A DNA stretch of 64,000 nt from sequence record PX418213.1. One strand, 5' to 3'. The position numbers were made by a program, and so were the translations under genes. Under the pieces are notes generated by a model, which saw nothing but the letters and a program-made list of their open reading frames with translations, was not told the DNA's origin and did not search any database. Origin of the DNA: a phage. Shown here piece by piece: positions 1 through 64,000 of the stretch. Each line of letters begins with the position of its first letter. The stretch's first letter is position 1.

Positions 1-122
1 GTCCAGTGGGTTGGGAGAGAATACTTAGTCTGCTAACCGCCACCCCCGTTACTATTACCATGCTAAATGTTTCACCCTGCAACCATTTTAATTGCAAGGT
101 GAAACAATTTCAACTTTAATTA

Positions 123-899
123 TTACGCGACTTTTAGTTTCTCAATATATTGTTGCGGGCTGCAACTATATTCTGCGCGTTCTTCTTCTGTCATACTTTC
201 CCAACATAGTTTTAAGCGATCGGCTAGGAACTGATAATCATTATCATCCTCGAGCGATTCATCAATAAAGGTTCCGCCTATCAATGCCACGCCGATTGAT
301 AGAATATCATTAACGGCTTGCGCGTCCAACGTTTTAAATCCGTATGATGCCGCCGCTGATAATACACCTTTATGATCATCAATCATTGTAAAATCAGCGT
401 TCGGGTATAGCTGTTTAAATAATCCAAAGTAGTAACTTTTATATACTGCGTCCTTGCTGTGGTATATTTCGCTAACCTTATCAGCTTCAAAATATTTGTG
501 CAGTGTATCGCGGGAAAATACACGGATATTACTATCCCCACGCCCGCGCAAGCCTTGCTTGCGTAGGAAGTAATAATCTGATTTGCTCATCAGGCGAGCG
601 GTACAAATAAGGTTTAAGGTATTTGCGTCATTCATGCATTGGCGCATATATTCAACTAATGGTAATAAGGTGTCTTGCATTATTAAATGATGCTTGCAAG
701 CCTCGTTTTTGTATTTATTTAAATCTAAATTCCCGTCGCTATCAAAGCAAGGCGCTACGCGATGGAATGAGTTAACGATAGTGCCATCAAGATCCCAAAT
801 CATGACGCGGGAAACATGAGGAAAGCTACGGGTAATATTCGTTTTAACTTGATTCATTTTGTTACGTTCTCCATTAAAGGGATGTAGTTTATCCAGCAT
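123..899 (-). CDS. dmp: HAD-family 5'-deoxyribonucleotidase-like phosphatase (T5 dmp-like)
   Basis: 258-aa ORF; HAD motif I (IWDLDGTIVNS) near N-terminus; sits beside A1-like gene as in T5 pre-early region. Confidence 0.6.
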   Translation of the reverse strand: MLDKLHPFNGERNKMNQVKTNITRSFPHVSRVMIWDLDGTIVNSFHRVAPCFDSDGNLDLNKYKNEACKHHLIMQDTLLPLVEYMRQCMNDANTLNLICTARLMSKSDYYFLRKQGLRGRGDSNIRVFSRDTLHKYFEADKVSEIYHSKDAVYKSYYFGLFKQLYPNADFTMIDDHKGVLSAAASYGFKTLDAQAVNDILSIGVALIGGTFIDESLEDDNDYQFLADRLKLCWESMTEEERAEYSCSPQQYIEKLKVA

Positions 900-937
900 T
901 GCCCGCTATCTATCAGCGGGCAATAATAAATCAACTA

Positions 938-1330
938 TTAAAGACCAAAGGCCAGCGCATCAGCGATAAAACTAATATCTTCTCCTGATACGTGGGAACG
1001 AATGCCCGCGCATGTAAATACCTTCGCGCTCATTAGTTGATCATCAAGACAAGCCGGACAAGGCGCGACAACTGCAAACGCTAGGCCGGATTTCACGGCG
1101 TCGATGATAATCGTTTCCTGCTTCACCGTATCAACATAAACGCCTGCGGCCTTGATGTGACTACTTGCGCGGCCTTGCGTATAGGCGAAAGTCGTGATCT
1201 GCAGCGCCTCGTTAAACTCGAGTAAATCATCAACAACGTGACCGGCCTCAACGTGATACCGCTCCCCATTAGAATAAACCAGAACGATTGAGGATTGAGC
1301 GCGATCGAATGGAATATTTTGCTTTTTCAT
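938..1330 (-). CDS. hypothetical pre-early protein
   Basis: 130-aa ORF co-directional between dmp-like and A1-like genes; no recognised motif. Confidence 0.5.
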   Translation of the reverse strand: MKKQNIPFDRAQSSIVLVYSNGERYHVEAGHVVDDLLEFNEALQITTFAYTQGRASSHIKAAGVYVDTVKQETIIIDAVKSGLAFAVVAPCPACLDDQLMSAKVFTCAGIRSHVSGEDISFIADALAFGL

Positions 1331-1397
1331 AGTTATAAAACTCCAATTAATTTAATAAGGGAAATAAGCGAGGTATATACCCCGCTTATAAATTTAA

Positions 1398-3083
1398 TTA
1401 TGCGAAAAACTTACCGTTTTTAAAGTCAATCAAAGTGCGCTGGCCGTTCGCATAGGTAATTAAATGCGTTTGCGTCCAGCTTGACGCGCCAACGTTATAG
1501 CCCATATCTAGGGAACCAGCAACGCCCGCCGTATATACGCCGCCGTAAATGCTGGCGGTGTGAGTGTGCCCCGTGTTTAACTTGCCCAATTTCTTAAACT
1601 GCTTAGGATTGCCACGGCTGCCGTTTATGCCGTTGTGACCGTGTACGCCGCATTCAATGCCTGCAATCTTGAAAGATTGATCAGTCGTTAGGAAAATCGC
1701 GTTAAACTCGCAACCTGCGACGGTACGCAGCGCATAATCTAGCACGTTGAAAGTATCATCCTGCCTTGCAATAGCTGCATAGATAGCGGCATTCAGGCGG
1801 TGATATAATTCCGCGTTTGCTGGATCGTCTTTAATGTTAGCATTGCGATCATCAAGCCAACGGGATAGCGCCAGATCGTGGTTTGATTCCACAATGATTG
1901 TTTGACTAAAATCACGTTCCATTGATTCCAGCACGCGCCCGGTATCGATGAGATCATCCAGAACCTTATCACGTCCGGCTGCATACTGTTTCGCTAGAAA
2001 TACACCAGAAGCGCGGTTATGGTGGTTGCGCGATGTAAAATCATGCACGTCATGCACAAATTGATATTTTGGCTTGAGAATATCCACTAGCCCATAAGTA
2101 TCACCGTGCCCCCATGACGCTGCGGCGCACTCCTCATCAAGTTTTTCGGCGTGTATGTCGCCATATTGCAAGCCTAAAACATGCCCCGACGTTTCAAAGC
2201 ATCCGGTGGGAGTAGCGCAAACGTTCAGATCGTAAAACATGCCGCTTTCGTCCATCGTTTCAAGCTGGCGCACAAAAAACTCACCGTCTTCGTCGAACTC
2301 AACAATCAGCGCACCGAAATTATGCAATGCTTCCGCTTTCTGTCCTGCTTTCTGCTGAATGTAGTTTTTAAGCGTTGCCGTTCCGGTGGAATACATGCGG
2401 CGCACTACTTCACCTTTGAGAGCTGGCACGCTTTCGGCGGTGATTTTAGCGTGACCAATTGCCAGACCTTCCAGATTAAGCGCGGTTGCAGTTTCTGCGA
2501 ATCCAGACAGCGGATAGTCTGCGGTGGGCAAAACATTAATTTCAGCCATGAAAGCGAAACGGCGGTTATTTAAAAACACGTTTTTACTGCAAATATATTT
2601 ATCAAACGCGGAATCATATTTGATTCCGTCTGCGCCTTCCCCATTCTGGAATCCGTTTTTATTATAAATATACTTGCTAACCAGCAAATCAGCGCCGATA
2701 AATTGGGCGTATTGCTCCAACGCGGCTAAAAAGTTTTTATGCGGGAAAGTATTATTTTGAATCGACGTTAGAATAAAGCGTTTACCTTGTTTTACTTCCC
2801 ACTGTTCCACCGTGCTAGAAATAATTCCAGCCGCTTCGGGGCGCTCGTCGTTTTTAATGGCTTTTGCTACTTTCGCCGCTTTTGGTTTCGCTGGTTTATT
2901 TGCTTCCAGCCAATCACAAATCGCGGTGGAGTGTTTTGCAGTATCGTAAACCGCTTTCGAAATATCGTCACAAACTTCCAGCTTGGTGGCGCGCAGACGT
3001 TTACCATAGAAATTAAAGTCAGCGGCCAGCTTCAGGATAACGGTTTGCTTTTCTGCGGAAATAATCATAGTAATAAGCTCCAT
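1398..3083 (-). CDS. A1: A1-like pre-early protein, calcineurin-like metallophosphoesterase
   Basis: 561-aa ORF; phosphoesterase motifs GDIHAE, SNHD, GHTHT; size and position match T5 A1. Confidence 0.6.
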   Translation of the reverse strand: MELITMIISAEKQTVILKLAADFNFYGKRLRATKLEVCDDISKAVYDTAKHSTAICDWLEANKPAKPKAAKVAKAIKNDERPEAAGIISSTVEQWEVKQGKRFILTSIQNNTFPHKNFLAALEQYAQFIGADLLVSKYIYNKNGFQNGEGADGIKYDSAFDKYICSKNVFLNNRRFAFMAEINVLPTADYPLSGFAETATALNLEGLAIGHAKITAESVPALKGEVVRRMYSTGTATLKNYIQQKAGQKAEALHNFGALIVEFDEDGEFFVRQLETMDESGMFYDLNVCATPTGCFETSGHVLGLQYGDIHAEKLDEECAAASWGHGDTYGLVDILKPKYQFVHDVHDFTSRNHHNRASGVFLAKQYAAGRDKVLDDLIDTGRVLESMERDFSQTIIVESNHDLALSRWLDDRNANIKDDPANAELYHRLNAAIYAAIARQDDTFNVLDYALRTVAGCEFNAIFLTTDQSFKIAGIECGVHGHNGINGSRGNPKQFKKLGKLNTGHTHTASIYGGVYTAGVAGSLDMGYNVGASSWTQTHLITYANGQRTLIDFKNGKFFA

Positions 3084-3164
3084 TAAAGGGATAAAAAACG
3101 TTTGTTATTGGCAAATGTTGCCAAATATAACGCCTCCAATAATAGGCGTTATAATTTGCAATAT

Positions 3165-3410
3165 TTAACTAATAGGCATCAGGCTAGAACTAACACCGCA
3201 AACAACGGCGGCAATAAAACAAATCAGGCCCAAACGCTTCGCTAACTTAGATTTGCGTTTAAAATAATACGAATCTAAATCATTTTGAAAATATGCGAAC
3301 AATAACGAGGCCGCCACAATAAATAGGCCTAAAATTAAGGATTCAGTAGGAAAGAAAATCATTTTAATAACTCCAATTAAAGGGAAATTATAGTGGGGAA
3401 TAATCCCCAC
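3165..3410 (-). CDS. small membrane protein
   Basis: 81-aa ORF with two hydrophobic segments. Confidence 0.5.
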   Translation of the reverse strand: MGIIPHYNFPLIGVIKMIFFPTESLILGLFIVAASLLFAYFQNDLDSYYFKRKSKLAKRLGLICFIAAVVCGVSSSLMPIS

Positions 3411-3419
3411 TAATTAAAT

Positions 3420-3827
3420 TTATTCACCTGCGGCTTGTTTTACCTCATCGGCAACGCCTAACAACTGCGCCACGGCGTCCAGCGTTTCCAGCTTCGCGCT
3501 TTCAAGGCTTGCCAGATCATCGGCGTCCTTGATAATGCCGGAATCGATAGCGTGTTTTGCAATTACTCGCACATAGTGAGCTTTACGGATTGAGCTGCCG
3601 CCGCCAACCTTGCGCGGCTTGTCGCTTTTTTGGTAGGCTTTCGCGCTGGTCAATTTCGAACGAACTGACACGGGAGAAGCCGCACCAACTGCTTTCGCGA
3701 TCTCTTTCAAGCCGTCGCTATTTGCGAATTCTAGCCCGTTTTCATTGATTAACTGCTGATACATGGAAACAGCCTGCTGGGTGTTTTCTTCGTTCCAGGA
3801 AAATTTTGCGGCTTTAACGTTAGTCAT
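3420..3827 (-). CDS. hypothetical protein
   Basis: 135-aa ORF, co-directional, tightly packed. Confidence 0.55.
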   Translation of the reverse strand: MTNVKAAKFSWNEENTQQAVSMYQQLINENGLEFANSDGLKEIAKAVGAASPVSVRSKLTSAKAYQKSDKPRKVGGGSSIRKAHYVRVIAKHAIDSGIIKDADDLASLESAKLETLDAVAQLLGVADEVKQAAGE

Positions 3828-3927
3828 GGTAAAAACTCCAATTAATTTAATTTAAGGGATTAAATGATTAACTAATGTTAATCGTTATATGCCCCGAACT
3901 ACTGGGGCATATAAAGTTAACACTAAT

Positions 3928-4179
3928 TTATAAAACGGCTTCCCATTTTTCGTTGCGTTGAACAACCTTTACAACGTCGCCGGATTTAACGCGAACGTTA
4001 TAAATCGGCTTGCCGTTGTTACTGCGCTCATTTTCAGCGTATACCGCGTCGATTGTATCGAACGGCATGAGCGCCGCGCCTTTAATACGTTCGGCTTTTC
4101 CGGTCAATTCATCCGTTTTAGTAACGAAAGGAATAAAAACGGATTGACCAACTTTCGGCGCATTAATAACGTTTTTCAT
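3928..4179 (-). CDS. hypothetical protein
   Basis: 83-aa ORF. Confidence 0.5.
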   Translation of the reverse strand: MKNVINAPKVGQSVFIPFVTKTDELTGKAERIKGAALMPFDTIDAVYAENERSNNGKPIYNVRVKSGDVVKVVQRNEKWEAVL

Positions 4180-4408
4180 GGTATAAACTCCAAGTTATTT
4201 GTGGATTGTTCCGCATTATCTGCTACTTTCTAGCAGACAATAAGAAAAAATCCGCTAGCCATTATAAAATCAATTTAAGGAACTCCACGCGGGCCGCTAT
4301 ATCCCAGTTAGGGGGCGGGATGCATTATGGTAAGCACCGACCGTCAGATTTTATCAAGTTATCGCTCTTATCGAACTGGGTACATCTTAAAGCCTATCGG
4401 CTAGGGTG

Positions 4409-4585
4409 TCAAATAGTTTTTTCGTTTTCTTTTAAGTTAGGATCTTCCCAACTGAATAGCATTTCGCAAAATATTTTCCCATCTTTATGATGGTAAGCTA
4501 TTTCACTTCCGTGGTTAGCACAAAAATTAATCACCGCTTCAGCTTGTTCTACCGTGATATTGTTAGCCGTTTCTTTGATTTTCAT
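4409..4585 (-). CDS. small hypothetical protein (58 aa)
   Basis: hand-translated MKIKETANNITVEQ...; AAGGA RBS 9 nt upstream; below ORF-track length cutoff. Confidence 0.3.
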   Translation of the reverse strand: MKIKETANNITVEQAEAVINFCANHGSEIAYHHKDGKIFCEMLFSWEDPNLKENEKTI

Positions 4586-5010
4586 ATCGTCGATTCCTTA
4601 TAATGTAATAAGTTTACCGCCGATAGGCTTTAAGATATACCCAATTTTTAAAGAGCGCGGCGGTAAACTTCCCGCCGTGTAGTTCGTCATTGCCGCCCTA
4701 CGAGATAAATAATAACAAACAACGAAAAAGGCGCAACCTTATATTTGTAAAGAAATGTAAAGACAAACGCCACCGGACACCGTGCGGCGACCTGGGCGCA
4801 GCGCATTAAAATTAAAAGAAACGGGCGCGCGAATAACACAAAACATAGCAGATAGGCAAGTAATTTTTTCACTTATATTTGCTTTGGGGGTATTGACAAA
4901 ATCTAAAAAGCTCGTGGCAGCGATAAACGACGTGGCCCCTTATGATTGGATGGCCAAAAACTTTATTGCGTTCTGGGGCGTTTTAGGCGCATTCTAGCCT
5001 TGTTGATAAC

Positions 5011-5076
5011 TTATCCACAGAAGCAAAAATGAAATTTTCCTAGTTATCCACTTGACTTTTATTTTCCAGTGGATAA
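5011..5076. promoter_or_regulatory. DnaA-box-like cluster with perfect inverted pair
   Basis: TTATCCACA at 5011-5019; AGTTATCCACT (5042-5052) and AGTGGATAACT (5068-5078) form an 11-bp inverted repeat. Confidence 0.5.
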
Positions 5077-5275
5077 CTACTTATTTTATGAAATAAATTA
5101 ATTGACTTTTATTTGCTAGTATGCATCGGAAAGATAGCAGACTAATAATTGCTAGGATGATGATCATGCTGGTGGATTGTAACGGCCTGAATTATTAGCA
5201 GACTGTTAATCAGGGAAAATCTCATTAGCCAACTAACTATTTCATGATATATAATATACTTATAAATTAATGAGA

Positions 5276-5360
5276 AATAATAACTATAAGAAATCATCAT
5301 CATTATAATAATAACTATAAGAAATCATCATCATTATAATAATAACTATAAGAAACTATC
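5276..5360. repeat. 31-bp tandem repeat, about 2.7 copies
   Basis: unit aataataactataagaaatcatcatcattat repeated head-to-tail. Confidence 0.7.
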
Positions 5361-5365
5361 GGCAT

Positions 5366-5497
5366 AAGTGAGAACCACTATCATTTAAGTTATCCACAAC
5401 GTTATCCACAGCACAAAATAATTTGACACGATAGGCGGCGATATGAGGGCTTTTACACAGACTTATCCACAGGTTATCCTACTGTATAAATATACAG
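5366..5497. repeat. left arm of ~130-bp imperfect inverted repeat with three TTATCCACA boxes
   Basis: reverse complement closely matches 8755-8886 at both ends (gtgagaac...ttatccaca...ctgtataaatatacag). Confidence 0.65.
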
Positions 5498-5786
5498 GGT
5501 AAAAAGGCAGTGTTAACGACTGCAATCAATTTTAGGCGGCCTAAAACGCTTTCTAACGAGCTAAACGCTGCGGGGTAATATTAAAGTAAAGACCCAACAC
5601 GTCGCCCTGATGGCTTCAGTGCGTCGCCCTGGTGGCTTCGCCGTGTTTTGCTCGTTACTACACCGCTGCGCGGTTAGCATAAAATTAGGCGTTAGGCAAG
5701 AAAAATAAAAAAGTAAAATAATCTTTGCCTATGCTAGAAAATTACCTTTATCATTCACTCACCGATTAACGAGAGGGGCCGAACAA

Positions 5787-6773
5787 ATGAGGCTATATAA
5801 ACCAGATAACGCAACCGTCTTAAAAGGTGCGCTGCGTAACCTGCTGGACGGTAGCAGAACAACCAGCATTAAGCATTTTGTTTTCAATATTGAAACTATT
5901 CATCAAAACTTTTTTGATGATTATGATGCTTATAATATGAATAGTTTTCTACCGTTATATAAGCAAGGGGCAACGCTTGTTTTATATAATCAGGATTATC
6001 AATTACTTACTAGTCGGGGGCCGGATACTGATTTCATAATAGTAAAAGGCAACACAGTAAAAGCCTATGATACTGGGGCGGGCCTAGAAGTTTTTTCAAT
6101 AGAAAACTATGAGGCCAATGATAATGATCTTTATGACGTAGAAAATTTTCTCGATTCATTTTGGCGTTATTTATCAGTTGGCTGGAATCGGTCGGATTCT
6201 GATGGGTATCGTTTTGCGGCTATAATGGCCTTTGATGATAACGGTAATTTTTTGCTACCGTCGGAGTTATATAATCGGGTATATGAAGGCGATATTGTTG
6301 ACGCCGGATTTTCTTTCGAAAGGGAAGAAAGTATTGGCAATATAGAAAAACATGTTGTAAATTCTAACACTAAAAACGTTCACACTCAAACTACTGAAAA
6401 CAAAGGAAAAAATACCATGACCAAGATTGCTAACATCGTTGCCGCTAATAAATCCGCCGTTGTAAACGCTGCAAAACTGGAAGCGGGTAAAATTGCACTA
6501 ACTCAAATCACGAAAGTAGCGGCTAAAAAAGCACCGTTCATGATCAGAGGCTATATTGATACGCCGATTGGTCGCGTAGTGATCGCTAACCTGCTGAGTG
6601 TAGCGGTTGACCAGTACGCCCCGAGTAACCAGAAAGCGAAAGCGGTAGCAAGCGCGGCAATGGAAGCGGCTATGTTAGAAATGGTGCAATCTTTTAACAT
6701 CGCTGAGATGATCGATGAAATGGTAAAAGGTATCGATATTTCTACTTTTACCAATAACACCGAAAACGAGTAA
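5787..6773 (+). CDS. hypothetical protein (328 aa)
   Basis: long plus-strand ORF with GAGAGGGG RBS; first gene of inverted-repeat-bounded block. Confidence 0.6.
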   Translation: MRLYKPDNATVLKGALRNLLDGSRTTSIKHFVFNIETIHQNFFDDYDAYNMNSFLPLYKQGATLVLYNQDYQLLTSRGPDTDFIIVKGNTVKAYDTGAGLEVFSIENYEANDNDLYDVENFLDSFWRYLSVGWNRSDSDGYRFAAIMAFDDNGNFLLPSELYNRVYEGDIVDAGFSFEREESIGNIEKHVVNSNTKNVHTQTTENKGKNTMTKIANIVAANKSAVVNAAKLEAGKIALTQITKVAAKKAPFMIRGYIDTPIGRVVIANLLSVAVDQYAPSNQKAKAVASAAMEAAMLEMVQSFNIAEMIDEMVKGIDISTFTNNTENE

Positions 6774-6890
6774 TAAATAATCTAATGTAAAGTTTTGTAA
6801 AGGTCGCCTTTTATGGTGGCCTTTTTTGTTATAATGCCTTTACACCGTTCGAGGACGGTTGAAATTTTCCCAAAATTTTGGAGGCTTAAA

Positions 6891-7121
6891 ATGGTTGCTT
6901 TTTCTTCTGCTAGTCATCTTTTCACTGGAAAAGGCTGGGTATCAAATCGCTGGATCATTCAAGAAATGGTGCAAGAGTACGGCATCGCTAAAACTTATAC
7001 TACCATACAGGCGCTTTATGATAATGATCAGATTGATCAGCAAACGGCGGGCTTTTTACTGGATACCCTGAAGGCGGAGCACTGTACCAAAAAACAAGCG
7101 GCCAAAATTATTTTAATGTAA
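6891..7121 (+). CDS. hypothetical protein
   Basis: ORF 6813..7121 with start moved to ATG 6891 behind GGAGG RBS. Confidence 0.5.
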   Translation: MVAFSSASHLFTGKGWVSNRWIIQEMVQEYGIAKTYTTIQALYDNDQIDQQTAGFLLDTLKAEHCTKKQAAKIILM

Positions 7122-7170
7122 TCAATAACGGGGGATATAATATCCCCCACTAACTAGGGGAGTATTACAA

Positions 7171-7350
7171 ATGGTTATTTTTCGAGCTTTTTTAGCGGGT
7201 ATCTTGGGCGCTATTCTTACTCTTTTTGCTACCGCTTACGGTATCCAAGATTATTGCGGCTTAGTAGTCACAAAACCTATGGTTACTATTGGCGCGGGTA
7301 TCGCTGTATTTTCTTATCTGCTGGGCTGCATGACTAGTAAAGGAGAATAA
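7171..7350 (+). CDS. small membrane protein (59 aa)
   Basis: hand-translated MVIFRAFLAGILGAILTLF...; GGGGAG RBS; hydrophobic. Confidence 0.45.
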   Translation: MVIFRAFLAGILGAILTLFATAYGIQDYCGLVVTKPMVTIGAGIAVFSYLLGCMTSKGE

Positions 7351-7352
7351 AA

Positions 7353-7565
7353 ATGATCCGCAACGTTTCTCTTGCACGTTCGAAAGGCTTTGCGCTGGTG
7401 GATGCTAACACGTTCGAGCGTCCTGATTGTAAAATTGAATATGTAGCACGTAATAAAAATGCCTTTCGTGTTACTGAAAAGAAATTCGACAAGCGCGGCA
7501 ACGTGATCCTTGAAACGGTCAGGCACTTTGCCACCTTTTACGCTGCGTTTCGTGGGGTACTATGA
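7353..7565 (+). CDS. hypothetical protein
   Basis: 70-aa ORF with AAAGGAGAA RBS. Confidence 0.55.
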   Translation: MIRNVSLARSKGFALVDANTFERPDCKIEYVARNKNAFRVTEKKFDKRGNVILETVRHFATFYAAFRGVL

Positions 7566-7693
7566 AAAGCGTTATTGTTGTTCTCCTTGCAATGGCTGGC
7601 GGTTTTATCGCCACCTTATTTAGGAATGACCCCGTTTCGCTGGGGATCTTTATGCTTTTATCTGGATACCTGATCGGGAGGTTATGCAAATGA
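7562..7693 (+). CDS. small membrane protein (43 aa)
   Basis: ATGA start/stop overlap with upstream gene; hydrophobic MKSVIVVLLAMAGGFIATLF. Confidence 0.35.
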   Translation: MKSVIVVLLAMAGGFIATLFRNDPVSLGIFMLLSGYLIGRLCK

Positions 7694-8034
7694 TCATTTA
7701 CGAGGGCAATCGTTTTGTTGCTAACTGCCGCCCGGCATTGTTAGCAAACTATTTAAACCAGCTTTCGCCAGCTTATAAGGGCGTTATTAATATTTATGAG
7801 GGCAAGGCGCATTATAAAATCAATGCGGTCGTTGCCCGTGAACTAGCGTTTCAATTTTTAACCTTCGCATCTTGCGACGTTCAGGTAATGGGTGAGGCAT
7901 TAATCGCAGAAAATGAGGATGATTTTATTAATATTTTTCGCAAGATATGCACCGAGCGCCTGATAATGAAAGGCGCGTATATTCAATCCACGGCTGATAG
8001 TATTGAAACAGCGTTTCGAAAGGTGGCGCAATGA
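7684..8034 (+). CDS. hypothetical protein
   Basis: 116-aa ORF, overlapping-coupled with neighbours. Confidence 0.55.
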   Translation: MQMIIYEGNRFVANCRPALLANYLNQLSPAYKGVINIYEGKAHYKINAVVARELAFQFLTFASCDVQVMGEALIAENEDDFINIFRKICTERLIMKGAYIQSTADSIETAFRKVAQ

Positions 8035-8246
8035 GTGAAATTACTTGGAATATGTTGCTGAAGGTTAAACGGGTAAAATTAACGCAGGATTTATGGGGAG
8101 TAGGTAAAACTGGGGATGTATTCACTGTGTTTAAAGACGCCCATCATAGGTTTATAAGAAGGAATAACAATACCGGTACAGCGTTTTATTTAATTGATTT
8201 AATCAAATTACATGGTGAGGATATTTTCAAACTAGAATATGAGTAA
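8031..8246 (+). CDS. hypothetical protein
   Basis: 71-aa ORF, ATGA overlap with upstream gene. Confidence 0.5.
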   Translation: MSEITWNMLLKVKRVKLTQDLWGVGKTGDVFTVFKDAHHRFIRRNNNTGTAFYLIDLIKLHGEDIFKLEYE

Positions 8247-8301
8247 CTATATAATTTTGGCGTATTGCAATGAGATAGCCAACTAATAACGGAGCGTTAT
8301 T

Positions 8302-8496
8302 ATGAGCAATAAAATTGTTGTAACCAAAACTACTACGATGGTAGACGTTTTTTACGTGCCCAATACGCCGGAGAATCGACAAGCGGTTGAGCGTGGGGAA
8401 TATGATAAAGTGATCTATGATCACGATGGTTATTATCAGTATTTGGTGGATTCATACGGGGAGGAGGAAAAGATCACGCATCAACTACCTGACTAA
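8302..8496 (+). CDS. hypothetical protein
   Basis: 64-aa ORF, last gene of plus-strand block. Confidence 0.5.
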   Translation: MSNKIVVTKTTTMVDVFYVPNTPENRQAVERGEYDKVIYDHDGYYQYLVDSYGEEEKITHQLPD

Positions 8497-8754
8497 TAAT
8501 CACGGGGCGCAACTATCCGGGAGTGCCCCCAATTTTCAAACGATAATCATTCTCATTTGACCGCGCTCGCGATGGTTAGCCTGCTAATGGTTCGGGTGTT
8601 ACGTGTCGCCTTGTGTGATCGTTAGCGTGCTAACTAATTTTCAAGCCTCCTCCAATTTTGCCCTTGTTTTAGTATCTCCACCAAAATAAAACGCGTTAGA
8701 ATGCGTTTGAGAGCGTTTTAGCGGTATATTAGAATTATTCACTACATAGGAATA

Positions 8755-8886
8755 CTGTATATTTATACAGTAGGATAAGCTGTGGATAAGTCTGTTAATA
8801 ACGCCTCAAAATGGCTAGGATTCTGTCAAGTCAAATCGTGCTGTTAATAAGTCTGTGGATAACTTAAATAACAGTGTTTCTCACTT
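8755..8886. repeat. right arm of ~130-bp imperfect inverted repeat with TGTGGATAA boxes
   Basis: ctgtatatttatacagtaggataagctgtggataag ... tgtggataacttaaataacagtgtttctcac mirrors 5366-5497. Confidence 0.65.
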
Positions 8887-8889
8887 CCG

Positions 8890-9125
8890 TTCTTAAATGA
8901 GAATCATTATCATTTGCATTTCACTATCTAACTAATAATCATTCCACTTTTTAAATGAGAATCGTTCCACTTCCTGAATAATTTTCGTTCCACTTTCTAA
9001 ATGATAATCGTTATCATTTGCATTCCTCTTTCTAAATGCGAATCATTCCACTTCTTAAATGAGAATCGTTTCACTTTTTAAATGAGAATTATTATCATTC
9101 TCATTCCGCTTTTTAAATGAGAATG
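8890..9125. repeat. array of about 7 TAAATGAGAAT-type motifs
   Basis: taaatgagaat and variants (taaatgataat, taaatgcgaat) at irregular 23-60 bp spacing in AT-rich DNA. Confidence 0.6.
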
Positions 9126-9148
9126 ATTCTTATTATCATTCGTATTTA

Positions 9149-9170
9149 GCGCAGGGCAATTGCCCTGCGC
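9149..9170. promoter_or_regulatory. perfect 22-bp palindrome GCGCAGGGCAATTGCCCTGCGC
   Basis: exact palindrome between the two repeat arrays. Confidence 0.6.
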
Positions 9171-9174
9171 TTTT

Positions 9175-9397
9175 GTGCAAATCCGACATTGCTCCACGGG
9201 TGTTACGTGCGGGCGTGTATGTGCGAATCCGACAATTTTTGGTAGTGTGCAAATCCGACTCGAAAAATTTTTATAGTGTGCAAATCCGACAATGAATTTT
9301 TCTAGAAACTCCAGCAATCTCGAACTGCGCATCAATCCTGTGGAGTATGTGCAAATCCGACATGGTTTTTCTAGGATTAAGATGTGCGAATCCGACA
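9175..9397. repeat. six direct copies of GTGC(A/G)AATCCGAC, each followed by a T-run
   Basis: copies at 9175, 9221, 9247, 9278, 9349, 9384. Confidence 0.7.
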
Positions 9398-9725
9398 AGA
9401 TTTTTGTGACTTCGATGAGAGGGTGTGTGATTGTGTGAGTTTGAGGAGAAGTTGAGAGAGCGAGTGAAACTTGGGGGAACTGCGAGAGGGGCGCATGTTT
9501 GGTGCAGGGCACCTGATTTGCGGGGATTTTGGGGAAGAGTTGAGAAGATTTGGGTTAATTTGAGATTAGGGGAGATAAAGTAAAATTTTATTAGCAAAAT
9601 GGGGCAAAATAGCTTGACAAGTGAAAATTTCTGTGGCTCTAAAAACTCAGGCAATCATGGGCCTTCGGCCCGAAATAATGCTGCTATTTTCAGGAGATTA
9701 TATGTTCCTAAAAACTTAGGCAATT

Positions 9726-9774
9726 GTGCAAATCCGACCATAAATTTCTAGAAACACAATGTGCGAATCCGACA
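9726..9774. repeat. two further GTGC(A/G)AATCCGAC copies
   Basis: gtgcaaatccgacc at 9726 and gtgcgaatccgaca at 9761. Confidence 0.65.
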
Positions 9775-10284
9775 GTAATTTCTGGAAATGTGTTTTCAAA
9801 AAATGTCCCCTAGAAATAACCGCCCTCCTCATAACCGCCCTGTATTAAACCGCCTAGTATATGTTCCTAGAAACTTAGGAGAACCGCCCACTAGAAGTGT
9901 AGTATCTCGTGAGTATTTCGTGAGAACTCTGGAGTTTCTAGGAAAGTGTTGTGCCACCCTAGCAGATGAGCGGCAACAGGTGTATCATCTTGAATGTAAA
10001 TTATGTGGTCAAAAGTTTTACTTTTATTTTAAATATAAGATCCCCCAGGGTTCTCATATAGAGCTTTGCCCCCGCCAGAAGGTCTCGTGGTGTTTCTAGC
10101 AATTTATATTAAATTACTTATTAACTTGTCCTGTCGCTCCGTATCCTCCGCTACAAGTTAGTAATTTTAAATTACTGAACCACCACACCTTCTGTGTGGC
10201 AACTCTAAATGGTTAATTCTATTAACTCATAGAGTTATGATAACATACATTTAGCTATCTGTCAACGAGAGTTTGTATTTGAGT

Positions 10285-10309
10285 CTCGGTACAGATATTG
10301 TGCACCGAG
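10285..10309. other. stem-loop at boundary of repeat region and early genes
   Basis: CTCGGT (10285-10290) pairs with ACCGAG (10304-10309), 13-nt loop. Confidence 0.4.
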
Positions 10310-10321
10310 ACATGCAGGATC

Positions 10322-11206
10322 TTACAGTAACTCTTGGTATGCTTTTTGATACGCCTCAGTGTCAGTAGGTGTATCTTTTGCTAGTGCAATTAGTTCATCT
10401 GTTATCTGAATATTCGTATTATAACGTGAGTGGAACTCGTTAGGAATTTCTAGGTATCTATTGATGAATGCTGCAGCAAGCGGTGTGACTAAACCAATCT
10501 CTAGAGATAGCTTAACTTGTTTTTCGTAGATTAAATATTGAGAATCAGATGGGGTTGGTGGGGTTACATCAGTTTTCTCCGGTTCTTTTTCTGGAAGCAA
10601 GGGATTATTATATAATGCTTCATCTGGAAGCACAGATTTACGCTCTTTAAATATATAAGTTTCTAGATCCGATGCTTTAGATCCTGAGTATACCGCAAAG
10701 ACGCTAGCTTTACCCTGGGATGCCCTAACTGGTAAATAACTAGTAGGATAGCTTCTTAATGCATCATGGAATGGACTTCCTGAGTACTTGTACGTATCCC
10801 CATAGAGATCATCAATATTCATTCGTTCATCTTCAAAAATGTGAAAAGAGCTAAATGATGGGATAGTAAAGTATTCCATCTGTAATCCATAAACTAAGAA
10901 ACGATGTGCATATGCGCTAATCTTTAAGACTGTGAATGCTTTTTCACCTTCTTTATGGGCGTTGCCTTTTGAAGTAACTTGATAACGTTTACAAAACATC
11001 TCTACTAGACGTTTCTCATTAATACTAAGGGTGGAGTATAGTCGTCCACTTAATCCTATAAGTGCATCGAACATAAATGCTAGTTTATCTTTTTCTTCCT
11101 GAGATAGTTCTGGAAACGGTAATACTTTCGCATTAGGAACATTATTGTTCTCTTTAGGTTTTGTTTTACCAGCATTTTGTCTTAGTTTATCTTTAAAGTT
11201 ATACAT
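10322..11206 (-). CDS. hypothetical protein
   Basis: 294-aa ORF. Confidence 0.6.
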   Translation of the reverse strand: MYNFKDKLRQNAGKTKPKENNNVPNAKVLPFPELSQEEKDKLAFMFDALIGLSGRLYSTLSINEKRLVEMFCKRYQVTSKGNAHKEGEKAFTVLKISAYAHRFLVYGLQMEYFTIPSFSSFHIFEDERMNIDDLYGDTYKYSGSPFHDALRSYPTSYLPVRASQGKASVFAVYSGSKASDLETYIFKERKSVLPDEALYNNPLLPEKEPEKTDVTPPTPSDSQYLIYEKQVKLSLEIGLVTPLAAAFINRYLEIPNEFHSRYNTNIQITDELIALAKDTPTDTEAYQKAYQELL

Positions 11207-11285
11207 TATTATCTCCCATTTTTAAGGTCTGGATGACCTTCTTTTTATTTTAGAGCCTCCGTAGAGGCTCATGTATTAGGAATTA

Positions 11286-11888
11286 TTAATCCTTTTTACT
11301 CTCATTAATAGCAGCTCCCAACGCCTCCATAATAGCATCTTCTAAACTTCCATGTTGACTAGGATTATTAAAATGAATAGTACAAACAGAACTCCTAGAA
11401 ACTCCAGCATCCGCAGGTGCTACGCTTCGCATATCAGATTCAAAAGCTTCTTGAGTATGTTTCAACTGTACAGAAGGGCCGTAATCTTCCCCAAATTTAT
11501 ATGACTGCGTACTACTTACCACACCCCCACAAGGAACATTGTGCATATCCGATGATTTATTCAGCATTGCGATTGTCCCCGACTGCCACGGATCCCGAAT
11601 AGTTACTGGAGTACTAGGGCGGTTCACCTCAGCCTTCACAAGTTTGTACCCTGCATCGATTAATGCGTTAATTAGATTATCAGCTGGGATGCGAGCCTTA
11701 CCAAAAATCTTGCGAGCGTCTTCGAGCTTATCCTCAAGACCTTTACATGCTCTAAGGTCAGTGTGTGCAAAGGTTAGCTTCATAGATTTGAATTGTACAG
11801 TAGCAGTTAAATCTTTAAAGCTATAATCCCATGTATTCAGTTCATGATCTGGTACTACTTGAATAGATTGTTGCGCATTAAAAGTCAT
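11286..11888 (-). CDS. hypothetical protein
   Basis: 200-aa ORF. Confidence 0.6.
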   Translation of the reverse strand: MTFNAQQSIQVVPDHELNTWDYSFKDLTATVQFKSMKLTFAHTDLRACKGLEDKLEDARKIFGKARIPADNLINALIDAGYKLVKAEVNRPSTPVTIRDPWQSGTIAMLNKSSDMHNVPCGGVVSSTQSYKFGEDYGPSVQLKHTQEAFESDMRSVAPADAGVSRSSVCTIHFNNPSQHGSLEDAIMEALGAAINESKKD

Positions 11889-12073
11889 TATTTATTCTCC
11901 AGTTTGTCTAACAGTTTATGGGCTGCGATGTTATATTGTTTAAGTTCACGATTAAGGATTTGGTTCTCACACTTTAGCTCTAGATTCTTATTATTAAGAA
12001 TGTTGCAGATTAGTAGAAGTGCTAGTATTAGTAACAGAGAACCTATGAGCATTAAAAGAAAAAGAGTTTCCAT
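11888..12073 (-). CDS. small membrane / coiled-coil protein
   Basis: 61 aa; N-terminal hydrophobic LMLIGSLLLILALLLI then charged helix. Confidence 0.45.
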   Translation of the reverse strand: METLFLLMLIGSLLLILALLLICNILNNKNLELKCENQILNRELKQYNIAAHKLLDKLENK

Positions 12074-12513
12074 TATTTGATCTCCATTCTTAACTTTGAA
12101 AACTTATTATACCAAACTATATGATTATCGTCAATTACAAATTTATGATAACATGCTGGTACGGTATAAGTTCCATAATCCGTGACACGCTGCACAACCT
12201 TGTGTGCACACAGTCGACAACCATGCCCTTCTAAATGAGATCTAGCAGTTTGCCAATAATACCCTTCATGATCTGGACAATAGATCTCGACTTGCTGTTG
12301 CATTGTTTTGTAATTTACTCGCTCATACCCAAAGAAAGCTCCATGAACTGCAACAGCTTTCTTGATAAATATAAGGTTTAGTGCTTCTTGTTGAAAGTCG
12401 GGATGTAGCTGTTTAATCTTAGTTCTATTAATAGATCCATCCGATTTGATAAACCTGTTTATTGGAAAGTTGTTAGCTTCCTCGATTAGTAATTCATTTA
12501 CTTTTTCTCTCAT
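12073..12513 (-). CDS. hypothetical protein with Cys/His cluster
   Basis: ORF 12073..12615 trimmed to internal Met to avoid overlap; motif CPDHEGYYWQTARSHLEGHGCRLCAH. Confidence 0.45.
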   Translation of the reverse strand: MREKVNELLIEEANNFPINRFIKSDGSINRTKIKQLHPDFQQEALNLIFIKKAVAVHGAFFGYERVNYKTMQQQVEIYCPDHEGYYWQTARSHLEGHGCRLCAHKVVQRVTDYGTYTVPACYHKFVIDDNHIVWYNKFSKLRMEIK

Positions 12514-12514
12514 A

Positions 12515-12739
12515 TTAGATATTCTCACAGCTAAGGTAGAAACATTCGTAAGCATCACCAGTAAACTCTTTATCTTGTAGTATACACTTAGCCTGGTCTT
12601 CTGGTACTCCAGCATCTAATAATTGTTGTTTACTTGGCTTTTCAGCGAATACCTTTACAAAATATTCACCATCCTGATTATACTCATTTATATCTCTAGT
12701 AAGGACATATACTTGCATCTGAAGTTCCTTGAAACACAA
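12515..12739 (-). CDS. hypothetical protein
   Basis: 74-aa ORF. Confidence 0.5.
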   Translation of the reverse strand: MCFKELQMQVYVLTRDINEYNQDGEYFVKVFAEKPSKQQLLDAGVPEDQAKCILQDKEFTGDAYECFYLSCENI

Positions 12740-12772
12740 AAGGCCAGAACAATCAAGTCCTGGCCTCTAGAA

Positions 12773-13144
12773 TTAATGAAGTTGTTTACCACTTCTTAAA
12801 ATAGTGGCCGTTTCCATAAGACCTAGCGTAGCATCACGCTTATTGATCTGTTTACCAAGTTCATCAGTACGTTTACCGATATAAGCATTAATAGCCATAT
12901 TCATAGCTGTAGCGAGATCTTCTTTGGTTATCTCTTCATCATCTAAAGCTAATTTAGCCAAAGAATCGAAAGTACTAGAAAGCCCTATAAGATCAGAAGC
13001 TTCCCCAGCCAAAATAGGATTTATATTATCTATTGTTATTTCTAACATGGAGTTAACAATATTTTCTCCGTCTACTAGACCAGATTCAATATTACTCTCC
13101 CATTCCTTCATCTGCTCCAGCAATGGATTTTTCTTTTCTGTCAT
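12773..13144 (-). CDS. hypothetical protein
   Basis: ORF 12773..13210, start assigned to internal Met (MTEKK); true start ambiguous. Confidence 0.45.
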   Translation of the reverse strand: MTEKKNPLLEQMKEWESNIESGLVDGENIVNSMLEITIDNINPILAGEASDLIGLSSTFDSLAKLALDDEEITKEDLATAMNMAINAYIGKRTDELGKQINKRDATLGLMETATILRSGKQLH

Positions 13145-13553
13145 GGTAGAGGTTTCCTGTGTCAGTTGGTAAGAAGGACGATTGAGCTTTAGGTGGATGT
13201 TGTTTAGCAATCCAGTTAAGAATCAGTACACGACTAGGAACAATATCAGTGTTGTACCAAAAATCATGAACCCATTGACGAGCATCCTCAAACTTACCAA
13301 ATTTATATGCTTTCTTAAATAATTCAAACCCAAAACAATCTGGTGTGAAGTCTACTTCACGATACTGAACTACTTTGGAACCGGTTAGGTCTTGGATCGC
13401 TGCATTAATTTCTGTATGCGAGAATTTTGTTTCGTGAAACTTGTTAAAGAATCGGTAGTTGAAGCGTCCGTTCGTTTCGACAAACAACTGGATGAAGAGA
13501 TCGTTAAATTGGTTATCAAACCAGTAATTCTGTAGTTGTTGTAGTGCTGTCAT
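13092..13553 (-). CDS. hypothetical protein
   Basis: 153-aa ORF. Confidence 0.5.
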   Translation of the reverse strand: MTALQQLQNYWFDNQFNDLFIQLFVETNGRFNYRFFNKFHETKFSHTEINAAIQDLTGSKVVQYREVDFTPDCFGFELFKKAYKFGKFEDARQWVHDFWYNTDIVPSRVLILNWIAKQHPPKAQSSFLPTDTGNLYHDRKEKSIAGADEGMGE

Positions 13554-13750
13554 TTACGAACTCCGTTAATTGCCACGATGATGCCTTCGTACATAAAAGG
13601 AAGTAGTCCAGAAGTGTAGAAGATATTTTCTGTTATTCCTAGATGTCGAAAAAGTATATTAAATAATGCTGTTAGAAATACAATCTGAGGCAGTAATACA
13701 AAATACTCAGTTACAATCTTTGGTGCCTGATAAACAAGACGTTTTATCAT
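13550..13750 (-). CDS. small membrane protein
   Basis: 66 aa, hydrophobic. Confidence 0.45.
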   Translation of the reverse strand: MIKRLVYQAPKIVTEYFVLLPQIVFLTALFNILFRHLGITENIFYTSGLLPFMYEGIIVAINGVRK

Positions 13751-13849
13751 TGTTTTTAAGTCTCCTTATTACTTTGGCCTGCTCCACAATAATAAAAACT
13801 GCAAGCACTAATAGTGCTATTAGCCCAGCAGTAATTGGTACTAAATCAA

Positions 13850-14182
13850 TCATGGGAGACGCCATACGTAATTAGCTGTCTGTAGGATCTTAGGAGTATC
13901 GCCTTGATGCATTACTACAGACTCTGGTGAATAACTGTTAGCTAGTTCTTTACGAATCATCTTACATTCTTTACCAGTATCAATATTTTTAACAATCACT
14001 TTCATATTAAGTGGTGTTAATACAGAAAGTGGTTTCCAGGAATCTTCAATTTCAACTGCTACCTTTTTCTCAATTACTGTGAGAACTTCTAGTGTATCGT
14101 CTGGCATAGTGATATAGTCATTAGTATTCACAAACTGTAATAGATCAAGTAAGGTATTTAATTCATTAAAATTAAGCTTCAT
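13850..14182 (-). CDS. hypothetical protein
   Basis: 110-aa ORF. Confidence 0.5.
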   Translation of the reverse strand: MKLNFNELNTLLDLLQFVNTNDYITMPDDTLEVLTVIEKKVAVEIEDSWKPLSVLTPLNMKVIVKNIDTGKECKMIRKELANSYSPESVVMHQGDTPKILQTANYVWRLP

Positions 14183-14417
14183 CTTTAAGAATATCCTCTA
14201 CCATATCACAAGACTGCTGCAATTCATCAGCAATACGCTTAATATCGGTTTTTGTTACTTTACCAGCTAACATCACTAGTAGCATAGAAAAGATAATAAG
14301 TGGAACTGGAATAACAAATAAAGCTACCTTAACAACATTCTTTGGTGCCCATGTGTGGTATTTAGTAATCAGTACACCAACCACAATTAGATAAAACGCT
14401 AGAATAAACATCATCAT
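14172..14417 (-). CDS. small membrane protein
   Basis: 81 aa, two hydrophobic segments. Confidence 0.5.
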   Translation of the reverse strand: MMMFILAFYLIVVGVLITKYHTWAPKNVVKVALFVIPVPLIIFSMLLVMLAGKVTKTDIKRIADELQQSCDMVEDILKDEA

Positions 14418-14695
14418 CTTTTAATCTCCGTAATTATCTGTGCACGCATTACTTTATTAGGTAATTTTGTATTCCCAGCTATTGCTTCAATATTGTTTAA
14501 TTTTTCTTTTAGAATATCCGAGCGTCTCTGTGCTAGTTCAATATCTTGTTCTTGTTCTACTAGGCGGCAGTGAAGTCCGCTATTAGTAGTAAGCATACTC
14601 TCTATATTTTTTCGCATGCTTACAATACCAATAATCCCACCTATAGCTACTAGTGTCATAAGCACTAGCAATCCAATGAGAATTTCAGTTAACAT
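14414..14695 (-). CDS. membrane-anchored coiled-coil protein
   Basis: 93 aa; N-terminal TM (ILIGLLVLMTLVAIGGIIGIV) then charged helix. Confidence 0.5.
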   Translation of the reverse strand: MLTEILIGLLVLMTLVAIGGIIGIVSMRKNIESMLTTNSGLHCRLVEQEQDIELAQRRSDILKEKLNNIEAIAGNTKLPNKVMRAQIITEIKR

Positions 14696-14717
14696 TAATT
14701 ATATACTCCCTTAGTCC

Positions 14718-15014
14718 TTATTTCTTACCTTTCAGTTGCTTAACTTCACGCTCAAAGCTAGCTGCTCGGCGTTCTGCCACTGCTTGATGCTCCTTAGCAA
14801 AGCGTGCCTCTTGTTTTGCTAAGTTAAAGGCCATAGCGTTCTTGTTAAGAGAATCATACATCTTCTTCATCGCCGGAATAGACATCTTCATGAGCTGACC
14901 CTCAAAACCCTGCATGTCGAGGAGAATTGCTAATACATTGGCCATTTCAGTCTTGGTAAGGTTAGAGGCGTCGAAGTCTTTAGTCATGTTTTTCATTAGA
15001 ATTTCCTCTCTCAT
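14718..15014 (-). CDS. hypothetical protein
   Basis: 98-aa ORF directly downstream of promoter 15029-15057. Confidence 0.55.
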   Translation of the reverse strand: MREEILMKNMTKDFDASNLTKTEMANVLAILLDMQGFEGQLMKMSIPAMKKMYDSLNKNAMAFNLAKQEARFAKEHQAVAERRAASFEREVKQLKGKK

Positions 15015-15028
15015 TAATTTATGAACTT

Positions 15029-15057
15029 ATTATACAGAATTTTAAGGCTTAAAGCAA
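15029..15057 (-). promoter_or_regulatory. T5-type strong sigma70 promoter
   Basis: minus-strand TTGCTT, 17 bp, TATAAT in A/T-rich context. Confidence 0.6.
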
Positions 15058-15074
15058 CTGAATTTTTTAATTAC

Positions 15075-15503
15075 TTACCAATCGTTAACAACGCCGGAGA
15101 ACTCAGAAGCAAAAACTTTTTCAAATTTCTCTGCAATTTCAGGATGATCTTTGCAGATCAGCTCAATACAGGCTTCTGGAGTCATTCCTTCATCTTCAGG
15201 ATCACCGTAGTATTTATTCCAAAGATCATTAGGAATGATGCGTTCAGCTAGGTCTTGGAAATAAACTGCCTGATAACGTGGAGCCTCTTCAGTAAAAAGT
15301 TCTTCGATCTCTTCGTCTGCCTCACCCCTGTAATATGCCATTAATAGGGCATCAGTTGCGTAACATTCCCAAACCATCAAACGTTCAGAGATAGGATTAG
15401 ACTTATCTTGAACGTAAGACTGGAACAAGGTTCGGAAAGTTGCCTTAACTTGTTCAAACTTATCTGCTGCTGCGAAAACTAGAGCTTTGTCAACTTTGTT
15501 CAT
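15075..15503 (-). CDS. hypothetical protein
   Basis: 142-aa ORF downstream of promoter 15534-15562. Confidence 0.55.
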   Translation of the reverse strand: MNKVDKALVFAAADKFEQVKATFRTLFQSYVQDKSNPISERLMVWECYATDALLMAYYRGEADEEIEELFTEEAPRYQAVYFQDLAERIIPNDLWNKYYGDPEDEGMTPEACIELICKDHPEIAEKFEKVFASEFSGVVNDW

Positions 15504-15533
15504 TTTGATTCCTTCTCATCAATTTATAAAGTA

Positions 15534-15562
15534 ATTATACAGAAACTTAAGCATTTTAGCAA
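15534..15562 (-). promoter_or_regulatory. T5-type strong sigma70 promoter
   Basis: TTGCTA, 17 bp, TATAAT. Confidence 0.6.
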
Positions 15563-15670
15563 ATAAAACTTTTAATTAAAATGCCTAATCCCGTGCCAAT
15601 AGCAATACAAATGAGTATAAGTATTGCTATCGCTTGTATGATTCGTTTAATAATAGCCTCAGCTATATAC

Positions 15671-16192
15671 TTAGACATTTAACATCCAGCTAGTTTTATC
15701 ATGCGAAGTGTACTTACCACTCATGATGTCTTCCAGGCGTACTGGTGATTTTGCATACTCGACACAAACGTTAATATAACGAGGATCCCCCATTAGCTCA
15801 AAGTGAGTATGCCCATGTAAGTTCTTCTTACCTCTCAGCTCCCCATGGTGTATTGGGGCATGGGAAAGCCAGAAGTTTTTATACTTAACTAGTGATTGTA
15901 CGTTATCTACAACCCCTATTAAGTCTTTGAAAGATAATCCTTCTCGTTCTAAGTCGTGGTTTCCCAAAACTAACGTAGTTCTAACATTGCCAAAGAGTTT
16001 TTCGAACTTCTCCAAACCATTTCTAGATACAAATGCGTCTCCTAAAATATAGAATAATGTACGCTTATTCTTCACGGATGTAATAGTATCCATAATAAAT
16101 TCGTCATGCTCTTCCATAGTAGAGAAGATTGGTCTGAATTTAGTAATATTTGCATGTCCCAAGTGGAGATCACTCCAAAAGCTAACTTTCAT
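15671..16192 (-). CDS. calcineurin-like metallophosphoesterase
   Basis: motifs DLHLGH, GDAFVSRN, GNHDLE, HGHTHF. Confidence 0.65.
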   Translation of the reverse strand: MKVSFWSDLHLGHANITKFRPIFSTMEEHDEFIMDTITSVKNKRTLFYILGDAFVSRNGLEKFEKLFGNVRTTLVLGNHDLEREGLSFKDLIGVVDNVQSLVKYKNFWLSHAPIHHGELRGKKNLHGHTHFELMGDPRYINVCVEYAKSPVRLEDIMSGKYTSHDKTSWMLNV

Positions 16193-17067
16193 TAAAGAAT
16201 CCTCTGTACACCGCAGCTATTATTTTTATCAGTGGTAAATGTGGTGATTTTGCCAGTTTCATCGTTAACTTGCGCAACCGTCAACTGCCCGTTGAAAACA
16301 CCGCCAGTATCCAGATAAACACGGTTCTGATATAAAACCGGGTAGGGTACTCCAGTATGCCCATGAAATACAAAGTCTACTCCATTAACTGGGGGTACTT
16401 CTACCATGTATTTTTCTTTAAATCCTGCATAACGCTGGAAATATGGGTGTTCCTCACCATTTTTGGATAAGTAGAAGCCTATTTCTTGGATTACATCTCG
16501 ATCCCATAAATATGGTTCAACATGATATTCAGGATGGTCATGGGGGTCTTCCTTAGCTGCTTCTACTTGCGCAATAAGATTATCCCATACTGGGGTTTCT
16601 ACTTCATTACCACATTCTTTGTACGTAAAAGGTACACCACCATGAACAACACCAAATTTCTTACCACGATGTCTAACAGTTAGGAATACTGGCATTTTTT
16701 CAGCCATATCTTCGGCAATACTTTTAATGGTGTCTGCATCCAATTCATTCATGGCCCACATACCACCATTATACATCCAATTAGCCCAATCTCCTGCAAT
16801 CATAAATTGGTCATGATTACCACGGACACTGATAAAACGTGGATTATACAGGAATTTGGCTAAAACTTGTAGATTTTGCGTGCCTCGATCAATTAAGTCA
16901 CCAACACATACTACGCAATCTTTTTTGCTATTATACCCAGCCAATTTCAACGCATCTTCTAGCAAATCATTGCATCCATGAATATCACCGACGAAAAACA
17001 AGTTGGCGTCATCCGGCACTACTAGAGTTTTATGTACATTGAATTCTTTTTTCATAATTATTCCCAA
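16192..17067 (-). CDS. serine/threonine protein phosphatase (PPP family)
   Basis: motifs GDIHGC, GDLIDRG, GNHD. Confidence 0.75.
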   Translation of the reverse strand: MGIIMKKEFNVHKTLVVPDDANLFFVGDIHGCNDLLEDALKLAGYNSKKDCVVCVGDLIDRGTQNLQVLAKFLYNPRFISVRGNHDQFMIAGDWANWMYNGGMWAMNELDADTIKSIAEDMAEKMPVFLTVRHRGKKFGVVHGGVPFTYKECGNEVETPVWDNLIAQVEAAKEDPHDHPEYHVEPYLWDRDVIQEIGFYLSKNGEEHPYFQRYAGFKEKYMVEVPPVNGVDFVFHGHTGVPYPVLYQNRVYLDTGGVFNGQLTVAQVNDETGKITTFTTDKNNSCGVQRIL

Positions 17068-17303
17068 ATAACGGTTAAAATAGTTGTGCCATAATCATTA
17101 GATAGTTGGAGAGTATAACCCTCTTTATAGAGGGCTTTTATAGCTTCATAACTAATTTCATCACGATTAAACTGCACAAAAGAACCCCCAATCCCCACAG
17201 AAGAAACTATTCTCTTTTTAACATACTTATATGGTTTCTTCCTGCTATTAAGGAGTGCAGCTCTATTTATCCTGGCTAAACGTTTTGCTTGTTCCGCTAA
17301 CAT
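17058..17303 (-). CDS. hypothetical protein
   Basis: 81-aa ORF. Confidence 0.45.
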   Translation of the reverse strand: MLAEQAKRLARINRAALLNSRKKPYKYVKKRIVSSVGIGGSFVQFNRDEISYEAIKALYKEGYTLQLSNDYGTTILTVIWE

Positions 17304-17330
17304 TTAATCCTCCAATCAATTTATATAACT

Positions 17331-17359
17331 ATTATACCAAAATTTTTAGCAAAAAGCAA
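17331..17359 (-). promoter_or_regulatory. T5-type strong sigma70 promoter
   Basis: TTGCTT, 17 bp, TATAAT. Confidence 0.55.
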
Positions 17360-17360
17360 G

Positions 17361-17392
17361 TAAAATAAAAGCCTGATCAGCTAAGATCAGGC
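17361..17392 (-). terminator. rho-independent terminator
   Basis: GCCTGATC...GATCAGGC hairpin with U-run on minus strand, after thioredoxin-like gene. Confidence 0.6.
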
Positions 17393-17400
17393 TTTGTTTA

Positions 17401-17691
17401 TTAGTCCTCCGGATTATCATCCAGGAAATTTTTAATAGCTTCGTGCATAGTTTCTTTACGAAGCTGACGTCCAATCAGAATATGATTAGCTTCTACTCGA
17501 CCATTAGGTAAGCGATCCGCCAGAACTACTACGGGAACTTGGCGCACACCAAATTTCTGCATTAATTCTGTATTATCAGTCTCTTTATGGATTTCCAAAT
17601 TATAGTCACTGACTACTTTATCAAATACTGGCTCGAAAAGTTTGCAAGGGTTGCAAGTGGAACCTTTTAATAGATATACTAATTTACTCAT
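17401..17691 (-). CDS. thioredoxin/glutaredoxin-like protein
   Basis: 96 aa; CxxC motif (CNPC) near N-terminus; terminator downstream. Confidence 0.6.
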   Translation of the reverse strand: MSKLVYLLKGSTCNPCKLFEPVFDKVVSDYNLEIHKETDNTELMQKFGVRQVPVVVLADRLPNGRVEANHILIGRQLRKETMHEAIKNFLDDNPED

Positions 17692-18115
17692 AGTTATTAA
17701 TGGCCTCTAAGAAGTTTCTCATGGTTTTTACGGTTGCGGTGCTTAGATCAAGATTTACACCCAAACACTCGGTTAATGCTTCCTGATAAGGAGCCTTCAA
17801 TCTGCCTTCTGGGACTTCTACCTTTTTATACTCTTTATTTTTGACCTTTTTAATCATAGTCTCTAGTACAAGAAGCGGTAATTTAGCACCTTCAATATCA
17901 GTACCCAAAAGTTCAGTTAAAATTTTATTAAGATCAAGACGAGTTAACTTTTTGCCCTTAGACATAGATGCACCTACCTTTGTATCAATAGATTTTTCCG
18001 CTTTCTTTTCGAGCTTTTTGTACTCAGGAGAGTCATGATCACGGAGTGCAATGTTTAGCTCGTAATGTGGTATACGAAAATGTTCCGCCATTTGAGTATA
18101 GAAACGATCAGACAT
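17684..18115 (-). CDS. hypothetical protein
   Basis: 143-aa ORF. Confidence 0.5.
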   Translation of the reverse strand: MSDRFYTQMAEHFRIPHYELNIALRDHDSPEYKKLEKKAEKSIDTKVGASMSKGKKLTRLDLNKILTELLGTDIEGAKLPLLVLETMIKKVKNKEYKKVEVPEGRLKAPYQEALTECLGVNLDLSTATVKTMRNFLEAINNYE

Positions 18116-18190
18116 AATATATACCTCTCTTAACTAATTTATGTATATATTATATAATAACTAGGGCTAAAAGTCAAATACTTTTTTATC

Positions 18191-18607
18191 TTAATCCACT
18201 GCATGTATAAATCTTTTCCTAACTAGATACATAGTTATTGGGTAAATTGAGTACATAAGTATCGGGGAGAAAAGGGTGAAATACGCTGTAACTCCCCCAG
18301 CTAACATCAAAGGTATTAATGCTAGAGTAAGGGCCATAAGAATCATGCCGAATGAAACAGCCAAAGCTATGGATATAGGATTCTCTAGTTCCATCCATAA
18401 CCAACAATATTTCGTATCTCTATGGCAATTGCATTTACAAACGCCGAATGAACCCATAATTATATACTCTAGTCCGTGAATAACCTTTATTAATAAGCTA
18501 TTTCGGGTAGTTAATGCAAGGATAGTAAAGACTATCATTAAAACGAATACTACTAGACTTATTTTCCAGATACCTAGCAGCATCATAGTGAATAGTTCTG
18601 CAAACAT
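18191..18607 (-). CDS. polytopic membrane protein
   Basis: 138 aa, about 4 hydrophobic helices. Confidence 0.5.
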   Translation of the reverse strand: MFAELFTMMLLGIWKISLVVFVLMIVFTILALTTRNSLLIKVIHGLEYIIMGSFGVCKCNCHRDTKYCWLWMELENPISIALAVSFGMILMALTLALIPLMLAGGVTAYFTLFSPILMYSIYPITMYLVRKRFIHAVD

Positions 18608-18684
18608 GGCTTTCTCCTATCTTCAAAAATTATTAAAGCCCCCTTTGCCTAAAAAGGCGGGAATATTCCCGCCTAAGTTATTAA

Positions 18685-19098
18685 TTAAACTAGTTCGACA
18701 TGACCGCCATCATAGGTACCACGTTTTATTTCATCGTGATAATCTCCCGAAGCATTCCAATCAGCACCAAAACGAAGTTTAATGCCTAGTTCTTTACCAG
18801 CTTGTTCAAAAGCCTTTTTAACTGCCCAAAATGCTTCTAAATCATTCCAATCAATTTTGCCATTAATGTATGGAGCAAAATCAAGGGCATCCCCAGTAAT
18901 ATGCTTGCTTTTACTAGGATCTTTTAAAAATGAAGTACCATTAGCAATATTCTGGGCACTTTGTGCTACTGTACGAATACCCTGTACGATCGTGAAATCA
19001 TATGGAGATAATTCTAAAGCTCTACGAGCTACTTTTTGTAGCTCTGGCTTAACGGTAGCTAATTGTTTTTCGCTATTTTTACCAAATTTAAAACTCAT
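18685..19098 (-). CDS. lys: endolysin, L-alanyl-D-glutamate peptidase type (T5 Lys-like)
   Basis: 137-aa ORF matching T5 endolysin in size and sequence character; immediately downstream of holin-like gene. Confidence 0.7.
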   Translation of the reverse strand: MSFKFGKNSEKQLATVKPELQKVARRALELSPYDFTIVQGIRTVAQSAQNIANGTSFLKDPSKSKHITGDALDFAPYINGKIDWNDLEAFWAVKKAFEQAGKELGIKLRFGADWNASGDYHDEIKRGTYDGGHVELV

Positions 19099-19751
19099 AT
19101 TGATCTACCTAAAGATCTCTGTTGTGGGGAACAGAGCTTTGTTAAATACTCGTTAAATTTCTCAGAATCGGCTGCATCTACAGGATTATCTTTCCAAGCA
19201 ATACCAATATATCCAGCATAGATATTGTTTAGATTGAAATACGGACAAGTGTATATATAATTAAAAGTAACGTTCTTAAACGCAGGTATATTTAACCCCA
19301 TGTATTTATTTACTTTTACACTTAAATCCGACGCGTAGTTAAAGCCGTCTAAGTGACGTCTATATAGCTCAGACGTCTTATTTACCGCTTTATCGGCCAA
19401 GTCAGCCCTATCTAATTGCGCATTGCTTTCCCATGCAATAATGTTAGAATAATCATTAATGGCATCGGGTTTATACTTGACTACAAAAACAGCATCCGCA
19501 CCCGTTTGGGAAAAAAGCACCATGCTCTTTTCTCTAGCTACGTTAGGAAAATTACTTATCCTTTGAGTTTGAACATCCTGTAGAACTGCAGACGTGGAGA
19601 AAGTCTTTAAGAACGACATCACCTCACTAGTATTACTAACAAATAAGAAAATAATGACAGCAACTAAGATAGTTAGCAGACGTTTAAGAAGCGATGCTGG
19701 ATCTTTCGCTTCTTGGAGCAGTACCGTTAATAATTGTAAGAACTTTTCCAA
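19095..19751 (-). CDS. holin (T5-type, 218 aa, single TM)
   Basis: N-terminal TM LLTILVAVIIFLFV; ATGA-coupled to endolysin gene. Confidence 0.6.
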   Translation of the reverse strand: MEKFLQLLTVLLQEAKDPASLLKRLLTILVAVIIFLFVSNTSEVMSFLKTFSTSAVLQDVQTQRISNFPNVAREKSMVLFSQTGADAVFVVKYKPDAINDYSNIIAWESNAQLDRADLADKAVNKTSELYRRHLDGFNYASDLSVKVNKYMGLNIPAFKNVTFNYIYTCPYFNLNNIYAGYIGIAWKDNPVDAADSEKFNEYLTKLCSPQQRSLGRSI

Positions 19752-19922
19752 TTGTAACCTCCTCTAACCAGTACCATTATACTAATTTTGGAGGAAAATT
19801 ACAATGTGTTTTTAAAGATCACTTCTGGAGCATAAAATTTTGTCGTTGTCAAGAAGAATTTTACATAAAAGAAAAGCCAGGGTCGTTAAACCCTGGCTTA
19901 AAACTACTTACTCTTCGTTATG

Positions 19923-20507
19923 CTACTCTGACTGAGGTAACTGGGCTTTATTATATTGCTCAGATCGATATTTTGCCAAGATTTCAATACGCTTATGGAT
20001 TTCTTTGCTATCTAGATAGATATTTTTGTTGTCTTTTACCATCTCGTCGATTTCGTCTATTGAGAAGAACGGATAGTAGACATCTAGCATCATATCTTCT
20101 ACGAACTTGTTGTAAGATTCATAGGCTTTCTTGATTTCTTGACCCTTCTCACAGAATCCGCCAGAGAACGTGTGTCCCATTAGCGTAGCATGTGGATGTA
20201 CTACCCACCCATGGCAGGATAAGAAAATTGTGCAGTAAGCAGAAGCACTAGGACCAACCAGATGTCCTATAACTGTTCCACGGCAATTAGCAATTAAGTT
20301 AGATAACTGTGCAGCAGTATCAACATAACCACCAGGGCCATTAATCATCAGATTAATTTCGTCGTCCTCATTTGCTTGCATAAGTACCATTGATAAATCA
20401 CGGTATTCATCCGGCGGACCTAATTCTTCATCAAAGAAAAAGGTATACTCATTAGATTGGCGAATGGAGTGAAACAGGTTAGTCTTTTCTTCTTTTTTAT
20501 TAGTCAT
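19923..20507 (-). CDS. ClpP-like serine protease
   Basis: INGPGGYV and GPSASAYC motifs resembling ClpP oxyanion and Ser regions. Confidence 0.5.
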   Translation of the reverse strand: MTNKKEEKTNLFHSIRQSNEYTFFFDEELGPPDEYRDLSMVLMQANEDDEINLMINGPGGYVDTAAQLSNLIANCRGTVIGHLVGPSASAYCTIFLSCHGWVVHPHATLMGHTFSGGFCEKGQEIKKAYESYNKFVEDMMLDVYYPFFSIDEIDEMVKDNKNIYLDSKEIHKRIEILAKYRSEQYNKAQLPQSE

Positions 20508-20519
20508 AGCGATCCTTGA

Positions 20520-21272
20520 TTATCCAACTAGTGGTTCTAGCTCTAAGTCACAGAAGTTATAAACTTCTAGTTTAAGGTTATTGATACCATCGAATTTATT
20601 AACTAATTCGTGAGTAATATATTTTGCAGGAATACCACTTTCAGATGGATGATCTGATTTAATAGTAAACTTCTGCTCAGCGGGTACTACATTTACTATC
20701 AAAGAATCCATATCTAAATGGTTTGTTTCTCTGAGTAGCTCTCCTTCATTGGGGAATCTAACATCTGTTATTACGGCGACGTCTGGGTCGTCTTTAGCGA
20801 TGGATTGCTCCAGAATTATGAGCCAAATGCGTTCGTGCACCAGCTGTCTTCCTAGCTCTGTCCCTACGAGCTGTAACATTTTTCTCGGAGAAATAAATAA
20901 ACTGTAAAGTCCGTCTTCTTTATTCTCTGAGATAAGTTGTTGAGGATTAAGATATTTTTCCTCAAAAATAGGCCAAACGTACGAGAAGTCTTCAAACTTA
21001 TCGATACCGTACTTAAACCACACATCTCTGGCTCGCTCCAATTGAGATTGTGTGACCGTAAACCATTGGTCAATCTCTTTCCCCCTGCGCTCTCCTAGAA
21101 ACTCTGGAGTTACACCGAGGATTACGGATGCAAGTTCATAAACGGGCTTAGCAAAACTATAACGATGAGAAAAACACGTTGGATACGTGTCATTACACCA
21201 ATCGATAATTAATTTTGCAACGGTATCTTTTCCCGAACCAGCTTCACCATGTAAACCGACTAATACTGACAT
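20520..21272 (-). CDS. dnk: deoxynucleoside monophosphate kinase
   Basis: 250 aa; P-loop GEAGSGKDT at N-terminus. Confidence 0.65.
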   Translation of the reverse strand: MSVLVGLHGEAGSGKDTVAKLIIDWCNDTYPTCFSHRYSFAKPVYELASVILGVTPEFLGERRGKEIDQWFTVTQSQLERARDVWFKYGIDKFEDFSYVWPIFEEKYLNPQQLISENKEDGLYSLFISPRKMLQLVGTELGRQLVHERIWLIILEQSIAKDDPDVAVITDVRFPNEGELLRETNHLDMDSLIVNVVPAEQKFTIKSDHPSESGIPAKYITHELVNKFDGINNLKLEVYNFCDLELEPLVG

Positions 21273-21625
21273 TAATCTTTCCTATTGTTAATTGGTGGAT
21301 AATATACTAAACAACGTTTTTCTTGCAAATCTTGGCGATAGAAGCAAACCATACTTGTCAGTCGTGAAATATACGAATATTCTGCCTCACGGCATTTTGC
21401 CAACATATTCCAATCTTTATATGGTACAACAACTACTACGCCATCTTCCCCATTTGTAGCTAATTTCTTTTCAAACCTAAAGTTAAAGCTACAAGGTTGA
21501 AGTCCTTTAGGCCAGTCTACATGAGCTTGCTTTAACTCATGAGATGGCTCTGGTTTTATTTCTTCTGCACAGCCTGTGATTGTGATTGTGGCTGCGAGCA
21601 GTACTCCAAGTTTCCAGTTAAACAT
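21272..21625 (-). CDS. o-spanin-like outer-membrane lipoprotein
   Basis: signal peptide with lipobox (ITGC); 70-bp overlap with upstream i-spanin-like gene. Confidence 0.55.
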   Translation of the reverse strand: MFNWKLGVLLAATITITGCAEEIKPEPSHELKQAHVDWPKGLQPCSFNFRFEKKLATNGEDGVVVVVPYKDWNMLAKCREAEYSYISRLTSMVCFYRQDLQEKRCLVYYPPINNRKD

Positions 21626-22005
21626 GCTAATCTTTCCTCGAACTCTTTATTCTGCTTTTTAGCAATTAATGTTACCAATCCAGGCTTTGCAGCGATAACA
21701 TCTTGACGACTAAGAGCTTTATCTAGCTGCTTAATCTTTTTGTCTAGATCTGCTTGCGAAATATTATTCATTGTGAAATACTGATTCATTCTAGTCTCAC
21801 GAAGTTCGCTTTCAGCTTTCACCTTATTAAGGGAAGTCTCTAGAGAAGAGATCTTTTTAGTAGCTACTGCAAGATCTCCCGCTAAAGTCTCCACTTTATC
21901 TACTAAGTGATAAGCACCGAACCCGATGCCTATCGCTAGACCTGCTCCCAGGATGTACCACTTACCGTGCCATATTCCTGAAAGAAGTTTTTGTATCAAA
22001 TCCAT
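21556..22005 (-). CDS. i-spanin-like protein
   Basis: N-terminal TM (YILGAGLAIGIGFGAY) followed by coiled-coil-like periplasmic region. Confidence 0.55.
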   Translation of the reverse strand: MDLIQKLLSGIWHGKWYILGAGLAIGIGFGAYHLVDKVETLAGDLAVATKKISSLETSLNKVKAESELRETRMNQYFTMNNISQADLDKKIKQLDKALSRQDVIAAKPGLVTLIAKKQNKEFEERLACLTGNLEYCSQPQSQSQAVQKK

Positions 22006-22660
22006 GCGCTGCTAACCTGTCTTTATCTGATACTTTAATCATATCAGGCTCACCAGTTCCTAGTACACCGAAGATATACTGTTCGAGAACTTGGTGTAAA
22101 CGGTATAAGTTACTTTCAATTTCCTGCCACGGAATACCTGACTGATGGAAACGAATGTTAGTCTGAATCACGAAGTTACGAACATCATCGTTATCGTTCT
22201 TTTTAATACCTTTCACATATGCAATCGGTACACGCAGTTCGGATAAGATACGTTCTGCTTTAGGTTTTGCTTCAGCGAGCAAATCACGCATTGTTTCACG
22301 AACATCTCCACGACTCTTATCCATTAAGTAAGAGCGAGCATGCAATCCCATCTCTTCCATTTTATCGAACATAGTGTCGAGATTAAACGTTTTGAAGCTA
22401 AATGCTGGATGCCAGCAGTACAGCTCGTGTAACCAGTAAACTTCACCTGCAACAAATAGTGGGTTTACAAAGTATTCGAAATCACCACGGAAAGATAGCG
22501 AACCATCACGAAATACCTGGCGAGTATGCACAATGTTCTTTTCTGCATCATCGGTTACTTTAACCAGCAACTCCTCAGTTTTACGTTCCCACACACGATC
22601 TGGGTCGAACAAACTGTTCTGCAAATCATACACATCGGCGAACTTAGAAATAATCCTCAT
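21962..22660 (-). CDS. hypothetical protein
   Basis: 232-aa ORF downstream of promoter 22692-22720. Confidence 0.55.
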   Translation of the reverse strand: MRIISKFADVYDLQNSLFDPDRVWERKTEELLVKVTDDAEKNIVHTRQVFRDGSLSFRGDFEYFVNPLFVAGEVYWLHELYCWHPAFSFKTFNLDTMFDKMEEMGLHARSYLMDKSRGDVRETMRDLLAEAKPKAERILSELRVPIAYVKGIKKNDNDDVRNFVIQTNIRFHQSGIPWQEIESNLYRLHQVLEQYIFGVLGTGEPDMIKVSDKDRLAAHGFDTKTSFRNMAR

Positions 22661-22691
22661 ATTTAATCCTCTTGCCTCAATCTATAAACAT

Positions 22692-22720
22692 ATTATACAA
22701 AAGTTTGGGCATTTAAGCAA
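22692..22720 (-). promoter_or_regulatory. T5-type strong sigma70 promoter
   Basis: TTGCTT, 17 bp, TATAAT. Confidence 0.6.
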
Positions 22721-22730
22721 CTAAAATTTT

Positions 22731-22770
22731 ATTATAAAAATAGCCCAGTCGCAAAAGTGCGGGCTGGGCT
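22731..22770 (-). terminator. rho-independent terminator
   Basis: AGCCCAG...CTGGGCT hairpin with U-run on minus strand. Confidence 0.55.
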
Positions 22771-22814
22771 TTGTCATTATTTGCTTTTGCTAGTAAGTTG
22801 ATTTAGCATCAATC

Positions 22815-23195
22815 TTATGTAATATTAGTTTCTCTAGCTTTACGTAGTACCCCTGCATTTCTCCACAATTTGATGTCAGCAACTGTTTCTTTATACGGGG
22901 CAATGGTAGAACCAATTGGGCCAGCAACTAATAGCCCAAAGAACCCTACAATACGCATATAGAACAAACATTCTTTGGCTGTCATACTACTTACTGCTTT
23001 TTTCTGTCTTTCATCTCTAAACTCATGCTCTTGATTATCAATACGTAGATACTTAACAAACCATTCAGCAGAGTATTCGTCCAAATGTCTAATAATAGCT
23101 ATAGCATATCCAGCACCGATTAAAAACCAAGTTGTAACAAGAATTAGTAATATAGTCATATTATCTCCAGTTAGGGCTAGCAGCCACCTCACCAC
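22815..23195 (-). CDS. membrane protein
   Basis: 126 aa with TM segments. Confidence 0.5.
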   Translation of the reverse strand: MVRWLLALTGDNMTILLILVTTWFLIGAGYAIAIIRHLDEYSAEWFVKYLRIDNQEHEFRDERQKKAVSSMTAKECLFYMRIVGFFGLLVAGPIGSTIAPYKETVADIKLWRNAGVLRKARETNIT

Positions 23196-23269
23196 TTACC
23201 GCACTAAGGGGCACGACTCCCTTATCCGTAACAGTTGCAGGTGACGCAACTCGGTCCTACGCGAGTTCT

Positions 23270-23554
23270 TTAGGTATTCTGCATTTCAGCTTTAAATTTT
23301 TTCATATTACGAGTTTTTCTATAAAAGAAGAATACAGATGCTGGGCCTAGCAGAATATCCACAATAAATATCATAGATCTAGCACATCTGAGTAATGTTT
23401 TATCATCAAGAGGTGGCAGATCTAACGGTCGAGTTTTATGTATAACGTATAATATTACATCTTTATTCTTAGAAATATACAGATCATCAACCAAGCTGTA
23501 AATAGCAACTACAGATCCAATGACGAACCAAAGAGCAAATGGAGAGATAATCAT
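23270..23554 (-). CDS. membrane protein
   Basis: 94 aa hydrophobic. Confidence 0.5.
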   Translation of the reverse strand: MIISPFALWFVIGSVVAIYSLVDDLYISKNKDVILYVIHKTRPLDLPPLDDKTLLRCARSMIFIVDILLGPASVFFFYRKTRNMKKFKAEMQNT

Positions 23555-23847
23555 TTCAGATCCTTTTCATTAATTAGAATATTAGTAAACAGTGGAGTAA
23601 ATCCTAGACTCATAGTGGGTCCAAAGGTTTTCATAGCTATCCATAGCTGCATAGTAATCATCCCATCTTTAATCTCTGGATCTTTATATTCACCAATACG
23701 TTTCTTGGCAAAAGCAACTATGTCTGGGTTATTTTTATTTTCCTGAATATAGTCATGCCAAAATTGGGTATTCTCACTACGTAGGAATGTTAAAACATCC
23801 TTAGTTGCGGGAATCTGCACTGTGCTGTTGATGTTTAGTCTTTTCAC
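23551..23847 (-). CDS. hypothetical protein
   Basis: 98-aa ORF. Confidence 0.5.
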   Translation of the reverse strand: MKRLNINSTVQIPATKDVLTFLRSENTQFWHDYIQENKNNPDIVAFAKKRIGEYKDPEIKDGMITMQLWIAMKTFGPTMSLGFTPLFTNILINEKDLK

Positions 23848-24244
23848 GTTCTTCTCTCCTACGTTTACTTTCTTTCATCATATGAGCTGCTACAACTTCA
23901 TGGTAGTAGTCATTAATGTTACCTTCTGGCAAGAAATGCTTAATAGTCTCTAGCTGACAGATAACTCGATGAAGATGGTTATTTGGTAGACACAATTTTA
24001 TACCTGCAACAAATCCAGAGAAGCCTGGAACACTGAACATGGGTTGGGCCTCTACTCTACCTTCAGAGTTGATATTAAGCTCAATTGAGATACCCATTTT
24101 CATACTATAAAGCTGGCAATATTCTCCGTTACCAGACCTTGACCAAATAGTGAAGTCCTCATCAATTTGATCTTGGATTTCTGTAATTGCAAATTTAATT
24201 CTAGGGTCTAAATTATTCATCTTCACCTTCAAAGTCGCAATCAT
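23801..24244 (-). CDS. hypothetical protein
   Basis: 147-aa ORF. Confidence 0.5.
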   Translation of the reverse strand: MIATLKVKMNNLDPRIKFAITEIQDQIDEDFTIWSRSGNGEYCQLYSMKMGISIELNINSEGRVEAQPMFSVPGFSGFVAGIKLCLPNNHLHRVICQLETIKHFLPEGNINDYYHEVVAAHMMKESKRRREEREKTKHQQHSADSRN

Positions 24245-24578
24245 AACGACAAGTAAAAGAACTGGAGCTATTAGTACGTTGAGTGGTTATTTCACCGCGT
24301 TTGCTAATAGTAACGGCTGGAGTAGAGAAGTTTTTATTAGTATATATTTCTACTTTACCATTACGTTCCTTAATATCACGAACTTTACCATACTCGGTAA
24401 TAATGCCGTTCTGTTGGACTTTAACATTACCATTTTTCATAGAAACTTTGGTAGATGCCAGAGAACCGAAACTAACTGCGGAGATCATCAGTGCAATAAT
24501 AAACTTATTCATCTTCATCCTCCCCACTACAATCACGACATACATCATAATCGTTGAAAGAACGTTCGTGGGCTTCAC
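24213..24578 (-). CDS. secreted protein
   Basis: signal peptide MKMNKFIIALMISAVSFGSLAS; acidic C-terminal tail. Confidence 0.5.
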   Translation of the reverse strand: MKPTNVLSTIMMYVVIVVGRMKMNKFIIALMISAVSFGSLASTKVSMKNGNVKVQQNGIITEYGKVRDIKERNGKVEIYTNKNFSTPAVTISKRGEITTQRTNSSSSFTCRYDCDFEGEDE

Positions 24579-24786
24579 ACCACCAAGAACAAGAATCGCA
24601 GAGAAACATTTCGGTTTTCTCCAGTGCTTGACCTAAAAGATCATCAGCTTCCTCAGCAGTAATCTTCAATCCGCACACATCTGCCACACGTTCTTTAATT
24701 AAACGACCTGCTTCGTGGTAAGACATACAGGTTCCTGCAACATCATGTTCAAGAACATGAACAGCACAGTCTAGACGAGTTTTCAT
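24505..24786 (-). CDS. Cys-rich protein with acidic tail
   Basis: CDSCSWWC...CRDCSGEDEDE. Confidence 0.5.
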   Translation of the reverse strand: MKTRLDCAVHVLEHDVAGTCMSYHEAGRLIKERVADVCGLKITAEEADDLLGQALEKTEMFLCDSCSWWCEAHERSFNDYDVCRDCSGEDEDE

Positions 24787-24816
24787 TTCAAACCTCTCTC
24801 ATCAATTTATAAACAT

Positions 24817-24845
24817 ATTATAGCAAGAAAAGAGAGGTTTAGCAA
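24817..24845 (-). promoter_or_regulatory. T5-type strong sigma70 promoter
   Basis: TTGCTA, 17 bp, TATAAT. Confidence 0.6.
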
Positions 24846-24862
24846 ATGAATTATTTCAGAAT

Positions 24863-25210
24863 TTAGTCATAGCACCACCATAACCCGCGTTTACGCATGT
24901 CATGATCGCGATTATAATCATAATTTTCTGGATCTTTCATCACGCGGTGGAGTTCTTGACGATTCCCTTGACGAACCATTTTATTAGAATGCCACTTAAC
25001 ATTCTTACTAATAGAATTCCAGTTATAACCATCCTTTTTCTCATTACGAATGGTTGCTTCCTTCATTTCTTTTTTGATGTCGTCCCAGGATTTGGCATAA
25101 ATAACACGAATCCAGTAGCCATTTTCTTTGAGGAAAGAAAATTCTTGAGAGAATTGTTCTTTAGACTTCCACCACTGATCACCAGATTGTCTACGATAAG
25201 TACGGCTCAT
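24863..25210 (-). CDS. hypothetical protein
   Basis: 115-aa ORF. Confidence 0.5.
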   Translation of the reverse strand: MSRTYRRQSGDQWWKSKEQFSQEFSFLKENGYWIRVIYAKSWDDIKKEMKEATIRNEKKDGYNWNSISKNVKWHSNKMVRQGNRQELHRVMKDPENYDYNRDHDMRKRGLWWCYD

Positions 25211-25331
25211 ATTACCTCCATTAAGTCTTTTAAATTAACCTAATGTGGATGAATTTTATTATACATATATTATGTACCTTTATACAGAAAAACCCCAGAC
25301 TACTTATTCAATAGCTGGGGTTTGTTATTAA

Positions 25332-25637
25332 TTACAGATCGGGGCGTTCATCTTCGAACGCTACGAAGCCATCAAATTCATCGTTTGAAATACCACCAGT
25401 ATAGGTGGTGTCCGCAATCATCGCTTCCATTTTCCGGATCTCCGAGGTTTTCATGCCTGCTTTACTATTCTTATAATACTTGCGAGGGTTCCCACACATC
25501 CAACAAGAACAGATGCAAGGAGTAGTAGTGATAATACCTAACCGCTTAGGGCTTTCTTCATGTGGAAAGACTGTCCAATACTTCTTGCGGTTGTTCTTCA
25601 CACGTTGCCGGTGATGGCGTCTTAATGCTCGATCCAC
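25332..25637 (-). CDS. basic protein with Cys cluster
   Basis: N-terminal RRHHRQRVKNNRKKY and CICSCWMC; not a canonical CxxxCxxC radical-SAM motif. Confidence 0.5.
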   Translation of the reverse strand: MDRALRRHHRQRVKNNRKKYWTVFPHEESPKRLGIITTTPCICSCWMCGNPRKYYKNSKAGMKTSEIRKMEAMIADTTYTGGISNDEFDGFVAFEDERPDL

Positions 25638-25718
25638 ACATTTCTCCTAAAACTTGGGAGATAAACGGAGTTTGCTCGACTACCTTGCGTAGCTGGGAGA
25701 AATCGTATCCAAACCCCA

Positions 25719-26087
25719 TTACATCGCCTGAGTAAATGTACGACTAATAACGTCGTTCTGTTGTTCACGAGTCAATGCGTTAAATCGAACAGCATAGCCA
25801 GAGACACGGATAGTCAATTGAGGATATTTTTCAGGATGTTTCTGTGCATCCAAAAGCTGATCACGGCTTAACACATTGACATTTAGGTGCTGTCCACCTT
25901 CGATTTGAGGGGCGACTTCCACTTTGACTTCACGGAAGGCTTCGGGATCGAATTGTGGCGTGATACCTTCTAGATCTTCAACTAGAACTTTCTGTTTAAG
26001 TTCACCATTGTCGGAGTATAGCTGAATAATCTGATTTTCATGAACAAGGTTAATTACGCCAGATTTAAGATTTTGATATGCTTTCAT
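25719..26087 (-). CDS. grcA: autonomous glycyl radical cofactor (GrcA/YfiD-like)
   Basis: C-terminal ...[10 protein letters not shown]...[28 protein letters not shown] matches the GrcA/PFL glycyl-radical signature (RVSGY). Confidence 0.75.
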
Positions 26088-26129
26088 TAGATCTCCCCGA
26101 TGTTAGAATTTGGCTCAGCTCTTTATTCT

Positions 26130-26324
26130 TTATACTTTTCCATAGTATACGGAAACTGTCTTACCAGTTTGGTTCATGACATATGCTACTTCATCTTCTT
26201 TTAAAAAGATGGCTTGGTCTACTCCAACTATAGCCAATCTTTTATTTCTAGGATTAAAGCTTACACTTCTGCCTGTATGAATCTGTTCCCCATTCTTGGC
26301 TGACATTATTTTAATTGTTAACAT
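26130..26324 (-). CDS. hypothetical protein
   Basis: 64-aa ORF. Confidence 0.45.
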   Translation of the reverse strand: MLTIKIMSAKNGEQIHTGRSVSFNPRNKRLAIVGVDQAIFLKEDEVAYVMNQTGKTVSVYYGKV

Positions 26325-26361
26325 AGCTGCTCCTAAATTTAGCTATCTCTAGCTCTTTTAA

Positions 26362-26437
26362 TGGTAGTTAGTAGTGGATTTGAACCACTGTAGTCACTCC
26401 GTATGAAGGAGGTGCATAACCGCTCTGCCAACTAACT
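26362..26437 (-). tRNA. tRNA, anticodon CAT (Met or Ile2)
   Basis: T-arm GGTTCAAATCC, acceptor AGTTAGT/ACTAACT, CCA encoded. Confidence 0.6.
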
Positions 26438-26533
26438 GTTATGTTTTACTAGACTAAGTAAGTATTCTTTATACTCTTTAGACCAATTAGCTTTTTTAAA
26501 CTTTCCTGGACGCATAGTCTTAATTCCTAAATT

Positions 26534-26610
26534 TGGTACTCCGGGAGGGATTTAAACCCCCGATCTCTCGGTTATCAGCCGAGTGCTTTAGATCGCTAAG
26601 CTACCGAAGC
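26534..26610 (-). tRNA. tRNA-Ile (GAT)
   Basis: acceptor stem pairs; anticodon arm CTCGG-CTGATAA-CCGAG; CCA encoded. Confidence 0.65.
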
Positions 26611-26611
26611 A

Positions 26612-26839
26612 TTAACATTTTACAGTAGAACGTTTGCCATTTCTAGGTGCACCTGGAAGTCGTGCACGTTCTGCCATTCTTCGCTTAATCTTTGAGATAT
26701 TTTCTAGTGTTTGTTTTTCAAGCTTAATACCTGAAACACTACACCACTGATTACCATCCCATGCGGTAATGATCATAACACCATTACTCATAATCTTTTC
26801 TGTGAAAGTAATTCTCATTATAGCAACTCGTCTAAGCAA
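26612..26839 (-). CDS. hypothetical protein
   Basis: 75-aa ORF abutting tRNA; uncertain. Confidence 0.3.
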   Translation of the reverse strand: MLRRVAIMRITFTEKIMSNGVMIITAWDGNQWCSVSGIKLEKQTLENISKIKRRMAERARLPGAPRNGKRSTVKC

Positions 26840-27111
26840 GAGGTATATTTAAGTTTACCATCTTTATCTACTTTAATTTCGACTTCCGCTCGTGGTACTT
26901 GACGAACTACACCATGAATCATCTTATAGCGAATGCCTTTAGCTGGTTCACGATCTTTTGGAAATACTTGCTTAACCGTTACTACCTTGAAACCCTCACG
27001 CGGTGTTAACACTACTACTTGATCACCTTCTTTGATCTTCCAAGAGCTAGGAAATTCATAGGTATAGCGTTGACCACCAGTTTGGAACACAACAGAAAGA
27101 TAACGTTTCAT
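26818..27111 (-). CDS. hypothetical protein
   Basis: 97-aa ORF downstream of promoter 27142-27170. Confidence 0.5.
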   Translation of the reverse strand: MKRYLSVVFQTGGQRYTYEFPSSWKIKEGDQVVVLTPREGFKVVTVKQVFPKDREPAKGIRYKMIHGVVRQVPRAEVEIKVDKDGKLKYTSCLDELL

Positions 27112-27141
27112 TTGGTTTCCCTCTCATTAATTTATATAAAT

Positions 27142-27170
27142 ATTATAACAATAAATAAGAGAGAAAGCAA
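27142..27170 (-). promoter_or_regulatory. T5-type strong sigma70 promoter
   Basis: TTGCTT, 17 bp, TATAAT. Confidence 0.6.
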
Positions 27171-27178
27171 ATGAATTT

Positions 27179-27346
27179 TTAATAAAGTTTAGTCACTTCA
27201 TAAACTATACTACGAGATTCTTTATTACGTTGTATTAAATTAGCATATGCTTCTTCAGCTTCATTTTTAGTATTAAAGTCTATAACGTGGGAGGTATTAG
27301 CTCTGTTTGATTGGCTATACCAGATAACTACTAGGAGTTTAAACAT
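27179..27346 (-). CDS. small hypothetical protein
   Basis: ORF 27179..27373 trimmed to internal Met with AAGGA RBS so it no longer overlaps the tRNA. Confidence 0.4.
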   Translation of the reverse strand: MFKLLVVIWYSQSNRANTSHVIDFNTKNEAEEAYANLIQRNKESRSIVYEVTKLY

Positions 27347-27360
27347 ACTAATCCTTAAAT

Positions 27361-27447
27361 TGGTGCTGGGCACAGGATTCGAACCTGCAATGGGATTACT
27401 CCTCCTGATTACAAATCAGGTGCATTCAACCATTCTGCCAACCCAGC
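27361..27447 (-). tRNA. tRNA with long extra arm, anticodon TGT (Thr-type) in arm CCTGA-TTTGTAA-TCAGG
   Basis: 87 nt; acceptor GCTGGGT/GCCCAGC; T-arm GCAGG-TTCGAAT-CCTGT; class-II-like length unusual for Thr. Confidence 0.5.
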
Positions 27448-27612
27448 AGAACCCGTTATTTCAACGGGATTTCTTTTTCAATAACAAGAGACTTGTCAGT
27501 CATAACTATCATTGCCATTTGTTGTAGAAATTCAAAGGTGAAGGCTACACGTTCTTCACCAATCTCTACTTCTACACGTTTCTTTTGTTTATCGATCTTG
27601 ACTTTTATGTTA

Positions 27613-27864
27613 TCAGCCATTAGAGAGTACAGTACTGGTAGTTGGCAATACTACAGATGAAGCAACAGTGTTTAAATGCTTTCTCCAGTCTAGGTTAAAT
27701 TGTTTTCGAAACTCTTCATAAGGTTCTTCTGGATAAAAGCTAAAACCCCCTTTCTCATCATTCAGGATAACAGATCCGTCAGTTTGTTCGTATGCTCGGT
27801 ATGTTTCTCCAATAACAATAACTCGTTTATCGGTACTTTTATTACGAAACTCAAAAACGTGCAT
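27613..27864 (-). CDS. hypothetical protein
   Basis: 83-aa ORF. Confidence 0.5.
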   Translation of the reverse strand: MHVFEFRNKSTDKRVIVIGETYRAYEQTDGSVILNDEKGGFSFYPEEPYEEFRKQFNLDWRKHLNTVASSVVLPTTSTVLSNG

Positions 27865-27880
27865 AATGTTTCCTTAAAGT

Positions 27881-27956
27881 TGGAGCGGCTAGAGGGAATC
27901 GAACCCTACTCAGCGAGGCTTGGAAGGCCTGCGACACAACCCATGTGCTTAACCGC
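27881..27956 (-). tRNA. tRNA-Gly (TCC), tentative
   Basis: acceptor GCGGTTA/TAGCCGC; loop CTTCCAA; one mismatch in anticodon stem. Confidence 0.5.
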
Positions 27957-27964
27957 TTATTATT

Positions 27965-28040
27965 TGGCTGGAGAAGGAGGAATCGAACCTACCATTAACG
28001 GAGTCAAAGGCCGTTGTGCTAACCGTTACACTACTCTCCA
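27965..28040 (-). tRNA. tRNA-Gln (TTG)
   Basis: U1-A72 acceptor (TGGAGAG/CTTCTCCA) as in bacterial tRNA-Gln; loop CTTTGAC. Confidence 0.55.
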
Positions 28041-28046
28041 ATTATT

Positions 28047-28122
28047 TGGCTGGAGTGCCTGGGATCGAACCAGGAACCTTCGGAGTCAGAGGCCGACGAT
28101 CTGCCAATTGATCTACACTCCA
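28047..28122 (-). tRNA. tRNA, anticodon CTG (Gln-type), tentative
   Basis: acceptor TGGAGTG/CACTCCA; T-arm CTGGG-TTCGATC-CCAGG; loop CTCTGAC. Confidence 0.5.
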
Positions 28123-28131
28123 AAAATGCTA

Positions 28132-28368
28132 TTAACTAGATGCTGTTTCTACTGGCTGAGACACAGCAGGCTGTTCTAACGTATCTGGTGCTGATACAGA
28201 GAAAAGAGCTTGTAATGCTGCAATATCACGCTCGTAAGTATCAATACGAGTAGTAAGAGTATCTACCATCTGTTTATGGTAGGCTAAGTTATTCTGAGAT
28301 TCATCTCGAAGAGTTTGCAGTTCTGCAAGACGTGTTAACATAATTTCACTAATTAAAGCATTACTCAT
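28132..28368 (-). CDS. coiled-coil protein
   Basis: 78-aa ORF. Confidence 0.5.
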   Translation of the reverse strand: MSNALISEIMLTRLAELQTLRDESQNNLAYHKQMVDTLTTRIDTYERDIAALQALFSVSAPDTLEQPAVSQPVETASS

Positions 28369-28558
28369 TTGTTTCTCCTAAGTTTTCCGGTTCTTCTAAA
28401 CGTTTGCCTTCATGATCTACTCGAATAACTCCGCACCCTTCGCAAATCACAACTGCACCATAACCTTCTTTGACCTCAGCTTCTGTAATCAAACCAGAAA
28501 GATCACCAGTATCTCTGCCCCACATATCAATGGAGCATTGTTTGCAGAAATCAGCCAT
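28361..28558 (-). CDS. hypothetical protein
   Basis: 65-aa ORF. Confidence 0.45.
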   Translation of the reverse strand: MADFCKQCSIDMWGRDTGDLSGLITEAEVKEGYGAVVICEGCGVIRVDHEGKRLEEPENLGETNE

Positions 28559-28583
28559 ATTTTATTTCCTATTTAAGTTAATT

Positions 28584-28660
28584 TGGGGTGGCTAGTGGAA
28601 TTCGAATCCACATAGGCCTGATTCACAATCAGGATCATTAACCAATTATGATATAGCCAC
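28584..28660 (-). tRNA. tRNA-His (GTG)
   Basis: extra 5' G typical of tRNA-His; anticodon arm CTGAT-TGTGAAT-ATCAG. Confidence 0.7.
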
Positions 28661-29029
28661 AATTGAAAACTCGCAGGGTTAGCGAAACCATCCTCAATTA
28701 GCATGTTCTAGAATACTAATCAAGTTATCTCCTATTGCACGCAGCTCAAGACGAGTACGAATTTTCAATTGTGGCGGCTCTCCGAAACTCTTCTACTCTA
28801 GCCTTAGCAGCTTACTCCCGAACGCATGTCGGGAAAGTCTTACTAAGAGTATCAAATAGCACCGTTACACTTTGAGCCATAGGTGTATCAAGAAGCAGAA
28901 GGACTTGAACCTTCACGAGATAGACCATTTATCTCAGCCGCTTTATGAGGTATGTTGCGGGGAGTGGATGTTCCCCATAAACCTTTTAGGCAGCCCCGTC
29001 TACCGATTCCGGCATACTTCAAGATTTTT
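28661..29029 (-). ncRNA. non-coding stretch with isolated T-arm-like hairpin
   Basis: GAAGG-TTCAAGT-CCTTC hairpin near 28898-28914 with no matching acceptor stem; GGGGA..TCCCC hairpin at 28958-28975. Confidence 0.3.
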
Positions 29030-29203
29030 TTATAAACCAGCAGAAGCCTCATTTAGAGCATCAACAATAGCTTCACGTTGGGTCATTCCATACCCGGTGG
29101 AATCTAGGTGTGGCAAATAAGCCATCCATCCCTTATCTGTTTCATGAAGACATGCTTTAAATTTTGTACCATCCTTCATTGTTACAGTAACTGTTTTGCT
29201 CAT
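29030..29203 (-). CDS. small hypothetical protein (57 aa)
   Basis: hand-translated MSKTVTVTMKDGTKFKACLHE...; AAGGAAA RBS. Confidence 0.4.
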   Translation of the reverse strand: MSKTVTVTMKDGTKFKACLHETDKGWMAYLPHLDSTGYGMTQREAIVDALNEASAGL

Positions 29204-29223
29204 AAGATTTCCTTATAGTTAAT

Positions 29224-29313
29224 TGGCAGAAGATAATGGAGTCGAACCATCACCGTATCGCTACAGCGGGCTGGTTTTCAAGACCAGTTACGTACCACTA
29301 CGTCCTATCTTCT
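29224..29313 (-). tRNA. tRNA-Ser (TGA)
   Basis: 90 nt with long variable arm; anticodon arm CTGGT-CTTGAAA-ACCAG. Confidence 0.7.
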
Positions 29314-29326
29314 AGTATTTATTATA

Positions 29327-29674
29327 CTAATAGTCACTCGTACTAGTGAAGTTTTCTACTTTTCCACAAATTTTACAAGTCCTACGATGGTAGTAGGTAA
29401 TTTTTACTTTAGACCAGCCATCGTGATCATTACCTAGGTTTTCTGTTACTCCCCAAGTATGAGAACACTCATTTTCAATTTGCTTAGTAAGAGCGTTATA
29501 GCGAGTATAAAACTCCTCCTGAGCAATAGCAAACTCTTTCTGTAGTTTATCACGAGCAATAATAGCACGTTCCAGATATGTTAAATCTGGCATTCCAGCT
29601 TTTTCAGCAGCATCTATAATCTTATCTTCATCTAAAGATGCTAAAAACTCTAGAGCTTTATCTTTTGCTAACAT
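29327..29674 (-). CDS. hypothetical protein with C-terminal Cys pairs
   Basis: 115-aa ORF; ...CSHTWG...RRTCKICGK. Confidence 0.5.
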   Translation of the reverse strand: MLAKDKALEFLASLDEDKIIDAAEKAGMPDLTYLERAIIARDKLQKEFAIAQEEFYTRYNALTKQIENECSHTWGVTENLGNDHDGWSKVKITYYHRRTCKICGKVENFTSTSDY

Positions 29675-29693
29675 TATTATTACCTCAAGTGTT

Positions 29694-29784
29694 TGGCGGA
29701 AGAGGAGAGATTTGAACTCTCAAGCCGTTTTACCAGTCAGCCACTTTCCAAGCGGTTTTCGTCGCCAATTCGATTTGCTCTTCC
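29694..29784 (-). tRNA. tRNA-Ser (GGA), tentative
   Basis: 91 nt; acceptor GGAAGAG/CTCTTCC; T-arm GAGAG-TTCAAAT-CTCTC; long variable arm. Confidence 0.55.
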
Positions 29785-29804
29785 AATAATAAGATGATGC
29801 CTCT

Positions 29805-29893
29805 ATCACACCAGGCTGTTATGCCTCGCTGGGATTCGAACCCATTAAAACAGCTCAACCGAGATAGTAGGTTTAATTTACTCTGACCATCAA
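29805..29893 (-). ncRNA. degenerate tRNA-like element
   Basis: T-loop GGGTTCGAATCCC at 29831-29843 but no complementary acceptor strand or encoded CCA. Confidence 0.3.
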
Positions 29894-29896
29894 ATT

Positions 29897-29973
29897 TGGT
29901 GCGTGACAAGGGATTCGAACCCTCAAAACCCGACTTCTAAGGACGGTATGTATGCCAATTCCATCAATCACGC
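29897..29973 (-). tRNA. atypical tRNA, anticodon TAG (Leu codon) but class-I length
   Basis: 77 nt; acceptor GCGTGAT/GTCACGC; D-loop GAATTGG (Leu-like); loop CTTAGAA; no long variable arm. Confidence 0.45.
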
Positions 29974-29978
29974 GTATT

Positions 29979-30057
29979 TGGTGGAGAATAACGGAATCGA
30001 ACCGTTCTGATGTCCTCGGTGCAAGCGAGGTGTCCACTCCATGCAGACCCATTCCCC
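29979..30057 (-). tRNA. tRNA-Ala (TGC)
   Basis: G3:U70 pair in acceptor (GGGGAAT/ATTCTCC); anticodon arm CCTCG-CTTGCAC-CGAGG. Confidence 0.7.
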
Positions 30058-30295
30058 AAATTCTTTAGTTTACTAAGGCTATTAGCTCGGCGCAACTACA
30101 GCACCTTCGCTTCGAGCGGAAGGAACTGCGTCATCTCGCAAACCCAATACACTATTCAGTTGCCGCTGAATCTAGTGGACTAATCTAGAACTTCTCCCGA
30201 ATCGTAGGGATCGTGCTTTTTGGCAGCCAGTCCTAGGTCGAGCTAATACCTTAGTGAACTATGATGAGGATTTCTCCTCATCAATTTATATAAAT
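30058..30295 (-). ncRNA. structured leader / candidate ncRNA at 5' end of tRNA transcript
   Basis: no ORF; long-range complement AGGCTATTAGCTCG (30076-30089) with CGAGCTAATACCT (30239-30251); local hairpins. Confidence 0.35.
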
Positions 30296-30324
30296 ATTAT
30301 AACAAGAAATTAAGCATCAAGCAA
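30296..30324 (-). promoter_or_regulatory. T5-type promoter driving tRNA cluster segment
   Basis: TTGCTT, 17 bp, TATAAT; overlaps 3' end of CDS 30317-30685. Confidence 0.55.
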
Positions 30325-30685
30325 GTACATTTTTAGCGATTTCTTGCAGTTCCTTTACATCACGAACGTAAAGGTAATCAGAGCTTCCAGAGTGCATACT
30401 TTGCATAACTACACCTTCATCTGGTGCATTATCCTTCAGAGTAATTCCTAACCAGAACTCGGCAAAACTAGGTGTTATCTCACCTTGACTTGCCTTGAAT
30501 ACATCATATTCTGTAAGTTCTTGACCAGTAGATAATCCCAAATAGACAGAACTAAGATCTATCTCTTTATGAGACTCATAAAACTCCGTTAGATCTTTCT
30601 CCATATCCCAACCATGCTGTAACGCGAACTCCATTGCCACATGACTGAAATAACCTTGAATCTTGCTTGATAATTGCATTTGCAA
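30317..30685 (-). CDS. hypothetical protein
   Basis: 122-aa ORF starting with TTG. Confidence 0.5.
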   Translation of the reverse strand: MQMQLSSKIQGYFSHVAMEFALQHGWDMEKDLTEFYESHKEIDLSSVYLGLSTGQELTEYDVFKASQGEITPSFAEFWLGITLKDNAPDEGVVMQSMHSGSSDYLYVRDVKELQEIAKNVLA

Positions 30686-30704
30686 TTCCTTATTTTGAGT
30701 TAAT

Positions 30705-30778
30705 TGGTACTCGGTGATAGAATCGAACTATCGCAATCGCCGTGTAAAGACGGGGTTCTCCCATTAAACTAACCGAGC
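30705..30778 (-). tRNA. tRNA-Val (TAC), tentative
   Basis: acceptor GCTCGGT/ACCGAGT; T-arm GATAG-TTCGATT-CTATC; loop TTTACAC. Confidence 0.5.
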
Positions 30779-30782
30779 AATT

Positions 30783-30861
30783 TGGTAGATCGCCTGGGAC
30801 TCGAACCCAGAACCTTCCGATTAAAAGTCGGATGCTACTAAACCTATTGAGCTAGCGATCT
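30783..30861 (-). tRNA. tRNA-Lys (TTT)
   Basis: anticodon arm TCCGA-CTTTTAA-TCGGA; acceptor AGATCGC/GCGATCT. Confidence 0.7.
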
Positions 30862-30862
30862 A

Positions 30863-31030
30863 TTAGTAACCATTGTATACTTCTTTAATAGAGTGAATTT
30901 TCAAGTAAGGGTGATTAGTATTAAACTCTGCCATTACTTCATCCCAATTTTTACCGTAATGAGCGAGTAAGGATTTTGATGTATTCTTACCTAAACGTTT
31001 GTCACTTACTACTAATCGAAATACTTTCAT
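30863..31030 (-). CDS. small hypothetical protein (55 aa)
   Basis: hand-translated MKVFRLVVSDKRLGKN...; AGAGGA RBS. Confidence 0.4.
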   Translation of the reverse strand: MKVFRLVVSDKRLGKNTSKSLLAHYGKNWDEVMAEFNTNHPYLKIHSIKEVYNGY

Positions 31031-31050
31031 TTCGAAATCCTCTATTAAAA

Positions 31051-31128
31051 TGGAAGCGGGTGCAGGAATCGAACCTACCTCTTTCTAGCTTATGAGACTA
31101 GTGATCTCTACCAGAGATCTAACCCGCA
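31051..31128 (-). tRNA. tRNA, anticodon CAT (Met/fMet/Ile2)
   Basis: anticodon arm CTAGT-CTCATAA-GCTAG; T-arm GTAGG-TTCGATT-CCTGC; irregular acceptor end. Confidence 0.55.
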
Positions 31129-31134
31129 ATTGTT

Positions 31135-31212
31135 TGGTCTCCGTGGGAGGATTTGAACCCCCGACCCTATCGCCCCAAACGAAACGCTCTGGCCAAACTG
31201 AGCTACACGGAG
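31135..31212 (-). tRNA. tRNA-Pro (TGG)
   Basis: acceptor CTCCGTG/CACGGAG; D-arm GCTCAGTTTGGCCAGAGC; loop TTTGGGG. Confidence 0.6.
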
Positions 31213-31216
31213 AATA

Positions 31217-31375
31217 TTATTTCTTCAACCACAACAAAGATAAGCCCAACATACTAAAGCCGCTAACTAATCCGATACATTTTTCTTCTATAGTAAAAGT
31301 ATCTAGATTAAATGCTGTTATAGCTATTGGCATACACCATAATGCCATAAAAACTTGAGCTATCTTGTGTTTCAT
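31217..31375 (-). CDS. small membrane protein (52 aa)
   Basis: hand-translated MKHKIAQVFMALWCMPIAITAF...; GAAGGAAAG RBS; promoter directly upstream. Confidence 0.4.
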   Translation of the reverse strand: MKHKIAQVFMALWCMPIAITAFNLDTFTIEEKCIGLVSGFSMLGLSLLWLKK

Positions 31376-31407
31376 TTTGCTTTCCTTCTCTTCACTTTAT
31401 AAGATAT

Positions 31408-31436
31408 ATTATACAGAGAATTAAGCAGAATAGCAA
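31408..31436 (-). promoter_or_regulatory. T5-type strong sigma70 promoter
   Basis: TTGCTA, 17 bp, TATAAT. Confidence 0.6.
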
Positions 31437-31439
31437 ATG

Positions 31440-31828
31440 AATTTTTAATAAATTTACTTATTGTGTAGGCCACCTGGAGGCTACCAACCCCACGGCTGAC
31501 AAAGAAGTTTGCGAGACCTCTCTTAAATGCCAGAATAGACCCGCCGATCTATCGGAACCTACATAATAAGTAAACTTTATAGTGTCATTCTAGACAGGAC
31601 TCGAACCTGTTATCACTTGTGCGGACTTACGAGAACCATTCTTTCACTCGAATCGAACGAGCTTCTGCCCTAGCCAAGCTGGTTTCCCCATCAACCACGC
31701 TAGAATGTTTGATTGTTTTCAGTGCAAGAGTCCGAGTCTTGGACACGACCGCTTCGCAAGTACATAGGCAGCTTATCATGAGTCAGCACTTCCGAATTGC
31801 TAGCTCCGTGTTCTGCACTGAAATTTTG
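31440..31828 (-). ncRNA. structured non-coding region with tRNA-like elements
   Basis: no ORF; D-arm-like TGGTT-GATGGGGA-AACCA; two T-arm-like hairpins (CTCG-TTCGATT-CGAG and ACAGG-TTCGAGT-CCTGT); ATTCTAG/CTAGAAT complement about 120 nt apart; separate stem TTCAGTGCA/TGCACTGAA (31719-31727 with 31812-31820). Confidence 0.35.
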
Positions 31829-32176
31829 TTAATTTAATAGTAAAGTACGATCTACTTCACCATTAATTGTTCGGCACTCTTCTGGGATTGCTGGTGTAGC
31901 CTTATATTCCCACCATTCAGAACCGTCGTATTCACCACGTTCTAACCAAGTTCCGTCAGTAAACCATACATTACCATAAAGCAATTGCCCACCGAAACCC
32001 GAGTCATATTTAAAGTCTAGATTATTTAGAAAATCTTCAATATCTTTTTCTGTATAACCTACGGGCAATACCCAAACTTCTTTGTCTCCATAATAACCGA
32101 ATTCTATCTTAATACACTTAACTTCAGAATTAGTATTCTTTAGGGCAAGTAACAACTCTTCTTTAGCATTAATCAT
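31829..32176 (-). CDS. hypothetical protein
   Basis: 115-aa ORF. Confidence 0.5.
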   Translation of the reverse strand: MINAKEELLLALKNTNSEVKCIKIEFGYYGDKEVWVLPVGYTEKDIEDFLNNLDFKYDSGFGGQLLYGNVWFTDGTWLERGEYDGSEWWEYKATPAIPEECRTINGEVDRTLLLN

Positions 32177-32202
32177 AGCATATTTCTCGTGCTAGTTTAA
32201 TT

Positions 32203-32278
32203 TGGTACACCCACTAGGACTTGAACCTAGAACCCTCCGCTTAAGAGGCGGTAGCTCTAACCATTGAGCTATGGATGT
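32203..32278 (-). tRNA. tRNA, anticodon CTT (Lys-type), tentative
   Basis: acceptor ACATCCA/TGGGTGT; D-arm GCTCAATGGTTAGAGC; loop CTCTTAA. Confidence 0.5.
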
Positions 32279-32279
32279 A

Positions 32280-32438
32280 TTAAATTACTTTTTCCAGTTC
32301 ATCAGCTATGGCTTTGATTTTTTCAAAGTTTACATCACTTATAATGATACCTTCCAGTGACAGAGATATTCTAGCATTTTTCATAGCAGATTCTTTTATC
32401 TGCTCTATCTCTTCTGGAGTAAACTCCCTACGTTCCAT
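32280..32438 (-). CDS. small hypothetical protein (52 aa)
   Basis: hand-translated MERREFTPEEIEQIKESAMKNARISL...; AAGGTAGG RBS. Confidence 0.4.
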   Translation of the reverse strand: MERREFTPEEIEQIKESAMKNARISLSLEGIIISDVNFEKIKAIADELEKVI

Positions 32439-32455
32439 AGCTAACCTACCTTATT

Positions 32456-32532
32456 TGGCGCGACCGATGGGATTCGAACCCACATTCCCTCCCGTGACAG
32501 GGGAGTACCATTACCAAGCCAGCCCCGGTCGC
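32456..32532 (-). tRNA. tRNA-Asp (GTC)
   Basis: acceptor GCGACCG/CGGTCGC; anticodon arm CTCCC-CTGTCAC-GGGAG. Confidence 0.75.
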
Positions 32533-32541
32533 ATAATTCAT

Positions 32542-32727
32542 TTACTCAGCTTTGAGTTTTTCAATAGCTGCATTAAGTTCCTTAAGAAACTCTTTTCGTA
32601 CATTAAGACGATTAAGACTTACTAGTATATCATGTTTAAGTTCTTCGATGTATTTCTTCTCAACTTCAATATTGTTGAGAGTGCTATCACGATGAACCTC
32701 TAGCTGCGCAATTACATTCTTGGACAT
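32542..32727 (-). CDS. small coiled-coil protein
   Basis: 61-aa ORF. Confidence 0.4.
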   Translation of the reverse strand: MSKNVIAQLEVHRDSTLNNIEVEKKYIEELKHDILVSLNRLNVRKEFLKELNAAIEKLKAE

Positions 32728-32829
32728 GCTTGTTTCCTCAGTTATTAATGAAAATGGTATCTGTGGCTGAATTCGATGTCAGCAATGATAGCTGGTTGGC
32801 TACCGGTTTACTTAACTCTACACAGAATT

Positions 32830-32912
32830 TGGCGGGCCGTGTAGGATTCGAACCTACGTTGTCTTTCGACATGGATTAACAGTCCACCGCCAAACCGCTT
32901 GGCTAACGACCC
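32830..32912 (-). tRNA. tRNA, anticodon GTT (Asn-type) with 13-nt extra arm
   Basis: 83 nt; acceptor GGGTCGT/ACGGCCC; anticodon arm GTGGA-CTGTTAA-TCCAT; variable GTCGAAAGACAAC. Confidence 0.55.
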
Positions 32913-33064
32913 TAAATTTATATTGCTGACTAGGATTTTCACCTAGACGGAGTTAGCACCGTAGCGTGTAGCGGCATACCTCTCCAAACCGTGCCTCATC
33001 TTTCAATTACGGAGACAGTGTTCCTACGCGTGCCTGAATTGATTTAACAATTCTTTCAGCAAAT

Positions 33065-33140
33065 TGGACGACCGCATGAGATTTGAACTCACATAAAAAG
33101 GATTTGCAATCCTTCGCCTAAGCCATTCAGCCAACGGTCG
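33065..33140 (-). tRNA. tRNA-Cys (GCA)
   Basis: anticodon arm AAGGA-TTGCAAA-TCCTT; acceptor CGACCGT/GCGGTCG. Confidence 0.7.
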
Positions 33141-33188
33141 ATTTATCTTGTTCTGTCATGTTGCTTCTCCAGTTCAATTTATGTAATT

Positions 33189-33217
33189 ATTATACAGAAC
33201 TTTTGGAAACTAAGCAA
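33189..33217 (-). promoter_or_regulatory. T5-type promoter upstream of tRNA-Cys
   Basis: TTGCTT, 17 bp, TATAAT. Confidence 0.6.
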
Positions 33218-33497
33218 CTACATTTTTTAAGAATTTGATGCCTTTCTTTTTCTTCTTATATTTCCACGTTAATGGATTCTGTCGATTATGAACGCTTGAG
33301 ATCTTCGTCTCGTCAAAGTTCTTCAATATCATGTAATCACAAGATAATTGTTCTAGTGGAATGTGATCACCGTCAAAAGCGTATACATAGGGCTGTTGAC
33401 TAGCACGATAATGATAGACTTTGTTAATTCTACGTTTCAGCGACTTATCCGCGCAGTAAATAAAGAAGTTTTCAGGATGCATCAGCAGCTCCTTCAA
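33210..33497 (-). CDS. hypothetical protein
   Basis: 95-aa ORF. Confidence 0.5.
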   Translation of the reverse strand: MKELLMHPENFFIYCADKSLKRRINKVYHYRASQQPYVYAFDGDHIPLEQLSCDYMILKNFDETKISSVHNRQNPLTWKYKKKKKGIKFLKNVVA

Positions 33498-33499
33498 TT

Positions 33500-33574
33500 T
33501 GGTGCACCCTGTTCGTATCGAACGAACCTCTCAAGCTCTTCAGGCAAGCGCTAATCCATCTCAGCTAAAGGTGC
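33500..33574 (-). tRNA. tRNA, anticodon ambiguous (GAA-Phe or CTG)
   Basis: acceptor GCACCTT/AGGGTGC; T-arm GTTCG-TTCGATA-CGAAC; anticodon stem irregular. Confidence 0.45.
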
Positions 33575-33580
33575 AAATTT

Positions 33581-33660
33581 TGGCAAACCTACTAGGACTC
33601 GAACCTAGACCGTACGGTTTTGGAGACCGACATGCTGTCCAGTAACACTCTAGGAATGCA
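33581..33660 (-). ncRNA. tRNA-like element with mismatched acceptor
   Basis: T-arm CTAGG-TTCGAGT-CCTAG, variable hairpin ACCGTACGGT, 3' TAGGTTT-G-CCA; 5' strand pairs at only 5 of 7 positions. Confidence 0.35.
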
Positions 33661-33665
33661 GGAAT

Positions 33666-33742
33666 TGGCGTCCTGTGCGGGGGTCGAACCCGCAAATCCT
33701 ACCTTGAAAGGGTAGTGACTTTACCAGTTTGTCTAACAGGAC
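33666..33742 (-). tRNA. tRNA-Glu (TTC)
   Basis: acceptor GTCCTGT/ACAGGAC; anticodon arm CTACC-CTTTCAA-GGTAG. Confidence 0.75.
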
Positions 33743-33748
33743 TTAAAT

Positions 33749-33835
33749 TGGTGGGGAAAGATGGAGTCGAACCACCCGAGTCGCAATGACAACTGATTTA
33801 CAGTCAGCTCTGCTACCACTTACAGAATATTTCCC
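33749..33835 (-). tRNA. tRNA-Tyr (GTA)
   Basis: long-arm tRNA; acceptor GGGGAAA/TTTCCCC; anticodon arm GCTGA-CTGTAAA-TCAGT. Confidence 0.7.
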
Positions 33836-33967
33836 CATATTTAGAAGTATTCAAAAAATTCTAATTTAAACACTTTTAAATATGTTTCCAAATTAGGTAA
33901 CTATTATACCAAGTTTTAAGGCACTGAGCAAGTCAAATTTTAAAGAACTTGCTCAGTGCTGTATTGG

Positions 33968-34243
33968 TTAGTCGAACTTAGGAGTGACAGTTAAGGAGAA
34001 TGGAAGTTCGAAAACTTCTTCACCCTCATTACTAACAGTAATTACACGACCTTTAAGTTCAGACATTGAAATATCAATATCAGCTTTTGCATCCGGAGCC
34101 ATGCCAGCTTCAACACATTTAGCTTTAATTTCCGGCAGAAGTTCTACATCATAGAAATAAAGCCATTCAATCTCACCTTCCCAGCCTTCCCAGGATTTAC
34201 AGATTGCACTTTCAATACCAGCTGCTATAACACGATTTTGCAT
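33968..34243 (-). CDS. hypothetical protein
   Basis: 91-aa ORF. Confidence 0.5.
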   Translation of the reverse strand: MQNRVIAAGIESAICKSWEGWEGEIEWLYFYDVELLPEIKAKCVEAGMAPDAKADIDISMSELKGRVITVSNEGEEVFELPFSLTVTPKFD

Positions 34244-34273
34244 TCATTAACTCCTTCATCAATTTATATAACT

Positions 34274-34303
34274 ATTATATCAGAAATTTAAAGCAAAAGG
34301 CAA
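34274..34303 (-). promoter_or_regulatory. T5-type sigma70 promoter
   Basis: TTGCCT, 18 bp, TATAAT. Confidence 0.5.
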
Positions 34304-34333
34304 GTACATTTTTAAAAATTCTGTTTGGAGGAG

Positions 34334-34540
34334 CTAAACTCCAGATTCTTCAGCCAAGTCTAGGCTAATAAGAGATATAGCCATAATTGCCGCTCCATGT
34401 TCTTTTTCTCCAGTCTCTTTAGCTAGAGTTATAATGTCAAGAAATTGCTTATGAAAATCTGCAACCTCTTGAGTTATACCTGCCTCAGCAATCATGCCTT
34501 TAAGCATAAAACGTTGTGCAGTAATTTCAGGATTAGCCAT
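34334..34540 (-). CDS. hypothetical protein
   Basis: 68-aa ORF. Confidence 0.45.
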   Translation of the reverse strand: MANPEITAQRFMLKGMIAEAGITQEVADFHKQFLDIITLAKETGEKEHGAAIMAISLISLDLAEESGV

Positions 34541-34700
34541 GTTGTTTCTCCAGTTTCATCTTTAATAGTCTACAAATAAAATCAATGTCTTCATCCGTGC
34601 CTAGATCTCTGTCTTCAAGAGTTGCCTTGAAGTTTTTAGTCAATTCCATGAGGATAACTTCCCTAGAACGACGTGTTGGCGGAGGTGGATGTCTATACAT
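34533..34700 (-). CDS. small hypothetical protein (55 aa)
   Basis: hand-translated MYRHPPPPTRRSREV...; AAGGAAA RBS; stop overlaps next start. Confidence 0.4.
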   Translation of the reverse strand: MYRHPPPPTRRSREVILMELTKNFKATLEDRDLGTDEDIDFICRLLKMKLEKQHG

Positions 34701-34715
34701 CTTATTTCCTTAATT

Positions 34716-34792
34716 TGGTAGGGGTGGTGGGATTCGAACCCACAAAACCTGAATTTTAAGTCCAGTACCTATGCCAATTCGATTACACCCCC
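34716..34792 (-). tRNA. atypical tRNA, anticodon TAA (Leu codon) but class-I length
   Basis: 77 nt; acceptor GGGGGTG/CACCCCT; D-loop GAATTGG; anticodon arm CTGGA-CTTAAAA-TTCAG; no long variable arm. Confidence 0.5.
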
Positions 34793-34893
34793 ATGTAATC
34801 AGTTTATTAGTTGATACATATTATAGCCTAGTGAAAATCCTACTACTAGTCCCACAAACCAACCAATATAATAATCTTTTAGTTTCACAGGTA

Positions 34894-35079
34894 TTATCCT
34901 CTTTCAATATCTAGAGAAATACCACAGTTAGGATTAATACCTGTACCCTTGCAATTTGGGCAAATCCATATATTGCAAAAAGTATCTCCTGCTTCTGCAT
35001 CAGAACTTTCACCAATTCCCCTACACTCAGGGCAGGCGCATTCTTCTAGCTCTTGCTTGAGTTCTTGAAACTTGGACAT
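34894..35079 (-). CDS. small zinc-ribbon-like protein
   Basis: 61 aa; CPECRG...CPNCKG. Confidence 0.5.
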   Translation of the reverse strand: MSKFQELKQELEECACPECRGIGESSDAEAGDTFCNIWICPNCKGTGINPNCGISLDIERG

Positions 35080-35088
35080 ATAGTCTCC

Positions 35089-35277
35089 TTAGTTAATTAC
35101 TTTTGAGGCTTCTAAAGCATTAACGTAGTAAACATCTTCTACATTATACATATAGTCTACTACTTTGTCCATAGCATGGAGTTCGGATGTAGCCTTTACT
35201 AGTCTGTACCCTTGTTTAAACTCGTCCGAACGTTCTCTATCTTGTGCAAATTTAACAGAAACTATGAATAATTCCAT
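35089..35277 (-). CDS. hypothetical protein
   Basis: 62-aa ORF. Confidence 0.45.
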   Translation of the reverse strand: MELFIVSVKFAQDRERSDEFKQGYRLVKATSELHAMDKVVDYMYNVEDVYYVNALEASKVIN

Positions 35278-35296
35278 TAATTGTCCTTATTTAATT

Positions 35297-35374
35297 TGGT
35301 GGCTCCCCGAGGATTCGAACCTACGTACCTTCCGGTTATGAGCCGGGTGCTCATACCATATGAGCTTGAGAACC
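35297..35374 (-). tRNA. tRNA, anticodon CAT (Met/Ile2)
   Basis: acceptor GGTTCTC/GGGAGCC with G-U pairs; loop CTCATAA; T-stem has mismatches. Confidence 0.5.
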
Positions 35375-35380
35375 AAAATC

Positions 35381-35469
35381 TGGCGGAAGAAGTGGGAATC
35401 GAACCCACAAGGCTATATTTCAAACCGACAGATTAGCAATCTGCTGCAATACCGTTATGCTATTCTTCC
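35381..35469 (-). tRNA. tRNA-Ser (GCT)
   Basis: 89 nt long-arm tRNA; acceptor GGAAGAA/TTCTTCC; anticodon arm GCAGA-TTGCTAA-TCTGT. Confidence 0.65.
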
Positions 35470-35484
35470 GAATTTATAAGATAT

Positions 35485-35513
35485 ATTATATTAGAAATTT
35501 AGCTTCATAGCAA
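35485..35513 (-). promoter_or_regulatory. T5-type promoter upstream of tRNA-Ser(GCT)
   Basis: TTGCTA, 17 bp, TATAAT. Confidence 0.6.
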
Positions 35514-36060
35514 GAAAATTTTTCAAGTTTTCGGTAGACATCTCATCCATATCTACGGGAGAAACAAAGCCGTTTAATTTTCTAGCAAATTTTTCACCTG
35601 CAGGGTCATTATCCCCAACAGCTACCAATTTAAAAGGTAGTAATTTCAGTTGCTTTAATAATGCTTTTCCTGGAGAAGAACCCAACATTGCCAGGGCTGG
35701 ATAACCAGCGTTATGTAGCGCCACTGCCTTAAATACAGACTCAGCAATCAATACTACTTTTTCATCTCCATTGAGAGTTTCTAGTCCCCATACACACTGG
35801 GTAGTAGAATAAGTAAAATATTTAGCTTCAAAGGGGCACTTACCATGACCTTTTGGAGCAGAAGGATTATAAGTTTGATAGCCCCTCAACATCCCAGAGA
35901 AGTCATACAACGGGACTGTTAGCCATCCTTCCGGACTTAACCAGCAATGATATTTATCTGTATCAAATCCTCTAGATAAGAGGTGCTGTGTTAGCTCATC
36001 AACATTCATATTTGGTTCCTCTCTCAAATTTATAGATATATTATACTGAGAATTTAGCAT
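35491..36060 (-). CDS. Toprim-domain protein (primase-like fragment)
   Basis: VLIAESVFKAVAL...VAVGDNDPAGEKF resembles DnaG-type Toprim E...DxD motifs; only 189 aa. Confidence 0.55.
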   Translation of the reverse strand: MLNSQYNISINLREEPNMNVDELTQHLLSRGFDTDKYHCWLSPEGWLTVPLYDFSGMLRGYQTYNPSAPKGHGKCPFEAKYFTYSTTQCVWGLETLNGDEKVVLIAESVFKAVALHNAGYPALAMLGSSPGKALLKQLKLLPFKLVAVGDNDPAGEKFARKLNGFVSPVDMDEMSTENLKNFLAMKLNF

Positions 36061-36068
36061 TCAAGCAA
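36040..36068 (-). promoter_or_regulatory. T5-type strong sigma70 promoter
   Basis: TTGCTT, 17 bp, TATAAT. Confidence 0.6.
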
Positions 36069-36184
36069 TCAAATTTTTTAACTTTTTAGAGGAAAATCAT
36101 AGGGCACTTAAGGGTAGCAGATAAGTGGTGAGGACCAAAATTTGTGACCCCACTAAAAATTCAGGGGCAATTTTTAAAGACCCC

Positions 36185-36213
36185 TTGACATTTTCGCTGG
36201 GGTAGTGTAAAGT
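36185..36213 (+). promoter_or_regulatory. sigma70-type promoter for plus-strand three-gene module
   Basis: TTGACA (36185-36190), 17-bp spacer, TAAAGT; AGGAGG RBS before 36266. Confidence 0.4.
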
Positions 36214-36265
36214 ATATGTTATGGATGAGTGATCAAAGAGACACACATTTTCTATATACTAGGAG

Positions 36266-37261
36266 GTGTCAAAAATGACAGAAGAAGTAGCTAAGAGTCC
36301 TGAGACCGTCGCTAGCGTTGCAGCAGAACTGCACCGTCACGAGGAATCAGATAAGAAAAAGTGGGAGAAGGTCAGAGCCTACGAAGAAAAACATCGTGAA
36401 CACGATGATGAAGAAGATGACGATGATGAACATTGTCATAAATATGGAAAACATAAAATGCAAGAACCAGTAAACGTATTTACTAGTGGCTTCCCTGGCC
36501 TACTGGGTGGTTACCCAGCAAACGCAGGTGCTTTCGGTGGTGAAGGTATGGGACTATTCGGAGCTATCCTAATCGGTGCTCTATTAACAGGCGGATTCGG
36601 TGGATTCGGTGGATTCGGTGGACGTGGTATAGTTGGTGAAGGTACCGCAGTTGATGCAGTACTTCAGAACCAAGATACCGCTAGTATTCTAGCAGCTATT
36701 AACACTACTCGTACAGAAGCTAATCAGGGTACTGGGGCTGTTTTAAGCGCAGTTAACAATGGTTTTAGCCAGACATCCCAAAACCAGAGCCGTGATACTC
36801 AGTCTGTACTAACTACGATCTATGGTACAGGTGCTAATCTGTCTAATCAGATCTGCCAGGAAACTCGCAATGTTATTCAGGGTCAGTTCGATCTTTCTCG
36901 CCAGATTGATCAATCTTTCGCAGCTAATCAGATAGCTCGTGCACAAGATAAGTTTGATTCTGCACAGATCGCTTTCCAGCAGACTTTACAAACTAATAAC
37001 CAGTTTGCCGCTGTTCAGGCTCAGATGTGTGCTAACCAGAACTCTCTGGAACGTCAGATCGCTGAATGTTGCTGTGAACTTCAGACTGCGATCGCTGGTG
37101 TAACTACTGCGCGTATCCAGGATGAGTTAGACGCATGTCGCCTACGTGAAGCAATCGCTGCGGGTAGCGGTGCTAACGGTCAGGTAATTAATCAAATCGC
37201 TTTAAGTCTTGGTGCTATCACTCAGACTCTGGCTGGTCTGCAGGCTAAACTGCCGGCTTAA
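36266..37261 (+). CDS. glycine-zipper membrane protein with Q/N-rich coiled-coil-like tail
   Basis: 331 aa; His/acid-rich N-terminus (HREHDDEEDDDDEHCH); GLFGAILIGALLTGGFGGFGGFGG; long Q/N/S/T-rich region with ECCCE. Confidence 0.6.
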   Translation: MSKMTEEVAKSPETVASVAAELHRHEESDKKKWEKVRAYEEKHREHDDEEDDDDEHCHKYGKHKMQEPVNVFTSGFPGLLGGYPANAGAFGGEGMGLFGAILIGALLTGGFGGFGGFGGRGIVGEGTAVDAVLQNQDTASILAAINTTRTEANQGTGAVLSAVNNGFSQTSQNQSRDTQSVLTTIYGTGANLSNQICQETRNVIQGQFDLSRQIDQSFAANQIARAQDKFDSAQIAFQQTLQTNNQFAAVQAQMCANQNSLERQIAECCCELQTAIAGVTTARIQDELDACRLREAIAAGSGANGQVINQIALSLGAITQTLAGLQAKLPA

Positions 37262-37282
37262 TATTAAGGGGAGGAGCCCATT

Positions 37283-37699
37283 ATGAGTAAATATGGTTTT
37301 GTAAATAACGGACTTAATCAAAGTATGGGCTCCCAGCAGCCCGTTCCGGGTCTGGATAACCCCTACTTACAACAGTTGCAACAGCGTTTAGCAGAAGCGC
37401 AACAGATGCAGCAACAACTCCAGCAAAACCCTGGAAGTGTAAGTCCTATGCAAATGATGCAGCAAATGAGCGGGCAGTCGCAAATGTCTCAACAAATGCA
37501 GCAACAGATGCCGCAGCAGCAAGTTCAACAACAAACCCAACAACCGCAGGTTTCTGCGGAAGGACAGGCAGTACTAGCCCTTTTCGAAGACTTCGCAAAG
37601 ACAGAGGATGGGAAACAGCTTGTATCACTTATGGGTAAGTTTAATAGCTTCTGCCAAAGCCAAGTTGCAAAAGCTCAAAATGGTGGTAATAACTCCTAA
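37283..37699 (+). CDS. Gln/Met-rich low-complexity protein
   Basis: 138 aa; central QQLQQRLAEAQQMQQQLQQ...QQMQQQMPQQQVQQQTQQPQ; GGAGG RBS. Confidence 0.55.
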   Translation: MSKYGFVNNGLNQSMGSQQPVPGLDNPYLQQLQQRLAEAQQMQQQLQQNPGSVSPMQMMQQMSGQSQMSQQMQQQMPQQQVQQQTQQPQVSAEGQAVLALFEDFAKTEDGKQLVSLMGKFNSFCQSQVAKAQNGGNNS

Positions 37700-37708
37700 G
37701 GAGAAATT

Positions 37709-37903
37709 ATGTGTTGCAGAAAATCTGTTTCGTGCTGCCCAATGCCTGTAGCACGTTGTTGCTCTCCAGCAATGTTTACGCAAATACCGGCGTTCAATCC
37801 GTTTGCCTTTAAGCCTACTCTTATCCTGCCCCCTAGAGTGGATTTTCAGTCAAGATTGGCCTCCCGTATGGGTGGTTGCTGTACACCGAGAGTGTGGTTC
37901 TAA
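37709..37903 (+). CDS. small Cys-doublet-rich peptide
   Basis: 64 aa with four CC doublets (MCCRKSVSCCPMPVARCC...GGCC); AGGAGA RBS; followed by terminator. Confidence 0.45.
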   Translation: MCCRKSVSCCPMPVARCCSPAMFTQIPAFNPFAFKPTLILPPRVDFQSRLASRMGGCCTPRVWF

Positions 37904-37913
37904 ACCAAAAACA

Positions 37914-37950
37914 AAAGCCCCTGCCGAAAGGTAAGGGGCTTTTTCTTTTG
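37914..37950 (+). terminator. rho-independent terminator
   Basis: AGCCCCT...AGGGGCT hairpin followed by TTTTTCTTTT. Confidence 0.65.
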
Positions 37951-37959
37951 CCTTAAATA

Positions 37960-37994
37960 CAGAAAAGCCCGCGCTCTCGGAGGAAACGCGGGCT
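37960..37994 (-). terminator. rho-independent terminator for SPFH gene
   Basis: GCCCGCG...CGCGGGC hairpin with U-run on minus strand. Confidence 0.6.
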
Positions 37995-38018
37995 TGGTTC
38001 GAAGATTACGTGTAACTA

Positions 38019-38966
38019 TTACTTGTTACGCATATCCATGATCATTTGACCATCGTAGCCAGTACCTACCACAGTCTGAGGTACACCACCTTGATATTTC
38101 TGAGCACGAATCATCTCAACTTCCAGTTGTTTCCAACGAATCATCTCAGGAGTAATAGTACGTTGCAATGCGGCGTTAGCTTCAGCTTCTTTCTTAGCTG
38201 CGTACAGTTTAGCATCTGCGTCACGTTCATTAGCAATAGCTTGGTTGTTGCGAGCTTCACGATCTGCTTCTGCTTGTTTAACCTTCTGCTGTGCTTCTTG
38301 TTCAACACGAGCCAGTTCAGCTTTTGCAGCATTAACTTGCTCTTCACGAACTTTGGTATTCTGTACCTGCTCCATGATTACCGGTGGCAAAGTAATATCC
38401 TGAAGGAACACCTGCTTAACTGTGTAACCATATGGGCGTGCATACTCTTCAACTTCCTGTTGAATTGCAGTTTGCAATTGAGCCTGAATTTTAGCATCAA
38501 ACAAATCTTGTGCTTTAGGTACAGACTTACCAAACTCACGAATAGTAGACAGTAATTTTTCAGTTACATATTTGTCTAACGCTTGATCCTGAGTACCTGC
38601 ATTAATACGGTTAATCGGTGCCTTAGAACCATCAAACTGCAACATAACAGTCAGGTCAACAGTGGATTTAAACTTATCCTGACTAGGAACCTGAAGTTTA
38701 TCTAATTTTAGAGCAATATCTTTTGTACTAAAAGTATCGAAAGAAGCAAAAGGATTTACAATATGAAAGCCGGGTAATACTGGATTAGGGTCTACTTTAC
38801 CCAGGAAAGTCTGGGTTTTAACAGTACCGTCTTGAACAACAGTATAGGAGTTAAGGGCCAGAACTAAACCTACCAAACCAACTGCAGCACCAATACCCCA
38901 ACGTTTGATATTACGCATCAATTTTTGCTCATAAGTCAGTTCTTTAGTGTTTTTAGTAGCAAACAT
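38019..38966 (-). CDS. SPFH/band-7 (prohibitin/HflKC-like) membrane protein
   Basis: 315 aa; N-terminal TM (WGIGAAVGLVGLVLAL); band-7-like core; C-terminal coiled coil. Confidence 0.65.
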   Translation of the reverse strand: MFATKNTKELTYEQKLMRNIKRWGIGAAVGLVGLVLALNSYTVVQDGTVKTQTFLGKVDPNPVLPGFHIVNPFASFDTFSTKDIALKLDKLQVPSQDKFKSTVDLTVMLQFDGSKAPINRINAGTQDQALDKYVTEKLLSTIREFGKSVPKAQDLFDAKIQAQLQTAIQQEVEEYARPYGYTVKQVFLQDITLPPVIMEQVQNTKVREEQVNAAKAELARVEQEAQQKVKQAEADREARNNQAIANERDADAKLYAAKKEAEANAALQRTITPEMIRWKQLEVEMIRAQKYQGGVPQTVVGTGYDGQMIMDMRNK

Positions 38967-39000
38967 ATATTTCCTTTGTTTTAGTTACAGTTAATAAAAT

Positions 39001-39075
39001 TGGCCGAGGTGACAGGATTCGAACCTGCATAAAGGAATTTAGAAGACTCCTGCCTCTCCCTTAGACTACACCCCG
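39001..39075 (-). tRNA. tRNA-Arg (TCT)
   Basis: acceptor CGGGGTG/CACCTCG; anticodon arm GGAGT-CTTCTAA-ATTCC. Confidence 0.7.
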
Positions 39076-39083
39076 AAATTTAG

Positions 39084-39584
39084 TTATTTAATCAGATTAG
39101 CTTGACTTTCCACTGCTTCTGTAGCAGCTTTCTCAGCAATTCTAGCAGCTCGATTTGTCCTAGCTTTAGCAATTATCTTTTTATATTGTTCATCTATTAG
39201 ATCTTCTATCTCGTCATAGAATCTACATTGGTCTAGATAATTTATTGCATCAACATTATAAAGTTTTATATGTAATGCAGAGCTACGACCACCTTTCAAT
39301 GTGCTTTCTAAGATCTGTGGACGATAACGTCTAAGAGTATCTTTTGCCTTTTTAACTTCACCAGTTTCTTCTCCTAATTGGATTAGGTGATAAAGTCGGG
39401 TGTTATCAACGTAGTGCAGTTCAACACTGTGATATTCACCTTCACGAAGATTAAATCCGGTGAGTTTACTCATCTTTTCCTGTGCTTGTTCCAGTGTAAG
39501 CCGCTCCGTAAAATGAACTACGTACAGGATATGAGGACAACACATCTCTTGATGATCAAATATACAAGTAGTTCCTAGATTCAT
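39084..39584 (-). CDS. hypothetical protein
   Basis: 166-aa ORF. Confidence 0.5.
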   Translation of the reverse strand: MNLGTTCIFDHQEMCCPHILYVVHFTERLTLEQAQEKMSKLTGFNLREGEYHSVELHYVDNTRLYHLIQLGEETGEVKKAKDTLRRYRPQILESTLKGGRSSALHIKLYNVDAINYLDQCRFYDEIEDLIDEQYKKIIAKARTNRAARIAEKAATEAVESQANLIK

Positions 39585-39599
39585 AGATATATTTCCTAT

Positions 39600-40396
39600 T
39601 CTAAGTATTTTTAAGAATTCTCATAAAAACTCTTAAAAATACAGACGATACCGGGAGAGTCATAAGTCTCACTCATTAAGTATTTCAAGACAAAATACGG
39701 TAACGTCTATTATTTTCCAGTTTAAGTCAGGGTGACTTAGTGGTTATGTCCTGCGGTATATTGAGGACTCGGTTAGGCTTGGGGTCATGACTTCCCACCT
39801 TTTGCTGCTACTCAACAGGAGTTATCGCGAATTACCTGTGCTATTGTGCACCATTAGTGACATCTCTCATGTCAGCATTTCCCACTTTGTGGATAGCTTG
39901 AAAAACTACTCCGATATGGAGAAAGAACTTCACTATCCTAGAATACCTTCTAAAGTTCTTCTTTAGCCTGGACATAGTTAAATCGTAATAAAACTATTCA
40001 GCAGACTGGTTGGTTAGTCTGGAACCAACTACCGCGTGGTTTAGGCAGTGCGCAACTAACCTCGGAAGCTTTTACGTTAAAAGCACCAGTTATCCAGTTC
40101 TTACCGACCGTAGGATTCGAACCTACATCTTCCACCAGTTACGACTTGATAATACCAATTATACTAGGACGGCAGTGTTACTACATAAGTGATTTCCACA
40201 CCCCACTATTTATAAATTAGAGAAGAGTTTAGGGGAGAGGTTTCAGACGCCTCATTTTACACGTTCTAGCCACTAACCGGGATTGCCGCCCCCTGTGTAC
40301 TAGTTTTACAACTAACCCACCGACTCTATTCAATGCGCTCCGCTTGGGATTCTGCACTCAGCGTAATCGGCTCGCTGTTCCCTAATTTATGAATAT
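39600..40396 (-). ncRNA. about 800-nt non-coding transcribed region with degenerate tRNA-like element
   Basis: no ORF of 60 aa or more; lies between promoter 40397-40425 and gene 39084-39584; T-loop GGTTCGAATCC at 40113-40123 with imperfect acceptor. Confidence 0.3.
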
Positions 40397-40425
40397 ATTA
40401 TACAGAATTTATAAGCATTTAGCAA
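40397..40425 (-). promoter_or_regulatory. T5-type strong sigma70 promoter
   Basis: TTGCTA, 17 bp, TATAAT. Confidence 0.6.
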
Positions 40426-40433
40426 ATAAATTT

Positions 40434-40877
40434 TTAATTAAATTCTCCAGCAATCTGAGCAGCAGTACCACCATCATAACGCCCAGGAAATTCTTCCTTA
40501 ATCGCTTTCATCAGCATACCCTTTGTAATTCCAGGGTTTAGCTTAACTAATTCTGCAAAGTATTTACGAATCTCAGTATCAGATAACTGAGGAGGCAGAT
40601 ACTCCTGCAACCATTTATTTAGAATGTACTCATACTGAGCAGACTGCAAGCTATAACTATCAAGATCTTGACCATGAAGTTTAGCTTTCATCTGGTTAAT
40701 GCTTTTTAGTTGAGCTTTGAGATAAGACACAAATTGTTCAGAAGTGATGAAATCTTTATCAATACGCTGAAGATCCCCAATTATGGTCTGATAGCTTTTA
40801 GCGACTTCTTTATCAGAACCATTAAACTTAGAATCCTGCAAAGCTCTACGCAAAACATCTAAAATATTCTCTTCCAT
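40434..40877 (-). CDS. GatB/YqeY-domain protein
   Basis: 147 aa; C-terminal ...ITKGMLMKAIKEEFPGRYDGGTAAQIAGEF resembles YqeY family. Confidence 0.55.
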   Translation of the reverse strand: MEENILDVLRRALQDSKFNGSDKEVAKSYQTIIGDLQRIDKDFITSEQFVSYLKAQLKSINQMKAKLHGQDLDSYSLQSAQYEYILNKWLQEYLPPQLSDTEIRKYFAELVKLNPGITKGMLMKAIKEEFPGRYDGGTAAQIAGEFN

Positions 40878-41047
40878 TATTTCATTCCTAACGCTTGGTT
40901 AAAAGATTGTTCTGTCATAACTGCTGAGACTTTGGCGAAATCAAACTTTTTAGGGTTCGTAGTGATTTCAGCAACGTTAGAAGTTTTAACAGTTTTCGTA
41001 GTACGAATACCGCGAGTGTTAACACCAATAATTACAACTGATTTCAT
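40877..41047 (-). CDS. small hypothetical protein (56 aa)
   Basis: hand-translated MKSVVIIGVNTRGIRTTK...; GAGGAAG RBS; TAATG overlap with YqeY-like gene. Confidence 0.4.
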   Translation of the reverse strand: MKSVVIIGVNTRGIRTTKTVKTSNVAEITTNPKKFDFAKVSAVMTEQSFNQALGMK

Positions 41048-41078
41048 ATTTCGCTTCCTCTCATTAATTTATGAAAGT

Positions 41079-41107
41079 ATTATACAGAAATTTAAGTAGT
41101 TGAGCAA
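41079..41107 (-). promoter_or_regulatory. T5-type sigma70 promoter
   Basis: TTGCTC, 17 bp, TATAAT. Confidence 0.55.
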
Positions 41108-41115
41108 GTAAATTT

Positions 41116-41565
41116 TTAAGTTTTAGTGACAACAGGTTTATAGAATGTATGTCCCTTAATCTTAGTTGTTTTCTTAAATTTCTTTGTCCAGTAAGGTTTA
41201 TCTTTACCACTATGGAAGTATAGTGCTCCATGTGTAGGATCTTGTGGTAAATCAACGTAGTATATCACTCTAGCTAAATTCTTAGCGGTTTGCCAAGCCT
41301 CATCAGTTTTATCAACTTTTGGTCTCTTAGATACCCAAGAGAACTGGTTAGACTGATATACTACTTTACAGTAGGAATCTGGGAATTTACCGGAGTTTAC
41401 ACGGTTTTTAGTAACATGTGCAATCGCCGTCATTCCCTTTATGCCCTCACCACGACTTTCGAAATAGATATTTTTAGCAATGCAATCTATTTCTTTTGCA
41501 TCGTGCGATGCCTGACTACTAAAGCTGAAGGTAAGGGCAGCTACTAAAAGCAAAGCTGCCTTCAT
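41116..41565 (-). CDS. secreted SleB-like cell-wall hydrolase
   Basis: start moved to Met with AGGAG RBS; signal peptide MKAALLLVAALTFSFSSQA; core ...NIYFESRGE...AIAHVTKNR... Confidence 0.6.
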   Translation of the reverse strand: MKAALLLVAALTFSFSSQASHDAKEIDCIAKNIYFESRGEGIKGMTAIAHVTKNRVNSGKFPDSYCKVVYQSNQFSWVSKRPKVDKTDEAWQTAKNLARVIYYVDLPQDPTHGALYFHSGKDKPYWTKKFKKTTKIKGHTFYKPVVTKT

Positions 41566-41569
41566 TCTT

Positions 41570-41887
41570 TTACTCCTGCCAATCATATTCAACACGATTG
41601 GGATTTTCTTTATACCCTAAGTCAAGCAAATCATTACGCATATTTTGCTTAGCTACTGGGTTCGAGGTTACTAGTACCACTTTCTTTGGTCTCTGCCCAA
41701 ATTCTAAGAGTAAACGAAGAATTTGATAACCTTCCATACCATCTACAGCCAAGTCATTATCCATATAAACGAAATGGCCTGTGGTATCAGTTTTATTCAG
41801 AAACTCTACAGCGGCTTCTGGGGTTCGAATGATAATGTCCATTCCGTGAAGATTACGCACATCATCAATCAAAATATGAAAAGTCAT
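41570..41887 (-). CDS. hypothetical protein, possible receiver-like fold
   Basis: 105-aa ORF; domain call is weak. Confidence 0.45.
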   Translation of the reverse strand: MTFHILIDDVRNLHGMDIIIRTPEAAVEFLNKTDTTGHFVYMDNDLAVDGMEGYQILRLLLEFGQRPKKVVLVTSNPVAKQNMRNDLLDLGYKENPNRVEYDWQE

Positions 41888-41917
41888 AATAGCCTCGTTT
41901 CATCAATTTAAAAATAT

Positions 41918-41946
41918 ATTATACATATAATTTAGTAGATTAGCAA
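41918..41946 (-). promoter_or_regulatory. T5-type strong sigma70 promoter
   Basis: TTGCTA, 17 bp, TATAAT. Confidence 0.6.
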
Positions 41947-42329
41947 ATACATTTTTAAATTGTGAAACTAGTAAACCGATAAACAGCCTAGAGGCGCCAC
42001 AGGCCATATCTTATGAGCCATGTACCTTTGATCTAGGGTTTGAATCATCAACGAATACTTTGCATCTTTTAGCTTTAGAAGTTTAGAAGTTTGAGTTCTT
42101 TAAACTTTTCAGCTTTCATACTTAAATGTTGATCTTTGAAGTTGTGTCGGTAATATCAACGACGCTTTGTTCTTACGTGTCAGCTTAAAAGGCTGGTGTA
42201 ATAAACATAATCTCCAATAGATTATACTTTATAGTATGGTCAGCGGTCCTATTTAACCTCGTATTTCAACCGCTGCTGCGAGGTAAGATGCTTGGGCTTT
42301 CGTCTACCGATTTACTAGCTTTTAAATTA

Positions 42330-42968
42330 TTACTCTACTTCAATGAAGGTAGAGGCGTTAGACTCGGACAGAACAAAGTCAACATTTGTTGCAAAGTCCT
42401 GATATTCCTCGTCATGCTGCTTAATCAGCTTTTCCAGTTCCAGCGGATCAATCAAGAATGGAGTATTCTTGAGTTCCAGCAGGTTGAGCTGCATTTTAAC
42501 TTCATCTTCGGAAGTTTTCTTATCGCGGGTAGCCATGCTATCCTGCAAACGCTCATATTTAGCATCAAACTGTGCTTTCTGCGTATTAAACTTAACCGTA
42601 GCGGCATGGAACTGCTTACGCATATTAGCCAGCAGTTGGGCTTTAAGTTCCATAGAACGCTTAGCTTCAATTGCTTCCGCAACAGTCATCTTACGAGAGC
42701 CAATCTCAACGATTGTTTCCGCATTGCTTTTAATCAGAGCAGATTTGATACGATCACGCTGGGACATCATATCCAGGAGAGATTGGAAATCTGCCTTAAT
42801 ACGAGTAGACAAATCAGCTACTTCGATTGCAGCGCCAACTACAACCTGGTTTTTATCCTTACCTTCGCCAACAGCGATCAGAAGCTGCTGTTCAGTAGCT
42901 TTACGGATTTTAGCTTCCAGAGATTTGATAGTTGCCAGAGCGCGAGTTTTAGAGATACGAGTAGTCAT
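42330..42968 (-). CDS. hypothetical coiled-coil protein
   Basis: 212-aa ORF; overlapping plus-strand ORFs judged spurious. Confidence 0.55.
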   Translation of the reverse strand: MTTRISKTRALATIKSLEAKIRKATEQQLLIAVGEGKDKNQVVVGAAIEVADLSTRIKADFQSLLDMMSQRDRIKSALIKSNAETIVEIGSRKMTVAEAIEAKRSMELKAQLLANMRKQFHAATVKFNTQKAQFDAKYERLQDSMATRDKKTSEDEVKMQLNLLELKNTPFLIDPLELEKLIKQHDEEYQDFATNVDFVLSESNASTFIEVE

Positions 42969-43021
42969 TATTTGCTTCCTTATATGAAGTTTGAGATTTG
43001 AATTTGTTTAAATTTGGTCTA

Positions 43022-43204
43022 TTACAGACCAATTGCCAGCAGAGTGCGCAGAACAGTATCATTACTGTTATCAATTTTAGGATTAGCACGATTTAGCAGA
43101 TCAAAGATCTTCTGGATACCTGATTGACGTTCAGCCATACGACGGATGCCCAGATTACGAGTAGCTTTCTTACCATTTTTACGAACATTTTTAGATACTG
43201 GCAT
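43022..43204 (-). CDS. small basic protein
   Basis: 60-aa ORF downstream of promoter 43245-43273. Confidence 0.4.
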   Translation of the reverse strand: MPVSKNVRKNGKKATRNLGIRRMAERQSGIQKIFDLLNRANPKIDNSNDTVLRTLLAIGL

Positions 43205-43244
43205 ATTTGTTTTCCTTTTATTGTTTTCTCAAATTTATGAGTAT

Positions 43245-43273
43245 ATTATACAGAATTTTGGGGCCGGAAGCAA
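43245..43273 (-). promoter_or_regulatory. T5-type strong sigma70 promoter
   Basis: TTGCTT, 17 bp, TATAAT. Confidence 0.6.
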
Positions 43274-43274
43274 A

Positions 43275-43976
43275 TCAAATTTTCATTTTTTCGATCATAG
43301 CTGCAACACAATAGCTCTCAACTAAGGCATCAAATGCAGGAGCATGCTTAACCGGATAGATCCCATAACGAATGGTGTCCATCTTTTCCATTTTAGCTAT
43401 TGCCCAGCTAATACCTTCGGTCTCTAGAGCTTTATAACTGTATCCAGCTTGCATCCAGAGATTACGAAGAGATCGAACATTGCCCAAATTCCAGAATTTC
43501 CACGGAACTACCTCTTCATTGGTTCCAGCATGGAACGTATTTGCAGAGTAGATAGTCATATCAAACTCTGGGCCATTGCCATAATACAAAGCATTTTCGC
43601 CTAGAGCCAACTCCATAATATTTTGAGCCATAGAGAAGGCAGCATAGTTTGAGCCTAATTTATTAGTGCAATGATGTTTACCATTTTGGAAGGCAATCAG
43701 TTTTGGATTACGTTCCTTCATAGCTTCCATAATGTGGATAGCAGACGGACTATTTTTAGCTTGATCCATCCAGAATGCTAGAGTAGATGCTGTAACTTTG
43801 GCACCAGAATTAAGTTGATCTTGCACATCCAAAGTAACAAATACTAGATCAGGGTCTTTATCAATTCCATGCATAGCCACAAAAGCGAAAGAAGGCATTG
43901 CGATATGAGTAGTACCACAATCTCCTGGAGTTCCTAGAGATTCAATATCTAGCATACCAAATGGTTTTACTTTCAT
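43275..43976 (-). CDS. DEDD-family 3'-5' exonuclease-like protein
   Basis: 233 aa; N-terminal FGMLDIESLG resembles DnaQ-like Exo I motif. Confidence 0.5.
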   Translation of the reverse strand: MKVKPFGMLDIESLGTPGDCGTTHIAMPSFAFVAMHGIDKDPDLVFVTLDVQDQLNSGAKVTASTLAFWMDQAKNSPSAIHIMEAMKERNPKLIAFQNGKHHCTNKLGSNYAAFSMAQNIMELALGENALYYGNGPEFDMTIYSANTFHAGTNEEVVPWKFWNLGNVRSLRNLWMQAGYSYKALETEGISWAIAKMEKMDTIRYGIYPVKHAPAFDALVESYCVAAMIEKMKI

Positions 43977-44004
43977 AACTTATCCTTTATTGTGTAGAAA
44001 ACTA

Positions 44005-44226
44005 TTAAAGAGCTGTCTCTTTAATAGACTCCCACTTCTTGGGGTCTTTAAAACCAGGAAGCATATCCTCACTGACATCCCAGTTCTCTTCCATATAGGG
44101 GTCATCTAAGTCTAACTCATCCACTGCTAAATCCATTACCTCATGACTAGAAAGTCGTGTATAATCCCTAGCTGACTTATGGGTGCTAGCACGGTTAAAA
44201 TCATTCTTTGCTACAAAATTACGCAT
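44005..44226 (-). CDS. hypothetical protein
   Basis: 73-aa ORF. Confidence 0.45.
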   Translation of the reverse strand: MRNFVAKNDFNRASTHKSARDYTRLSSHEVMDLAVDELDLDDPYMEENWDVSEDMLPGFKDPKKWESIKETAL

Positions 44227-44267
44227 AGTTTCTCCAAATAAGAGGGGCTTTCGCCCCCTGATTTAAA

Positions 44268-44483
44268 TCACTTGCCCAGCAGTTTAAGGATATTTTCCAT
44301 AATAGTTTGGGCGGATTTTTCACTCTTGTTGGTTTCAGCCAACTTTAAAGCGAGTTCTTCCTGCTGTTTCTGAATATCAGCTGCGATTTTTTGATCAGCC
44401 TCAATACGAGCTTGAAGCTCATCAGTGATAGTGGTAAAGGAAGCAACGATTTCAGTAACAGAACGTGGTTTCTTAGAGAACAT
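44268..44483 (-). CDS. hypothetical coiled-coil protein
   Basis: 71-aa ORF. Confidence 0.45.
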   Translation of the reverse strand: MFSKKPRSVTEIVASFTTITDELQARIEADQKIAADIQKQQEELALKLAETNKSEKSAQTIMENILKLLGK

Positions 44484-44547
44484 AAAAAATATCCTTGATT
44501 AGTTAGAGAATTAGTCGATTGTAGGGGCTTTCGCCCCTATTTATCTA

Positions 44548-45063
44548 TTACTTCGCTTTACGCTTGCGAGCTGGTTTAGCAGATTTACGAGCAGAATCAC
44601 CCGTGAACTTAATGCCTACACCGTAACACAGAGCACGAACATTATCTTTACTATACTCTACGCCAAAGATATTTGGCTTAACAGAACCAAACTGTCCACG
44701 AGTATCACGCAATACATCTGCTGTTGGTTTACGCTTCTGGTTAACTGCCTTCTCATAGTCTTTCATAGACATACCATTACGAGAGAACAATTCAGCCCCA
44801 GCGTTGAAGCTCAAGGAAACCGGGACAGATTTGTGGCCGTAATTTTCTACATACATAACCATTTTGTAGGATTTACGGGTGGCATTTTTAGCTTTAGGCT
44901 TTTGACGAATCGGAGCCGGGTTATTCAGTGCTTGTGCAGCCTGAGCATCGGTAGGATGCTTACGCAGGTGACGTTCCAGGCGAGCTTTGCGATTAGCCTC
45001 GGTCTGCGGGAAAGTTTTAACTGCCGGAGCTGCTTGAGTTTTTGCGTTTTTCTGCTTAGCCAT
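44548..45063 (-). CDS. basic, probably nucleic-acid-binding protein
   Basis: 171 aa; K/R-rich termini. Confidence 0.5.
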   Translation of the reverse strand: MAKQKNAKTQAAPAVKTFPQTEANRKARLERHLRKHPTDAQAAQALNNPAPIRQKPKAKNATRKSYKMVMYVENYGHKSVPVSLSFNAGAELFSRNGMSMKDYEKAVNQKRKPTADVLRDTRGQFGSVKPNIFGVEYSKDNVRALCYGVGIKFTGDSARKSAKPARKRKAK

Positions 45064-45101
45064 TATTTGTTTTCCTTTTTGTTTATCAATTTATGAAGTA
45101 T

Positions 45102-45130
45102 ATTATACGAGAATTTGAAGCGTTTAGCAA
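45102..45130 (-). promoter_or_regulatory. T5-type strong sigma70 promoter
   Basis: TTGCTA, 17 bp, TATAAT. Confidence 0.6.
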
Positions 45131-45138
45131 ATGAATTT

Positions 45139-45588
45139 TTAATTTATTAACTGTAAGCTTCTTTTAATTTCAGACCTTACCTGCATCAAAAGAACTCCTA
45201 AAGTATTATCCCCGATGCCTCGGCAAACACCCCAATATGTATCTCCCCAGGTATTTCCTTCGATCAAAGTTGCATTTTTTGTTGCTAACAGTTTGTCTCT
45301 CAAATCAGGGATTGCAAACTTTAACCGTAAAAGCTCTAGCATTACATCATCTTTTACCTTATCCCAGTCAGAGCGCAGAGTTAATTTACGTCCTCTACGT
45401 TTGGCAACTCCTGCATTTAGGGAGCGCAGTACATGAGCTACATCATCTTTTTGGTCGGATTTCATAGCCTGAAAAGCATGTTCTACAGTATCAGCATGCC
45501 ATATCTCATTTAGGTATTCGAAAGTAATTGGTGATAAATAAAAGTTAGATAAGAAACTATAAGCACCTTTAAATTCAGTAATCTTCAT
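45139..45588 (-). CDS. NADAR-domain (YbiA-like) protein
   Basis: 149 aa; ...EGNTWGDTYWGVC...GDNTLGVLLMQVR resembles NADAR/DUF1768. Confidence 0.6.
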   Translation of the reverse strand: MKITEFKGAYSFLSNFYLSPITFEYLNEIWHADTVEHAFQAMKSDQKDDVAHVLRSLNAGVAKRRGRKLTLRSDWDKVKDDVMLELLRLKFAIPDLRDKLLATKNATLIEGNTWGDTYWGVCRGIGDNTLGVLLMQVRSEIKRSLQLIN

Positions 45589-45869
45589 TTTTTACGCCCC
45601 GCATCTTTAGCCTCTTCGGCTGTATAGATATACTGATAAGCCCCTTTGGAGTAGGCTGGAGCAGTACACATTTTCTTACGCTCAATCTCTTCTTGGGCTT
45701 TTCTTTCGCGTTCAGCTAATTCTTCATCCAGATAAACTAAACGTTGTTCTGGAGGGGGTGGAAGACGTGTTTCTGGCTCACCAATATTAGCCTTTCTTAT
45801 TTGACGAGGTGATTGTGCACGTTTTCTCAATGGTTTAAATCCTAATGAATTTGAGTTATAAATCCGCAT
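45585..45869 (-). CDS. hypothetical protein
   Basis: 94-aa ORF. Confidence 0.5.
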   Translation of the reverse strand: MRIYNSNSLGFKPLRKRAQSPRQIRKANIGEPETRLPPPPEQRLVYLDEELAERERKAQEEIERKKMCTAPAYSKGAYQYIYTAEEAKDAGRKK

Positions 45870-45896
45870 AAAGCCCTCCTCACTTTCAATACGAAT

Positions 45897-45925
45897 ATTA
45901 TACTAAATTAGAGGGCTTTAAGCAA
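45897..45925 (-). promoter_or_regulatory. T5-type strong sigma70 promoter
   Basis: TTGCTT, 17 bp, TATAAT. Confidence 0.6.
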
Positions 45926-45946
45926 GAGAATTTTTTAATTTATTTA

Positions 45947-46435
45947 TCACATCTCAGCCATTTCAGCTTCAGTAATAACTGTGTTACATAAGGCATCTAC
46001 AGCTTCATTACCACTAATACCAGAATGTCCTTTAACCTTAATAAAGGTAGGGTTAGTATTATGAAAGTTGATATACTGCTGTGTTAATTTAAATGCTTCC
46101 TGCCAAAGTTCTAGATTAAGAGGAACTTCACCATCTGCTTTCTTCCAGCCTTTCCTTTGCCAAGAAAACATCCAACTTTCCATACCATTTTTGCAATAAG
46201 CAGAGTCAGTATAGATAGCAATTGGTCTATTATCTTTTTTAACAGACCAACGTAGAGCTTCTACAATAGCTGTGAGTTCCATCTCATTATTTGTAGTTTT
46301 AGGATTATAACCAGATTTAGAACCTAAACGATCGTCGTTATCATCATAGACAATAAAACCCCAAGCACCTGGACCTGGATTAGACTTACAAGCACCATCT
46401 GTGTAAATGTGGAAAACCGACATTATACCTCCCAA
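45947..46435 (-). CDS. rnhA: ribonuclease H
   Basis: 162 aa; RNase HI motifs YTDGAC, NNEMEL, YTDS, GHSGI.GNE.VD. Confidence 0.8.
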   Translation of the reverse strand: MGGIMSVFHIYTDGACKSNPGPGAWGFIVYDDNDDRLGSKSGYNPKTTNNEMELTAIVEALRWSVKKDNRPIAIYTDSAYCKNGMESWMFSWQRKGWKKADGEVPLNLELWQEAFKLTQQYINFHNTNPTFIKVKGHSGISGNEAVDALCNTVITEAEMAEM

Positions 46436-46704
46436 CTAATTTTAAGACCCATGTCTACAAAGGCGGCTTCTCGGTAGTATTGTGAGAGATGATACCCCTT
46501 ATCCGATAAGGCTTTTAGTACCGATTTAGCCGCTCCTGGCATTTCTCTAGGGTTATATAGCCACCTAGCGTAAGGATTATCTCTAATAATTACTTCTGTA
46601 TTTCCAGACTTAGCAGCTTCTACAATCTTTTCTTCTATAAATTTTAGAAATGCGGGTACTTCTGTTAATCCTGCAAGTTCTTGGGCTTCTTTGGCTGAAA
46701 TCAT
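46423..46704 (-). CDS. hypothetical protein
   Basis: 93-aa ORF. Confidence 0.5.
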   Translation of the reverse strand: MISAKEAQELAGLTEVPAFLKFIEEKIVEAAKSGNTEVIIRDNPYARWLYNPREMPGAAKSVLKALSDKGYHLSQYYREAAFVDMGLKISWEV

Positions 46705-46729
46705 TATATACCTCCAATTTATAAAATAT

Positions 46730-46758
46730 ATTATATTTAAATTTCACTAAATAAGCAA
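46730..46758 (-). promoter_or_regulatory. T5-type strong sigma70 promoter
   Basis: TTGCTT, 17 bp, TATAAT. Confidence 0.6.
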
Positions 46759-46797
46759 ATGAAATTTAAATATAATAGCCCCGAAGGGCTATTTAAA

Positions 46798-47652
46798 TTA
46801 CACAGTGAATGGATATGCAATAGCAGGATGGTGTTTGTAACCACGAACAGTAAAATCATCCTTATTTACCCAGGTCAATACGTCCTCCAGAGTTCGGATA
46901 TTTGGATTGATTTCTAGAGTAGGAGGTGCAAAAGGTTCACGATCGAATTGCTTATGCTCCATCAAAACGTTATACTGATCCTCATAAATATGAAGATTGA
47001 TAATCTTCTGGCGTGCAATTCCTGGTTTAAGGCCTGTAATCTGTGCCATTAATGCTAGAAGCGTATAGCACTGAACCATGTTAAATACTTGGCCTAACAG
47101 GAAGTCATTAGATCTCTGGAAAGAGTTCAGATATAATGTATCTCCCAAAATAGAGAACTGATGAGTGTGCATACATGGACGTAAGCAACCCTTTGAGAAC
47201 TCTCCCGGATTCCAAAATGTTAGAATTTCCCCACGATCATCAATGCCCTTCTTCAGGTTATGATAAATCTTGGCTAGTTGGTCAAACATAAGACCATCGG
47301 AATTAGTCCACTGACGTCCTTGAACACCATAGACTCGTCCCATATCATCCTCACCTTTACGGTATGGATTGTCTAACCAAGCTAAGTTTTCATTTGCATT
47401 AGCATTCCATGTGTTAACACCAATAGCGCGGAATTGTGCTGCTGAATCATACCCGCGTAGATACCCAATCATTTCCATTATTGCTTGTTTTGCAAACGCC
47501 TTACGGGTAGTAATAAGTGGAAATTCACCTGCACCTACGTTAAAAGTAAAGTCTGCGTCAATAATAGTGAGGCAACGAACCCCCGTTCTAGGATTCGTTA
47601 CCCACTGACCTTCTGATAGAATACGTTTTCCAACTTCGATATACTGATCCAT
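46798..47652 (-). CDS. thyA: thymidylate synthase
   Basis: 284 aa; ThyA-like sequence; ATGA-coupled to DHFR gene. Confidence 0.8.
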
Positions 47653-48185
47653 TAATAAGTAACCAATTCCTGTACAAATCGCAGGCTGTTATCACTGTTT
47701 GCGCCAGTTGCGTAAACTAAACGAGTAGATTCATAGTTGTAATCTAGAATCGTATTATCCAGATGTACATCTGCCTCTAGTTTTTGATTACTAAAGATTG
47801 TGGATACGAAAGCACTTTCAATATGTCCATGAATATACATTTCGTACAGTAATGTTGCACCACCTAAAACCACTGTCTGTTGATCTTTTAAGAATGTAGG
47901 TAATGTATCTCCAATCTTTGAAATTGGGGTATAGATACCATGCTTAATATCATCAGGCAGAGGACGATCCGCACGAATAAAGAGGTCAGATTCTCCAATC
48001 ATACGTTGCCGAACAACTTCTGGAAGTGCTAAATAAGTACCCGCACCAATGATGATGTTATCTGGATTCAACACGTCTAGTTGAGAATAGAAAGCATCTA
48101 GTTCTTCTTTGAAGGAACCCCATGGGAGTTTACCTCGGAGGCCGAACTCCCCATTCGGCCCAACTGCATATATTGCTGTAATCAT
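47652..48185 (-). CDS. frd: dihydrofolate reductase
   Basis: 177 aa; N-terminal [25 protein letters not shown] motif. Confidence 0.75.
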
Positions 48186-49327
48186 AAGAAATCTCCAAAT
48201 TCATTACCCAGATCTTTCAAAGTATCCGTAGAGGTCTCAGTTACCTGACCTACACGGTAGGCTGCACCAATCTGGATTTCTTGTGGAGCAGGCTGTAAAG
48301 AGGTGGTATCCAACCAGTTCATGATCCACGGAATAGGGTTTTTGGTGATTACTGGTAAATGACTAGGCCATTCTACACCAATGTGCATAAACGCATTACG
48401 CCCTACAAAATATAGGTACTCTTCTAGAAGTTCTGCATTCAAGCCAATCAGACTACGACCTTTGAAAATGAAGTGGCCCCATTCAATTTCAGTTTTCAGA
48501 GTTTTCAGGAGCTGTGCTGGTGCTTTAGTCACTGCTTCATCTACCAGATCTTTGTCAAATTGCTGAAACATAATCTGGATGATTGCTTTAGACATCTGAG
48601 TGTGTAGAGCTTCATCTTTAGCAATTAATTGTAGGTTTTTAGCAATACCTTGTAGAATATCGTTCTCTGCTAATGCAAAGGTACATGCAAAGGATGCGTA
48701 AAACTGCATTGCTTCCAGACCATAGATCGCAAAATAAGCGTCTAATAGTTTAGCCTGAGTTTCACGTTTAACTTCAGGGAACTCAGTTTCTGGATATGTA
48801 TTGTCTCCACGATGATCGCGTACTGCGATGAAATACTGACCTAACTGGTACAGTTCATCGAATAGTTCAACAGAATCAGCGATGCGTGCGAATGCTTCTT
48901 GGTTTTTGGTTACAGAATCAATAAATTCTGCTGGATCAGTTAGCACATTACGAATAATATTGCTATAAGCACGACTATGCAGATCTTCGAAGTAGCTCCA
49001 CTGCTTGAGCATACCTTCCAATTCTGGACGACTTACAAGCGGCATAATAGCTGCTTCAGGAGCACGACTGATAAAGGAATCAGTTTGAGTCTGCCATGCT
49101 AAGTTCAGGAGTGTAATTTCCTGAATTTCACGTGGGAGATTAGGCCATTGTTTCTTATCTGCTTCCAGACTGATTTCAGTTTCAGTCCAAAATTGAGAGC
49201 GTTGCAGAAGTGCCAGGCGTTCTAGTTCTGGATGTGCTACACGTACATAATCTGCGATACCGAGAGAATCTCCCAGGAAAAGGTCAGCGTTAGTATGATC
49301 CCAATTCAGGTTTAGTAAAGTAGTCAT
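48182..49327 (-). CDS. nrdB: ribonucleotide reductase class Ia small subunit
   Basis: 381 aa with di-iron/tyrosyl-radical motif pattern. Confidence 0.8.
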   Translation of the reverse strand: MTTLLNLNWDHTNADLFLGDSLGIADYVRVAHPELERLALLQRSQFWTETEISLEADKKQWPNLPREIQEITLLNLAWQTQTDSFISRAPEAAIMPLVSRPELEGMLKQWSYFEDLHSRAYSNIIRNVLTDPAEFIDSVTKNQEAFARIADSVELFDELYQLGQYFIAVRDHRGDNTYPETEFPEVKRETQAKLLDAYFAIYGLEAMQFYASFACTFALAENDILQGIAKNLQLIAKDEALHTQMSKAIIQIMFQQFDKDLVDEAVTKAPAQLLKTLKTEIEWGHFIFKGRSLIGLNAELLEEYLYFVGRNAFMHIGVEWPSHLPVITKNPIPWIMNWLDTTSLQPAPQEIQIGAAYRVGQVTETSTDTLKDLGNEFGDFL

Positions 49328-49358
49328 TGATTTTCCTCTTTCTCACTATTTCAGGAAT

Positions 49359-49387
49359 ATTATAGCAAATCTGGTAGCGATTAGCAA
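49359..49387 (-). promoter_or_regulatory. T5-type promoter for nrdB-DHFR-thyA operon
   Basis: TTGCTA, 17 bp, TATAAT upstream of nrdB. Confidence 0.6.
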
Positions 49388-49400
49388 GTAAAATTTCAAA

Positions 49401-49425
49401 GAAAAAGGAGACCCGAAGATCTCCT
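49401..49425 (-). terminator. rho-independent terminator after nrdA
   Basis: GGAGA...TCTCC hairpin with U-run on minus strand. Confidence 0.55.
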
Positions 49426-49433
49426 TGTTTTTA

Positions 49434-51764
49434 TTAAATAGTACAACCACCGGATGCACAACCGGCTGCTTCTTCTCCAGCACCTCCACCATTTGCGGTA
49501 TTGAAGTTAGCATAATACCAAGTTTTCCACCCATACTTAACAGCAGTCATGAAATCACGAACTACTACTGGGCCAGGAATGATTTCATTCTCAAACTTGG
49601 TGTAGTCATAGTACATATTCGTACTGATAGACTGACTGAAGAATTTCTGCATAGTTGCTACCCATTTGATCCACTCGATACGATCTACATCATAAGCCAG
49701 TTTATAGCTCATTAATGTTTCCCAATCGGTTGCACCTGGAGCAATTGCAATTACTTTATTTACTGCACTACCTTTAATAGATACAATCTTACGAGGCGGT
49801 TCGATAGAGTTAGTAACTCCTAGCAGAACAGAAGAACTTTCTCCCGGCATCTGAGCAGTCAGAACAGAGTTACGCATACCATATTTCAGAATATCTGCAC
49901 GTAGAGACTCCCAATCCATTTCTAGACCTACGGATACCAGTTCATCAACAGTTTTCTTGTACGTATCGATTACCAGAATTCCTTTAGATGGTTTAGTACG
50001 ATCAAACCACTCACATGCACCCTGTTCCTTAGCCAGGCGTACAGAGGCTTTATGCAGGAAGTAAGACAGTTTTTCAGCCTCACGGTGAATCCAGTTACGG
50101 GCTTCAATACCTTCGTAAGCCAGACCTTCTGCTGCCATTGCACCTGCTGCATTCATCAGGCCAATACCAACATTACGACGTTTCTTAGCCGTATATTCCA
50201 TAGTTGGGAACGGATAATCCTGAATTTCAATAATTGTATCAACGAATTTCAGGAGGATGTAGCAAGTTTTTTCCCACTCAGCCAGAGACTCCATGCGCCC
50301 AAGTACAACACCACCTAAGTTACACAGAGATACTTCACCAATATCCTCCGGCTTCATTTGATCAAGCTGCTCTTTTGTCTTGTACAGCTCTGTAATGTGA
50401 TGGAACGGGCGCGTAGGCTGAGTAATTTCAACACAAAGGTTTGTCATACGGATCGGATCAAGGAAGTTACCGTGACGATTAGATTCCCCGATGTGATGAG
50501 CATACATACGTCCTGTTTCCATTCGGATACGTAGCCAAGTATCTAGGATTTCTTTTGCAGAGACTTTAGGAGCTGCTGGAACTGTTTTTCCTTCGTGGTC
50601 GATCTTTGTAAGAGATGCCACACGTTTCTCCGCTGCCACGTAGATTTCTTCAAAATTAGCCTCGTCATCACTATAAAACGCTTCATGAACTTCTGGAGCA
50701 TAGAAGTATGACATTAGCGTAATATCTTCGTTTTTAAGATAACGTTTTAACAAAAGATTGTTAAAGCTCAGAGAATAATCCATCTTATCGATTTTATTCT
50801 CATCTGTAGCACGTTGTTGCTTAACCTGCATCAATTGAATGATTTCAGGATCGAAGTATGGATAAGACACTGTAGCAGAACCACCACGAGTTTGCTGAGT
50901 ATTGGCCTTTACTGAGCGGTCAATGTGTCGATAATATGGCAGTTTTCCGGAATGCGGGAATGCCCCATTTCGCACCGGATCAGCAATTGATCGGCTTTCA
51001 AGATGATACCCGATTCCCGCTCTGGCTGCGACCATTTTGAAGACGATGTGCTCGGCGGTGTCGATTGAATCCAACGTGTCAGTGGAATCCACGAGGCAGC
51101 AACTAGCAAATCCACGGTCACTAGAGCGCAGACCAACCAGTGGCGGCGTAGGAACGTTGATTTTGTGGAGTGACATTGCGTTGTAGAGATCGATTGCATC
51201 TAGAATTGTCCAGTTAGGTTGAGATAACATAGCCATTGCCATACCCATGTAGGCAAACTGCGGGGTTTCATAAATTTCACCAGTGGCTATATTACGACGG
51301 GAATACTTATCAAAGAACTGCTTCAGCCCACCACTAGTAAAAAGACGGTCACGATCATGGTCGATAACCTGATTCAGAGCTTCAAATTGCTCATCGGTAA
51401 TCCATGCACTCATGTCTTCCCATGCACCTACGCTAACCATGTGGTCATGGAAGAAGCGTAGAGAAGGTGGTTCGAAGGAATCATAAAGGCGTTTACGCAT
51501 TTGCGCAAGACGTAATTCCTTTGCTGGCACATCATATGCTGGATTATCTTTAATAAGACTTTCAGCAGCTTTAATTAATGCATCCATCAGAGTGTCGGAA
51601 TCTACAACCCCTTTAGGCAGAGTTTTTTGAGCAGCCATAGTAATGGCTGACCAACTTACATCAACTGTTTTGCAACCATACTCTGCCCAACCATTGATTT
51701 TTTCAGGAGCAAAGTCTTCTACAGTACCGTCACGTTTAATTACTTTTTCAATGCGATGGCTCAT
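49434..51764 (-). CDS. nrdA: ribonucleotide reductase class Ia large subunit
   Basis: start moved to ATG 51764 (MSHRIEKVIKRDG, ATP-cone) behind AAGGAAAG RBS; terminator downstream. Confidence 0.8.
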   Translation of the reverse strand: MSHRIEKVIKRDGTVEDFAPEKINGWAEYGCKTVDVSWSAITMAAQKTLPKGVVDSDTLMDALIKAAESLIKDNPAYDVPAKELRLAQMRKRLYDSFEPPSLRFFHDHMVSVGAWEDMSAWITDEQFEALNQVIDHDRDRLFTSGGLKQFFDKYSRRNIATGEIYETPQFAYMGMAMAMLSQPNWTILDAIDLYNAMSLHKINVPTPPLVGLRSSDRGFASCCLVDSTDTLDSIDTAEHIVFKMVAARAGIGYHLESRSIADPVRNGAFPHSGKLPYYRHIDRSVKANTQQTRGGSATVSYPYFDPEIIQLMQVKQQRATDENKIDKMDYSLSFNNLLLKRYLKNEDITLMSYFYAPEVHEAFYSDDEANFEEIYVAAEKRVASLTKIDHEGKTVPAAPKVSAKEILDTWLRIRMETGRMYAHHIGESNRHGNFLDPIRMTNLCVEITQPTRPFHHITELYKTKEQLDQMKPEDIGEVSLCNLGGVVLGRMESLAEWEKTCYILLKFVDTIIEIQDYPFPTMEYTAKKRRNVGIGLMNAAGAMAAEGLAYEGIEARNWIHREAEKLSYFLHKASVRLAKEQGACEWFDRTKPSKGILVIDTYKKTVDELVSVGLEMDWESLRADILKYGMRNSVLTAQMPGESSSVLLGVTNSIEPPRKIVSIKGSAVNKVIAIAPGATDWETLMSYKLAYDVDRIEWIKWVATMQKFFSQSISTNMYYDYTKFENEIIPGPVVVRDFMTAVKYGWKTWYYANFNTANGGGAGEEAAGCASGGCTI

Positions 51765-51906
51765 TTGGCTTTCCTTTTTATAGTTATCAGGATTTAAGGA
51801 ATATTCTACTTTATTATCGGTCATTAGGCAAATAAAATTTTCTGATAGAAAAGGCCCGAGTATTTTCATACCCAGGCCCTGTATATTACCAGTCTAGCTT
51901 TTTAGC

Positions 51907-52128
51907 TTATTCAATTACTTTAGCTCTAGCTACTTCTTTTAATAGAATATCTATGGAGGTGCTCAGCTCATTATAATTGAATGGTTTATTTGGATTTGAG
52001 GTTACAATTTTCCACGCTAGGGTTGTCTTAGGACTTTCTTCCCCTTCCTTACGTGTAATCATATTAGCAGCACTCAGTGAAGTACGATGTATTTTAGTTT
52101 TACGGCTCATATGAACGACGTTTCCCAT
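51907..52128 (-). CDS. hypothetical protein
   Basis: ORF 51907..52197 trimmed to Met with GGAAGG RBS. Confidence 0.45.
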   Translation of the reverse strand: MGNVVHMSRKTKIHRTSLSAANMITRKEGEESPKTTLAWKIVTSNPNKPFNYNELSTSIDILLKEVARAKVIE

Positions 52129-52129
52129 A

Positions 52130-52891
52130 TTACACCTTCCCCATGTCTTTAAAAATATCATAGAATGCTTTAGACTCAACAGAACGAACGTTATCAATCA
52201 ATTCGATCATTGAGAATGGGGCATTTTCGTATTTCTCATAGACTTCCATAAGGAGTGCTAGACCTGAGTCACCTTTAATGTCTTTCTGAGCTATATCTCC
52301 GCAGATAATTAAACGGCAGTCTTGTCCTACACGAGTTAGGAGACAAATCATTGCCTCAACGGAAATATTCTGAGCTTCATCGACAATTACATAGGAGTTG
52401 TTGAAAGTTCTGCCACGAGCATGTTCGATAGCCAAAAATTTAATTTTCTGACGTTCGACATATCCTTTATATGCATGATCGCCAATGGCCCATTTCATAC
52501 CATCAGCTATTGGCTCCAACCAAGGCTCTAGCTTTTCTGCTAGATCACCAGGAAGCATACCAAGAGACTTACCTAGAGGTTCATTAGGACGTACGAGAAT
52601 CACTTGCTCAATATCTGAGTGAATGTCTACGAGTTCCTGAGCTGCAAGAACGGACGGAATAAAGGTTTTACCAGTACCTGGCTCACCGATACCCACAGTC
52701 ACTGTGTTGTTCTTGATCATATTGATATATGATTTTTGCTCGCGGTTTTTACCTACTAGGGATTTAGCAACTGGGTTAGCGTAATCATTAGAAAAATCAG
52801 CCTGAATTACGTTATTCTCATATTTGTTGCCACGCTTTCTTGAACCATTGCGGTTCTCTCTTTTTTGACGTGCTTTTCCCATAAATAACAC
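52130..52891 (-). CDS. phoH: PhoH-like ATPase
   Basis: 253 aa; Walker A GEPGTGKT, Walker B VIVDEAQN. Confidence 0.8.
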   Translation of the reverse strand: MLFMGKARQKRENRNGSRKRGNKYENNVIQADFSNDYANPVAKSLVGKNREQKSYINMIKNNTVTVGIGEPGTGKTFIPSVLAAQELVDIHSDIEQVILVRPNEPLGKSLGMLPGDLAEKLEPWLEPIADGMKWAIGDHAYKGYVERQKIKFLAIEHARGRTFNNSYVIVDEAQNISVEAMICLLTRVGQDCRLIICGDIAQKDIKGDSGLALLMEVYEKYENAPFSMIELIDNVRSVESKAFYDIFKDMGKV

Positions 52892-52955
52892 TCCTATAGT
52901 GTACTTCGCTAACAGAGGATCAACAAAAAGATCTTGTTTATCAACTTACAAATAT

Positions 52956-52984
52956 ATTATACCAATATATACAGTAAAAAGCAA
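52956..52984 (-). promoter_or_regulatory. T5-type promoter for phoH, divergent from nrdD promoter
   Basis: TTGCTT, 17 bp, TATAAT. Confidence 0.6.
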
Positions 52985-53176
52985 CTACAATTTTAAATAA
53001 GCCTATGATATTGCATTTAAATAAAAAATTTGCTTGCTTTTAACGTGAGATGTGTGATAATAGATAATCATTTTATATCGCGTACACGAGTGCGTGATTA
53101 TACAATTTTTAATAGAGATTGACAAATAAAATTTTTTGACTCAGATCATGTTACAGAACTTTATAGTAAAATATTG

Positions 53177-53205
53177 TTGACATCCGCCCTCGAATGAGTT
53201 ATAAT
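53177..53205 (+). promoter_or_regulatory. sigma70-type promoter for nrdD
   Basis: TTGACA, 17-bp spacer, TATAAT; further TTGACA/TTGCTT elements upstream. Confidence 0.6.
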
Positions 53206-53234
53206 AGTAGTCTTAGTTAGAAAAGGAGAGTATA

Positions 53235-55109
53235 ATGAATCGCAATGAAGAACTAAAGTATAAAGAAATGCAGGCGTTAATTAGAAACTGCAAAGAGATT
53301 ATCGAAGGGTCAGCAGATGAAGAGCTGCTGTTTAATAATGCCAATAAACCCTCAGAACGTTTCCCTACACAAAGGGATATGCTTGCAGGTGAATTGAGTA
53401 AGTATCTAATTCTAGAAGAAATGCCAATTCAGATTCGAAATGCTCATATGATTGGGGATATTCATTTCCATGATGCCGATTATGCTGCATTAGGCATGAC
53501 TAACTGTTGTCTGGTAGCTCTGGAAGATATGTTGAAGAATGGTATGAAGGTTGGTAATGCTGAAATTAGCACTCCAAACTCTATCACTACTGCGGCGGCT
53601 ATTACTGCTCAGATTATCACTCAGGTTAGCTCCCATCAGTATGGTGGTACTTCTGTAGATCGCCTTGATGAAGTATTAGCCCCTTATGTTCGTAAATCCT
53701 ATGATAAAAATCATGCGTTTGCAAAACGTTGGACTAAGGATGAAGCCAAAGCATCCGTAATGGCTACGGAGATGACTGAAAAAGAAGTCTATGACGCTTG
53801 TCAGGGTTTAGAATATGAAATCAATACCATGTTCAACTCTAATGGTCAGAGTCCATTTATTACCTTTGGTTTTGGTCTAGGAACTTCTTGGGAAGCACGT
53901 CTAGTACAGAAAGCAATACTGAAAGTACGCATGGATGGTTTAGGTATCAATAAACGTACAGCTATCTTCCCGAAACTGGTATTTGTACTTCGTGATGGTG
54001 TTAACATGAAACCAGGAGATGTTAATTATGACATCAAGAAGTTAGCTATGAAATGTACTGCTGAACGTATGTATCCAGATTATATTAGCTATGACAAGGT
54101 TGTAGAAGTTACTGGAGACTATAAAGTTTCTATGGGCTGCCGTTCATTCCTAGCTGCTACAGAAGATGGTGAAACTGCCGGTCGTAATAACTTAGGTGTT
54201 GTTTCTGTAAACTTGCCTAGAATTGCTATCGAAGCTGAAGGAAATATTGACCTATTCTTTGATTTGCTTGAGCTACGTGTGGATACAGCATTAAAAGCGT
54301 TGGAGTGGAGAGTTGATCGCTTAAAATACATTCAAGCTAAAGCTGCACCCATCCTCTATATGTCAGGAGCCTTTGGGTTACGCTTGGGGCCTGATGAATA
54401 TGTATTCGATCATTTCTATAACCGTGCTTCTGTATCTCTAGGGTATATTGGCTGCCATGAAATGCTACAGTTCATGTTTGGCAAAGATGTAGACACAATG
54501 TCCGAGACCTGCATCAAGTTTGTTCAGCGTGTATTGCAGTACATGCGAGATAGAGTCGATCAGAAGAAGGAAGAGACTAAGTTAGGTTATAGCCTGTATG
54601 CTACACCGTCAGAGTCCCTATGCGATCGTTTTTGTCGTCTAGACCGTGAGTATTTCCCGGAGCATGAAGATATTCTGTCCAAAGGATACTACACTAACTC
54701 TCACCACCTTGATGTGGAACGTAAAGTTGCTCCCAATGTGAAATTTGATTATGAATCTAACTTTACGCCTATTGCCTCTGGTGGGTGTATTTCCTATGTA
54801 GAACTACCGGATATGAAACGATTCCCAGATGCGCTGGAATGGGTTATTAATTATGCTGCTAGTAAGGTTCATTACTTCGGTATTAATACTCCAGTGGATT
54901 CTTGTGGTAAATGTGGATTCTTAGGTGAAACAATAGCATCCGAAGATGGATTTAAGTGCCCTATCTGTGGTAATCATGACCCCGAAACTCTTGAAGTAAC
55001 TCGTCGAGTTTGTGGGTATCTTGGAAATCCGGGTGCTCGTCCATTTAACCCTGGCAAACAGCACGAGGTTATGGGCAGAGTGAAGCATCAGGATATTCGA
55101 GCTAAATAA
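53235..55109 (+). CDS. nrdD: anaerobic ribonucleoside-triphosphate reductase (class III)
   Basis: 624 aa; C-terminal Zn ribbon (CGKCG...CPICG) and glycyl-radical motif RVCGYLG. Confidence 0.85.
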   Translation: MNRNEELKYKEMQALIRNCKEIIEGSADEELLFNNANKPSERFPTQRDMLAGELSKYLILEEMPIQIRNAHMIGDIHFHDADYAALGMTNCCLVALEDMLKNGMKVGNAEISTPNSITTAAAITAQIITQVSSHQYGGTSVDRLDEVLAPYVRKSYDKNHAFAKRWTKDEAKASVMATEMTEKEVYDACQGLEYEINTMFNSNGQSPFITFGFGLGTSWEARLVQKAILKVRMDGLGINKRTAIFPKLVFVLRDGVNMKPGDVNYDIKKLAMKCTAERMYPDYISYDKVVEVTGDYKVSMGCRSFLAATEDGETAGRNNLGVVSVNLPRIAIEAEGNIDLFFDLLELRVDTALKALEWRVDRLKYIQAKAAPILYMSGAFGLRLGPDEYVFDHFYNRASVSLGYIGCHEMLQFMFGKDVDTMSETCIKFVQRVLQYMRDRVDQKKEETKLGYSLYATPSESLCDRFCRLDREYFPEHEDILSKGYYTNSHHLDVERKVAPNVKFDYESNFTPIASGGCISYVELPDMKRFPDALEWVINYAASKVHYFGINTPVDSCGKCGFLGETIASEDGFKCPICGNHDPETLEVTRRVCGYLGNPGARPFNPGKQHEVMGRVKHQDIRAK

Positions 55110-55151
55110 GCTAATCAGCCGGGTTGCTAGTCGACCTGGCTTTTATTTTAT

Positions 55152-55180
55152 TTGCTTTCAGCCAAAAATTTATATATAAT
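55152..55180 (+). promoter_or_regulatory. sigma70-type promoter
   Basis: TTGCTT, 17-bp spacer, TATAAT; near-duplicate of cassette at 62772-62800. Confidence 0.6.
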
Positions 55181-55208
55181 AGATTTATAAATTTGAGAGG
55201 AGAAAGAT

Positions 55209-55589
55209 ATGGAATTAAAGCCCTATATAGTTGAATCTACATGTGGTGGTTTCCATCTGGGTGTGGATGATATTGCTGAGGCTGTCTTTGCTGCCACAGG
55301 TGATTACTCGCACATAGAGGGTGTTGCATACCCTACCATTATTGGCGATTGGGTAGGAACAAATCTAGATGTATCTCCTTATAACCCATATTGCTTGTTT
55401 GATGAAGACAGAGATGAAGTAAAATGTAATCTTGAATTTGTGTATAATAGAGTGTTAAAAGTATACCAACGTAGCCCCAATGGGTACGAAGATATTACTT
55501 GGAGCATTAAACAGTATCTTAAAGATATATACTCTAGTTTTTCTGACGAAGACCTAGAAACAGTTGCAGTGGAGTTTAATAATGACTAA
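55209..55589 (+). CDS. hypothetical protein
   Basis: 126-aa ORF with GAGGAGAAAG RBS. Confidence 0.5.
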   Translation: MELKPYIVESTCGGFHLGVDDIAEAVFAATGDYSHIEGVAYPTIIGDWVGTNLDVSPYNPYCLFDEDRDEVKCNLEFVYNRVLKVYQRSPNGYEDITWSIKQYLKDIYSSFSDEDLETVAVEFNND

Positions 55590-55788
55590 GAATGTGAAAC
55601 ACCTTAAATATCGCTTAATTTACAATGGACGTATGGAAACAGAAGACCTAGCCCAATTAGCTATTAATTCTAATGAGGTTACAGTGCGTGCGCTGGCAAT
55701 TGAAAAGTTGCGTGCCTCTTATGAAAATCGTGTTATGGAACTAGAGGAGAAACTTTATGGCATTCTCGAAGCCGATGCTACCAGATAA
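55564..55788 (+). CDS. hypothetical protein
   Basis: 74-aa ORF. Confidence 0.45.
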   Translation: MQWSLIMTKNVKHLKYRLIYNGRMETEDLAQLAINSNEVTVRALAIEKLRASYENRVMELEEKLYGILEADATR

Positions 55789-55978
55789 TGGTTTAAATGC
55801 CGCTTTGGAAAATGCATTAATGCAGCAGTGGGAAACTGGCTATAAGGATGGTGTTGAATCCTGTGCTACTATGCTAGAAGTTATTGCTAATACCTTAATG
55901 GAGAAAGGCAATAAAGAATTAGCTGAGCTATTAGACAGTATTGGGCAAAACTTCAGAGAACAGGTGAAAAATGCGTAG
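55757..55978 (+). CDS. hypothetical protein
   Basis: 73-aa ORF. Confidence 0.45.
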   Translation: MAFSKPMLPDNGLNAALENALMQQWETGYKDGVESCATMLEVIANTLMEKGNKELAELLDSIGQNFREQVKNA

Positions 55979-56789
55979 ATTAATTATTATTAGCGGTGCA
56001 GGTTTGAGTGTTGAAAGTGGTGTACGAGCTTTTCGTACTGATACTACTAGTGGTAAAGCACTGTGGGATGACTATGATCTAGAAGAAGTATGTAATATTC
56101 ATGCCTTTCGTGGTAATTTTTATCATAAAACCCATATGTTTTACAACAAGCGTCGTGAAGAGCTAAAAACTGTTGAACCCAATCTTGCGCATTTGCGTAT
56201 TGGTGAATGGTATAAACAATATCCAGGTCAAGTAGTAAACTTGACTACCAACGTTGATGACCTTATTGAGCGTGCTGGAGTTCCACATAGTGACATTCTG
56301 CACATTCACGGATATTTAAAAGAGGTTGTTGTAGCTGATAGCTACAATAGTAGCAATAAACGGATTATTGATGTAGGATACAATTCTGTTGATCCAGATG
56401 ATTATAAATGGGTTAAACCTAATGTAATCTTCTTTGGAGAGCATGCTCCTGCATACGCAGAAATGTATAATGTTTTTGATGGTATTACCAGTCAAGATAT
56501 GATCATTGTGGTTGGTTGCTCTAACCAAGTAATTAACTTCTACTGGGAATTATTTCCTGTTCTTAATTTGACTGCTGCGAAACTTATGGTTGTTAACTAT
56601 TATGATAGTGCCCTAGCGGCGGAACCGGGCTATCAAGGTATGACTCGTAGTGAGATGTACCAGCTGGAAGAACGTGGTATCCCTTACTGGAGTAAAGGTG
56701 CAGTAGATGCTTTCAGTGATCCTGATTTTATTGCTCGTGTAGAAGCTCATTTAGAGGGTAGACCTTATGTGTCGAGAAGCAAGAAATAA
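55971..56789 (+). CDS. Sir2-family NAD-binding protein lacking Zn-ribbon cysteines
   Basis: 272 aa; ISGAGLSVESGVRAFR, PNLAHLRIGEW, TTNVDDLIERAG, HIHGYL, KPNVIFFGE match Sir2/CobB blocks; no CxxC pairs. Confidence 0.7.
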   Translation: MRRLIIISGAGLSVESGVRAFRTDTTSGKALWDDYDLEEVCNIHAFRGNFYHKTHMFYNKRREELKTVEPNLAHLRIGEWYKQYPGQVVNLTTNVDDLIERAGVPHSDILHIHGYLKEVVVADSYNSSNKRIIDVGYNSVDPDDYKWVKPNVIFFGEHAPAYAEMYNVFDGITSQDMIIVVGCSNQVINFYWELFPVLNLTAAKLMVVNYYDSALAAEPGYQGMTRSEMYQLEERGIPYWSKGAVDAFSDPDFIARVEAHLEGRPYVSRSKK

Positions 56790-56964
56790 TGAATGGGATA
56801 TTTTTATAACTGAGTCTGGCACTTGGTGTTATAGGTTTGCCTACAGGTTTGCCTACAGGTTTCCTAGTGTAAGAAAACGGTTGGGATACGCATATAAAAT
56901 TATCTATACTATGGATAATATATGGTTATCCTCTGGAGATGAGGAGAAACAGGTATGTCCATAG
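56767..56964 (+). CDS. hypothetical protein
   Basis: 65-aa ORF. Confidence 0.35.
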   Translation: MCREARNNEWDIFITESGTWCYRFAYRFAYRFPSVRKRLGYAYKIIYTMDNIWLSSGDEEKQVCP

Positions 56965-57137
56965 TTAAATCTGTGTATACACATCCAGATGATATATTTG
57001 TATGGGCGGATGGTAGTTGGTGCTATCGCTGTGAGCTGTGGGAAATGGATTATAAATCCGATGACTATGGTGTTATATATGTTGATACGGTTGAGTATGA
57101 TACGTTCTTAGAAAGGAACAGAAATGGAAATAAGTAA
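56955..57137 (+). CDS. hypothetical protein
   Basis: 60-aa ORF. Confidence 0.4.
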   Translation: MSIVKSVYTHPDDIFVWADGSWCYRCELWEMDYKSDDYGVIYVDTVEYDTFLERNRNGNK

Positions 57138-57630
57138 TACTCCAATTATTTTTCTAGACATTGATGGGGTGCTCAATTCGAGCATCTCCCACCATCATGC
57201 ACCTGACGATGAGAAGATTTTCTTTGGAAGTGATTGGGTTTTCAAACCGCTTCTCAAGGCTTTTCAGGACTTTATTCGTCCTTCTCCAATAATGATTGTT
57301 GGAGTATCATCTTGGTTCTCTGTCAGAAATGAGATGGAGAACGTTCGGATTATGACCGGATTAGGTCTTATCGATCGTTTTCTTGGTACAACGGATTTTA
57401 CTGGTGGTGGATTATCTAGGGGTAATTCTGTTCTTCGTTTCGTCGAAAAGCATAAGCTCAAACATTGGTGTGTACTTGATGATGCGGGTGCTATGATGTA
57501 TCAGTATCCAACGGTTATAGTCAACGGTAGAACTGGGATAAATCTTCAAGATTTAAAAGCTGTTAGCTATATGCTAGAATTTAGCCCAGATCTTGAAATG
57601 TGTAAATCCTTACAACAATTTAAGGTGTAA
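57124..57630 (+). CDS. HAD-like hydrolase
   Basis: 168 aa; N-terminal IIFLDIDGVLN (DxDG) and downstream VLDDAG acidic motif. Confidence 0.55.
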   Translation: MEISNTPIIFLDIDGVLNSSISHHHAPDDEKIFFGSDWVFKPLLKAFQDFIRPSPIMIVGVSSWFSVRNEMENVRIMTGLGLIDRFLGTTDFTGGGLSRGNSVLRFVEKHKLKHWCVLDDAGAMMYQYPTVIVNGRTGINLQDLKAVSYMLEFSPDLEMCKSLQQFKV

Positions 57631-57632
57631 AT

Positions 57633-58061
57633 ATGTTCAATAATGTATTCTCTAAAGAAGCTAACCCAATTTTGGTTAACTTTTGGCGTACTCTCCCGGC
57701 TAGCCTGTATAATGAGGCTATTAACTCCTTGAAAATATGGTGTGAGAATAATGAAATCTCCTTTGCTTTTAAAGATGATATTGATGAGGGCCCCTGTATT
57801 GGTTTAACTGTGCAGGTAGAGGATGGTCTTGAAGAGATTGTCGGCTGGAAAGAGTTGGATGAAATGGGCTTAGTTTTTGCGTTAAACTATAAGCTGTTTA
57901 TGCCTAACAAACACCGTATTGCTATTAATTATAAAACCGGTGAATCTCCTGGTTTTCAGGTTAATGAACGTTATGGTTGGTCTTACTCACCAGAAGAAGT
58001 AAATGAGGGGATTCAGAAACTTCGACGTTTCGGGTATATAATCCCAGGTTTAACTGCTTAA
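57633..58061 (+). CDS. hypothetical protein, paralog A
   Basis: 142 aa; shares PCIG, MGL..ALN and IPGL/VPGL blocks with next gene. Confidence 0.5.
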   Translation: MFNNVFSKEANPILVNFWRTLPASLYNEAINSLKIWCENNEISFAFKDDIDEGPCIGLTVQVEDGLEEIVGWKELDEMGLVFALNYKLFMPNKHRIAINYKTGESPGFQVNERYGWSYSPEEVNEGIQKLRRFGYIIPGLTA

Positions 58062-58070
58062 GGAGGCAGA

Positions 58071-58463
58071 ATGGAACAAGTATATTGGCGTCAGATTGAC
58101 CCTAGTTTGGTGAAACGTGCGGAGAAGCTGCTACAACGTTGGTTGGGGGTAAGACAAGCCTCCTTCACTTTTCCGGAACAGCAAATAGATGACCCCTGCA
58201 TTGGTGTTTTCCTGTCTGGATATGCCGGGGAATGGGAATTGGATTGGAATGAATTGTCTGCTATGGGCTTGATTGTTGCCCTAAACTTCTCTATATTCCA
58301 TCCACGTGGTTTGGCCATATGTCGTGTGCCTGATGACGGTTGTTCGCCCCATCTTTTACAGGTGGAAGATGATATTTGGGAGTACACTCCAGATATTCTC
58401 AAAGAGGCTAAAGAACAATTAAACCGTGTTGGGATATATGTTCCGGGATTAAATGATGAATAA
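58071..58463 (+). CDS. hypothetical protein, paralog B
   Basis: 130 aa; same motif blocks as 57633-58061. Confidence 0.5.
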   Translation: MEQVYWRQIDPSLVKRAEKLLQRWLGVRQASFTFPEQQIDDPCIGVFLSGYAGEWELDWNELSAMGLIVALNFSIFHPRGLAICRVPDDGCSPHLLQVEDDIWEYTPDILKEAKEQLNRVGIYVPGLNDE

Positions 58464-58650
58464 GGAATTTTGGAAAATAAAAGGTAAGATTTCTAAGTGG
58501 AATACTACAGGGAAAATTAGTAAGTCTCTAGAGATAGAGATAGCTAGAATGTTTACTGATCCTGATTTTGATATAGGAAAGCTAAGTAAAGTAGATGCTA
58601 AAAAAGTAGATAAGTATATGGAAGAGATTAGAAGTATTTTAAGTGTCTAA
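58453..58650 (+). CDS. hypothetical protein
   Basis: 65-aa ORF. Confidence 0.4.
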   Translation: MMNKEFWKIKGKISKWNTTGKISKSLEIEIARMFTDPDFDIGKLSKVDAKKVDKYMEEIRSILSV

Positions 58651-58657
58651 TCCACAT

Positions 58658-58684
58658 AACCGAGTCATTTTGGCTCGGTTTTAC
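58658..58684 (+). terminator. rho-independent terminator
   Basis: AACCGAG...CTCGGTT hairpin followed by TT. Confidence 0.5.
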
Positions 58685-58726
58685 CCGTACTCAAGACCAA
58701 TGATAGCACCATCCGGAAAATTTTAC

Positions 58727-58755
58727 TTGCAGGATGCCCAAAATCTTGATATAAT
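58727..58755 (+). promoter_or_regulatory. sigma70-type promoter
   Basis: TTGCAG, 17-bp spacer, TATAAT. Confidence 0.5.
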
Positions 58756-58764
58756 ATTTATATT

Positions 58765-59250
58765 GAATTGAGAGACATTAGTAAAAATTGATTTTGCTAA
58801 TTTTTCTTGTTTACAATCCGCGATACGGAACAGTTAGGCTGCCCCATTAAGGGTTGTTTTAACTGTTACGTGTTAGTTTTTAAACAAATAATTAATAGAA
58901 TACTTAGCGATCTACATCCCGTAGGAACCCTGGTAAGGCCTCGAAGCAACCTAGTGTGAGGTGGTTGTGAAGTGAGACGGGAAGAGTGAAAAACTCTGAG
59001 AAGTGATGACGTAAGGTATACTACATCTAGTATGAGCTAGTACATGAAGCATTAGGTGAGCAAATCTGGCTTAGCGGCCATCCTCAAGGATTTGTGCGGT
59101 ATAGTGAAGCGGCAGTGTAGCGTGAAAGGGGAAGTTGCCACCCCCCTTCAGTATTTGCGATTAATTTGTTGAGAAATTGACAGTAACAGTTGTTCTATTC
59201 TTTCTGAATAGTCCTAAAGAAAACTTATTTCATTTCCAACACAGGAGTAT
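58765..59250 (+). ncRNA. candidate purine-rich non-coding RNA / long leader
   Basis: no ORF; downstream of promoter; recurring GTGA(A/G)G units; GGGG..CCCC hairpin near 59128-59148. Confidence 0.3.
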
Positions 59251-59254
59251 TGTT

Positions 59255-62041
59255 GTGTTCTCAATCCTACAAGGTCATGCAGGATTTCATCGCGATTTAG
59301 CCACAGGCAATTGGCGAGAAGTTAAAGCAGAAGACTATCTTTTTGCTAAAAGATTTTCCTCAAAGCATCCTGAAGGTAAACCAGCTTCAATGCCCTTCAA
59401 GTTTGATGTAATTGATGAAGTTGATCCTCAAACCCTAGTAGAAATGCTTCCTCTTATGAGACGTTTAACGTCTGACCCTCATATCGTTGCGGTACGAGGT
59501 CGATGTCTTGCACCTAAAAATAATGTGCGACGTAAGAAGGGCAACTTTAATATATCTAACCCAAGTCATATAATTGCAATGGACGTGGATGGTATTGTAG
59601 ATACAGGTGGTTGTAACAAGTTTGATCTTGTTGGCATGGCTCGACATATTATTAGAATGTTAAATAGTATTAGTGAGGATATGTTTCCTCTTGATGCAGG
59701 GTTTATTGCTCATGCATCGTCTTCGGCTGGACTAAAACCAGGTATCCGAATGCACTTAATACTAGAATCTAATGTTAAAGTAACTCAGGGTCAAATCAAA
59801 TTCTTATTTACATCTATCAACGAAAGTAGTAGACAAAAGTATGGCTTTGATATTGCCGACTTAGCCTATTACTCTTCCGTACAGCTCCATTACTTTGCAG
59901 ATCCGTTATTTATCGATGGTATAGTAGATCCGTTTAAAGCGGAGGGTGCTTCACGTCTGGTATTTGTTAAGGGTTCTAAAGTAAATTTACCCAATAATCT
60001 GGTTGACTATGAAACAACTAGGGGTGAGTTTAAAGAGGAGTTTTACTCTTTACTCGATCAAATTAAAGGTAAAAAAGCTGCCTCTGATAAAGTAGAGGAA
60101 ACTATCAGCGAACTAGAAGAAGCTGAGGATGGAGTGTATCTACGTATCATACCTAAACTCTATCACAGAGCTTTAGAGGATGGTGTTGACTTTGCATGGC
60201 TAGAAAAAGAAATCCGTCCAGCCTTATCAGAGTATATTGCAACTAAAGATAATAGTCGTAATATTCAAGATTACTTTAATAACGGTCGTAAACAGGCTCT
60301 GAAAGCATTTGTTAATAATTCTAAACGTGATATACCGGATGTTTTAAAAGGTATTCCACTTAAAAAACTAGAAACTAATTCTCTAGAAACTGATAACTTC
60401 TTGAAATTAAATACTGTACCACCAGAAGGTTATATGACTTTTGTAAAAGCAAGTCTAGGTACAGGTAAAACTACAGCGGTTGTGCGTTGGTTAGACTCAG
60501 GAGTTATTAAAGGTAATTTCTTAGCAATTACCAATACTAGAGCGCTAGTATCTTCAAATGCTAAGAAATTTAGTGCAGGACAATATGATAAGTCTGTAGA
60601 TATGCTTAATTTTAAGCGTGGTGCTATTGACCGTATGTCCACAACTATTCACTCTTTGCATAAGTTCAAGAGTTTTATTGGTCAAATTGATGCAATCTTT
60701 ATCGATGAATGTGATGCTGTAATGAATGACCTATTATTCGCCCCGGTTGTTAAACAACGTCGTGAATGTATTCAGGTTCTTCGAGACATTCTTGCAACTG
60801 CAAAAATCATTATATTATCTGATGGGGATATTAGTGCAGAAACAATTGAAGCATATGGTTCTTTGATTGAGTTTGATAAACCGGTTGCATTTTATAATCA
60901 TCACCGTAAAATGCTATCAAAAGCTCATGCTTATGAGTTCCCGGATGAATCCAGTATTTGGGTTGCACTTCAGACTTCTCTAGAGATGGGTGAGAAATCT
61001 ATCCTAGTATCTGACTGTGGGCCGGATGAACTGAATGAGAAGGGCATGGCATTACGTCGTAATACGGGTGCGTTAGTTAAGGAAATCCACTCAAACTCTA
61101 CGTCTGATGTAGATATTCGACGTATTCTGGATTACACAACTAATGAGCTAATTGATCAACAAATTGATTGCTTATTATGTAGTCCATCGGTAACAAGTGG
61201 TGTTGACTTTAACTACTTTGATAACGTATTCGTTATTACTAGAACCTCAAACCAAGCGCCAAACATGCGTTTCCAAGCAATCAGGCGCGACCGTGGTGCT
61301 CAGAACATTTATTATTTTATTGATAAATCTACGAGTGGGTTCTCCGCAGGTTCTGAGCAATATAACATTGATGAAGGTTGGCTGGAGTTAGCACAGCAAT
61401 TATACGCACGTCGCAGGGAGCTGGAATCTAGAAACTATACTAGTACTCTACGTTATTACTTGCTTGATCAGGGTGCAACTATTGATATTTTCAGTGAAAG
61501 CTGGGGAAATATCGAAGGTGCAGGAAAAGAGTATACGGAAGAGCGAATCAAAGCTATTTTGTATTCAACTCCTGATTATTGTGCTCCACGCCATGCAGAT
61601 GCGTATGAAGCTAAACTACTTCTTGTTCGCTATTACCATCTTGAGTCTATTAAAGATGTAACAGTTGAGCATGTTGAACAATATATCAAAGATAAACCGA
61701 ATGATCGAGCTGCATTCTTCCATAAGATGCACGAGATGTTCTGGGAAGATATTAAGAAGTGTTCAAATGTCACTATCAAACCCTTTATAGAAGCTCTGAA
61801 AGGTAAGAAGAAAGATTTCTTCCTTAAAACAGGTCAGAGTGCTAACCCAAAATATGCGAGAATGTATCTTGGTATGATGGGTATTGGCAAGGATATGAAC
61901 ACGGAGAATATTGTAGACTGGTACAGAACCTATTGTAAAATCGAGTGTATGCCAATCCCCCTAAAATTCATGACAGAGGAAGAGAAGGCCATGGCAGAAG
62001 AAGTAATGTCCGAACTTGGAGCAACCAATGAAGATACATAA
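59255..62041 (+). CDS. primase-polymerase / helicase-like fusion protein
   Basis: ORF called from TTG 59177; GTG 59255 behind AGGAG RBS preferred; N-terminal IIAMDVDG and IRMHLIL (AEP-like), C-terminal Walker A LGTGKTT and Walker B FIDECD. Confidence 0.55.
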   Translation: MFSILQGHAGFHRDLATGNWREVKAEDYLFAKRFSSKHPEGKPASMPFKFDVIDEVDPQTLVEMLPLMRRLTSDPHIVAVRGRCLAPKNNVRRKKGNFNISNPSHIIAMDVDGIVDTGGCNKFDLVGMARHIIRMLNSISEDMFPLDAGFIAHASSSAGLKPGIRMHLILESNVKVTQGQIKFLFTSINESSRQKYGFDIADLAYYSSVQLHYFADPLFIDGIVDPFKAEGASRLVFVKGSKVNLPNNLVDYETTRGEFKEEFYSLLDQIKGKKAASDKVEETISELEEAEDGVYLRIIPKLYHRALEDGVDFAWLEKEIRPALSEYIATKDNSRNIQDYFNNGRKQALKAFVNNSKRDIPDVLKGIPLKKLETNSLETDNFLKLNTVPPEGYMTFVKASLGTGKTTAVVRWLDSGVIKGNFLAITNTRALVSSNAKKFSAGQYDKSVDMLNFKRGAIDRMSTTIHSLHKFKSFIGQIDAIFIDECDAVMNDLLFAPVVKQRRECIQVLRDILATAKIIILSDGDISAETIEAYGSLIEFDKPVAFYNHHRKMLSKAHAYEFPDESSIWVALQTSLEMGEKSILVSDCGPDELNEKGMALRRNTGALVKEIHSNSTSDVDIRRILDYTTNELIDQQIDCLLCSPSVTSGVDFNYFDNVFVITRTSNQAPNMRFQAIRRDRGAQNIYYFIDKSTSGFSAGSEQYNIDEGWLELAQQLYARRRELESRNYTSTLRYYLLDQGATIDIFSESWGNIEGAGKEYTEERIKAILYSTPDYCAPRHADAYEAKLLLVRYYHLESIKDVTVEHVEQYIKDKPNDRAAFFHKMHEMFWEDIKKCSNVTIKPFIEALKGKKKDFFLKTGQSANPKYARMYLGMMGIGKDMNTENIVDWYRTYCKIECMPIPLKFMTEEEKAMAEEVMSELGATNEDT

Positions 62042-62546
62042 ACCAATGCCTCCTATGGCATTTATCCTGAAAAAGCTTAAGTATGATGAAAGTACTGGGG
62101 ACTTAATTTGGTTATCTGGCCCAAGGAAGGGAAGGGTAGCGGGCTCCAAAATGAAAACTGGGAGACAGTTAGAGTTTACTATAAAGGGAGAGCGGACAGC
62201 TTACTTAGCCCATAGAATAATCTGGTTTATAAAAACAGGCGAAGATCCTGGGGATAAAACTATCGACCACAAAGACGGGGATAACTTAAACAACTTGTGG
62301 GATAATTTACGTAAGGCTACCTACTCCGAAAATGGAAAGAATAAGAAGTGTTCTACTAATTCTACCGGATTCACTGGAGTTGTAAAACGAGGTAATAGGT
62401 ATATGGCCTACGCTTACTGTGATGGAAAGCAGCATATTTTTGGTAGACGAGATACCCCGGAAGAAGCCCATCAGCTATACCTTATGGGAGTTAAAGAACT
62501 GTTTGGTGAATTTAATCCCTCGGAGAGATATGACAGTGAAGAATAA
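62016..62546 (+). CDS. HNH homing endonuclease with AP2-like DNA-binding domain
   Basis: HNH core AHRIIWFIKTGEDPGDKTIDHKDGDNLNNLWDNL; AP2-like GFTGVVKRGNRYMAYAY; overlaps 3' end of upstream gene. Confidence 0.7.
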   Translation: MEQPMKIHKPMPPMAFILKKLKYDESTGDLIWLSGPRKGRVAGSKMKTGRQLEFTIKGERTAYLAHRIIWFIKTGEDPGDKTIDHKDGDNLNNLWDNLRKATYSENGKNKKCSTNSTGFTGVVKRGNRYMAYAYCDGKQHIFGRRDTPEEAHQLYLMGVKELFGEFNPSERYDSEE

Positions 62547-62771
62547 AAAATGGGAAACAAGGAAGTTCCCAGTAAAAGAACGTAAAGTTCCTGCTTACAA
62601 CACTTCGGAAAAGCTATGTAGGGTGGTTCCTGCTAGACTAGCTGGCATCCCTAACATATCCGAGTGGTTACTTAAACAACGGAAAACAAACGTGTCTCTT
62701 CGCATCGGCTTTGAGTTAGATAAAGTCTATGCTGAACTTGCTTCTTTGCTCAAGGAATCGTAAAAATTTAT

Positions 62772-62800
62772 TTGCTTTCAGGAAAATTTTTCTGTATAAT
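62772..62800 (+). promoter_or_regulatory. sigma70-type promoter (duplicate cassette)
   Basis: TTGCTT, 17-bp spacer, TATAAT. Confidence 0.6.
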
Positions 62801-62831
62801 AGATTCATAAATTTGAGAGAGGAGTTTAAAT

Positions 62832-63536
62832 ATGGCTGGTTCTCGCAGAAAGAAACATATCCATGAAATCCCTGATGAAGTCTTTAAAAAGGTTATAGAG
62901 CATCTGGAGAACGGTGGTACTAAGAAAGCAGCATGTGAAATGCTCGGCGTATCATCCAATCCAACTATGGAAAGGATGATTGAGGAGTGGCAAGACCGCC
63001 AGATCCAAGTTGCCGAAATGAAGAAAAAGAAACGCGGCACACTTATTGAAGGCATTGAGTTAGCTAACGTTATTGAGCAGTATTTATCTGGTGATTCTTT
63101 CGAAGAAATTGCCGATCGTAATTACCGCTCTGTAGCAATGGTTAAATCTGTTCTGGAACGATATGGTGCTCTACTTCGTTTGAACGATATTGTAGATCCA
63201 TTGAATCCTCCAATTATTCCTGATGATGCTGTAGCAGAAGAATTTGCAGTTGGTGAGCTTGTTTGGGTTCCTGGATACCAGTGTATTGGTGAAATCAAAA
63301 AAGCAATGGATAATCCTGTTGGTTGCTATCGTGTATGGCTTCTATCAGAAGGCAAACAACAGAACGTCCATTATATGAATTACGAGCTGGCTTCTGTTAA
63401 ACATCTGGAAAAATTAGGGGTTGACGTAAAATCTCTAGGGTACAAGTGGACTCGTGAAGAAGTAATTTCATTAATTAATGAAGCTGTTAAGGCTGCCTTG
63501 AAACTTGATAAAGAAAAAGGAAAACGCCGTGAGTAA
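62832..63536 (+). CDS. hypothetical protein with HTH-like segment
   Basis: 234 aa; GGTKKAACEMLGVSSNPTMERMIEEW. Confidence 0.55.
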   Translation: MAGSRRKKHIHEIPDEVFKKVIEHLENGGTKKAACEMLGVSSNPTMERMIEEWQDRQIQVAEMKKKKRGTLIEGIELANVIEQYLSGDSFEEIADRNYRSVAMVKSVLERYGALLRLNDIVDPLNPPIIPDDAVAEEFAVGELVWVPGYQCIGEIKKAMDNPVGCYRVWLLSEGKQQNVHYMNYELASVKHLEKLGVDVKSLGYKWTREEVISLINEAVKAALKLDKEKGKRRE

Positions 63537-63780
63537 GCTAACAGATTTGCTTAAAGATGGGGAAGTAAAAACTCTGTATCGTAGAAGCTGGGATAATGAT
63601 AATAATGGCTTAGTATTACTAACTCTAGATGCTGACTCAGATGTAGTTACCCAACATACCTGGGTAGCTGGTAATTATCCCTATAGTGAGGTTGTTACGT
63701 TAACAGTATGCGAAGCTATTGCCGACGATTGGGAGGTTGCCAGCATCGATGATATGCTCGCTGTTGGCCTGGTGGAGTAA
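63505..63780 (+). CDS. hypothetical protein
   Basis: 91-aa ORF. Confidence 0.45.
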   Translation: MIKKKENAVSKLTDLLKDGEVKTLYRRSWDNDNNGLVLLTLDADSDVVTQHTWVAGNYPYSEVVTLTVCEAIADDWEVASIDDMLAVGLVE

Positions 63781-63797
63781 CTACAGAAAAATTTCAG

Positions 63798-63826
63798 TTG
63801 CTTAATCCTATAATTCTTGATATAAT
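63798..63826 (+). promoter_or_regulatory. sigma70-type promoter
   Basis: TTGCTT, 17-bp spacer, TATAAT. Confidence 0.55.
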
Positions 63827-63883
63827 ATTCTCATAGTTTGAAAGAACTATTCTGTTTAATTCTTAATTAAGGAAATATAAAAT

Positions 63884-64000
63884 ATGACTACTCCAACTCA
63901 GTGGACTGATGAACTGTTCGAAAAAATGTCTTCCGAATACGTTGCTCGTATGGAGCAATTCCCAGAGGATGAACGTCCGGGTGTTAGCATGGAAATTGTT
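63884..64000 (+). CDS. hypothetical protein (5' partial, runs off window)
   Basis: ATG 63884 behind AAGGAAA RBS; MTTPTQWTDELFEKMSSEYVARMEQ... Confidence 0.4.
   Translation, partial: MTTPTQWTDELFEKMSSEYVARMEQFPEDERPGVSMEIV

What the first reader, a model, noticed from the sequence alone, without database searches (positions are those of the whole stretch)
36185..37950. Self-contained plus-strand three-gene module (glycine-zipper/QN-rich protein, poly-Q protein, Cys-doublet peptide) embedded antisense in the tRNA/early region
Everything around it is minus-strand, yet this block has its own promoter (TTGACA at 36185), strong RBSs and a terminator at 37914-37950. Gene 1 (331 aa) has a His/acid-rich N-terminus, a glycine-zipper hydrophobic segment (GLFGAILIGALLTGGFGGFGGFGG) and a ~200-aa Q/N/S/T-rich tail with an ECCCE motif. 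Gene 2 (138 aa) is dominated by Q/M low complexity. Gene 3 (64 aa) has four Cys-Cys doublets. I cannot match this architecture to any phage module I know; it could be a membrane-active or aggregation-prone effector set or a cysteine-rich peptide with accessory proteins.
Basis: seen in the sequence. Interest (0 to 1): 0.8.

Follow-up and report, generated by a model that had tools for sequence, protein, structure and literature searches.

The report
Mobile three-gene accessory operon of T5
This is a real, separately transcribed three-gene operon (T5 genes T5.077-079) that phages can lose without harm and that has moved between unrelated phage families; it encodes a membrane-anchored rod-like protein with an invariant triple cysteine plus two small partners, and nobody knows its function.

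Summary
The window is a T5-like phage. The block 36185-37950 holds a sigma-70-type promoter, three tightly packed plus-strand genes with strong ribosome-binding sites, and a hairpin terminator, among minus-strand tRNA and early genes.

It is not a new discovery as a sequence feature. GenBank records of T5 and Salmonella phage 5 already annotate it as promoter P12, T5.077/078/079 (ORF 327aa/138aa/64aa) and a bidirectional terminator, all "hypothetical".

What I add:
- All three genes are real. g1 and g2 have dN/dS of 0.1-0.2. g3 belongs to a conserved "MCC...CC...FNPF" peptide family.
- The whole cassette recurs in an N4-like phage, in Pseudomonas phage RSP and in other contigs.
- About 44% of T5-like records lack it, and they carry a deletion scar.
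- It sits beside the retron inhibitor Rad, in the published "anti-defence island".
- g1 belongs to a large uncharacterised viral family whose only invariant residues are the three cysteines. It is predicted as a glycine-zipper membrane anchor plus one continuous helix of about 190 residues.

No characterised family matches. The best reading is a dispensable, mobile membrane complex with a conflict role. The mechanism is inferred, not shown.

The parts
36185..36213 (+). Sigma-70-type promoter (-35 TTGACA, 17-nt spacer, -10 TAAAGT), equal to annotated promoter P12. The sequence after the -10 is ATATG, which resembles the ATATT discriminator reported for T5 early promoters.
   Evidence: Column identity is 0.98-0.99 among T5-like phages. 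A like promoter, TTGACA-17-TAGAGT, sits at the same place in a relative with 43% amino-acid identity (L018). The ATATT statement is from PMC7472727.
36214..36274 (+). 5' untranslated leader with the Shine-Dalgarno AGGAGG (36262-36267). It is very highly conserved, and a weak hairpin can pair the Shine-Dalgarno sequence with a U-run.
   Evidence: The hairpin is not statistically supported (z = -0.46).
36275..37261 (+). g1 = T5.077 (328 aa). Its parts in order are an N-terminal helix (residues 10-41), a variable acidic/His-rich linker, the motif MQEPVNVF, a glycine-zipper hydrophobic anchor (about residues 92-117), one continuous helix (135-325) and a conserved C-terminus NGQVINQIA.SLGAITQTLA.LQAK.
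   Evidence: phrog_8119, E = 4e-204; dN/dS 0.12-0.18; AlphaFold2, pLDDT 70.5.
36548..36625 (+). Codons for the glycine-zipper membrane segment GMGLFGAILIGALLTGGFGGFGGFGG of g1.
   Evidence: Kyte-Doolittle maximum is 1.72 (19-residue window) and 2.07 (15-residue window). An acidic residue precedes and Arg follows the segment in nearly all homologues that have it. Gly positions are invariant in A1.
37067..37075 (+). Codons for the Cys triplet (C265-C266-C267) of g1, within QIAECCCELQ.
   Evidence: These are the only invariant columns in a 60-sequence alignment of close and distant relatives. The pattern built from this motif hit more than 600 stretches of IMG/VR viral contigs.
37283..37699 (+). 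g2 = T5.078 (138 aa). It has an N-terminal helix (NPYLQQLQQRLAEAQ), a variable Gln/Pro/Met-rich linker and a conserved C-terminal domain LFE(E/D)FAKTEDGKQLVS.(I/M)GKFN.FCQS with one conserved Cys.
   Evidence: phrog_7894, E = 2e-79; dN/dS 0.09-0.20; 0.01-0.08 in the C-terminal domain for divergent pairs.
37709..37903 (+). g3 = T5.079 (64 aa, net charge +7, 12% Cys, 14% Pro). It starts MCC, has further Cys-Cys doublets and a central FNPF motif. Its ribosome-binding site overlaps the g2 stop codon. Most GenBank records leave it unannotated.
   Evidence: mostly unannotated. Homologous small ORFs lie directly after g2 in L018, L019, L020 and L013.
37733..37882 (+). Core of g3 with unusually low synonymous divergence. 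The cause is unexplained.
   Evidence: dS is 0.03-0.125 here, against 0.26-0.64 in g1 and 0.8-1.2 in g2 for the divergent pairs. Its synonymous diversity is lower than in any 50-codon window of g1+g2 among 19 distinct sequences. There is no special RNA-folding signal and no Rfam match.
37913..37950 (.). Rho-independent terminator ter1: a hairpin flanked by an A-run upstream and a U-run downstream, hence bidirectional.
   Evidence: -22.5 kcal/mol, z = -3.84.
36120..37935 (.). Extent of the segment missing from T5-like relatives that lack the module. Those genomes keep about 70 nt here, including a remnant of the 3' end of g3.

Best explanation
The block is the accessory operon T5.077-T5.078-T5.079. 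It is an autonomous, 'moron'-type transcription unit with its own sigma-70 promoter and terminator. It is dispensable for lytic growth and is exchanged horizontally among unrelated phages of Gram-negative bacteria. These points are shown by comparison, except the horizontal exchange, which is inferred from the cassette's presence in unrelated phage groups.

The remaining points are inferred. The three products most likely work as one inner-membrane complex:
- g1 is anchored by its glycine-zipper helix. It self-associates through its roughly 190-residue (about 28 nm) helix into a parallel coiled-coil rod.
- The invariant Cys triplet of g1, the conserved Cys of g2 and the Cys-Cys doublets of g3 form a thiol-based joint, either a metal site or a disulphide/redox link. 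This joint holds or switches the assembly.
- Because g2 and g3 have no export signals, the rod probably points into the cytoplasm.

The location is next to Rad, phage tRNAs and NAD-salvage genes. The cassette is also repeatedly lost and spreads across phage families. From this, its most likely role is in conflict at the cell envelope early in infection: keeping out competing phages or blunting an envelope-acting host defence. It is unlikely to serve replication, virion assembly or lysis proper.
For: Transcription unit:
- Promoter, terminator, coupled ribosome-binding sites and annotation as P12/ter1.
- The promoter and leader are the best-conserved part.
- The promoter is retained in a relative with 43% identity.

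Real genes:
- dN/dS is 0.09-0.20 for g1 and g2.
- g3 homologues sharing MCC..CC..FNPF occur at GC contents from 42% to 57%.

Mobility:
- The same gene order g1-g2-g3 is found in a contig carrying the N4-type virion RNA polymerase.
- It is also found in the 63-kb Pseudomonas phage RSP next to terminase, and in L020.
- The pair of g1 with a Gln-rich g2-like gene recurs in AT-rich phage contigs.
- The cassette has 46-49% GC against 39% for the window.

Dispensability:
- 223 of about 396 T5-like records carry it.
- TrudiRoth and rokbiter have the two flanks joined, with a remnant of g3 between them.
- A sequenced BF23 stock lacks ORF071-075, which includes Rad (PMC10644984).

Context:
- The upstream 189-aa TOPRIM gene is Rad, in the 'anti-defence island' (bioRxiv 10.1101/2023.03.15.532788; Pfam).

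Architecture:
- AlphaFold2 gives a single helix over residues 135-325.
- The only invariant columns are the three Cys.
- The charges flanking the membrane segment are acidic before and basic after.
Against: - No experiment on these genes was found in the searchable literature. No transcript or protein data for them were found either.
- The conflict role rests only on neighbourhood and on the pattern of presence and absence. PADLOC and all other libraries are silent.
- Topology is unresolved. The flank charges favour a cytoplasmic C-terminus. However, the 90-residue N-terminal part carries 12 Lys/Arg, which would be hard to export.
- The His-rich and Met-rich tracts that suggest metal binding are not conserved outside T5-like phages.
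- Distant relatives lie beside holin or endolysin genes, which points towards lysis instead.
- Physical interaction of the three proteins is inferred only from conserved adjacency.
Confidence: 0.4

Rival explanations
1. Lysis accessory. g1 (a membrane anchor plus a long coiled coil) with its partners tunes lysis timing, or acts on the envelope at lysis, like a holin regulator or a spanin-like connector.
For: - Distant g1 relatives (phrog_16490 type) sit next to a 2-TM holin-like gene (L017).
- Others sit two genes from a Peptidase_M15_3 endolysin (L015), before multi-TM small proteins (L014), or near an amidase-like gene (L035).
- An N-terminal anchor plus a coiled coil with Cys recalls i-spanins, and the Pro/Cys-rich g3 recalls o-spanins (my own knowledge of lambda Rz/Rz1).
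Against: - T5-like phages already have a holin, an endolysin and an i/o-spanin pair elsewhere (PMC4342426, PMC6658699).
- g3 has no signal peptide or lipobox.
- The cassette lies in the early/tRNA region behind an early-looking promoter.
- It is absent from 44% of relatives, which lyse normally.
Confidence: 0.15
2. Membrane-active toxin or host-takeover effector. The glycine zipper of g1 forms a pore or depolarises the membrane, and the Gln/Asn-rich parts drive aggregation.
For: - The motif has small residues at every fourth position across about six helical turns.
- Glycine zippers are needed for toxicity or translocation in several bacterial toxins (PMC10240207, PMC10434224, PMC12744356; titles and abstracts listed).
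- g2 is 28% Gln.
Against: - The Gln/Asn-rich part of g1 is predicted as one ordered helix and evolves under purifying selection.
- Many family members have the Cys-triplet helix but no hydrophobic segment, so the conserved function is not pore formation.
- No immunity gene or secretion domain is present.
Confidence: 0.15
3. Metal handling. The cassette binds or sequesters a metal (Zn, Cu, Ni) through the His-rich N-terminus and Cys triplet of g1, the Met-rich linker of g2 and the Cys doublets of g3.
For: - Some variants carry HHYHHHHHEH tracts.
- g2 has 11 Met in MQMMQQM-type runs, and g3 is 12% Cys.
- Every one of the three proteins keeps at least one conserved Cys.
- Vicinal cysteines occur in mercury and copper proteins (my own knowledge).
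Against: - The His tract varies in length and is absent in L018-type, N4-type and RSP copies.
- The Met-rich runs are replaced by Pro/Gln in other copies.
- No metal-binding family matched.
Confidence: 0.1
4. Minor virion or fibre-like component. The long coiled coil is stapled by inter-chain disulphides at the vicinal cysteines, as in collagen III or the poxvirus A27 protein.
For: - The protein is predicted as a single helix of about 28 nm.
- Vicinal Cys residues typically bond between chains (my own knowledge).
- Some distant relatives lie after tail-fibre-like genes in late operons.
Against: - It has a hydrophobic anchor, its own promoter in the early region, and is dispensable.
- It is not among the T5-type virion proteins reported in the one proteomics paper I could read (four major proteins only, PMC3326045).
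- g2 and g3 lack export signals, and the E. coli cytoplasm is reducing.
Confidence: 0.07
5. The g3 region is chiefly a nucleotide-level element (an RNA or a DNA site), and the 64-codon ORF is incidental.
For: - Synonymous divergence in the g3 core is about 5-20 times lower than in g1 and g2, and lower than in any 50-codon window of g1+g2.
- Most gene callers skip the ORF.
Against: - A small ORF with the same MCC start, a second CC and FNPF follows g2 in four other cassettes of very different GC content and sequence.
- The ORF is intact in all 11 T5-like sequences examined directly, and changes at its ends keep the frame.
- Folding energy is no better than a g2 control, and there is no Rfam match.
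- A dual role (protein plus RNA or DNA signal), or a recent sweep by recombination, remains possible.
Confidence: 0.05

Closest known systems
Phage 'morons' (autonomous accessory transcription units, as defined for lambdoid phages such as HK97)
   Same: Own promoter and terminator. Inserted against the flow of neighbouring genes. Present in some close relatives and absent from others. Base composition differs from the surroundings. Shared between unrelated phages.
   Different: Classical morons are expressed from prophages and benefit the lysogen, whereas this one sits in a strictly lytic phage. Here the absence is shown to be a secondary deletion, not the ancestral state.
T5 'anti-defence island' / tRNA-rich region genes (Rad, tRNA-Tyr, ORF71/72 or ORF72/73 against retron Ec83)
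   Same: Immediate neighbourhood: Rad is the divergently transcribed upstream gene. Like them the cassette is dispensable, deleted in laboratory stocks, and variably present among T5-like phages.
   Different: There is no sequence relation to Rad or to any listed defence or anti-defence protein. No defence system is known to be countered by it. It is not clear from the text I could read whether the cassette lay inside the 8-kb fragment set that was tested.
Two-component spanins (lambda Rz/Rz1 type)
   Same: g1 has one hydrophobic anchor followed by a long helical, Cys-containing domain. g3 is a small Pro- and Cys-rich peptide encoded close by.
   Different: g3 has no lipoprotein signal. The cassette is not in the lysis cassette. 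T5-like phages have their own spanin pair. g1 is twice the size of an i-spanin and carries a 90-residue N-terminal domain.
Glycine-zipper membrane proteins and toxins (for example T6SS Tde1, T7SS TelE and EsxX)
   Same: The hydrophobic segment has a repeated pattern of small residues at every fourth position.
   Different: The resemblance covers only about 25 residues. There is no secretion domain and no immunity gene, and the family's conserved core is the Cys-triplet helix, not the zipper.
PHROG families phrog_8119, phrog_7894 and phrog_16490
   Same: g1 and g2 are full-length members of phrog_8119 and phrog_7894. Distant g1 relatives belong to phrog_16490, which also touches the Cys-triplet region of g1.
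   Different: These are clusters of unknown function, so membership says nothing about mechanism. g3 is in no PHROG.

Membership tests
Moron-type autonomous accessory unit | Own promoter directly upstream | tested here: met
   TTGACA-17-TAAAGT matches 10 of 12 positions. It is annotated as P12, is the most conserved segment and is retained in L018. Activity in vivo was not tested.
Moron-type autonomous accessory unit | Own terminator directly downstream | tested here: met
   Hairpin of -22.5 kcal/mol with z = -3.84, followed by a U-run. Annotated as an efficient bidirectional terminator. RSP also has a terminator after g3.
Moron-type autonomous accessory unit | Present in some close relatives and absent in others, hence dispensable | tested here: met
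   About 223 of about 396 T5-like records carry it. TrudiRoth and rokbiter lack it. A BF23 stock has the region deleted.
Moron-type autonomous accessory unit | Composition differs from the surrounding genome | tested here: met
   GC is 46.5%, 45.8% and 48.7% for g1, g2 and g3, against 39.4% for the window and 38-40% for the flanking genes.
Moron-type autonomous accessory unit | Expressed independently of the phage's main programme, classically from a prophage | not testable with these tools
   The phage is lytic. No transcript data for these genes were found.
Two-component spanin | Outer-membrane subunit with a signal peptide and a lipobox Cys | tested here: not met
   g3 starts MCCRKSVSCC with no hydrophobic signal region. 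Its maximum hydropathy is 0.85.
Two-component spanin | Located in the lysis cassette and required for lysis | tested here: not met
   The cassette lies in the tRNA/early region. T5-like phages have a separate spanin pair. The cassette is absent from many viable relatives.
Two-component spanin | Inner-membrane subunit with an N-terminal anchor and a periplasmic coiled coil | tested here: inconclusive
   An anchor and a long helix are present. However, the anchor follows a 90-residue N-terminal domain, and the flank charges favour a cytoplasmic C-terminus.
Holin | Small (usually under 150 aa) membrane protein with one to four TM helices and a charged C-terminal tail | tested here: not met
   g1 is 328 aa with one hydrophobic segment. 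g2 and g3 have none.
Glycine-zipper membrane toxin | Repeated small-xxx-small (GxxxG-like) motif in a hydrophobic helix | tested here: met
   In GMGLFGAILIGALLTGGFGGFGGFGG, the residues G3, A7, G11, T15, G19 and G23 fall in register. The Gly positions are invariant.
Glycine-zipper membrane toxin | Toxicity on expression, with a delivery domain or a cognate immunity protein | not testable with these tools
   No secretion or immunity domain was found by Pfam or NCBIfam. Toxicity needs an experiment.
Known anti-phage defence or anti-defence proteins | Sequence homology to a catalogued component | tested here: not met
   PADLOC gives no hit for g1, g2 or g3, although the neighbouring Rad hits a DnaG-like model. 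Pfam and NCBIfam give nothing.
Modified-peptide (RiPP) gene cluster | Precursor peptide next to a modifying enzyme | tested here: not met
   g1 and g2 have no enzyme domain. g1 is predicted as a membrane anchor plus a single helix.
PHROG phrog_8119 / phrog_7894 | Full-length HMM match | tested here: met
   E = 4.2e-204 over residues 1-328 and E = 1.7e-79 over residues 1-138. Both families have unknown function.

The most novel reading that the evidence does not exclude
The cassette is the first recognisable example of a new, widespread viral membrane system. In it, a coiled-coil rod protein defined by an invariant Cys-Cys-Cys motif pairs with a Gln-rich adaptor and a Cys-doublet peptide. Relatives of the rod protein run to hundreds in phages of Gram-negative and Gram-positive hosts, and possibly in viruses of eukaryotes. 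The complex would be a thiol- or metal-switched assembly that decides the outcome of phage-phage or phage-defence conflict at the cell envelope. In addition, g3 carries a second, nucleotide-level function that suppresses synonymous change.
Probability: 0.2. Interest if true: 0.8.

Novelty: new variant of a known kind. Interest (0 to 1): 0.55.

Why it matters
T5 is a model phage, and its tRNA-rich region has recently yielded several counter-defence factors (Rad, tRNA-Tyr, tRNA-Lys against PARIS). The three genes directly beside Rad are conserved, mobile between phage families and wholly uncharacterised. That makes them obvious candidates for the next function in this island.

The work also does three other things. 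It defines a large viral protein family by a single invariant Cys triplet. It shows that a 64-codon gene skipped by most annotation pipelines is real. And it offers natural isogenic-like pairs for direct testing, for example the BASEL phages Bas26 and Bas27, which carry the cassette, against Bas30, which lacks it.

Tried and rejected
- **Family searches.** Pfam, NCBIfam and PADLOC found no family for g1, g2 or g3; the only hits were below-threshold low-complexity matches such as RIFIN.
- **Solved structures.** A PDB sequence search with the family profile found nothing.
- **Structure prediction.** AlphaFold2 with 16 sequences gave a poor model (pLDDT 47.7). With 60 sequences it gave pLDDT 70.5, but the model is a single long helix. 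Foldseek against the PDB therefore returned only vimentin at E > 1.
- **Spanin idea.** Rejected, because T5-like phages have their own spanins and g3 has no lipobox.
- **RNA element in g3.** Rfam is silent. Folding z-scores are -1.9 and -1.1, no better than a g2 control. The other reading frames are interrupted by stop codons in relatives.
- **Plasmids.** No g1 homologue was found.
- **Literature.** Searches for T5.077-080, ORF072-074 and the ECCCE motif found nothing relevant. Published T5-like transcript and proteome work that I could read does not report these genes.
- **Contexts of several distant relatives.** The contigs were too short to be informative.
Full report
**What the window is.** A 1.9-kb query covering the finding matches 388 phage records at 80-99% identity. 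All are T5-like phages (Demerecviridae, genera Tequintavirus and Epseptimavirus). Twenty tRNA genes around the block are all on the minus strand.

**Checking the observation.**
- The three plus-strand ORFs exist as described.
- g1 is best read from the ATG at 36275, giving 328 aa. The GTG at 36266 that gives 331 aa lies inside the Shine-Dalgarno sequence AGGAGG. The T5 and phage 5 records use the ATG.
- The promoter scan finds TTGACA-17-TAAAGT at 36185-36213.
- The terminator hairpin at 37913-37943 folds at -22.5 kcal/mol (z = -3.84). It has an A-run before it and a U-run after it.

**It is already annotated.**
- The GenBank record of the phage 5 tRNA region (AJ604531) and the T5 reference genome (NC_005859) mark this block as promoter P12 and ORF 327aa/138aa/64aa.
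- In T5 these ORFs are T5.077, T5.078 and T5.079. Both records also mark three ribosome-binding sites and a bidirectional terminator.
- All three products are "hypothetical".
- Most other records annotate only two genes and omit g3.
- Several records label g2 as a "cAMP-dependent protein kinase catalytic subunit". No kinase domain was found in g2, so I read this label as a poly-Gln artefact.

**Are the genes real?**
- Among eleven T5-like genomes, g1 and g2 have dS of 0.1-1.2 and dN/dS of 0.09-0.20. This is clear purifying selection on the proteins.
- g3 is open in all of them. Changes at its two ends keep the frame.
- The decisive evidence for g3 comes from distant cassettes. A small ORF lies directly after the g2 homologue in four of them:
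 - a divergent T5-like contig (L018),
 - an N4-like contig (L019),
 - L020,
 - Pseudomonas phage RSP (L013).
- Each of these ORFs starts MCC and has a second Cys-Cys. Two of them, like the T5-type g3, have an exact FNPF motif; the other two have a degenerate version. These contigs range from 42% to 57% GC.

**An unexplained detail in g3.**
- The core of g3 (37733-37882) has dS of only 0.03-0.125, far below its neighbours.
- Its synonymous diversity is lower than in any 50-codon window of g1+g2 among 19 distinct sequences.
- RNA folding gives no special signal and Rfam finds nothing.
- Across about 220 records the effect is real but moderate: 217 of 222 are at least 95% identical here, against 194 of 220 for the end of g2.
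- The variable ends of g3 come in two or three forms that assort independently, so recombination occurs inside the gene.
- A second, nucleotide-level function or a recent sweep are both possible. I could not decide between them.

**Presence, absence and mobility.**
- About 223 T5-like records carry g1, and about the same number carry g2 and g3.
- Some 170 further records match only the roughly 60 nt after the block.
- In TrudiRoth and rokbiter the left flank (up to window 36119) and the right flank (from 37936) are joined by about 70 nt. That stretch includes a 27-of-32 match to the last codons of g3.
- Absence is therefore a secondary deletion.
- A published BF23 genome lacks five genes "ORF071-075" including Rad. 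By position these should be T5.076-T5.080; that mapping is my inference. An older 14.5-kb BF23 record still carries g1 and g2.
- The cassette also occurs outside the T5 group:
 - in a contig with the N4-type giant virion RNA polymerase, where it is flanked by minus-strand genes;
 - in the 63-kb phage RSP beside the large terminase;
 - in L020.
- No plasmid carries it.
- Its GC content is 46-49%, against 39% for the window.

**Neighbourhood.**
- The divergently transcribed upstream gene (35491-36060, 189 aa, TOPRIM) is Rad.
- A preprint reports Rad as a retron inhibitor within an 8-kb "anti-defence island" that is spontaneously deleted in laboratory stocks.
- In Epseptimavirus genomes the left neighbours are NAD-salvage genes instead.
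- The right neighbour is an SPFH/Band-7 membrane protein, which persists when the cassette is lost.

**What the proteins look like.**
- g1 has only about 30 close homologues, all in phage-sized contigs.
- An exhaustive profile search adds about 100 distant relatives. No Pfam or NCBIfam family covers them. In PHROGs they fall in phrog_16490 and related groups of unknown function.
- In a 60-sequence alignment the only invariant columns are C265, C266 and C267, within a consensus Q.AECCCE.K followed by RLR.AL.
- A DNA pattern built from this motif hits more than 600 stretches of IMG/VR.
- Many relatives lack the hydrophobic segment. The conserved core is therefore the Cys-triplet helix.
- AlphaFold2 with the deeper alignment (pLDDT 70.5) predicts four elements:
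 - an N-terminal helix over residues 10-41,
 - a disordered acidic/His-rich linker,
 - the short hydrophobic helix,
 - one unbroken helix over residues 135-325, about 28 nm long.
- A lone helix of that length implies self-association; this is my inference.
- No structural or sequence match exists in the PDB.
- In homologues that have the anchor, an acidic residue precedes it and Arg follows it. By the positive-inside rule this weakly favours a cytoplasmic C-terminal rod.
- That would fit g2 and g3, which have no export signals. However, the long charged N-terminus argues the other way, so topology is open.
- g2 keeps a C-terminal domain, LFEEFAKTEDGKQLVS.IGKFN.FCQS, across the T5-like, N4-like, RSP and L020 copies.
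- A Gln-rich g2-like gene follows g1 relatives even in AT-rich contigs.
- Firmicute-type relatives lack g3 but end in Cys-rich tails. These tails might be its fused equivalent, which is speculation.

**How it most likely works.**
- Shown by comparison: it is an autonomous, dispensable operon shared between unrelated phage groups, which implies horizontal exchange.
- Inferred: the three products form one membrane-anchored complex built on the g1 rod. The conserved cysteines of all three make a metal site or a redox/disulphide joint.
- The role is most likely in conflict at the envelope, either exclusion of competing phages or protection against a host defence. This rests on the anti-defence neighbourhood, the repeated loss in culture and in nature, and the spread across phage families.
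- I give this 0.4 overall. The genetic description is near certain; the function is a best guess.

**Rivals.**
- Lysis accessory (0.15). Distant relatives sit by holins and endolysins. But T5-like phages have a full lysis set including spanins, and g3 has no lipobox.
- Membrane toxin or aggregation-prone effector (0.15). The glycine zipper supports it. The ordered, selected helix and the relatives without an anchor speak against it.
- Metal handling (0.1). His, Met and Cys richness supports it, but only the Cys residues are conserved.
- Minor virion fibre (0.07).
- g3 as a purely non-coding element (0.05).

**Timing of expression.**
- The sequence after the -10 element is ATATG. T5 early promoters are reported to share ATATT there.
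- The divergent P15A promoter is an experimentally verified early promoter.
- No data for P12 itself were found, so an early class is only suggested.

**Verdict.** The finding is real and correctly described, but it is already annotated. Its interest lies in what the comparison adds:
- a mobile, repeatedly lost, three-protein cassette of a large uncharacterised Cys-triplet family,
- its position beside a known counter-defence gene in a model phage,
- a small gene that most pipelines miss.

Interest 0.55.

Noticed in passing
window 37965-37995 (minus-strand hairpin), GCGC at 37971-37974: The terminator hairpin of the SPFH gene contains the GCGC motif. At the matching place in T5 (NC_005859 39746/7) this motif is annotated as a 'major DNA single-chain interruption', one of the T5 nick sites. 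The module therefore ends next to a probable genomic nick.
   Followed up: partly
window 36214-36274: The g1 leader is 98-99% identical across T5-like phages, more conserved than the coding sequence. Its lowest-energy fold pairs CAUUUUCU with the Shine-Dalgarno AGGAGGUG, recalling fourU RNA thermometers. The folding energy is not better than shuffled controls (z = -0.46).
   Followed up: partly
window 35491-36060 (minus strand): The 189-aa TOPRIM protein directly upstream is Rad, reported in a preprint as a retron inhibitor that degrades the retron non-coding RNA. In PADLOC it weakly matches a DnaG-like model of a defence reverse-transcriptase system.
   Followed up: partly
window 37283-37699: g2 is labelled 'cAMP-dependent protein kinase catalytic subunit' in several GenBank records (for example STWB21, ESCO30, ESCO40, HMD-P4). 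It has no kinase domain. The label is probably an artefact of its poly-Gln stretch.
   Followed up: yes
L013 3169-3196 and 5156-5181 (Pseudomonas phage RSP): Two nearly identical hairpins, GCCCTGGAG(A/T)AATCCGGGGCTT, bracket the cassette in RSP. They could be duplicated terminators or the footprint of the recombination that inserted it.
   Followed up: no
window 35300-35374 and 40102-40173 (minus strand): Rfam finds tRNA-like matches here (40.3 and 35.5 bits) that ARAGORN does not call. The first lies where the phage 5 record annotates a tRNA-Ile(CAU).
   Followed up: no
L036, L037; proteins P0069, P0113, P0114, P0121, P0057: Some Cys-triplet family members have Arg/Ser-rich tails, apolipoprotein-like repeats or poly-Gln neighbours. 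One has an N-terminal part that looks to me like an mRNA-capping enzyme. These features suggest viruses of eukaryotes. If so, the motif spans phages and giant viruses.
   Followed up: no
L033, L034, L035, L038 (IMG/VR contigs): Firmicute-type relatives (phrog_16490) sit in a conserved block of unknown-function genes: phrog_21718, phrog_22984, the Cys-triplet protein, a small protein that looks beta-rich by eye (phrog_20016), and later DUF7841. They end in Cys-rich tails such as NPNCYGSCAGCGSY.
   Followed up: partly
L029 (BF23 tRNA-region record, 14.5 kb) versus the BF23 genome paper PMC10644984: An older BF23 record carries g1 and g2, whereas the 2023 BF23 genome is reported to lack ORF071-075. 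Laboratory stocks of the same phage seem to differ by this deletion.
   Followed up: partly

Follow-up and report, generated by a model that had tools for sequence, protein, structure and literature searches.

A T5.080-type SPFH/band-7 membrane protein of a T5-like phage with a predicted periplasm-facing domain

The open reading frame at positions 38019–38966 (minus strand) of the analyzed window, a 64,000-nucleotide stretch of phage DNA (sequence record PX418213.1), almost certainly encodes a membrane protein of the SPFH superfamily. A sequence-only reading had proposed a phage SPFH/band-7 membrane protein here, and profile, fold, and architecture agree with that proposal. The gene starts with ATG, encodes 315 amino acids followed by a stop codon, and is an ortholog of T5.080. 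Overall, we consider it somewhat probable that its product is a T5.080-type, periplasm-facing SPFH dome with an accessory role in the host envelope. The SPFH identity was already known, since publications of 2005–2006 assigned the domain to this phage gene family and GenBank annotations carry it; the novelty implied by the earlier reading is thus lost, and the gene, already in databases, adds no new kind of element. What we add here is a topology prediction, a correction of the lipoprotein label, the quantization of insertions and deletions, a partner search, the spread of the family and the selection acting on it, and the dispensability of the gene in the laboratory. A literature search for T5.080 returned no paper text naming the gene, a search for SPFH proteins in connection with phages or defence returned genome-annotation mentions only, and the HIDEN-SEQ paper contains no data on T5-like phages.

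A profile search had been named as the check that could overturn the identification, and it returned SPFH homology: Pfam Band_7 (PF01145, clan CL0433) matched residues 52–225 with E=3.2e-17 and 63.6 bits against a cutoff of 23.6 bits. The PHROG 200 profile also matched the protein (E=6e-86). The AF2 monomer model (mean pLDDT 77) is laid out as a transmembrane (TM) helix, an SPFH domain, a 76-residue helix, a second helix, and C-terminal strands. Searched with Foldseek, it matched erlin1/2, prohibitin, HflK/C, stomatin, QmcA, and flotillin with probability 1.00 and aligned over its full length with more than 35 SPFH chains of solved structure, spanning 260–305 columns for erlin, PHB1/2, HflK/C, stomatin, and QmcA. 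The protein shows three features of the superfamily, namely the profile match, the fold with its long helix and C-terminal segment, and a predicted N-terminal anchor. Scans against NCBIfam and PADLOC-DB returned no family and no match, respectively, at E≤0.1, which indicates that the protein belongs to no curated bacterial SPFH subfamily and is no known component of a defence system.

All parts of the protein lie on the minus strand. Hydropathy and charge delimit a basic N-terminal tail (~residues 1–21) and a single TM helix (~residues 22–43; positions 38838–38966). The SPFH alpha/beta domain follows at residues 42–192 (38391–38843), where the AF2 strands and helices (pLDDT ~70–89), Pfam, and Foldseek coincide. 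Long helices rich in Ala, Glu, Lys, and Gln occupy residues 195–270 and 273–290 (38097–38384; AF2). The C-terminal segment, residues 291–315 (38022–38096), is conserved in alignment A1 (GGVPQTVVG...MIMDMR) and contains short AF2 strands at 299–302 and 308–311, which have low pLDDT in the monomer model; it is predicted to form a cage cap or an oligomerization element. The same alignment shows the predicted periplasmic part to be very highly conserved throughout, unlike the N-terminal tail.

Eukaryotic prohibitins and erlins lead the structural matches (E=1e-13 to 7e-12). These cage-forming proteins resemble the phage protein in their single N-terminal TM helix, in a non-cytoplasmic SPFH domain such as is predicted for it, and in their similar length of ~270–300 residues, but they are hetero-oligomers (PHB1/2, erlin1/2) of eukaryotic organelles with other clients, at 14–19% identity. 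Escherichia coli QmcA–YbbJ (SPFH–NfeD) and the stomatins are similar in length and fold. SPFH–NfeD operons (QmcA–YbbJ, YqiK–YqiJ, stomatin–NfeD) carry an adjacent NfeD gene, whereas the phage gene has no NfeD partner: none was found among its flanking ORFs in the window, at the annotated phage loci, on other phage contigs, or at bacterial loci. Flotillins differ more strongly; they have ~420–500 residues, a long EA-repeat domain, and a cytoplasm-facing hairpin anchor, compared with 315 residues and an opposite predicted topology in the phage protein. The flotillin fold match covers only part of the target, with TM-scores normalized by target length of 0.30–0.38.

The topology prediction starts from residues 25–43, the sole hydrophobic 19-mer in the protein (mean Kyte–Doolittle 1.81), near which AF2 places a helix at residues 12–38. 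Six K/R and two D/E residues precede the TM helix, and two K/R and one D/E follow it. The preceding side is the more positive one in 116 of 119 close family members; the bias is weaker among distant bacterial members, where 19 of 53 show it. This bias predicts an N-in/C-out orientation, which would place the SPFH domain toward the periplasm, as in HflK/C. Nearly all family members (296/298) have a predicted N-terminal hydrophobic anchor. In 12 of the 298, a lipobox-like motif replaces the TM helix, suggesting that the protein lies outside the cytoplasm there too; among the 119 close relatives, 1 has such a motif. By the positive-inside rule and these lipobox variants, the protein is therefore quite probably periplasm-facing. 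The N-in/C-out type II orientation is that of erlin, prohibitin, and HflK/C.

A cytoplasm-facing scaffold of the stomatin/QmcA kind, with the same fold in the opposite orientation, appears improbable. QmcA was reportedly found to face the cytoplasm by Chiba et al. in 2006. The same orientation is given for it elsewhere (PMC13086221), and it is opposite to that predicted for the phage protein. Of the solved structures, QmcA gives the best sequence match (family profile, E=5e-7), but mainly within the helical region of low complexity (profile positions 156–253). The charge distribution is also opposite to that needed for a cytoplasmic C-terminal domain, and both the lipobox variants and the missing NfeD partner speak against such a scaffold. 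Practically impossible is the further alternative that the product is a lipoprotein. PHROG 200 carries this name and many GenBank records have copied it. However, we rejected it for the window protein, which contains no cysteine at all, so that neither a lipobox nor lipidation is possible; the rarity of lipobox-like motifs in the family points the same way. In practical terms, this widespread annotation is wrong for the window protein.

Length variation in the long helix bears on assembly. Across 134 family members, two conserved anchors in this helix are spaced 53, 64, 75, or 86 residues apart; insertions and deletions thus come in 11-residue (hendecad) steps, which is consistent with the wall of an oligomeric cage. 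Taken with the fold homology, this quantization makes it likely that the protein is a cage-forming homo-oligomer, a prediction that extrapolates from the monomer model. SPFH cages (HflK/C, prohibitin, erlin, stomatin, flotillin) have been solved only recently, and how they choose their clients is a question of interest; the phage family would offer a compact, single-gene, partner-less version that probably faces the periplasm.

The predicted orientation, common to HflK/C, makes an FtsH-type client possible. One explanation along these lines is that the protein modulates FtsH as a viral mimic of HflK/C, its cage enclosing FtsH hexamers or displacing or poisoning HflK/C and so altering substrate degradation to the benefit of the phage. 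The HflKC cage surrounds four FtsH hexamers (PMC13086221). The topology predicted for the phage protein, N-in/C-out with the SPFH domain in the periplasm, is that of E. coli HflK/HflC, and the model matches the HflK and HflC chains of FtsH complexes over its full length, across SPFH domain, wall helix, and C-terminal cap (E ~5e-11 to 8e-10). In sequence, however, neither phmmer (E≤1) nor the family profile (E≤0.01) found any HflK/C chain, and the NCBIfam scan gave no match to any hflK or hflC model in the library. The phage protein is ~17% identical to the E. coli pair (~16–19% over HflK/C), shorter than HflK/HflC, and lacks the HflK N-terminal extension, and a single phage gene stands in place of the hetero-pair; it is no HflK/HflC ortholog. 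No FtsH-related gene lies near the SPFH gene in the window or at the K44, Stokescottia, or T5 loci. Furthermore, T5 is strictly lytic, and knock-down of the gene causes no fitness defect (see below). We therefore regard the mimic as rather unlikely.

Sequence comparison shows that the window phage is T5-like and that the window gene and T5.080 (AAS77126) are the same gene: T5.080 and its orthologs in Markadamsvirinae are 95% identical to the window protein and equal in length, and T5.080 occupies the same place, between tRNA-Arg/RNAX on one side and the 32.6% nick with a bidirectional terminator on the other. The protein encoded by Salmonella phage 5 (AJ604531) is 100% identical. Phage SPFH proteins of PHROG 200 (among others RB43ORF139c, 44RRORF098c, Aeh1ORF064c, Miller gp141, and that of Proteus phage J3S) are 60–83% identical and share the architecture of TM helix, SPFH domain, hendecad helix, and C-terminal motif, while their N-terminal tails are not conserved. 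The Pfam SPFH match of these ORFs was tabulated in 2006 (PMC1524935).

By alignment to T5, the gene is the final cistron of an early transcription unit in the order promoter P16-17, RNAX, tRNA-Arg, SPFH. A promoter scan identified a sigma-70 promoter, TTGCTA-17-TATAAT (40397–40425, minus strand; 10/12 matches), which in pairwise alignment is identical in sequence to the annotated T5 early promoter P 16-17 region; judged by this identity, it is the P 16-17 equivalent and drives the unit ending with the SPFH gene. The transcribed leader (39585–40396, minus strand) aligns to T5 L003 2600–3400 and is homologous to RNAX, a stable RNA in T5, with long invariant blocks as well as a 147-nt insertion and an 87-nt deletion in the window. 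It contains a tRNA-like element (40102–40173; Rfam tRNA 35.5 bits, gathering score 29) that ARAGORN did not call. A tRNA-Arg with anticodon TCT lies further downstream (39001–39075, minus strand; ARAGORN, Rfam tRNA 49.3 bits), 34 nt from the SPFH start codon and on the same strand, as in T5, and a Shine-Dalgarno sequence, AAGGA, is read 5 nt before the ATG (38972–38976, minus strand). The earlier reading was thus right to place a tRNA beside the gene, but this tRNA is a co-transcribed upstream element and not an independent flank. Between the RNAX region and tRNA-Arg, the ORF list contains a 166-residue ORF (39084–39584, minus strand), which, together with the leader indels, distinguishes the region upstream of the SPFH gene from that of T5. 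This ORF is found in Kenya-K44 as K44_067, is missing from T5, Stokescottia, and most relatives, and has no match in Pfam, PHROG, or PADLOC.

Two hairpins follow the stop codon, both of them strong by RNA folding (z=-4.6). The first, a terminator-like site with 12 pairs (37962–38000, minus strand), bears GAGA^GCGC, the conserved consensus of the T5 'major nick', and is predicted to be nicked between 37975 and 37974. It aligns to the annotated T5 nick 39746/39747, and stem changes among phages are compensatory. The second (37899–37957) consists of an A-tract, a G+C stem, and a T-tract, and aligns with the T5 feature annotated as an 'efficient bidirectional rho-independent transcription terminator'. 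The gene had been credited with a terminator of its own; the strong downstream hairpins bear out the terminator, but, as in T5, it is bidirectional and shared by two convergent units, the SPFH unit and a plus-strand unit of T5.077-079 homologs. For this reason, and because the 34-nt gap between tRNA-Arg and the ATG contains no promoter-like site, the idea of an autonomous moron carrying a promoter and a terminator for itself was not supported. The other neighbors of the gene are convergent low-complexity ORFs.

The family is widespread and well conserved. A tblastn search found a homolog in 723 phage records, covering at least 80% of the protein in 671 of them; copies of at least 90% identity occur in 431 records, compared with 442 records that contain a close A1 core gene. 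Between phage families, the protein is 74–78% identical even though 4-fold synonymous sites are saturated, whereas neighboring Hydrolase_2 genes are just 27–39% identical. We rejected recent horizontal transfer as the source of inter-family identities of 75–83%, since the 4-fold degenerate sites are saturated (Jukes-Cantor ~0.8–1.1), which leaves purifying selection to account for the conservation. Sequence comparisons thus trace the gene to at least four phage families and show strong purifying selection on it.

The gene is nevertheless dispensable in the laboratory. In a CRISPRi-ART screen, T5.080 was scored 'Not Fit' with seven guides, meaning that knock-down had no laboratory fitness effect, and a natural in-frame deletion affects the gene in the viable phage NG_S8, where the remnant keeps the conserved C-terminal segment. 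A gene that is near-universal in T5-like phages, and also kept under purifying selection in unrelated families, yet dispensable in the laboratory, points to a conditional role, for which host range, stress, competition, and immunity are candidates. With knock-down tools and a natural deletion allele at hand, T5 is a direct test system.

The role that we propose, as a tentative possibility, is conditioning of the host envelope. Expressed early by host RNA polymerase from the end of its transcript, the protein would span the inner membrane once. Its short basic N-terminus would lie in the cytoplasm, and everything from the SPFH domain through the long helical region to the C-terminal strands in the periplasm. 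As all full-length SPFH proteins of solved structure form closed domes, it would most likely self-assemble into one too, as a homo-oligomer resting on the membrane with its SPFH domains, walled by the hendecad helices, and capped by the C-terminal strands. The area of host inner membrane under such a dome would be enclosed from the periplasmic side. As an accessory factor, it might corral or stabilize inner-membrane components, an FtsH-type client being the precedent, and thus keep the membrane of the infected cell functional under stresses absent from rich laboratory culture. The specific roles suggested by the sequence-only reading, in FtsH-type proteostasis or superinfection, appear weakly motivated.

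To identify possible partners, we compared the phage neighborhoods of T5, K44, Stokescottia, Miller, J3S, phiAS4, Vibrio 5P1c, and two metagenomic phage lineages, and clustered the flanking ORFs of 61 bacterial loci. No universal partner gene emerged across the annotated phage loci, the metagenomic lineages, and the bacterial loci. Instead, contexts are lineage-specific (Hydrolase_2, rI antiholin, a Ter cluster, folC), and copies of PHROG 200 occupy unrelated sites: the tk–rI region in T4-like phages, the vicinity of cREC_REC and Hydrolase_2 in Grimontviridae, and, in another lineage, the position immediately downstream of a TerC/TelA/TerF/TerD cluster. Since no neighbor is conserved in all lineages, this envelope context is suggestive only. 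It includes a Hydrolase_2 gene within ~2.5 kb of the SPFH gene in Demerecviridae, Grimontviridae, and the P0023 lineage, a proximity kept in three lineages despite the divergence of the hydrolases; the window Hydrolase_2 carries a signal peptide, and in the T4-like phage Miller the SPFH gene directly follows the rI antiholin. These associations would fit a regulator of lysis or the cell wall, whose cage organizes or restrains the secreted Hydrolase_2, a holin, or an antiholin and thereby tunes lysis timing. We consider this very unlikely: the association does not extend to the T4-like phage of Aeromonas, the Vibrio phage, or any chromosomal homolog, common synteny may be mere inheritance, and knock-down is without effect on fitness.

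Other neighborhoods bring to mind a protective barrier, in which the periplasmic cage shields the inner membrane from DNA injection by superinfecting phages, from pore-forming colicins, or from membrane-depolarizing Abi effectors. T5-like phages are targets of one such depolarizing Abi system, ColIb/ibf (PMC10644984), which favors this explanation. So do the Ter cluster and PhiSH19, where an SPFH gene adjoins an annotated superinfection-exclusion gene, but these adjacencies come from single lineages. Being early and accessory, and expendable in a laboratory strain with few defences though strongly conserved in nature, the gene also has the typical profile of an exclusion or counter-defence factor. 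On the other hand, T5 already has Llp for exclusion at the receptor level, PADLOC gave no match, and the literature search yielded no experimental link, which makes the barrier unlikely. A bolder version is quite unlikely: that the homo-oligomeric, periplasm-facing cage is a counter-defence or exclusion device enclosing FtsH, a membrane-acting Abi effector, or the DNA-entry channel of a rival phage, and that this module has passed among at least four families of phages and was also taken up into the chromosomes of Morganella and Providencia as a stand-alone gene. If true, this would define the function of a viral SPFH cage for the first time and provide a one-gene model of client selection by such cages.

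The chromosomal SPFH genes of Morganella and Providencia (Morganellaceae) belong to the same subfamily, share its architecture, and are 55–60% identical to the phage gene product, while those of methylotrophic Gammaproteobacteria (Methylophagaceae and others) are 33–41% identical. These chromosomal homologs are stand-alone genes without NfeD and lie in housekeeping neighborhoods, for example truA–trpFBA–accD–folC–SPFH.

The open reading frame at 38019..38966 (minus strand; 315 aa, ATG start) exists exactly as the sequence-only reading had described it, and the SPFH/band-7 identity proposed there is sound. The protein matches Pfam Band_7 with 63.6 bits (E=3.2e-17; threshold 23.6 bits), its predicted structure matches SPFH proteins in Foldseek searches, and a ribosome-binding site, AAGGA, lies 5 nt 5' of the ATG. 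It also matches the phage protein family PHROG 200 (E=6e-86). The window belongs to a T5-like phage: the 4.5-kb stretch around the gene matches 455 phage records, the best of which are Tequintavirus/Epseptimavirus genomes at 95-98% identity, and the 24 tRNA genes of the window are a T5-like trait. Salmonella phage 5 encodes a 100% identical protein, and the orthologue in phage T5, T5.080, is 95% identical. Existing annotations already record the SPFH assignment. GenBank names for the gene include 'SPFH domain containing protein' in several records and 'lipoprotein' in many others, SPFH hits for T4-like homologues were tabulated in 2006 (PMC1524935), and the T5 record, which describes T5.080 as 'conserved hypothetical protein... 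contains single transmembrane domain', cites the same T4-like ORFs as that table. Viral SPFH/Band 7 proteins are common in general, from Vibrio, Rhizobium and Streptomyces phages up to giant viruses. With the domain identity on record, the function of T5.080-type genes is the modest question left; the reason for an SPFH gene in a phage genome 'remains unclear' according to a 2026 phage-genomics paper (PMC13239085).

The AlphaFold2 model, built from an alignment of 33 sequences, has a mean pLDDT of 77, with values of at least 70 at 251 of the 315 residues. It comprises an N-terminal helix (residues 12-38), an alpha/beta domain (42-192), a single very long helix (195-270), a second helix (273-290) and short C-terminal strands (299-311). 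Foldseek comparison with the PDB returned 64 matches at E<=0.001, and the top matches were full-length (260-305 aligned columns, probability 1.00). They included erlin1/2 (1e-13), prohibitin 1/2 (7e-12) and HflK/C in FtsH complexes (5e-11), followed by stomatin (9e-11), QmcA (2e-9) and flotillin (6e-8), as well as major vault protein, all of which are cage-forming SPFH proteins. At the sequence level, solved structures were matched only by QmcA (E=5e-7, family profile) and prohibitins (2e-4 to 1e-3); HflK/C chains gave no match even at E<=1, and an NCBIfam scan found none. The protein is thus clearly a member of the SPFH superfamily, and these same results indicate that none of the characterized bacterial SPFH proteins is its orthologue. 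Among 134 family members, anchor-to-anchor spacing across the long helix takes only the values 53, 64, 75 or 86 residues, which corresponds to -11, 0, +11 and +22 residues relative to the modal length. Such hendecad quantization would be expected of a helix packed with those of other subunits into a regular wall, where length could change only by whole repeats, and it supports cage formation.

The sole hydrophobic segment (aa 25-43) is preceded by six Lys/Arg versus two Asp/Glu and followed by two versus one. Net positive charge is greater before the helix than after it in 116 of 119 close relatives (mean +2.46 and +0.32, respectively). Because positive charge is concentrated before the helix, the orientation predicted by the positive-inside rule is N-in/C-out, which would place the SPFH domain in the periplasm; conservation is high over this whole predicted periplasmic part, and the N-terminal tail is not conserved. 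HflK/C, prohibitins and erlins share the predicted orientation, whereas that of QmcA is opposite: its cage protrudes into the cytoplasm, an orientation reportedly described by Chiba and colleagues in 2006. The name 'lipoprotein', inherited from PHROG 200, cannot be right for the protein of the window because it contains no cysteine. Across the family, a lipobox-like motif replaces the helix in 12 of 298 members.

The gene lies on the minus strand together with a series of RNA elements. A promoter scan identified TTGCTA-17-TATAAT at 40425-40397 (minus strand), identical in sequence to T5 'P 16-17'. It is followed by a leader (39585-40396, minus strand) that aligns to T5 'RNAX', a stable RNA of unknown function, and differs from it by a 147-nt insertion and an 87-nt deletion. 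Inside this leader is a tRNA-like element (40102-40173, minus strand; Rfam 35.5 bits, no ARAGORN call), which is labeled tRNA-Pro(CGG) or 'tRNA-OTHER' in other records. The ORF list places a 166-aa frame (39084-39584, minus strand) between the RNAX region and tRNA-Arg; it is found in Salmonella phage Kenya-K44 (K44), is absent from T5 and most relatives, and has no match in Pfam, PHROG or PADLOC. The tRNA-Arg(TCT) gene (39001-39075, minus strand) ends 34 nt before the SPFH ATG. Downstream of the gene are two conserved hairpins (RNA fold z=-4.6). Hairpin 1 (37962-38000, minus strand), directly after the stop codon, carries the sequence GAGA^GCGC; every base of it aligns with the T5 'major DNA single-chain interruption' (32.6% nick), and the nick is predicted between 37975 and 37974. 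Compensatory changes in the stem among the window, T5 and K44 place this site within a conserved structured element. Hairpin 2 corresponds to the T5 'efficient bidirectional rho-independent terminator', which the gene shares with the convergent T5.077-079 unit. The upstream order of promoter, RNAX and tRNA, together with the shared bidirectional terminator, places the SPFH gene last in an early stable-RNA/tRNA operon. The tRNA and the terminator of the earlier proposal both exist, but the tRNA is a co-transcribed upstream element and the terminator is not the gene's alone; the gene does not form an autonomous cassette.

The convergent ORFs at 36266-37261 and 37283-37699 (plus strand) are homologues of T5.077 and T5.078. 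They encode low-complexity proteins, one Gly/Phe (GFGGFGG)- and Gln-rich and the other poly-Gln/Met, occupy a local 45% GC island in which the GC skew is reversed, and match PHROG 8119 and 7894, families of unknown function; the knock-down screen of T5 classed both T5.077 and T5.078 as 'Not Fit'. Beyond them, a Toprim-domain protein (35491-36060, minus strand) is the orthologue of T5.076, which the CRISPRi-ART annotation table lists as subverting retron-mediated defence (class 'Semi-Fit').

Homologues of the SPFH protein were detected by tblastn in 723 phage records. The gene is nearly universal in T5-like phages, with copies of at least 90% identity in 431 records versus 442 for the core A1 gene (at least 80% identity). 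Copies with 60-83% identity occur in T4-like Straboviridae (RB43, Miller; Klebsiella, Enterobacter, Cronobacter and Aeromonas phages), in Grimontviridae (Proteus phage J3S) and in a phage lineage of about 124-152 kb, and more distant ones in Vibrio phages. An exhaustive profile search delineated a compact family of 88 clusters at E<=1e-30 and 345 at E<=1e-10, counted at 50% identity. T5-like copies compared with those of the other phage families show saturation at 4-fold synonymous sites (Jukes-Cantor distance 0.8-1.1) despite 74-78% protein identity, and adjacent Hydrolase_2 genes retain only 27-39% identity over the same lineages. This combination points to long-term, strong purifying selection on the SPFH gene, and the saturated sites rule out recent transfer between phage families.

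For lytic growth in the laboratory, the gene is dispensable. T5.080 was 'Not Fit' in the CRISPRi-ART transcriptome-wide T5 screen (7 guides, fitness -4.28, p=0.85; PMC11879866), where it is labeled only 'Ambiguous, lipoprotein, phrog_200' (PMC11879866 supplementary files 8, 16). Furthermore, Escherichia phage NG_S8 (LC788711), a viable Epseptimavirus isolate, carries a natural in-frame deletion allele (locus positions 2962-3129) whose 55-aa product joins residues ~1-15 to ~276-315; TM helix, SPFH domain and wall helix are all lost.

In the best-supported picture, the SPFH protein would be an early-expressed, single-pass, periplasm-facing protein whose copies assemble into a cage at the host inner membrane; as an accessory factor, it would condition the host envelope. 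Every contextual hint concerns the envelope, although the hints vary with the lineage: a signal-peptide Hydrolase_2 is encoded nearby in three phage lineages, the rI antiholin adjoins the gene in one T4-like phage, and TerC/TelA/TerF/TerD lie directly upstream in another lineage. FtsH, the client envisaged by the sequence-only reading, is a candidate whose only gains are the predicted topology and fold shared with HflK/C, and against it stand the missing sequence kinship with HflK/C, the single-gene organization and the null laboratory phenotype. Further candidate clients of such a cage are a defence or exclusion target and a lysis component.

In the window, the SleB-like cell-wall hydrolase gene (Hydrolase_2; 41116-41595, minus strand) encodes an N-terminal signal peptide and is the orthologue of T5.083, an early secreted peptidoglycan hydrolase distinct from the phage lysis endolysin. 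Grimontviridae and the ~124-152 kb lineage likewise have a Hydrolase_2 gene close to the SPFH gene. The Ter genes are tellurite-resistance/Ter stress genes; on two metagenomic phage contigs (124 kb and 49 kb; positions 1-7837), TerC, TelA, vWA-TerF-like and TerD directly precede SPFH, with Hydrolase_2 two genes beyond it.

Cellular relatives are found on Morganella and Providencia chromosomes as a stand-alone homologue (55-60% identity) amid ordinary metabolic and transport genes, with flanking genes that differ between the two. Relatives with 33-41% identity occupy housekeeping contexts in Methylophagaceae, Methylococcaceae and other Gammaproteobacteria; in Methylophagaceae, where SPFH lies at about 5940-6900 of the locus, the order is truA-trpF-trpB-trpA-accD-folC-SPFH, and dedD/cvpA occupy this position in E. 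coli. No NfeD partner was found at the annotated bacterial loci or the phage loci examined. Neighbour joining made the distant chromosomal genes the outgroup and nested the Morganellaceae genes beside P0113, a copy from the contig of a T5-like phage in which the genes run Hydrolase_2 - YqeY - SPFH, as they do in the window. This placement suggests exchange between phages and Morganellaceae hosts, in either direction. Many Morganellaceae species carry this phage-clade gene on the chromosome, and the Morganella and Providencia copies, each at about 5970-6940 of its locus, share 90% protein identity, yet their 4-fold synonymous sites are saturated.
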